DNA from: an uncultured virus (IMG/VR IMGVR_UViG_3300040801_002299)
Lineage: Duplodnaviria; Heunggongvirae; Uroviricota; Caudoviricetes
Direction: 5' to 3' (one strand)
Virus record (IMG/VR): IMGVR_UViG_3300040801_002299
Length of the DNA stretch: 20,000 bases
In this document: one piece after another, positions 1 to 20,000 of the stretch
How positions within the stretch are numbered: the first letter of the stretch is position 1
How the letters are laid out: each line of letters starts with the position of its first letter
Translations under genes and position numbers: made by a program
Notes under the pieces: generated by a model
Told to the model about the DNA's origin: nothing
What the model saw: only the letters and a program-made list of their open reading frames with translations
Database searches by the model: none

Positions 1-115
1 AGTGAAACTCTTTCTTCGGATTGCTCATGTTCTCACACAGAGTCATGAGATTTCCGCACTTCCGATAGAGTTCTGCCACAGCATACTCACGGAAGACAGG
101 GGTTGCAGTAGTCAT
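1..115 (-). CDS. Hypothetical protein, partial (MTTATPVFREYAVAELY..., runs off the left edge)
   Basis: ATG at 115 overlaps the TGA of the upstream gene (ATGA); AAAGGA RBS; frame is open to the window edge. Confidence 0.65.
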   Translation of the reverse strand, partial: MTTATPVFREYAVAELYRKCGNLMTLCENMSNPKKEFH

Positions 116-351
116 GGAATTTCCTTTCTGGTATCCAGGGTTGCGTCAATATCGATTTCATCCTTTGTGAACCAACCACCCCAATGATGATCCTCACCAC
201 CACATCGCCAAGTTTTTTCTAGAGACTTGACCATGATGGCAGGAACACCATTGTATAAACCTGAAAGCTCAAGCTCCATATCTTTTCCGTGGAGCTTCGT
301 GCGTTCCTTTGCACGCTTTGAAGTTGGTTGGATTGTGACGATTTCTTTCAT
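112..351 (-). CDS. Hypothetical protein, 79 aa, probably leaderless
   Basis: ORF track 112..357; ATG at 351 lies 7 nt after a TACGAT -10 box and has no RBS. Confidence 0.75.
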   Translation of the reverse strand: MKEIVTIQPTSKRAKERTKLHGKDMELELSGLYNGVPAIMVKSLEKTWRCGGEDHHWGGWFTKDEIDIDATLDTRKEIP

Positions 352-358
352 GATCAAT

Positions 359-385
359 ATCGTATGGATGCTAATCGGATGTCAA
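359..385 (-). promoter_or_regulatory. Promoter TTGACA-N15-TACGAT
   Basis: tgtcaa 380-385 and atcgta 359-364 on + strand; same spacing as the repeated promoter family. Confidence 0.7.
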
Positions 386-389
386 CATC

Positions 390-424
390 AAAAAAAGCTG
401 GGAGCAGCTTTTGCCACTCCCAGC
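390..424 (-). terminator. Intrinsic terminator
   Basis: GCTGGGAG/CTCCCAGC stem followed by a U-run on the minus strand, just after the stop at 432. Confidence 0.75.
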
Positions 425-431
425 CCTGTGA

Positions 432-743
432 TCATTCAGCGTCAGCAGTTTCGACTTCTTGCCGCTTCTGCTTGCGAGCTTGACGTTTCGCTCGCTGTTC
501 GGCTCGCTGCTCAAGCTGGCGTTGCCGACCACGCTCACACGCAGCACGCGAAGCAGCCTGCTCATCTTCCAGCGTCTTGAAAGGGTAGTTGAACTCGACC
601 CCACGCTTCTCAGCCTTACGCTGGAGCTTGCGAACACGAGCCTCCCAACGACGCTTCTTGTTCTTCGCGGGAATGTCGCCACTGCGACGAGCTTCGTACT
701 TACGCTTACGATGCTGGTTGCCCTGAGCCTTCTTGCCTGCCAT
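432..743 (-). CDS. Highly basic K/R-rich protein, 103 aa
   Basis: TGATG coupling to the upstream gene; GGAG RBS; K/R-rich helical sequence. Confidence 0.75.
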   Translation of the reverse strand: MAGKKAQGNQHRKRKYEARRSGDIPAKNKKRRWEARVRKLQRKAEKRGVEFNYPFKTLEDEQAASRAACERGRQRQLEQRAEQRAKRQARKQKRQEVETADAE

Positions 744-1069
744 CAGTTGTTCTCCTTCTTGGACTTCTTGTTCTTCTTCTTGCTCTGCTTCTTCTCAGAA
801 GCAGCAGTGACTTCCTCACGACGCTTCGCACACTCTTCGGAAGTCTTCTTGTGGGACCAGTCCGCAGTCACAGACTCGCCATCCCGATTGATCTTACCAT
901 TGTATTCCCACTTGGCAAGATAGCGACCACCTGCAGCAACCAGTTCGCTGGCAGTCTTGTGATCGACTCGGACATGCGTACCATCACGCTTCTCGACACA
1001 GACAGGTCGCTGACGACCATATCCAGTGCGGTGCTTCCGCTTGCTGCTGTTGATGTTCAGTTCTACCAT
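743..1069 (-). CDS. Basic hypothetical protein, 108 aa, with poly-Lys tail
   Basis: GGGAGAG RBS; C-terminal KKQSKKKNKKSKK. Confidence 0.8.
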   Translation of the reverse strand: MVELNINSSKRKHRTGYGRQRPVCVEKRDGTHVRVDHKTASELVAAGGRYLAKWEYNGKINRDGESVTADWSHKKTSEECAKRREEVTAASEKKQSKKKNKKSKKENN

Positions 1070-1138
1070 AGTTGCTCTCCCCTTTCTTGGTTCTTGGAGC
1101 GTGTGACATTCACCGATGGTAAGTCGATGAACTATGAA

Positions 1139-1232
1139 GAAAAAAATGGGAGACTCCGATAGCGGGCTGCAAATGCACGTTCACCGTTATCAGCACACTC
1201 AACCATTTAGCGATGCTTGCCATGCTGTTATG
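1139..1232 (-). ncRNA. Candidate small RNA or attenuator: rod-like interrupted hairpin plus U-run
   Basis: Minus-strand nested pairings ATGG/CCAT, GAG/CTC, CTGATA/TATCGG, CGG/CCG, TGC/GCA over 1146-1206; lies downstream of the promoter at 1239-1266. Confidence 0.4.
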
Positions 1233-1238
1233 TTTCAG

Positions 1239-1266
1239 ATCATAAGAGATCTTTTCAGCATGTCAA
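1239..1266 (-). promoter_or_regulatory. Promoter TTGACA-N16-TATGAT
   Basis: atcata 1239-1244, tgtcaa 1261-1266. Confidence 0.7.
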
Positions 1267-1270
1267 TATG

Positions 1271-1399
1271 AAAAAATGTCTGAGGTATAGGACTTTCACC
1301 TATACACCTTCCCACGCAAAACCCACTGCCTAGGGCCGCCATGGTATATGCTAATACACCTCTCAGACTTGTGAGTGGGGGCAGTCGGTCCACCCACAA
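1271..1399 (-). ncRNA. Candidate tRNA-like structured RNA with 5' hairpin and kissing-loop potential
   Basis: Hairpin TTGTGGGTGG/CCACTCACAA; 7-bp closing stem GTCTGAG/CTCAGAC; arms GGTGTAT/ATATACC and GTATAGG-TGAAAGT-CCTATAC; ends in A plus U6. Confidence 0.55.
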
Positions 1400-1400
1400 T

Positions 1401-1603
1401 AAAAAGAAAAGCCCTGGTAAACTGTCAACGATTGCTCTCGGTTTACCAAGGCCACTTGAGTTTTTTCCCTCGTGAGTCGTCTTCTCACCAGATGGTCGAA
1501 CCATCGTCCGTTAATTTAATGCCGCTGCATTGAGTGACTTGTCCTAGAGATAGTGACTCTATTCCGAGTAGAGTATATCAATGGAGTAGTTTCGTTGCTT
1601 GGC
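1401..1603 (-). ncRNA. Candidate ~200-nt multi-hairpin small RNA ending in an intrinsic terminator
   Basis: Own promoter (1610-1637); hairpins ACTCTA/TAGAGT, GATGGT/ACCATC, GTGAG/CTCAC; terminator GCCTTGGTAAAC/GTTTACCAGGGC-TTTTCTTTTT; no RBS-supported ORF. Confidence 0.5.
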
Positions 1604-1609
1604 AAATAT

Positions 1610-1637
1610 ATTATATCAAATGGTCAGGATCTGTCAA
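1610..1637 (-). promoter_or_regulatory. Promoter TTGACA-N16-TATAAT
   Basis: Perfect sigma70 hexamers; the -35 overlaps the TGA stop of 1634..1867. Confidence 0.8.
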
Positions 1638-1867
1638 CCATGAATCATTGAAGGGCTGACCCCCACAGAACTTACCATCTTGGAAAAGAGTACCTCGGCT
1701 GGAGCAGTCAGCTTGTCATCAACACAATGGTTGATAAAGGTGTTGACAGTTTCAGAACCCATGTTGATGCTCGCATAGAGTACGATATCCTCAGGATATA
1801 CTGAGGTATTCCTATTCTCCATATGGGTCAAGAGGTTCTTGATGTGCTGTAGGGCAGCGTCATTCAT
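1634..1867 (-). CDS. Hypothetical protein, 77 aa
   Basis: ATGA overlap with the upstream HTH gene. Confidence 0.65.
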   Translation of the reverse strand: MNDAALQHIKNLLTHMENRNTSVYPEDIVLYASINMGSETVNTFINHCVDDKLTAPAEVLFSKMVSSVGVSPSMIHG

Positions 1868-2148
1868 GCTTCAATAGTCTCCTCAGACTCGACCTCATCA
1901 GTCGTAGTTTCGGTGGTTTCAGTCTCTTCGGTAGTCTCAATAGTGACGACGCCACCCTTGCGACCACGCTTGACTTCGACGCCCAAGACCTTCACGATAT
2001 AGTGACGGGCGACATGGTATTTGACACCAGCAGCTTCGGCTGCGGCTTTGATCGACTTTCCTTCCTCAACGGCAGCCTTGAGATTGTCGGCTTGCTCGTC
2101 AGTGAGGGTTGAAGGGCGACCACGCTTGGTTAGAGTTGAATCGGACAT
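1864..2148 (-). CDS. Helix-turn-helix DNA-binding protein with KRGRP/KRGRK arms and an acidic tail
   Basis: KRGRPSTLTDEQ...GKSIKAAAEAAGVKYHVARHY resembles a resolvase-type HTH; AAGGAG RBS. Confidence 0.8.
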   Translation of the reverse strand: MSDSTLTKRGRPSTLTDEQADNLKAAVEEGKSIKAAAEAAGVKYHVARHYIVKVLGVEVKRGRKGGVVTIETTEETETTETTTDEVESEETIEA

Positions 2149-2199
2149 TACATTCTCCTTTGAAAGGGTTATTGATGATTTGTCTTTATTGACAGAATC

Positions 2200-2227
2200 A
2201 TTCTATTATATTACAAACCTTAGTCAA
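2200..2227 (-). promoter_or_regulatory. Promoter TTGACT-N16-TAGAAT
   Basis: attcta 2200-2205, agtcaa 2222-2227, upstream of the HTH gene. Confidence 0.55.
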
Positions 2228-2254
2228 GGAGATTTTCAAACTTACTGGCCCCTT

Positions 2255-2288
2255 ACTCCCTCCCCACCATCTTGGGTGGAGAGGGAGT
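2255..2288 (-). terminator. Stem-loop after the 259-aa gene
   Basis: ACTCCCTC...CCACC/GGTGG...GAGGGAGT inverted repeat; no strong U-run. Confidence 0.55.
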
Positions 2289-2298
2289 GGGCATACCA

Positions 2299-3078
2299 TC
2301 AGTTGCTGACCTGAGTCTGGATCGAAGCAGCGACCTCGGGTTCGATCAAGTCACCACCAATCGTGACCTTCTCGTAGTTGTCGCTCTTGAGGGAGATGGT
2401 CTTCATGCTGACCGTCTTGCTCTTGATCGCCTTGTTGATGGCGTTGTCCATGAGCACCTTGGGACCAGAGTTGACCGTCTTGTAGACACCCTCTTCGATG
2501 GTCTTTCGACCGATTTCGATGACGCTCAACATCACACTCTTGACCTTGGGCAGACCATTGTGCAGGACCAGTTCAGTCCCATCTTTGCCCTTCACAGTCT
2601 CAAAGTGGACCTTGACACCCATGGCCGACTTGGCGTAGAAAGTGTCGTGGGCCTGGCGATGAGCGTCAGAGCGATCACCTTCCAGAGTCTTGGTCATGCT
2701 TTCCAGCATCTTGCCGATGCAAGTGTGGAACTGAGCCCGCTGCTTATCTTCGCTCAGGGCGAGCAGCTTGGGAGCAGTGATCGTCAAGTCCTCAAACTTG
2801 AGCGACTTCAGGGCTTCGATCTTACGCTGGTACAGAGCCTGCGTCGAGAAGCGGCTGATGAAGTTGATGTTGACAGTCGGGGACTTGTCATAGTTGCTGG
2901 TAGGCTTGTAGCCATGCACAGTGGCGAACCCACCCTTCTGGGTCGCTTCCAGGGCAGCGAGCGTGTCGATCTGCTCCTGGGTGGCATAGCACTCACGATC
3001 ACCGATCGTGGTCTTGATGAGGCCAGTCGTGTGCAGAACACCTGCGACGACGCTGGGGGAGGTTTGGGTCTTGGTCAT
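2299..3078 (-). CDS. Hypothetical phage protein, 259 aa (MTKTQTSPS...)
   Basis: AAAGGAG RBS before ATG 3078; strong C/G third-position codon bias. Confidence 0.85.
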   Translation of the reverse strand: MTKTQTSPSVVAGVLHTTGLIKTTIGDRECYATQEQIDTLAALEATQKGGFATVHGYKPTSNYDKSPTVNINFISRFSTQALYQRKIEALKSLKFEDLTITAPKLLALSEDKQRAQFHTCIGKMLESMTKTLEGDRSDAHRQAHDTFYAKSAMGVKVHFETVKGKDGTELVLHNGLPKVKSVMLSVIEIGRKTIEEGVYKTVNSGPKVLMDNAINKAIKSKTVSMKTISLKSDNYEKVTIGGDLIEPEVAASIQTQVSN

Positions 3079-3134
3079 GTCAGCTCCTTTGTAGTGCTGG
3101 GTTATTTGAACTGTCACTCACTGTGACGTTTTGA

Positions 3135-3162
3135 ATCATAACGATGGGTTAGGAATTGTCAA
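3135..3162 (-). promoter_or_regulatory. Promoter TTGACA-N16-TATGAT
   Basis: atcata 3135-3140, tgtcaa 3157-3162. Confidence 0.75.
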
Positions 3163-3170
3163 TACTTTGT

Positions 3171-3536
3171 TTACATCCATCCACTGCTGTATCGGGCTTC
3201 AATCTCATCATCGGTCATTCGGGCCATTTCAGCATCGTGATAGTTATCCTGATACGCTTTCGACCCATACATGTGCCGATCCCACATCCACTCGTCGTAG
3301 GAAGTTTCAATGTCCAGATCACCACGAGCAGCCTGACGTTCAAAGATTTGAGCAAGCCGTTGGGCATGAGCCTCATCAACCACTTCGCCCTTGTAGAAGT
3401 ACGAGTTGCCGTATTCAGTGAAGCCTTCTACGGCCCACGCCACACCAAACATACGACCCTGAGGGTTATCCATGTCAGCATATTCCGGATTACAGCCGAG
3501 AAAAGATTCAGTCTGGTGAACGCGAAAGGTGGTCAT
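3171..3536 (-). CDS. Acidic hypothetical protein, 121 aa
   Basis: CCCACCAC...GGAGACACCACC-ATG leader. Confidence 0.85.
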   Translation of the reverse strand: MTTFRVHQTESFLGCNPEYADMDNPQGRMFGVAWAVEGFTEYGNSYFYKGEVVDEAHAQRLAQIFERQAARGDLDIETSYDEWMWDRHMYGSKAYQDNYHDAEMARMTDDEIEARYSSGWM

Positions 3537-3571
3537 GGTGGTGTCTCCAAGTTAGTGGTGGGGTTCTCTGA

Positions 3572-3880
3572 TTAGATACCGAATCGTGCGTGGGCGAAGA
3601 CATGCATGGGATACCCATGATCGTCCGCCCAATCGGCGATCATGTTGAGTGCATCATCCAGCACATCGAAGTGCTGGGTGTCATCGGGGTGGTCCGTGAC
3701 CCAACCACCATCAACCCATTCGGGTGACCAGTGGATAGTGAAACGACCGTCAGCAGTCACGATAACGGCACTGAGTGCGTAGATAGTGCTGGTGCGACGG
3801 ACGACCAACTCGTTATCAGTCTCCGACTGGGCGACGATGACGTAGTGATCTTGGGGGCTGGTGTGGTGTATGATGTTCAT
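3572..3880 (-). CDS. Acidic hypothetical protein, 102 aa, probably leaderless
   Basis: ATG 7 nt after TATGAT; no RBS. Confidence 0.75.
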   Translation of the reverse strand: MNIIHHTSPQDHYVIVAQSETDNELVVRRTSTIYALSAVIVTADGRFTIHWSPEWVDGGWVTDHPDDTQHFDVLDDALNMIADWADDHGYPMHVFAHARFGI

Positions 3881-3887
3881 GCTCTAG

Positions 3888-3914
3888 ATCATAAGCGTTG
3901 GGAAGGTGTGTCAA
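3888..3914 (-). promoter_or_regulatory. Repeated promoter TTGACA-N15-TATGAT
   Basis: atcata 3888-3893, tgtcaa 3909-3914. Confidence 0.85.
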
Positions 3915-4012
3915 GTTATTCATTTCGATGAAAATATACTTGCACTAGCTGGATTTCATAGTATGGAGTTACCCACATATTCATTAGGGTGAAAGGGGCC
4001 AGATAAGGAAAT

Positions 4013-4043
4013 AAAAAGCCCACCCCAGCGTCCCGGGGTGGGC
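4013..4043 (-). terminator. Intrinsic terminator (near-identical to 6617-6648)
   Basis: GCCCACCCC/GGGGTGGGC stem plus U-run. Confidence 0.85.
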
Positions 4044-4090
4044 ACATCTCAATCGGCTCAAGTAACAAGCTCTGTGCCTATGAGTTGATT

Positions 4091-4267
4091 TTACGGGGCG
4101 TATTCATAGATGTCCCTCTCTTCGATGGTTCCATCCTCGACGTTCTCGACCAGAGCATCTCGGAGATCATCTGTTGATTCAGAGTCGTAGCAGGCGAACC
4201 CATAGTTCTCCAGGACAGCGATGACCTGCTCACGACTCATCCAGTTGACGGTGCGACGAGTATCCAT
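4091..4267 (-). CDS. Acidic hypothetical protein, 58 aa (MDTRRTVNW...)
   Basis: TGATG coupling and GAGGAG RBS. Confidence 0.8.
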   Translation of the reverse strand: MDTRRTVNWMSREQVIAVLENYGFACYDSESTDDLRDALVENVEDGTIEERDIYEYAP

Positions 4268-4569
4268 CACATGCACTCCTCGCAACCCCACTCTTCGTCC
4301 TGGTCAGGATCATCGTCGTGGAAGTCTGGGATCAGATCAGGGGGAAGCTGGCGAGCGAACTTCAGACCCTGACTCTCCAGATCAGCACGGCTGGTGTGGA
4401 GATTGGGAGTGGCTTCGGCACTGTTGTAGATCTTCGCACCGCAGTTCTCGCACTTGTCGTACTTGAAGGCGATGAACGCACCACGCTGGTATGGGCACGG
4501 GGCGAAGTGGGTCAGACCCTGAATCATACGATTGAAGTCCGACTGGCTGATGCTGATGGTGGCACTCAT
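4267..4569 (-). CDS. Hypothetical protein, 100 aa, two CxxC motifs (possible Zn-binding)
   Basis: GGAGAACCC-ATG at 4569; CENC and CEEC. Confidence 0.8.
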   Translation of the reverse strand: MSATISISQSDFNRMIQGLTHFAPCPYQRGAFIAFKYDKCENCGAKIYNSAEATPNLHTSRADLESQGLKFARQLPPDLIPDFHDDDPDQDEEWGCEECM

Positions 4570-4603
4570 GGGTTCTCCATAGTTGGTGGATTCGATGCAT
4601 TGC

Positions 4604-4630
4604 ATCATATGGATTATCCAGGTATGTCAA
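4604..4630 (-). promoter_or_regulatory. Repeated promoter TTGACA-N15-TATGAT
   Basis: atcata 4604-4609, tgtcaa 4625-4630; the -35 overlaps the TGA of 4627..4914. Confidence 0.85.
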
Positions 4631-4914
4631 ATCCCATTTCGTTCGATGTCTTTGATTAGGGCTTTCACATCATCGTATGGCATAGGGCTACTTGAAGTAA
4701 TCGTAGCCGACGTGCCGATGAACAGGTCACATGCCTGGATGAATGGGATGAACATGATCCACCAAGGAAGCATTCCCTGACCCACCATGATGGCAAGGGC
4801 GATCAACACACCCCAGAAGTTCAAGGAGAACTTCTTGGTCCGACTCCACTGGTGAGGATTCTCCTGATAGTTGTATTCGATGTTGTCGAAGTTGAGACGG
4901 AAGTATGCACTCAT
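4627..4914 (-). CDS. Small membrane protein, 95 aa
   Basis: Hydrophobic stretch FWGVLIALAIMVGQGMLPWWIMFIPFI; ATGA coupling. Confidence 0.75.
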   Translation of the reverse strand: MSAYFRLNFDNIEYNYQENPHQWSRTKKFSLNFWGVLIALAIMVGQGMLPWWIMFIPFIQACDLFIGTSATITSSSPMPYDDVKALIKDIERNGI

Positions 4915-5114
4915 GTTGCTTTGACCTCTGCGATGATGAACTGGACAAGCCAGATGATACCGAAGATGGAGAACCCAAGGCCGCCGAGCCAGCCAGTGAA
5001 GGCCATGATCGCATGAAGCATGAAGTTGGGTTTACCACTTCCGATGTTGACGATGGCAATCAGAAAGCTCACGATGAACACTCCGATTGAAACGAAAAAG
5101 AGAGTTGGGATCAC
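4911..5114 (-). CDS. Small two-TM membrane protein, 67 aa
   Basis: AGGAG RBS, GTG start, two hydrophobic helices. Confidence 0.8.
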   Translation of the reverse strand: MIPTLFFVSIGVFIVSFLIAIVNIGSGKPNFMLHAIMAFTGWLGGLGFSIFGIIWLVQFIIAEVKAT

Positions 5115-5275
5115 GCGATTACTCCTAGAATATCAAGGGTCATCCAGACGTAGCATCCCAGCAAGAACCCCAGGAGTGGGGCAGCCATTGCCAGATCTTT
5201 CATCCACTGTGGCGAAGGCTCTTCTTGGGGAGCGAATACCTGGTCGTCATGTTTGATTGCTTGACGGCGACTCAT
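5111..5275 (-). CDS. Small membrane protein, 54 aa (MSRRQAIKH...LLGFLLGCYVWMTLDILGVIA), not in the ORF track
   Basis: Translated by hand; TGATG coupling upstream and GTGA coupling downstream; fills the gap exactly. Confidence 0.75.
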   Translation of the reverse strand: MSRRQAIKHDDQVFAPQEEPSPQWMKDLAMAAPLLGFLLGCYVWMTLDILGVIA

Positions 5276-5457
5276 CAAATCATTCCCAACGCCAGGAGGA
5301 TTGAAGGATTACCATGGGGGCAAGTGCCGTCAGGTTCGACTTCGCATCCATCTTCGCAGCATGCGGGCACGATACCTTCCAGAACCAAGCCGTTCAGGTC
5401 TTCGAACTCCAATCCATGAAGTTCAAGGGTCTCATCGACAGAAAGCTTCCGACTCAT
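5275..5457 (-). CDS. Small Cys/His-rich protein, 60 aa (CCEDGCEVEPDGTCPHG), probably metal-binding
   Basis: GGAGAACACT-ATG at 5457. Confidence 0.8.
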   Translation of the reverse strand: MSRKLSVDETLELHGLEFEDLNGLVLEGIVPACCEDGCEVEPDGTCPHGNPSILLALGMI

Positions 5458-5488
5458 AGTGTTCTCCATGTGGGTGGTGATGCACTAG

Positions 5489-5515
5489 ATCATATGTCTA
5501 GTGAAGGATTGTCAA
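5489..5515 (-). promoter_or_regulatory. Repeated promoter TTGACA-N15-TATGAT
   Basis: atcata 5489-5494, tgtcaa 5510-5515. Confidence 0.85.
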
Positions 5516-5517
5516 CA

Positions 5518-5970
5518 CTATTCCAACACAGCTCCTGCCAGCTTGATGTATGCACGACTCTCGGTGGTATCATAGACATACTCACCGTCATAGTCCTGCC
5601 AGCGTGCGAGCATACGCTCCAGGGCCTGCACAGGGACTCCATGTACGTTCTCCCAATTGCCGATGCACTTGACGACCAGGACATCAGCACCATGCTTCTC
5701 TGCCATGTCGAGATACGGCTTCATCTCCTTCATCGTGGTGTTGGTGTTTGCCACGATGGAGGAGCCACCACACACCAGATCGTTCTCGACATTCAACTGG
5801 CAGGCTTTGTGAGCAGCACCCAGCTTGGAAGGGTCGAACTGGTATTCGCCATCCTTCATGAAGTATTGGTCAGCTTCCCAGACCTTGCAGCCCAGCATTT
5901 CAGCGATCTTGGCAGCCACAGTGGACTTGCCGCTGCCGGGGATGCCACGGATGATTACGAGCTTGGTCAT
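5518..5970 (-). CDS. P-loop nucleotide/polynucleotide kinase, AAA_33 / N4BP2-like
   Basis: N-terminal Walker A GIPGSGKST, EADQYF, VANTN and HGVP motifs; GAGGAG RBS. Confidence 0.85.
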   Translation of the reverse strand: MTKLVIIRGIPGSGKSTVAAKIAEMLGCKVWEADQYFMKDGEYQFDPSKLGAAHKACQLNVENDLVCGGSSIVANTNTTMKEMKPYLDMAEKHGADVLVVKCIGNWENVHGVPVQALERMLARWQDYDGEYVYDTTESRAYIKLAGAVLE

Positions 5971-5979
5971 TGATTCTCC

Positions 5980-6177
5980 TCAGTCGTTGAAGACAGTATA
6001 GTTCTTGCCACGGAAAGTAAAGACCCAAAACTCCACTTCATTGTCAGTGTTTCGACTTGGAGTTGCTTTCCGATAGTCGAATCGCATGTCATTGGCTTCG
6101 GGCATGGGAGGATTCCCATTGGCAGAGAGATCACTCATCTCCGTGCAGTATCCATCGGGTACTTTCATCCAAACCAT
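5980..6177 (-). CDS. Hypothetical protein, 65 aa (MVWMKVPDG...VFND)
   Basis: GGAGACACCAC-ATG at 6177. Confidence 0.8.
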   Translation of the reverse strand: MVWMKVPDGYCTEMSDLSANGNPPMPEANDMRFDYRKATPSRNTDNEVEFWVFTFRGKNYTVFND

Positions 6178-6210
6178 GTGGTGTCTCCATGTTGGTGGTT
6201 GATGTATCAG

Positions 6211-6237
6211 ATCATATGGAATGGGAAGGGGTGTCAA
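6211..6237 (-). promoter_or_regulatory. Repeated promoter TTGACA-N15-TATGAT
   Basis: atcata 6211-6216, tgtcaa 6232-6237; the -35 overlaps the TGA of the upstream gene. Confidence 0.85.
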
Positions 6238-6554
6238 TCGTAATCGACGCCACCCCAGGTGTGGTGATCTGTGACGAAGACTCGGACTCCCACTTCGTCA
6301 GTGTATGCGAGAACCCCTACATGCACCATACCACTCTCGCAGTAATGATACTCGCCGGCTCTGATAGAATCCGATTTGAAGACCTGCTCGCGTACGGAAC
6401 GAATCAGACTATAGAGGATATTCTGAGTCTTGAACGTATCGGAGTGAACTGCCGGATTCTTCTCTTTCAGTTCATCGTGGTATCGGTCTGCCATGTCAGG
6501 GACCTGGATTTCAGCCTTGGCGAGGGCTCTCATCACTTTGTTCTTGTTGGTCAT
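6234..6554 (-). CDS. Hypothetical protein, 106 aa (MTNKNKVMR...)
   Basis: GGAGACACT-ATG at 6554. Confidence 0.8.
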   Translation of the reverse strand: MTNKNKVMRALAKAEIQVPDMADRYHDELKEKNPAVHSDTFKTQNILYSLIRSVREQVFKSDSIRAGEYHYCESGMVHVGVLAYTDEVGVRVFVTDHHTWGGVDYD

Positions 6555-6584
6555 AGTGTCTCCATGTTGGTGGTTGATGCACTC

Positions 6585-6611
6585 ATCATATGGAATGGGA
6601 AGGAGTGTCAA
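6585..6611 (-). promoter_or_regulatory. Repeated promoter TTGACA-N15-TATGAT
   Basis: atcata 6585-6590, tgtcaa 6606-6611. Confidence 0.85.
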
Positions 6612-6616
6612 GATAT

Positions 6617-6648
6617 AAAAAAGCCCACCCCAGCGTCCCAGGGTGGGC
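6617..6648 (-). terminator. Intrinsic terminator after the tRNA
   Basis: GCCCACCC/GGGTGGGC stem plus U-run. Confidence 0.85.
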
Positions 6649-6671
6649 ACATCCAAACACCTATTGGTTTA

Positions 6672-6747
6672 TGGTGAGTCGTGCAGGGCTCGAACCTGCG
6701 ACCCGGTGATTAAAAGTCACCTGCTCTACCAACTGAGCTAACGACCC
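6672..6747 (-). tRNA. tRNA-Lys(UUU), 76 nt, CCA encoded
   Basis: GGGTCGTTAGCTCAGTTGGTAGAGCA-GGTGA-CTTTTAA-TCACC-GGGTCGCAGGTTCGAGCCCTGCACGACTCACCA; canonical cloverleaf. Confidence 0.97.
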
Positions 6748-6762
6748 TCGTGTTGTAACTCC

Positions 6763-6789
6763 ATTATATGTGTATTATTGGAAAGTCAA
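6763..6789 (-). promoter_or_regulatory. tRNA promoter TTGACT-N15-TATAAT
   Basis: attata 6763-6768, agtcaa 6784-6789; overlaps the TGA of 6786..6980. Confidence 0.8.
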
Positions 6790-6980
6790 TCTTCCTTTAC
6801 GAACTTGGTTCCACGGGGAAGATGACGAAGTTTACCTTGACCATCATGAGCCCTCGCTGAGTTCAGATGCCAGAGAGCTTCCTCCTCTTTGGTCTCGGAT
6901 GGCTTGTCGCTCAACCCACTGATCGGGCTGACAGTTCCCATGCTGGGAATGAAGGGAAAGTGGGCAGTGTACTTGCTCAT
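6786..6980 (-). CDS. Hypothetical protein, 64 aa
   Basis: ATGA coupling; GAAGGTGA RBS. Confidence 0.75.
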   Translation of the reverse strand: MSKYTAHFPFIPSMGTVSPISGLSDKPSETKEEEALWHLNSARAHDGQGKLRHLPRGTKFVKED

Positions 6981-7162
6981 GCTTCACCTTCCAGAGCAGC
7001 GAGGTCATCGATCCAGTTCAGGTCGATCTCATCTTCCTGATAGACTTCGTTCAGAAACTCCTCGCGATCTTCGGGAGTGATGACAACAGTCTCATCCAGG
7101 GGATTGATTTCATGGTCCTGAACTGCGACCATGATTTGGGTTTCGGCGTGGGGATCGTACAT
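6977..7162 (-). CDS. Extremely acidic protein, 61 aa (MYDPHAETQ...)
   Basis: GAAAGG RBS before ATG 7162; about 19 D/E against one R and no K. Confidence 0.8.
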   Translation of the reverse strand: MYDPHAETQIMVAVQDHEINPLDETVVITPEDREEFLNEVYQEDEIDLNWIDDLAALEGEA

Positions 7163-7190
7163 GGTGTTGCCTTTCTGGGCAGGGTGGTGA

Positions 7191-7355
7191 TCAGTAGCTT
7201 CGGCACTCGCGTCGAGCGTCCTGACGACGCTTGCGATTCTTGGCCTGACGGCTCTTCTCATGCGAGCCACCACGAGGAACACCATTCGCACGACGATACT
7301 CAAGGTCTCGCTCGCGTGCGATTCGCTTGAGGGTTTTGAGATCTTGGTGGTTCAT
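7191..7355 (-). CDS. Very basic protein, 54 aa (MNHQDLKTLKRIARE...RRECRSY), not in the ORF track
   Basis: Translated by hand; first gene after the promoter, GGAGAGAACACC-ATG. Confidence 0.8.
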   Translation of the reverse strand: MNHQDLKTLKRIARERDLEYRRANGVPRGGSHEKSRQAKNRKRRQDARRECRSY

Positions 7356-7383
7356 GGTGTTCTCTCCAGTGGTGATGCACTAC

Positions 7384-7410
7384 ATCATATGGACTTTCTA
7401 GGTTTGTCAA
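7384..7410 (-). promoter_or_regulatory. Repeated promoter TTGACA-N15-TATGAT
   Basis: atcata 7384-7389, tgtcaa 7405-7410. Confidence 0.85.
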
Positions 7411-7460
7411 CTATTTATAATAGGTCGATAGTCCGCAGGCTGGCCCCTTATGGTGATGGC

Positions 7461-8159
7461 TTACGCCACCACCTTCTCTCGTATCTCCGCTTCATATTCA
7501 AAAGACCACCCAATGGCCTGATCGATCCTGTAGGAGCGACTGAAAGCAGTATCATACCTTTCAGTGATGAATGCATCGTTCACCGGGGTCAGTTCTTTCC
7601 CATCTAGAACCTTCATGCAGTTGGACAGGGCAGTGAAGAACTTGGACCCATTCTTGGCTTTGAAGCCAATCCGAGACATTCCTCGAAATTTGTCTTGGCC
7701 TACCCAGAAGACGACCCCACGCTTGCCCACGGGAACTTTGCGACCGCCACAAACGACCACTTCATCGCCCTTGCGAACAGTGTGCTTGTTGACCTGAGCT
7801 TGCCGGACGCGACGTACAGCCGCGTTACGTTTCGCCATCAAAGCCTGCATGGCATTGTAGCGTTCACGGATCTCAGGGGTGGCATCCACAGTGGTCAGAC
7901 CCATGACAGGGTAGCACCATCCACGAGTCGTGCCGAACATCTCCGTCTTCCAGGACTGAGATTCTTCGTCCCAGAACGTGGCGAAGAAATCAGAGTCGTC
8001 CCGACCATTCTTCTCACTTTCTTTCACGACACAACCGACATGCCGAATTTCGACATACCAGGTGAACTCGTTGTCCCGACCCACATTCTCCTTACCCGAA
8101 CGATGGTTCGGATTCTCAGGGTCATACTGCTTTTCATCAATGAAGTAGGCGATTCCCAT
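7461..8159 (-). CDS. Hypothetical phage protein, 232 aa, possible SH3/KOW-like C-terminal barrel
   Basis: GGAGACAC RBS; VRKGDEVVVCGGRKVPVGKRGVVFWVG pattern. Confidence 0.85.
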   Translation of the reverse strand: MGIAYFIDEKQYDPENPNHRSGKENVGRDNEFTWYVEIRHVGCVVKESEKNGRDDSDFFATFWDEESQSWKTEMFGTTRGWCYPVMGLTTVDATPEIRERYNAMQALMAKRNAAVRRVRQAQVNKHTVRKGDEVVVCGGRKVPVGKRGVVFWVGQDKFRGMSRIGFKAKNGSKFFTALSNCMKVLDGKELTPVNDAFITERYDTAFSRSYRIDQAIGWSFEYEAEIREKVVA

Positions 8160-8189
8160 GATGTGTCTCCAGTGGTGGTGATGCTCTCA

Positions 8190-8216
8190 ATCATAATGCT
8201 TGGGAAGGAATGTCAA
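8190..8216 (-). promoter_or_regulatory. Repeated promoter TTGACA-N15-TATGAT
   Basis: atcata 8190-8195, tgtcaa 8211-8216. Confidence 0.85.
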
Positions 8217-8286
8217 GAGACAGTTTAAGGTCACAGGCCCGCTATTGACAGTGAGATATTCCATAGTAGTCAAATAACTATTAGGT

Positions 8287-8593
8287 AAAAAGATTCCCCA
8301 CTCAGGGAGCAGTCACAGGCCCACCACAAACCTGCTTCGCTCAACCTGAGTGGGGAATCTCACCACACAGAAGACGACCACCACAACCGTCTTCCACTGA
8401 GGCTAACCATGCGATGCCACAGGTTGTTGGGCACTCGCATGGTAGACTCAGGTCTGATGGCATTTTTGAGAACTGTCAGACGCAATCCTTGGGGCTCTGT
8501 GGGCAGGAGCAATGCCATAACTCCCAACCACTTCCCGCTCTGCTCGTTCGCGTTGCTTCCCCTACTGGGTACTTATCCTACTAGAGCAGCCCC
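8287..8593. ncRNA. Candidate ~300-nt structured non-coding RNA; includes a minus-strand terminator with a 16-bp stem
   Basis: Back-to-back hairpins 8291-8360, 8370-8394, 8397-8451, 8452-8481, 8491-8593; two loops read CCACCACAA on +. Confidence 0.55.
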
Positions 8594-8596
8594 ACT

Positions 8597-8866
8597 TCAG
8601 ATGCGATCCGAATGGATCACACCCTTGGTGACTTCACGATACTTGCGAGCGTGGTTCGCCGCCGACGCTTCGCAGATGTTGAACATGCGAGCCACGACCT
8701 TGGTCGGAAGCTGGGTCATGTTCATGAGAGTGGCGACCTGGATCTTCTCCAGTTCGGTGAGATGAGTGTGGACCTTGTGACGACGCACGTTGGTCCGACG
8801 AGCAGGCTTGGTGTAGAGAACGCCCGCAGTAGTGGTCTTGGCGATCCGACGAGTGGTGGTAGCCAT
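8597..8866 (-). CDS. Helix-turn-helix DNA-binding protein, 89 aa
   Basis: AGGAGA RBS before ATG 8866; HLTELEKIQVATLM...PTKVVARMFNICEASAANH HTH pattern; basic N-terminus. Confidence 0.75.
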   Translation of the reverse strand: MATTTRRIAKTTTAGVLYTKPARRTNVRRHKVHTHLTELEKIQVATLMNMTQLPTKVVARMFNICEASAANHARKYREVTKGVIHSDRI

Positions 8867-8926
8867 GTTTTCTCCTATGGCTCTGATAGTGAATGTCTCA
8901 AGCAACTTGCTTGGCTGACGTATTAG

Positions 8927-8953
8927 ATCATAGTGACTTTATCGGAATGTCAA
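8927..8953 (-). promoter_or_regulatory. Repeated promoter TTGACA-N15-TATGAT
   Basis: atcata 8927-8932, tgtcaa 8948-8953. Confidence 0.85.
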
Positions 8954-9003
8954 TACTGTCATTCTGAAGGCCCTAAGGATTCTGGCCCCTATTTAGGCAA
9001 ACA

Positions 9004-9090
9004 GGAACCAGACGCCCACCACAAGCGTCTGGTTCCCGGAGCATGCTGGTCACTCACCCAGCGGCTCTATTTTCACCCCACCACAGGTGA
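9004..9090 (-). other. 3'-UTR hairpin cluster with UGUGGUGG loops; the distal 12-bp stem is probably a terminator
   Basis: GGAACCAGACGC-CCACCACAA-GCGTCTGGTTCC (9004-9036) and TCACC-CCACCACA-GGTGA (9073-9090). Confidence 0.65.
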
Positions 9091-9091
9091 C

Positions 9092-9523
9092 TCAGATTTT
9101 GACGACCTCCACTTGCATGCCATCGGGCCACTCACGACGCCGATCGCCGAAAGAACGATTGCTCACATACCCATAACTCTTGACGGTGGCAATCCACTTC
9201 TCGCACTCCGACTTGGTTCCCTTGTACAGGGCGTCGTATCCCACACCATTCGTCTCCGAATACCGCTTGGCTTCTGCCAAGCCCAGGCCAGTCTGAGCAC
9301 GGATCAGATGGATGCAACTGATCTTATTCTTTCCGCAGTCTAGCAGTCGGACTTCGTGCATCGCCTCGTCATCATCGCCATTGATGAACGACTCTGCGAA
9401 CTTGCAGAACCTACCAGGGCTGGTGCGAGCGATGCTCTCAGCGAAGCCGTTGAACTCGCCAATCTCCTGCAAGCCGAGGATAGCGTCGATCATCCGACTG
9501 GCGTTGATGTTGTGATCCGACAT
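9092..9523 (-). CDS. Protein with a ribosomal L7/L12 (bL12) C-terminal-like domain, 143 aa
   Basis: EVRLLDCGKNKISCIHLIRAQTGLGLAEAK matches the bL12 CTD pattern (V.L...G..K...I...R..TGLGL.EAK); GGAGAACAC-ATG at 9523. Confidence 0.8.
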   Translation of the reverse strand: MSDHNINASRMIDAILGLQEIGEFNGFAESIARTSPGRFCKFAESFINGDDDEAMHEVRLLDCGKNKISCIHLIRAQTGLGLAEAKRYSETNGVGYDALYKGTKSECEKWIATVKSYGYVSNRSFGDRRREWPDGMQVEVVKI

Positions 9524-9556
9524 GTGTTCTCCAGAGTGGTTTGGTGTGATGCTCAA

Positions 9557-9583
9557 ATCATACAGCGTTCTGCGGTATGTCAA
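9557..9583 (-). promoter_or_regulatory. Repeated promoter TTGACA-N15-TATGAT
   Basis: atcata 9557-9562, tgtcaa 9578-9583; overlaps the TGA of 9580..9867. Confidence 0.85.
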
Positions 9584-9867
9584 GCAGTAGCTGCATATCC
9601 CCGACAGACGACAGTCGTGTTCAGTTCGACTGCCTTCTCAGCACCAGTCAAGTCCTCGACCATCCGAACCACATTCTTGATGCTGTGGAAGGTGTGAGAG
9701 ATGACGACCACGTTGCCGTCGATGAACTCGACCTTGAACTTCTCTTGGATACGATCCTTGATGAAAGGCTTGGGGTTGGTGAGAAGAATCTCCGTCTGTT
9801 GGTGATCGACCATGGCCGACTGCCCTCGTGGGACTGGAGTGCCGCAAGCGTAGACGATGGGATGCAT
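9580..9867 (-). CDS. Hypothetical protein, 95 aa
   Basis: TGATG coupling; GAAGGA RBS. Confidence 0.7.
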   Translation of the reverse strand: MHPIVYACGTPVPRGQSAMVDHQQTEILLTNPKPFIKDRIQEKFKVEFIDGNVVVISHTFHSIKNVVRMVEDLTGAEKAVELNTTVVCRGYAATA

Positions 9868-10640
9868 CAGACAGTTTCCTTCATGGGGTAGGGGATGTTG
9901 GTGTTGGTGTCAACACCGTAGTGCTGATCGTTGCTGTCCATCAGCCGACGATAGTTGGCGTTGCATTCACGCCACCCGTCGATCTGCTCTTGGACAGTGA
10001 GAGGCTTGGTCTGGAACTTGTTTTCGCCCTGGATGGTTTCCAGCAGCTTGAGAGCCTTCTGCAGGTTCGCAGCGTGGAACGCACAGTGACCAGCCTGGAG
10101 TCGGTCGTACTTGCCATCGAACTCACCAACGACCCCGTCAGTTCCACACGGGGTGGTGAGCATGTTGACCAGGGACTGGATGCCCTCATTCGCTTCCGCG
10201 ATCACACCCAGCAGATACTCCTGGACTTCGACCACCAGATTGGCGATGTACTCGGGCTCAATGTAGAACGCCAATTCCGACGACTGACCATTGAAGAAGG
10301 TGTCAATAGACCACGAATGGGTGAAGGTCTCACGCCGACCCACCATGTCATTGATGCGATCGGAGCCATACGCGACACCCGCACAACGGGACTGGTAATC
10401 GTTGTTCACGACAGTCCCAGGGATTTCAGCCACCAGACGCTCACGGGCGAGCCCACGATCATTGTACTGCTCGGAGCGAACCAGCTTCACAGGGAAGCGA
10501 CCCGCATCGCCCATGATCGTGTGACCCCAGGCAGCGTATTCGCTGGACACACGGTGCTCAATGTGCTTCCGCACGAGAACGAAACCGACGACAGTGCCGT
10601 TGGGGATGGTGGTGACCTGAGCGAGTGAGCGAACGGACAT
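9867..10640 (-). CDS. Hypothetical phage protein, 257 aa (MSVRSLAQV...)
   Basis: GGAGACAACT-ATG at 10640. Confidence 0.85.
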   Translation of the reverse strand: MSVRSLAQVTTIPNGTVVGFVLVRKHIEHRVSSEYAAWGHTIMGDAGRFPVKLVRSEQYNDRGLARERLVAEIPGTVVNNDYQSRCAGVAYGSDRINDMVGRRETFTHSWSIDTFFNGQSSELAFYIEPEYIANLVVEVQEYLLGVIAEANEGIQSLVNMLTTPCGTDGVVGEFDGKYDRLQAGHCAFHAANLQKALKLLETIQGENKFQTKPLTVQEQIDGWRECNANYRRLMDSNDQHYGVDTNTNIPYPMKETV

Positions 10641-10676
10641 AGTTGTCTCCAAGTGGTGGTGAATGACGATGCCCAG

Positions 10677-10703
10677 ATCATAACGATGATCCAGGCATGT
10701 CAA
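10677..10703 (-). promoter_or_regulatory. Repeated promoter TTGACA-N15-TATGAT
   Basis: atcata 10677-10682, tgtcaa 10698-10703. Confidence 0.85.
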
Positions 10704-10706
10704 GAT

Positions 10707-11117
10707 CTAGTTCAGGCGTGGGGTTTCGGCTTCCTCTTCATCATGGATTTCCCAGGGCGACTTGGGGGCACAATCCACCTTCTGGGCGAAGGCCACGATC
10801 TGCATGTACTTCTCGACCTTCTCTCGGTCGCAGTACCCGATCACTTGATCGCCACTGTCCTCCTCCAGGTAGAGATCGTGTCGGAAGAACCAGTGCCCAT
10901 CATGCTTGGGATCCTCTTGTCCTGCCGCGATTTCCACCCCGTAGGTGGGATTCAGCCCCATGATGCCTCCAGGTCGTCCCATGATGATGCTCAACCAGAG
11001 CCCGTTCTTGAAGATCACACGAGCCCGATTGATGAACTCATCCGACTGGTCTTCGATCTCCTGGATCTGGTCGGCGACCGCCGCTGGGAGGTTGTTGATG
11101 GTGATGATGTCCGTCAT
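10707..11117 (-). CDS. Acidic hypothetical protein, 136 aa
   Basis: GAAAGGAACACC-ATG. Confidence 0.85.
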   Translation of the reverse strand: MTDIITINNLPAAVADQIQEIEDQSDEFINRARVIFKNGLWLSIIMGRPGGIMGLNPTYGVEIAAGQEDPKHDGHWFFRHDLYLEEDSGDQVIGYCDREKVEKYMQIVAFAQKVDCAPKSPWEIHDEEEAETPRLN

Positions 11118-11127
11118 GGTGTTCCTT

Positions 11128-11370
11128 TCAGTGCTTCACGCCGTAGTGGTCGAGCACACGCTTCGCCTTGGTGCGAACGTACTCGCTCGGGTGGGTGAGT
11201 TGGGCCTTCGCTCGCTGGATGTCGAGACTGGCGACCGAGCCACCAGAGAACCCACGCAGACCCTTGACCTCGACTTGGATCAGCTTCAGCTCCTTCTCGC
11301 TGACACTGCCAGTCTTCCGGGTGGCGTAGCTGCTCTTGAGATTCCTGCGATCGGCGACGTTCTTGCTCAT
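11128..11370 (-). CDS. Basic hypothetical protein, 80 aa (MSKNVADRR...)
   Basis: GGAGAACACC-ATG at 11370. Confidence 0.8.
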   Translation of the reverse strand: MSKNVADRRNLKSSYATRKTGSVSEKELKLIQVEVKGLRGFSGGSVASLDIQRAKAQLTHPSEYVRTKAKRVLDHYGVKH

Positions 11371-11407
11371 GGTGTTCTCCAAAGTGGGTGGTGGATTCGA
11401 TGCTCTC

Positions 11408-11434
11408 ATCATAACGATTGGGAAGGTCTGTCAA
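11408..11434 (-). promoter_or_regulatory. Repeated promoter TTGACA-N15-TATGAT
   Basis: atcata 11408-11413, tgtcaa 11429-11434. Confidence 0.85.
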
Positions 11435-11461
11435 TACCCAATCCCAGGTCGGCCTCGGGTT

Positions 11462-11512
11462 CAGGTCCGCTATTGACATTCACAGATTTCATAGTATAAG
11501 AAACTGGCCCCT
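11462..11512 (+). repeat. 51-bp perfect direct repeat, copy 1
   Basis: CAGGTCCGCTATTGACATTCACAGATTTCATAGTATAAGAAACTGGCCCCT, identical to 12026-12076. Confidence 0.95.
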
Positions 11513-11573
11513 TACAGGACATGAGGAAACCCACCCCATTTCTGGAGTGGGCTCCTGGTTGCCCGATGGGCGA

Positions 11574-11933
11574 TCAACCCCAGTCGATCTCGTTGTCAGC
11601 CGCCCACGCCCCCAGCAGCGACTTCGCACCCCGAGCACCCATCGGGAGATCGTGCTGGCCCGACTGGGCGATGATCAGCCGATTGGCGAGCTTCATCTCG
11701 CCGCAGAAGGTGGCGAGTTCACCCAGCGTGACGATCTCCGACCCATCGTCCTTCACCCAGCGTCCCTTCTTGGCCTGCTTGATGCAGTGGGCGAGATTCG
11801 CCGGATGCCAAGCGTCGAATCGGGGCGTGTACTTCTTGTCGTCCGCTCGCATGCTGCCGAGATCCGCATGGATGGCCTTGACCTCGTCGGCGGTGCTGGC
11901 GTCGTTGATGATGGTAGTGGTGGCGGTGGTCAT
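11574..11933 (-). CDS. Hypothetical protein, 119 aa, paralog of 13197..13550
   Basis: GGGGAGAG RBS; shares DLGS.RADDKKY, AHCIKQA, CGEMKLANRL and EIDWG with the paralog. Confidence 0.9.
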   Translation of the reverse strand: MTTATTTIINDASTADEVKAIHADLGSMRADDKKYTPRFDAWHPANLAHCIKQAKKGRWVKDDGSEIVTLGELATFCGEMKLANRLIIAQSGQHDLPMGARGAKSLLGAWAADNEIDWG

Positions 11934-11970
11934 GGTTTCTCTCCCCATGTGTGTTGTGGTGATGCACTAG

Positions 11971-11997
11971 ATCATAAGCGTTTTCTCGGTCTGTCAA
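11971..11997 (-). promoter_or_regulatory. Repeated promoter TTGACA-N15-TATGAT
   Basis: atcata 11971-11976, tgtcaa 11992-11997. Confidence 0.85.
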
Positions 11998-12025
11998 TAG
12001 TGTGTTCTCGGTGCCGAAGGTGCAG

Positions 12026-12076
12026 CAGGTCCGCTATTGACATTCACAGATTTCATAGTATAAGAAACTGGCCCCT
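12026..12076 (+). repeat. 51-bp perfect direct repeat, copy 2
   Basis: Identical to 11462-11512. Confidence 0.95.
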
Positions 12077-12114
12077 AAAGGAGTGGAGAGCGAAAGCTCC
12101 CCACCCAGTCCTAC

Positions 12115-12363
12115 TCAGGGGTAGCCACCACGAGTGAACTCGCCAGTGGGGTCGATGGGGTCGAAGTCGTCGCCTGGTTCGGGGCACTCGTTCAGAGCGA
12201 CCCACTCCTCCCAGGAGCACGCTTCGCCATCTTCGTTCGTGGGAGCGAAGACGGACTTGTTGGTGCTGCCTGGGAGGCTGAGCAGGATGAGAGTATCATC
12301 CATGACCTCGACGGTACGCATGGGAAAACGATCCTGGAGGATGGCAGCAGCAGCGTGAATCAT
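12115..12363 (-). CDS. Acidic hypothetical protein, 82 aa (alternative in-frame leaderless ATG at 12393)
   Basis: GGAGACTACT-ATG at 12363. Confidence 0.8.
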   Translation of the reverse strand: MIHAAAAILQDRFPMRTVEVMDDTLILLSLPGSTNKSVFAPTNEDGEACSWEEWVALNECPEPGDDFDPIDPTGEFTRGGYP

Positions 12364-12400
12364 AGTAGTCTCCATGTGGTGGGTGGTGTTCATGCTCTCA

Positions 12401-12427
12401 ATCATATAGATTCTCTCGGGTTGTCAA
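12401..12427 (-). promoter_or_regulatory. Repeated promoter TTGACA-N15-TATGAT
   Basis: atcata 12401-12406, tgtcaa 12422-12427. Confidence 0.85.
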
Positions 12428-12589
12428 GAAGGACTTCATCTCGGCCTCGGGTTTCGGACCTCCACTTGACACAGAGCGATTTCATAGTAGTATGATTCCC
12501 ATCTTCTGGCCCCTAGGTCGATAGACGGAAACTCCCCCAATCTCTTGGGAGAGTTCCGATGCTCTGGGGGATAAACAGAGCGAAGATCC

Positions 12590-12703
12590 TCAGGGGTAAG
12601 TGGTCCAGTCCGTCATCGGGCAGTGGCCGTTGGTCTTGGCCTCTCGCAGCGAGCGTTCGATCCGACGCAGCCCGAGAGTGGCGATTCGCACGATCCGACG
12701 CAT
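12590..12703 (-). CDS. Basic peptide, 37 aa (MRRIVRIATLGLRRIERSLREAKTNGHCPMTDWTTYP), not in the ORF track
   Basis: Translated by hand; strong GGAGGTG RBS and TGATG coupling. Confidence 0.6.
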   Translation of the reverse strand: MRRIVRIATLGLRRIERSLREAKTNGHCPMTDWTTYP

Positions 12704-12939
12704 CAGTTCACCTCCCCACACACCAGCACCGCATTCTGCTTCCGGAGGGCGATCTCGTAGACGCGAGCCTCATGCTCCAGCTCCGCCATCTGCTTGCCGC
12801 CACGCAGCAGGAACGTCTTGGGAGCCTTCCCCCGCTTGCCCGAAGTCCGCTGGATGTGGTCCGTGGGGAGCAGCTTGTGGAGCCTTCCCTCCAGGTCCTT
12901 CACCGTCACGAGCCGCTTGGTGGTGATCTTGATGAGCAT
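12703..12939 (-). CDS. Basic hypothetical protein, 78 aa
   Basis: GGGAGAGAGAC-ATG. Confidence 0.8.
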   Translation of the reverse strand: MLIKITTKRLVTVKDLEGRLHKLLPTDHIQRTSGKRGKAPKTFLLRGGKQMAELEHEARVYEIALRKQNAVLVCGEVN

Positions 12940-12974
12940 GTCTCTCTCCCATGTGGGTTGTGGTGATGCACTAG

Positions 12975-13001
12975 ATCATATGGATTCGCTCGGTCTGTCA
13001 A
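12975..13001 (-). promoter_or_regulatory. Repeated promoter TTGACA-N15-TATGAT
   Basis: atcata 12975-12980, tgtcaa 12996-13001. Confidence 0.85.
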
Positions 13002-13143
13002 GAGTCGGGCCTCGGGTTCGGTTCCTGTGAGGTCTATCGCTACTACTATGAAATATCGTGAGTTCAAGAGCAATCTTTGTGGATCAATCTTTCCACTTGA
13101 CTGGTGGGGATTTCATACTAGAATAGGGGCCAGAATCGCCACG

Positions 13144-13172
13144 AAAAAACCCACCCCATTGGCTGGGGTGGG
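13144..13172 (-). terminator. Intrinsic terminator
   Basis: CCCACCCCA/TGGGGTGGG stem plus U6. Confidence 0.85.
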
Positions 13173-13196
13173 CTTCTCTTGCTTGGCTGTGGGGTG

Positions 13197-13550
13197 TCAG
13201 TTGCCCCAGTCGATTTCGTGGTTGGCGACCCACGCAGTCACCAGACTGACGACGCCACGCTTGCTGGCTGGGGTGTCACCCACGCCACTCTGGGCGATGG
13301 CGAGACGATTGGCGAGCTTCATTTCGCCACACTGGGCAGCCAGTTCGCCAATGGTCTGGTCGATGCCACCCCAATGCCCACGACGAGCTTGCTTGATGCA
13401 GTGGGCGATGTTCGCAGCGTGGTACGCTTCGAACTTGGGGCAGTATTTCTTGTCATCAGCACGCAGCGAACCCAAGTCGCTGTGGATGGACTTCACTTCG
13501 TCCACGCTGGCGTTGGTGATGGTGGTGGTGATCTGGGCGACGTTGCTCAT
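13197..13550 (-). CDS. Hypothetical protein, 117 aa, paralog of 11574..11933
   Basis: GGAGACACCC-ATG at 13550; motifs shared with the paralog. Confidence 0.9.
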   Translation of the reverse strand: MSNVAQITTTITNASVDEVKSIHSDLGSLRADDKKYCPKFEAYHAANIAHCIKQARRGHWGGIDQTIGELAAQCGEMKLANRLAIAQSGVGDTPASKRGVVSLVTAWVANHEIDWGN

Positions 13551-13601
13551 GGGTGTCTCCATGTTTGGGTGGTGTGTGTGTGTCGTTGTTCGACGCTCTC
13601 A

Positions 13602-13628
13602 ATCATAACGAGTGGGAAGTACTGTCAA
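13602..13628 (-). promoter_or_regulatory. Repeated promoter TTGACA-N15-TATGAT (first unit of the array)
   Basis: atcata 13602-13607, tgtcaa 13623-13628. Confidence 0.85.
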
Positions 13629-13659
13629 CTATCAAATACTGGTGTCACACACTGGTCGG

Positions 13660-14020
13660 CCTGGCCCCTAAATCAGTGCTTGACTCTCCAGTGGTTCATA
13701 ATATGCCCAGAACCACCCAAATTAGTGCTTGACCCACCCATATTTCATAGTATGCAGTCTGGCCCCTGACATGGGGGGGTCTGGATGGGGTTGACATGGG
13801 GGTATTTCATGGTAATGTGCCAGAATGGAGGGGGGTCAAGCAGGGGGTCTGGATGGGGGTCCAGAACACTGTTCCTGGGGGAACTCAACTCAGAGGGGCC
13901 AACCTCTAGCGGGAATTCCTCTACACACATATCTTTCCTTCCTATTTGTCCAGCTATCCAAAAAATTGTAGGCCGCCCGATAAAAGAATTCCGCAGAAAA
14001 TAGGTCCGCCCGAAAAATCT
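13660..14020. repeat. Non-coding repeat-rich junction
   Basis: Three tandem TTGAC-N9-(T/G)TTCAT motifs (13680, 13729, 13791), CTGGCCCCT x2, GGGGGTCTGGATGGGG x2, CCGCCCGA x2. Confidence 0.75.
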
Positions 14021-14117
14021 GACTCCAGAGAAACGCCTACTCCTACGTATAATAAGCATTAGACAATCTGAGGATGGCTCAGTTGCCCTAGAACACTTAT
14101 TATAAAAGGAGAAAACC

Positions 14118-14912
14118 ATGTTGGATGGTACATCATTATTATTCCCATCATTCTATAGAGTTGGAGAGACTGATTTCAATGGACGTAAGAAGTCTTCGAT
14201 TCCGATCTATCAACTCGACTGGGAAGAAATAGAAATTGTCAAAGAATCGAAATATGCTCAGTGGGCACAAGGGTGGATCGAACGCGAAAAAGATCGTGAT
14301 GGAGAAGATACATACATTCCGCCCCAAGTATCAGACGGGTATAAGAAATCACTTCCAGATAAATACTTCAACATTATCAATGATGCCCAATTCGCCATTA
14401 CATCAAACTATATGGATGAGATTCGACGCAATGCTCGTCGTGCAGTAGAAGAATGGGATATTCGTAGGGGTTTCGATACTTGCGTGCGTGATCACTGTCT
14501 GAAACCATCTCAATCTCATATTGAAGTTGCATTCTATCTGACTGCTGACTGTTACTATTCCGCAGAGAAGGATTACTATTCACGCCACGATGGTTATGGC
14601 ATCATAATGAAAAATCTCATGCTGTACTCATTTTGGAAGGGTCAGACTGGTGGAGGGTTACTCTTCGGAAAGGCAGAGTTCCACCATCTCTATAATATGC
14701 TAGAAAGAAAAATGATTCAAGCAGAATGGAAGCTTGTTATTGCTCAGATGCTCAAAGACTTCCATGATGATGGAAGAATCACATATGACGCAACCGACGA
14801 AGACTTGGATGTTATCAACAGAGTCATTGAACGAGATGGGCATTATAAGATAACTCCTCCACCAGATCGGGATGTGGCAATTCCGAAGAATATTATAAAT
14901 AAAGACGAATAA
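14118..14912 (+). CDS. Hypothetical protein, 264 aa
   Basis: AAAGGAG RBS; long AT-rich ORF. Confidence 0.85.
   Translation: MLDGTSLLFPSFYRVGETDFNGRKKSSIPIYQLDWEEIEIVKESKYAQWAQGWIEREKDRDGEDTYIPPQVSDGYKKSLPDKYFNIINDAQFAITSNYMDEIRRNARRAVEEWDIRRGFDTCVRDHCLKPSQSHIEVAFYLTADCYYSAEKDYYSRHDGYGIIMKNLMLYSFWKGQTGGGLLFGKAEFHHLYNMLERKMIQAEWKLVIAQMLKDFHDDGRITYDATDEDLDVINRVIERDGHYKITPPPDRDVAIPKNIINKDE
14894..14901 (+). promoter_or_regulatory. T4-type late promoter motif TATAAATA
   Basis: Exact match 32 nt upstream of ATG 14933, with a near-copy AATAAATA at 14911. Confidence 0.5.
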
Positions 14913-14932
14913 TAAATATATGGAGAACTGTC

Positions 14933-15235
14933 ATGGATGATGTCTTAAATGAGAATGCCAAAGCCCAGATCAAAGCCATAGGAAAGCAATTGGAGATACT
15001 CAACGATGCATTTGAGAGTGGGAATCTTCCAGAAGAAGATTTTGCAGAGCATATCGAAGCACTACGAGATCAACTAGAAGAAGTTACCCAGCATGAATCA
15101 GGGGCAGAAGAAGAGAAGTATGAATTACTTCGTACAATGGATAACATTATCAAACTACATAGACTTCCACTTTTCCAATTGCGAGAGAGTGAAGGGTTTG
15201 AAGCCAAGATCAAAAACTTATTCAATGAGGAATAA
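14933..15235 (+). CDS. Acidic helical hypothetical protein, 100 aa
   Basis: GGAG RBS. Confidence 0.85.
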   Translation: MDDVLNENAKAQIKAIGKQLEILNDAFESGNLPEEDFAEHIEALRDQLEEVTQHESGAEEEKYELLRTMDNIIKLHRLPLFQLRESEGFEAKIKNLFNEE

Positions 15236-15238
15236 TAT

Positions 15239-15436
15239 ATGTCATCAATAGATAAAGACCACAGACTACTCAAGAATCTTTGGAAAGAAAAGTTTCTCAA
15301 ACCATCCGAAGAGAAGGGTGAGTCTGAAGACGAAGACGTTTCGGAACTAACAAAAGAACAAATTGCTGCGATGGGTAAAGGGGTTCTCAAGCGTAAAGAC
15401 TATGAATTGGATAACGAGACACCTGAGGCATTCTAA
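15239..15436 (+). CDS. Hypothetical protein, 65 aa
   Basis: GAGGA RBS; TAATG coupling to the next gene. Confidence 0.75.
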   Translation: MSSIDKDHRLLKNLWKEKFLKPSEEKGESEDEDVSELTKEQIAAMGKGVLKRKDYELDNETPEAF

Positions 15437-16092
15437 TGAACTTTAAGAAGTATTTTGAATCATATGAGAGAAAGATCCATTGGCATGGCCCTATGCGTCT
15501 CGCTCAATTTGGTGGAAACTTCAAAGACAGTTCATTTCGTCAGATGGCAGAAGCATTAGAGAAGATGGATGAAAGCGTAGCAGACTCTTTCAAAGAATTG
15601 GGAGGAAGCACTCCTACAAAGTCATTAGAATATCTTTTTGAGCTTGATGGTCATAAGTATGTCATTTATATTGATCATGAGCGATACAAGGCAGATGGTG
15701 GGCATCATCTTTATGATATTACATTTGGGGATGTTCGCAAAGAAACGTCAGATGGCGTGCATATGAATGACATTGAACAAATGACAGGTCGTTTCCATGC
15801 ATATAGTGTTGTTGCAAGCGTGTTGAAATGTTTGAATGATGAAGCACTTCCAAAGCTATTCGACTTTTGGAAGGAAGATACAATAGTTATCAAGTTCTCA
15901 GGTTCAGAAGATCATACGAAAAAAGATAAAGAGGATAAAAGTCCAAACAAGAGAATGAGATTCTATAATAACCTTATGCCACGTTTAATTGATAGGGGAA
16001 TATTTAGGGATTTTGACGTAGAATATAGATCTGGTGAGAGGGGTGGAGAGCATTATGGTATGTTTATTGTTCACCCCAAAAAAGGTGCATGA
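15436..16092 (+). CDS. Hypothetical protein, 218 aa, possible virion internal protein
   Basis: TAATG coupling; N-terminus MNFKKYFESYE. Confidence 0.85.
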   Translation: MNFKKYFESYERKIHWHGPMRLAQFGGNFKDSSFRQMAEALEKMDESVADSFKELGGSTPTKSLEYLFELDGHKYVIYIDHERYKADGGHHLYDITFGDVRKETSDGVHMNDIEQMTGRFHAYSVVASVLKCLNDEALPKLFDFWKEDTIVIKFSGSEDHTKKDKEDKSPNKRMRFYNNLMPRLIDRGIFRDFDVEYRSGERGGEHYGMFIVHPKKGA

Positions 16093-16178
16093 GACACACA
16101 TGTACGATGTTTATATATAGGATGATTAACACAGTAGCGTACTGAGCTATAACAGTAGAAGGGAAACCCCAATAATAG

Positions 16179-16216
16179 AATCCCACTTTCTGATCATAAA
16201 GAGAGTGGGATTTTTT
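16179..16216. terminator. Terminator between convergent genes
   Basis: AATCCCACTTTCT/AGAGAGTGGGATT stem with a T-run on +. Confidence 0.8.
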
Positions 16217-16224
16217 ACGGGCTT

Positions 16225-16524
16225 TTATATTGAATCAATGGCAGCTTCAAAGCGAGGAACGAAATCTGCTTTCCATACCTTAAGAGCTTTATTAAATCGG
16301 TTGTTAAGGATGAGTTGTATAACAGGGACTGAAATTGCTCCAACACCCATGACAACATGAATGATCCATCCATTTGGAACTAGGGTGTACCATGGGATAC
16401 CACCAATGAAGCTGAAGATAATCACTATAATAATACATGCAAAATTCATAGATTTATTCTTATTGAGTTTCTTTTCCCAGACAGCGATTTCTTCTTTGAA
16501 TGTCATGTTTGTTTCATCATTCAT
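16225..16524 (-). CDS. Two-TM membrane protein, 99 aa
   Basis: Two hydrophobic segments; ATGA coupling. Confidence 0.75.
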   Translation of the reverse strand: MNDETNMTFKEEIAVWEKKLNKNKSMNFACIIIVIIFSFIGGIPWYTLVPNGWIIHVVMGVGAISVPVIQLILNNRFNKALKVWKADFVPRFEAAIDSI

Positions 16525-16937
16525 GAGGGACTCACTGGTAATAAGCGTTCGCGTAGTCGATCAGAGCGAAGAACTGGAAGTTTGAGCCAAGCTCTTTTCC
16601 ACGTATACGTATCAACTGCATTTTGGCAATCTTCGAGGGTCTTATAGACGATACTAAAATTAACATCATCATCATCAGGAGTCATAGTAAGTGGCTTACG
16701 ATTATAGATATGTGATTTTTCCCAATCATTGTAGCTATTGACACCGATCTCAGTTGCACATTCAAACATCTCCGTCCCATTTGGACAACCAATAAATCGA
16801 CCAAGATACTGTTCTGGTGCTCCTTTTCGGGTAACTTTAACGAAGTAATAGTCTTTAGTGGGATGCTTGAGGATAGAGTAGCGAGGGCGGTTGCGTTCGT
16901 AGCAGTAGCGTTTGATTTTTTTAATGATTTTTAGCAT
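16521..16937 (-). CDS. Hypothetical protein, 138 aa (MLKIIKKIK...)
   Basis: GAGGAG RBS before ATG 16937. Confidence 0.75.
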   Translation of the reverse strand: MLKIIKKIKRYCYERNRPRYSILKHPTKDYYFVKVTRKGAPEQYLGRFIGCPNGTEMFECATEIGVNSYNDWEKSHIYNRKPLTMTPDDDDVNFSIVYKTLEDCQNAVDTYTWKRAWLKLPVLRSDRLRERLLPVSPS

Positions 16938-18097
16938 TGTGTCTCCTCTAGATAGTCGAGTCCAAAAAGTTTGACCCAACCTTCGATATTTTCATGTTCC
17001 CATACTGGTAGATGAGATTCTTGCCAAGAGCGTCGTTGCTCTTGGACAGCAGAAACATTATCATTATTTTCGATTGCTTCAAGGATTTTTTCAACGATAT
17101 CGTCAGGGGACAACTCGACAATTTTTGCTACTTTTGGTGATGGGAGATCATCGATCTCTTCATATTCAACCCTATTAGCAACCACATGGCAGCCACCAGA
17201 GAAATTCGCTTCGCGGGATTTCGTTGATGTTCGTGAGCGATTGAACTCATTATCCATTTTGATGTCCAGTGCAAAGTCCCAGTCTGATTCATATAAGAAT
17301 CTCCCCAGATCTTGTGGGGACGGCCACTCAAATGTTTCCAGTCCACTGATCTCTTTTGCAAGTTCACTGATCGTTGGATGCCCAAATATGGTCTGTGGGA
17401 GATGGATCTTGATTTTTGGATGGGATTCGGCGAGCTTGATCATTGTGGGGACAATGATTTCTTGTAATTCTGGGACGTATGATCCACTTCCATACCACCC
17501 AACATTGATAGAGCCTTTTGTTGAGAAGTCTTTTTTGACGAGTTCTTTTACTGGATAGTAGAGACTGTGAAGCGTGTTTGGAACAATCTCTATCTTGTGA
17601 GGGTCGATGCCATACTTTTTGTATGTGTCGAATTGGTTTGACGTTGAACAGACAATTCTATCGATATAATCTGATTTGAGGAAAGCGAGAATACCTGAGA
17701 GAACTTTATCAGTGTAGAATGAACGTGCAGGATTACAGTCTTCGATACAGAGAACGTTGTCGCAGCAGTCCCAAATTATTTTTGAATCGGGTTTGTTTTC
17801 TTTGATGTGCTTCAGCATGGAAAGCTGCTGATGGGTACTGAAACGTGATAGACGATAGACAGCATAATCCGTTTCTGGGTCCATGAACTTTGGATGAGGG
17901 TCGATGCAGTATGAAGCCATTGCTTGTGCAATCGCACTGTCTTTTGCTGACTTTTCGGTAACGATTTCGATGTTCGGGTCGTTTGGATCGACTAACGAAG
18001 CACCTTCCAGTGCTTTGAGAGGAAAGAGGACTCTGTGATGACCAGACCCAAATACGTCTGAAAGTGTACAGAAGGTCTTTTGTGTGAATGTTCCCAT
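16931..18097 (-). CDS. Glycosyltransferase, GT-B/GT4-like, 388 aa
   Basis: GSGHHRVLFP, IIWDCCDN, IVCST, IVPN, VGWYGS and D.ALD..DNEFNRSR...K..E patterns typical of phage GT4-like enzymes. Confidence 0.75.
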   Translation of the reverse strand: MGTFTQKTFCTLSDVFGSGHHRVLFPLKALEGASLVDPNDPNIEIVTEKSAKDSAIAQAMASYCIDPHPKFMDPETDYAVYRLSRFSTHQQLSMLKHIKENKPDSKIIWDCCDNVLCIEDCNPARSFYTDKVLSGILAFLKSDYIDRIVCSTSNQFDTYKKYGIDPHKIEIVPNTLHSLYYPVKELVKKDFSTKGSINVGWYGSGSYVPELQEIIVPTMIKLAESHPKIKIHLPQTIFGHPTISELAKEISGLETFEWPSPQDLGRFLYESDWDFALDIKMDNEFNRSRTSTKSREANFSGGCHVVANRVEYEEIDDLPSPKVAKIVELSPDDIVEKILEAIENNDNVSAVQEQRRSWQESHLPVWEHENIEGWVKLFGLDYLEETQC

Positions 18098-18260
18098 GTT
18101 TCCCTTTCCCTACCGCGTAAACCTTTTAACCTTCTTAAGAGATTACCTTTTGTAAGATTATTTAATTGTCTTTGGTATACCTAAAAAGATGGTCTGATAA
18201 TTTGATTTTAAGAGTAGTTTTAAAGATATGATGTTATGAGACGTTTTATCCGAGAAATGC

Positions 18261-19046
18261 TCAGGAAACGCTCGGCTGGTCGACGGGGCGTACATCTAGA
18301 GACTCAATAGCTTTACATAAATCGTCTATAGCCTTATCGACTGATTCTTTCTCCACTTCATCCCTGACACTGACCACATCCTGTTTCCATTGGACGCTCC
18401 TGGCACGCTTACGCTCTTTAATCTTATACAATGCTGCTTTGTGATTAATGCAACATAAACAAGTACCACATGGCTTTGGGTCAGAGGTTAGTCCCACCCC
18501 TTCGCACCACCAAGTCTTTGAATAGAATTTGTATTCTTTGAGCTTCTCAATGACATCTTCTTTTTCATGCCATTCTAGAGGAAGAATTAACTTTCCAGTT
18601 TTACCTGAAATTGATTGAAGGGCATTAAACATATTATGGATTTTATCAATATAATGCCAAGGTGAGTCTGTTTTGATCCACCCCACATAGAGATCCTCAT
18701 CCTTTTCAAGATATTGCTGGGCTTGAGATATCCAGATTTGTGGCTGTGAGAGTCCGTCACCAATCCTTGCAGATGTATTTTCATTGTGCGAGATTGTCAC
18801 TTCCATCACATCGAAGGAAGAGTCGAATAATCCATCCCATTCTTTCTTTTTAGTGATGGCATCAATGATTTTTCTACGAGCCTCTTTTTGCTGAGATTCT
18901 GCTCCCACTTGACAATGGTTAATTGCTAGTGTTCGGATTCTCTCCCACCTTTTTGGATCACTATCATTCATCCACTTCTTCTTCCGTATGAGATCCAATA
19001 AGACAAGAGTAGAATCGCATCCACCTGAGAATAATACGAGAGCCAT
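18261..19046 (-). CDS. queC: QueC-like PP-loop ATP pyrophosphatase (7-cyano-7-deazaguanine synthase family), divergent
   Basis: N-terminal LVLFSGGCDST; C-terminal TWWC...PCGTCLCC Zn site. Confidence 0.7.
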   Translation of the reverse strand: MALVLFSGGCDSTLVLLDLIRKKKWMNDSDPKRWERIRTLAINHCQVGAESQQKEARRKIIDAITKKKEWDGLFDSSFDVMEVTISHNENTSARIGDGLSQPQIWISQAQQYLEKDEDLYVGWIKTDSPWHYIDKIHNMFNALQSISGKTGKLILPLEWHEKEDVIEKLKEYKFYSKTWWCEGVGLTSDPKPCGTCLCCINHKAALYKIKERKRARSVQWKQDVVSVRDEVEKESVDKAIDDLCKAIESLDVRPVDQPSVS

Positions 19047-19056
19047 AATCAGTCCT

Positions 19057-19653
19057 TCACCCCTTGGTCTGTTTAAATTTTAAGAAAGGAAGAACTTGAA
19101 TCCATGGATCACCTATTGATTCAATAACATCCACAACAATTTCATATGAAATGTGGGATGGCAATGTTACCTTTTCTCCAGTTTCCACGATTGATTCTGG
19201 TGTTCCCCCAAGCCACTTGATGAGCTTTCCATGGAGTTTCAAAGATCGATCAATATGCTCTTGGATGAATTGAGTGCGTGAAGTTGAGTCAGTATGAATA
19301 TCAGTCATTTTAACGAGACGTTCAGACTCATTCATAATACGTTTACGAATAAGAGGGCTATCCATGGCAGGATATTCATCATGGGGAGTTGGGATCTGAT
19401 CCGTTGGAGGGACTAACGCTCCGGTTTTTGATGGAGGGAGTGGTTGTGGAACTGTATTAGTACCTTCCCAGTTTTTGTTCCAGTCTTCTTCATCAGTCAA
19501 TTCTCCTGCATGAGTTACATCTCCAGCAACCAATTCTTCATGCACAGTTCCATCTTTATATCGGACATCTTGGACAAGAACACGCTTTCCATCTTTCATT
19601 GCCCAACGGATACCAACAATAGATTCTTTTTCATTTAGTTTCGAAGTTGTCAT
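19057..19653 (-). CDS. Hypothetical protein, 198 aa
   Basis: GGAG-A-run-ATG at 19653. Confidence 0.8.
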   Translation of the reverse strand: MTTSKLNEKESIVGIRWAMKDGKRVLVQDVRYKDGTVHEELVAGDVTHAGELTDEEDWNKNWEGTNTVPQPLPPSKTGALVPPTDQIPTPHDEYPAMDSPLIRKRIMNESERLVKMTDIHTDSTSRTQFIQEHIDRSLKLHGKLIKWLGGTPESIVETGEKVTLPSHISYEIVVDVIESIGDPWIQVLPFLKFKQTKG

Positions 19654-19665
19654 TTTTTTCTCCAA

Positions 19666-20000
19666 TTAGATACTTAAGGTACTTCTATATTCCCAAAGAC
19701 CACGCTTCACATTATATAGCTTCATGGCCTCATTATCAAGTCTTTCTTCCTCTTCATCCAAGTTTTTAAGTTCTTGATCGATAATTTCATAGATATCATA
19801 GATAAATCTCTGCTGAGCCATTTGTTTTGAAAACCCTGCCCACTGAGAAAATATTTTGACTGTCTTTCCTGAAGGGTATTTTTTCAACAAACTTTTTTGT
19901 TGTTTTTTAAGATCAGCATCAGGAATTGGAATTCGCGTTCCCCACCGGGGTATAGGGTTTGGGTTGTCCCCTCCACGCCAATATGTCAAGTTACGTTTAA
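19666..20000 (-). CDS. Hypothetical protein, partial (start lies beyond the right edge)
   Basis: Frame of ORF 19666..19989 stays open to the window end. Confidence 0.7.
   Translation of the reverse strand, partial: KRNLTYWRGGDNPNPIPRWGTRIPIPDADLKKQQKSLLKKYPSGKTVKIFSQWAGFSKQMAQQRFIYDIYEIIDQELKNLDEEEERLDNEAMKLYNVKRGLWEYRSTLSI

Follow-up and report, generated by a model that had tools for sequence, protein, structure and literature searches.

Genes and hairpins at the locus

The DNA analysed here is a window of 20,000 nt from an uncultured Caudoviricetes virus (IMGVR_UViG_3300040801_002299), and the element region extends over 8287..9090. Four RNA hairpins with unrelated stems, all of which carry GUGGUG(G) in the loop, are found there 3' of two early genes. 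They are grouped as two 3'-end modules, module B after the bL12-like gene and module A after the HTH-like gene, with one or two terminator-type hairpins in each. The features of the region are the following:

9092..9523, minus strand: bL12-like gene, 143 aa, with a segment like the C-terminal domain of ribosomal bL12
9073..9090, minus strand: module B hairpin 1, UCACC / UGUGGUGG / GGUGA, written UCACC(U)-GUGGUG-(G)GGUGA
9004..9036, minus strand: module B hairpin 2, stem of 12 bp extended by two U.G pairs, with loop UUGUGGUGG at 9024-9016
8927..8953, minus strand: promoter of the HTH-like unit, TTGACA-N15-TATGAT
8597..8866, minus strand: HTH-like gene, 89 aa, N-terminal tail basic, C-terminal part weakly HTH-like
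8398..8596, minus strand: 3' UTR of the HTH-like gene, ORF-free and strongly folded (z -4.9 for 8285-8600)
8370..8394, minus strand: module A hairpin 1, GAAGACG / GUUGUGGUGGU / CGUCUUC, 7-bp stem and 11-nt loop (8387-8377)
8361..8366, minus strand: module A linker, a single-stranded fifth GUGGUG between the two module A hairpins
8287..8360, minus strand: module A intrinsic terminator, ~30-bp helix interrupted by internal loops, then five U (8291-8287)
8245..8272, plus strand: promoter-like element, TTGACA-N16-TAGTCA with the repeated spacer ATTCCATAGTA, pointing into the terminator
8157..8216, minus strand: promoter, leader and start codon of the next unit (7461-8159), leader CAUCACCACCAC-UGGAGA, an example of a putative target leader, with CACCACCAC at 8180-8172

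On the minus strand of the window 22 promoter-like sites occur. Most have the form TTGACA-N15-TATGAT and nearly the same leader, and about 16-20 repeated promoter-leader cassettes were counted among the 22. Terminators are interspersed, and the arms of the other terminators in the array are made of CCCACCCC/GGGGUGGG. The 89-aa protein was named HTH in the earlier note, a label for which sub-threshold Pfam matches are the sole basis. Its first 38 residues are basic and disordered, the predicted fold is of low confidence (pLDDT 65.5), and a full HMMER search gave four matches and assigned no function. Codons 3-5 of its gene read CCACCAC (8859-8853), and the leader is not CA-rich. Look-ups of the proteins of the two flanking genes returned self matches only, and scans of viral contigs with the same two genes gave only chance-like matches of 20-26 residues. 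The plus-strand ORF at 8409-8765 was rejected, since it was interpreted as antisense to coding sequence and its composition is implausible.

All four hairpins reported earlier, at 8321, 8378, 9016 and 9078, are indeed found at these places, at the 3' ends of both genes and on the transcribed strand. Their description holds for the positions and needs correction in two details, as the 8321 loop is nested in the terminator hairpin and the 9078 stem is weak. The tip of the terminator hairpin 8360-8291 is formed by 8335-8315 (GCAGG / UUUGUGGUGG / GCCUGU), with the apical loop at 8330-8321. Hairpin 9090-9073 starts 2 nt past the stop codon of the bL12-like gene (9094-9092) and has a stem of 5-6 bp only. 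The stems 8360-8291 and 9036-9004 are present in every fold prediction; the modules containing them fold with -60.3 and -51.0 kcal/mol (z -6.6 and -5.1), respectively. UUUUU follows the former at 8291-8287. Hairpin 9036-9004, the sole terminator-type hairpin ahead of the next promoter, has the tail UGUUUG, a weak U-run (4 U in 6), and no U-run follows hairpins 8394-8370 and 9090-9073. A scan for the terminator consensus called none of the four hairpins because of its loop limit of 8 and the maximum of 20 pairs counted; its rows in the region were two short sub-hairpins only, both within the 3' arm of 8360-8291.

The minimum-energy fold reduces three of the loops to a 5-nt GUGGU and the fourth, at 9078, to a 6-nt GUGGUG. 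Opening of the loop 6-mer costs 0.2-1.1 kcal/mol, and that of the linker copy (8366-8361) 3.4 kcal/mol. In addition to that, hairpin 8443-8406 in the 3' UTR has a CA-rich loop CAACAACCU (8429-8421), the ACAACC of which is complementary to GGUUGU in loop 8387-8377. As RNA elements the hairpins are assigned to the minus (gene) strand, because the U.G pairs extending the stems and the following U-runs occur there alone. The minus strand also folds better than the plus strand (-136.7 vs -124.4 kcal/mol over 316 nt, and -65.3 vs -56.4 over 141 nt).

Motif frequencies and other phages

The motif excess and the sharing of the loop exceed chance. CCACCACA has seven sites in the window against 0.80 expected, and none of 200 shuffles reached seven. 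Its plus-strand copies at 8321, 8378, 9016 and 9078 all lie in apical hairpin loops, and the remaining three (197, 5765 and 12375) are outside comparable hairpins. TGTGGTGG is common to the four hairpin loops, and four loops with a common 8-mer were not obtained in any of 100 dinucleotide shuffles; the maximum was 2 in 93 of them and 3 in 7, the baseline of 2 being set by the binning used. GUGGUG occurs at only 15 sites on the sense strand of the 20 kb, five of them within these 800 bases. CACCAC has 41 sites in the window against 11.3 expected, and 26 of these are on the gene strand.

In the Xanthomonas jumbo phages XacN1 and Xoo-sp13, GUGGUG hairpin loops adjoin a terminator at one syntenic site; the motif is again displayed in several copies beside the terminator, and the stems differ. 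This site follows ORF052/gp46, at about 18657-18739 in the XacN1 record and about 18585-18680 in Xoo-sp13. Among 18 matches to a tandem GUGGUG pattern in five phage records, non-coding hairpin modules are confined to the XacN1 (two terminal-repeat copies) and Xoo-sp13 sites. No genome-wide enrichment of GUGGUG in hairpin loops was detected in XacN1, Xoo-sp13 or RAS14. CACCAC is present in 2 of 57 translation-start regions and none of 17 promoter-defined leaders of XacN1, and in 2 of 67 start regions and none of nine promoter-defined leaders of RAS14. Loci sharing a conserved 272-aa protein number two in IMG/VR and 13 in metagenomes. The module is absent at L005, L006, L026-L036 and L038 of these, also when 10 kb of upstream flank is included for L026, L029 and L035. 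The one terminator with a UUUGUGGUGAA loop at L037 and the one hairpin in RAS14 could be due to chance.

Searches of wider collections gave little. The promoter-leader pattern had no match in IMG/VR and JGI metagenomes, and the phage collection had none by megablast (7400-10000) or tblastn (388-aa ORF); blastn of the modules against it matched terminator-like pieces only. No RNA sequencing run is listed as containing window sequence. Six DNA sequencing runs contain small shares of the window, and in three (X2, X3, X6) of the four examined, relatives 88-95% alike are present as short contigs, with 8172-8397 and 9056-9517 among the stretches covered. Over 8287-8397 an indel pair at 8357/8359 is among the differences listed for these contigs. 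The X2 and X6 relatives align up to 8397 and then diverge, and thus a mosaic joint adjoins module A hairpin 1. At the Rfam gathering score tRNA-Lys alone passes in the whole window, with no GcvB (RF00022). Every match in 8150-9250 is far under the gathering score, and the XacN1 and Xoo-sp13 modules give sub-threshold matches only, the best being ErsA (25.6 bits vs 50).

Possible pairing with early leaders and rival readings

The leaders of the ~16 promoter-leader units are G-poor (A.35, C.38, G.09, U.18), and their top hexamers are CACCAC (9/16), ACCACC (8/16) and CCACCA (7/16). GUGGUGG, the loop core, complements these three commonest hexamers exactly. Since the loops mirror the commonest motif of the early leaders, they may constitute a built-in RNA brake on the early genes, as far as can be read from the sequence. 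A complement of the loops of at least 6 nt is found in 13 of the 16 promoter-defined early leaders (9% of 300 random sense 44-mers as background), and a perfect one of at least 7 nt in eight. The earlier note is right that loop 8377-8387 matches the leaders of both 11574..11933 and 12703..12939 over 9 nt. CACCAC is present in 12 of 39 translation-start regions, compared with 7% of background windows. The calculated net pairing energy for loop 8378 is -10 kcal/mol or better in ten of the 16 units. In 15 of the 16 units the predicted pairing sites fall between -31 and -18 or between +4 and +21 relative to the AUG, unit 1637 being the outlier (-73 and +31). An accessible seed complementary to translation-start regions, one feature of base-pairing sRNAs, is present in silico. 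The leader of the bL12-like parent unit has the weakest loop match (-4.4 kcal/mol), as expected if self-targeting is avoided. Pairing of the 5' and 3' parts of one mRNA was rejected, as the two parent leaders match worst, or in the coding part only.

The most favoured reading, which is quite possible, is that these are terminator-embedded antisense loops which, in a GcvB/DapZ-like manner, would pair with the CA-rich early leaders. The two terminator-proximal 3'-UTR modules would end and stabilise the transcripts of their early units, and the open apical loops would present GUGGUG(G) in four loop copies and one linker copy. As antisense seeds, the loops could pair with early mRNAs of the phage itself, at the (ACC)n / CACCAC tract that directly precedes the Shine-Dalgarno (SD) sequence or lies within the first codons, and the pairing would lower translation or stability. 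They might act in the full-length mRNA or in a processed 3'-UTR-derived small RNA, by the same logic as GcvB and DapZ on CA-rich enhancers. Anatomy, strand, statistics, complementarity and accessibility are observed here; accumulation of the RNA, its pairing and a regulatory effect are inferred.

The antisense proposal of the earlier note stands as regards accessible loops complementary to 13 of the 16 leaders, and is weakened on several counts. The 16 leaders are paralogous copies and therefore not 16 independent matches; nine of 125 loop permutations of the same composition pair equally well or better, and XacN1 has the GUGGUG module while its leaders rarely contain the complement. Also counting against the antisense reading, the loops are found in only two of the ~16 units and are made simultaneously with their supposed targets, and the 5-6-nt loops of the minimum-energy fold are short for pairing. 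The same is true of the missing genome-wide loop enrichment in XacN1, Xoo-sp13 and RAS14 and of the lack of a module in L026, L029 and L035. In favour of the antisense reading is, on the other side, the multi-copy display beside the terminator in XacN1 and Xoo-sp13. A wider generalization is a more doubtful proposition: XacN1-like large phages would carry a G/U-rich 'anti-enhancer' in terminator or neighbouring loops of selected early transcripts, a single 3'-end module could simultaneously contact the CA-rich start regions of a dozen or more early mRNAs, or else a conserved host factor or tRNA 3' end, and it would time early shut-off.

Alternatively, the GUGGUG loops and linkers might be sites for a protein or another host or phage factor, the module serving as a decoy or recruitment platform with several sites and an anatomy like that of CsrB/RsmZ; in a variant of this reading the factor would act in termination, antitermination or decay, and the leader complementarity would be secondary. 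Two to three copies stand right before the terminator in each module of the window, XacN1 and Xoo-sp13, on unrelated stems; XacN1 retains the motif with leaders that have no complement, and the basic, disordered N-terminal 38 residues of the neighbouring 89-aa protein are also in line with such a role. However, no known RNA-binding domain was found among the 43 window ORFs scanned, and no candidate protein is common to the phages (relatives in L003, L004 or L007 exist for just one of 30 window proteins). GGA is the CsrA motif, A at position 1 is typical of ANTAR hexaloops, and a GNRA-like pattern marks boxB; by reading of the loops none of these is present. Binding of a factor is rather unlikely.

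Somewhat less likely still, the hairpins could be ordinary terminators, RNase III sites or 3'-end-protecting structures, the shared loop being a by-product of (ACC)n/(GGT)n micro-repeats and cassette turnover. Cassettes and short sequences recur throughout the region, with (GGU)n making up the loop core GUGGUGG and (ACC)n the leaders; promoter-terminator cassettes of the PeSL type are known recombination points (PMC4122927), and the absence of genome-wide loop enrichment in three relatives would also fit. The CCCACCCC/GGGGUGGG arms of the other array terminators can be taken in the same sense. Against it, all four copies are in loops and none in stems, which 0/100 shuffles reproduced. The stems are unrelated, and therefore simple duplication is not the explanation. 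The clustering of five of the 15 sense-strand GUGGUG sites and the recurrence of the motif at the syntenic site of XacN1 and Xoo-sp13 are likewise unfavourable.

The earlier note had also considered a sponge for a leader-binding protein in case the plus strand is transcribed (motif at 8245). In this reading a transcript from the promoter-like site at 8245 would be antisense to the HTH-like gene and show leader-mimic CCACCACAA loops to a leader-binding factor. This is the weaker alternative and very unlikely. The 8245 site belongs to a repeated ATTTCATAGTA-type element (nine sites vs 0.4 expected, eight of them on the plus strand), the hairpins fold well on that strand also, and as no U-run follows them there, transcription would read through. 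On the plus strand, however, the U.G pairs turn into C.A mismatches and the folds are weaker by 9-12 kcal/mol, the -10 at 8267-8272 (TAGTCA) is poor, there is no plus-strand promoter near module B, and the modules of XacN1 and Xoo-sp13 are gene-strand elements whose terminators are in sense orientation.

Ribosome-mediated attenuation, in which a small ORF would have UGG-UGG as tandem Trp codons and the position of the ribosome would decide termination, was set aside for inconsistent frames and is extremely improbable. Within module A, and likewise in XacN1 and in Xoo-sp13, the motif copies are all in one frame; short ORFs starting with AUG exist in module A and Xoo-sp13, and the candidate ORF 8440..8360 (26 codons, 4 Trp) ends with UGA in the linker right before the terminator. 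But the two module B copies are in different frames, the AUG-started frame of XacN1 reads GUG-GUG (Val) instead of UGG, and AUG 8440 has no convincing SD. Hardly any probability is given to a role at the DNA level either (single-strand hairpins, a duplex CACCAC/GTGGTG protein site, a recombination joint or a priming signal): many early promoters have the same duplex hexamer at about +3 to +10 and the mosaic joint lies next to hairpin 1, but loop display on unrelated stems, U.G pairs and adjoining U-runs point to RNA, and a duplex site needs no hairpin. A Chi-like site, which gives no reason for loop display, was rejected. So was T-box-like sensing of the tRNA 3' end, as there was no Rfam T-box match even at E up to 10; the complementarity to the tRNA 3' end is limited to a short UGGU/UGGUG.

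To our knowledge, little is understood of how large lytic phages relying on host polymerase shut down dozens of early genes, each with its own promoter. If the antisense reading is true, this would be achieved very compactly by a terminator-embedded loop mirroring the shared leader, which would be a phage example of the GcvB/DapZ principle of silencing CA-rich translational enhancers, and a one-to-many riboregulator concealed in the terminators of phages that rely on host RNA polymerase. If the loops bind a factor instead, a new RNA ligand motif would be defined. The module is small, base-defined and present in two cultivable Xanthomonas phages, and is therefore directly testable.

Comparison with known systems

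Like CsrB/RsmZ, the modules repeat a short motif in hairpin loops and linkers and have a terminator last. They differ in that the repeated GGA of these sponges is absent from UUGUGGUGG, GUUGUGGUGGU, UUUGUGGUGG and UGUGGUGG, and no CsrA-like partner is indicated. The ANTAR target is a tandem pair of hairpins whose 6-nt loops begin with A and have G as the fourth base. The loops in the window have 8-11 nt, or 5 nt after U.G closure, and those of Xoo-sp13 and XacN1 are GUGGUG with G instead of A at position 1.

The c4 and 'cuckoo' CcsR RNAs have short conserved hairpin loops which pair with leader/RBS regions, and they contain several copies of one loop motif with variable stems. The display of one loop motif in several copies on variable stems is thus shared with the phage element. 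However, no Rfam family is reached at the gathering score, the three module regions giving sub-threshold matches only, and the loops of c4 and CcsR are anti-SD or site-specific and C/U-rich, whereas the phage loop is G/U-rich with a putative target upstream of the SD. The c4 antisense RNA of phages P1/P7 appears in a table of a review (PMC12197685).

In T4-type phages, small early genes are flanked by PeSLs, composites of a terminator stem-loop and a sigma-70-type early promoter, and these cassettes serve as recombination points (PMC4122927). The array in the window, with its 22 minus-strand promoter-like sites, has the same repeated terminator and early promoter between small early genes, a likeness of architecture alone. 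The lineage is different, distant XacN1-like and not T4-type, and PeSLs are not known to be described with leader-complementary loops. In the host RNA polymerase-dependent jumbo phage PA5oct, highly transcribed ORF-free stretches among the early genes and abundant ncRNAs in the terminal-repeat early region have been described (PMC7318152). The sequences of PA5oct ncRNA001 and ncRNA002 contain no GUGGUG hairpins.

DapZ is a 3'-UTR-derived enterobacterial sRNA that has its terminator in common with the parent mRNA. GcvB uses a GU-rich seed to silence ACA/CA enhancers located immediately upstream of the SD, so that the analogy drawn in the earlier note is apt, and the likeness consists in a G/U-rich single-stranded seed complementary to C/A-rich, enhancer-like tracts 5' of the SD of many mRNAs (PMC3879156). 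The phage element has no sequence or Rfam match. Its seed is placed in apical loops, one of which is the terminator's own, whereas theirs is a linear region, and it is phage-encoded with the phage's own early genes as presumed targets.

Hairpins with a shared loop

Seven copies of CCACCACA are found in the window against 0.80 expected, a number reached in 0 of 200 shuffles. The earlier note had described four hairpins with one loop and different stems, and indeed plus-strand copies lie in apical loops at 8321, 8378, 9016 and 9078, the stems being unrelated. In the loop census of the window TGTGGTGG is common to all four; in 100 dinucleotide shuffles a loop was shared by at most two (93 times) or three (7 times) hairpins, a baseline fixed at two by the binning of the census. 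The hairpins form two 3'-end groups, module A behind the gene of an 89-aa HTH-like protein and module B behind the bL12-like gene:

8394-8370, minus strand: hairpin 1 of module A (loop 8378)
8366-8361, minus strand: a fifth GUGGUG, in the linker of module A
8360-8291, minus strand: terminator of module A, a helix of about 30 bp with loop 8321 at its apex
8291-8287, minus strand: five U after this long hairpin
9090-9073, minus strand: weak first hairpin of module B, with a stem of 5-6 pairs only (loop 9078)
9036-9004, minus strand: 12-bp last hairpin of module B (loop 9016), its tail UGUUUG right before the next promoter

We assign the hairpin elements to the minus (gene) strand, since the stem extension by U.G pairs and the U-run exist only there and the minus strand folds more strongly (-136.7 vs. 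-124.4 kcal/mol for the plus strand over 316 nt, and -65.3 vs. -56.4 kcal/mol over 141 nt), both strands folding far below their own shuffles in these two regions. These U.G pairs allow GUGGU pentaloops in three of the four hairpins; in the minimum-energy fold 5 nt stay open in three loops and 6 nt in the 9078 loop, a caution for any pairing with the early-gene leaders. The shared loop is a genuine, strand-specific feature with statistical support, and no Rfam family matched the modules in searches of the window and of the module region.

The HTH-like gene has a 3' UTR of 310 nt, ORF-free and strongly folded, of which module A is the end. Module B begins 2 nt past the bL12-like stop codon and has an unrelated hairpin between its two members. 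The long irregular helices could also be suitable for RNase III. Within the ORF-free 3' UTR, hairpin 8406-8443 (minus strand) displays the CA-rich loop CAACAACCU, the ACAACC of which is the complement of GGUUGU in the adjacent GU-rich loop 8387-8377; the pair may form a kissing interaction, or the CA-rich loop may serve as an internal mimic of a leader. A small ORF at 8360-8440 (minus strand; 26 codons, four of them Trp) crosses hairpin 1 as Leu-Trp-Trp and stops at a UGA in the linker, immediately before the terminator. One common frame holds for all motif copies in module A and in the Xanthomonas jumbo phages XacN1 and Xoo-sp13.

The early array and its leaders

The window is phage-like DNA, and its source contig measures 77,053 bp in the protein index. 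From 1 to approximately 14,100 the minus strand carries nearly all genes at a G+C of 0.47-0.58; past that point G+C drops to about 0.40, and the early array looks compositionally foreign compared to the remainder of the window. At approximately 14000-20000, where G+C falls from about 0.55 to about 0.40 at ~14,000, genes occupy both strands, among them a QueC homologue (18261-19046) that suggests 7-deazaguanine DNA modification. Few genes are recognisable: a bL12 C-terminal-domain-like protein (E 2.4e-6), QueC, a small kinase/ATPase and tRNA-Lys. Only one of 30 proteins, of 272 aa, has relatives in known phages (43% identity to XacN1 and Xoo-sp13 proteins, 39.5% to Stenotrophomonas jumbo phage proteins). 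The tRNA-Lys(UUU) (6672-6789, minus strand) has its own promoter, TTGACT-N15-TATAAT, and a strong terminator at 6648-6623; its 3' end CUCACCA is the complement of UGGUGAG in the module A linker.

There are 22 promoter-like sites on the minus strand, the majority reading TTGACA-N15-TATGAT, and many units are separated by terminators. A leader could be defined for 16 sites; these leaders are near-copies of CAUCACCAC...-UGGAGA-N5-7-AUG and poor in G (A.35, C.38, G.09, U.18). The same layout of promoter arrays and CA-rich, G-free leaders is seen in XacN1, Xoo-sp13 and a further relative, RAS14. Units 13197-13562 and 11574-11933 (minus strand) encode clearly paralogous proteins of ~120 aa with Thr/ACC-rich codons at both starts, and therefore a gene was duplicated inside the array. 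Two more elements are repeated:

ATTTCATAGTA, plus strand: 3953-3963, 8258-8268, 11486-11496, 12050-12060, 12479-12489, 13110-13120, 13742-13752, 13804-13814
ATTTCATAGTA, minus strand: 13044-13054
GGGGCCAG: 2245, 3995, 7440, 8982, 11504, 12068, 12506, 13126, 13661, 13759

The first (nine sites vs. 0.4 expected) supplies the -10 region of plus-strand promoter-like sites (TTGACA-N16-TAGTAT/TATAAG) that are directed back toward the sense terminators. An analogous conserved antisense element, TTGACA..AAATTATAGTG-TAAAAT-GGATGGCAGGCCGGG, is present in XacN1-like phages, and both types may yield short antisense RNAs or represent a phage-specific promoter class. The second (10 copies vs. 0.5 expected) lies almost always in intergenic cassettes, where a terminator flanks it on one side and the following promoter on the other; it could serve as an operator or as a motif of RNA 5' ends.

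The commonest leader hexamers, CACCAC (9/16), ACCACC (8/16) and CCACCA (7/16), combine to CCACCAC, to which the loop core GUGGUGG is exactly complementary. Perfect complements to UUGUGGUGG of at least 6 nt occur in 13 of the 16 leader/start regions, compared to 9% of 300 random gene-strand 44-mers, and of at least 7 nt in eight, counts to be read with caution as the leaders are paralogous copies. The 9-nt loop-leader matches of the earlier note proved correct when rechecked against the leaders. With ORF-based start sites, CACCAC is present in 12 of 39 start regions and in 7% of background windows. The predicted opening cost of the 6-mer is 0.2-1.1 kcal/mol for the loop copies, compared to 3.4 kcal/mol for the linker copy, and loop 8378 reaches a net pairing energy of -10 kcal/mol or better for 10 of the 16 units. 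Relative to the AUG, the pairing positions of 15 of the 16 units fall at -18 to -31 or at +4 to +21, unit 1637 being the exception. The worst partner is the bL12-like unit's own leader (-4.4 kcal/mol); the HTH-like gene has a leader without a CA tract, and its codons 3-5 read CCACCAC. A further reason for caution is that nine of 125 same-composition loop permutations pair equally well or better; the eight listed all contain a GGUGG or UGGUGG core.

Tentatively, and at somewhat less than even chances, we favour an antisense role: from within terminators, the loops would pair with the CA-rich tract before the SD of phage early mRNAs. The G/U-rich loops would bind upstream of the SD, not the SD itself, acting from the mRNA 3' end or from a processed fragment. 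By mechanism they would be a putative one-to-many antisense regulator or an RNA ligand site.

Relatives and competing explanations

No close relatives of the window were recovered from IMG/VR, JGI metagenomes, viral contigs, the phage collection or protein look-ups. Short contigs 88-95% alike to it are present in three runs of one metagenome study (X2, X3, X6). Those of X2 and X6 align as far as 8397 and are then unlike the window, hence a mosaic joint beside hairpin 1. In these runs one relative has a different stretch of 153 letters in the leader/promoter of unit 7461-8159 (8159-8172), and others diverge completely just past hairpin 1 (8397) and before 8450; the relatives show cassette-wise mosaicism.

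XacN1, behind a small gene homologous in Xoo-sp13, has GGGUUAGGG-GUGGUG-CCCUAACCC, then GUGGUGUG and a terminator; Xoo-sp13 has in the same place CUGGG-GUGGUG-CCCAG, UGUGGUA, UCGGGA-GUGGUG-UCCCGA and a terminator. Thus GUGGUG again occupies loops and linkers before a terminator, on other stems and behind genes that are unrelated to the window's. What weighs most is the leader content of the relatives (CACCAC in promoter-defined leaders and start regions, respectively: XacN1, 0/17 and 2/57; Xoo-sp13, 4/16 and 6/47; RAS14, 0/9 and 2/67). Enrichment across the start regions of all four phages, about threefold, is limited to the 5-mer ACCAC. Pairing with leaders, if it takes place, is thus not clearly the function for which the motif has been conserved. 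A site for a protein or host factor, with sponge-like anatomy, is an unlikely reading, yet the first of the alternatives.

Support from the distant relatives is limited, because the module site is single in each of XacN1 and Xoo-sp13, the module is missing from three further relatives for which 10 kb of upstream sequence was scanned, single look-alike hairpins in RAS14 and a metagenome locus (L037) may be due to chance, and GUGGUG shows no genome-wide loop enrichment in XacN1, Xoo-sp13 and RAS14 (in loops at 5/305, 11/218 and 14/223 sites, within the spread of 14 control permutations). Among the loop hexamers of 2,488 hairpins it takes place 149 of 2,432. Plain terminator or stability hairpins, the loops of which mirror a richness in (GGU)n/(ACC)n repeats, are somewhat less probable again than a protein site; four hairpins of the window share the loop, more than in any of its 100 shuffles.

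A plus-strand transcript from the element at 8245 is improbable, the U-run being confined to the opposite strand. Attenuation via the tandem UGG codons of the small ORF, set against two motif copies of module B in different frames, and a DNA-level role, set against U.G pairs and U-runs that point to RNA, are both very improbable.

Comparison with known systems

Base-pairing RNAs encoded by phages are known, as outlined in bioRxiv 10.1101/2024.10.31.621285 and the review PMC12197685. Jumbo phage PA5oct is described as having abundant ncRNAs in its early terminal repeat (PMC7318152), and the GUGGUG motif was not found in the sequences of these ncRNAs. In its layout the array of the window is similar to the promoter-terminator cassettes (PeSLs) of T4-type phages that PMC4122927 presents. 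Antisense pairing of the loops with the leaders would follow the same logic as GcvB, namely the silencing of ACA/CA enhancers, as this is outlined in PMC3879156.
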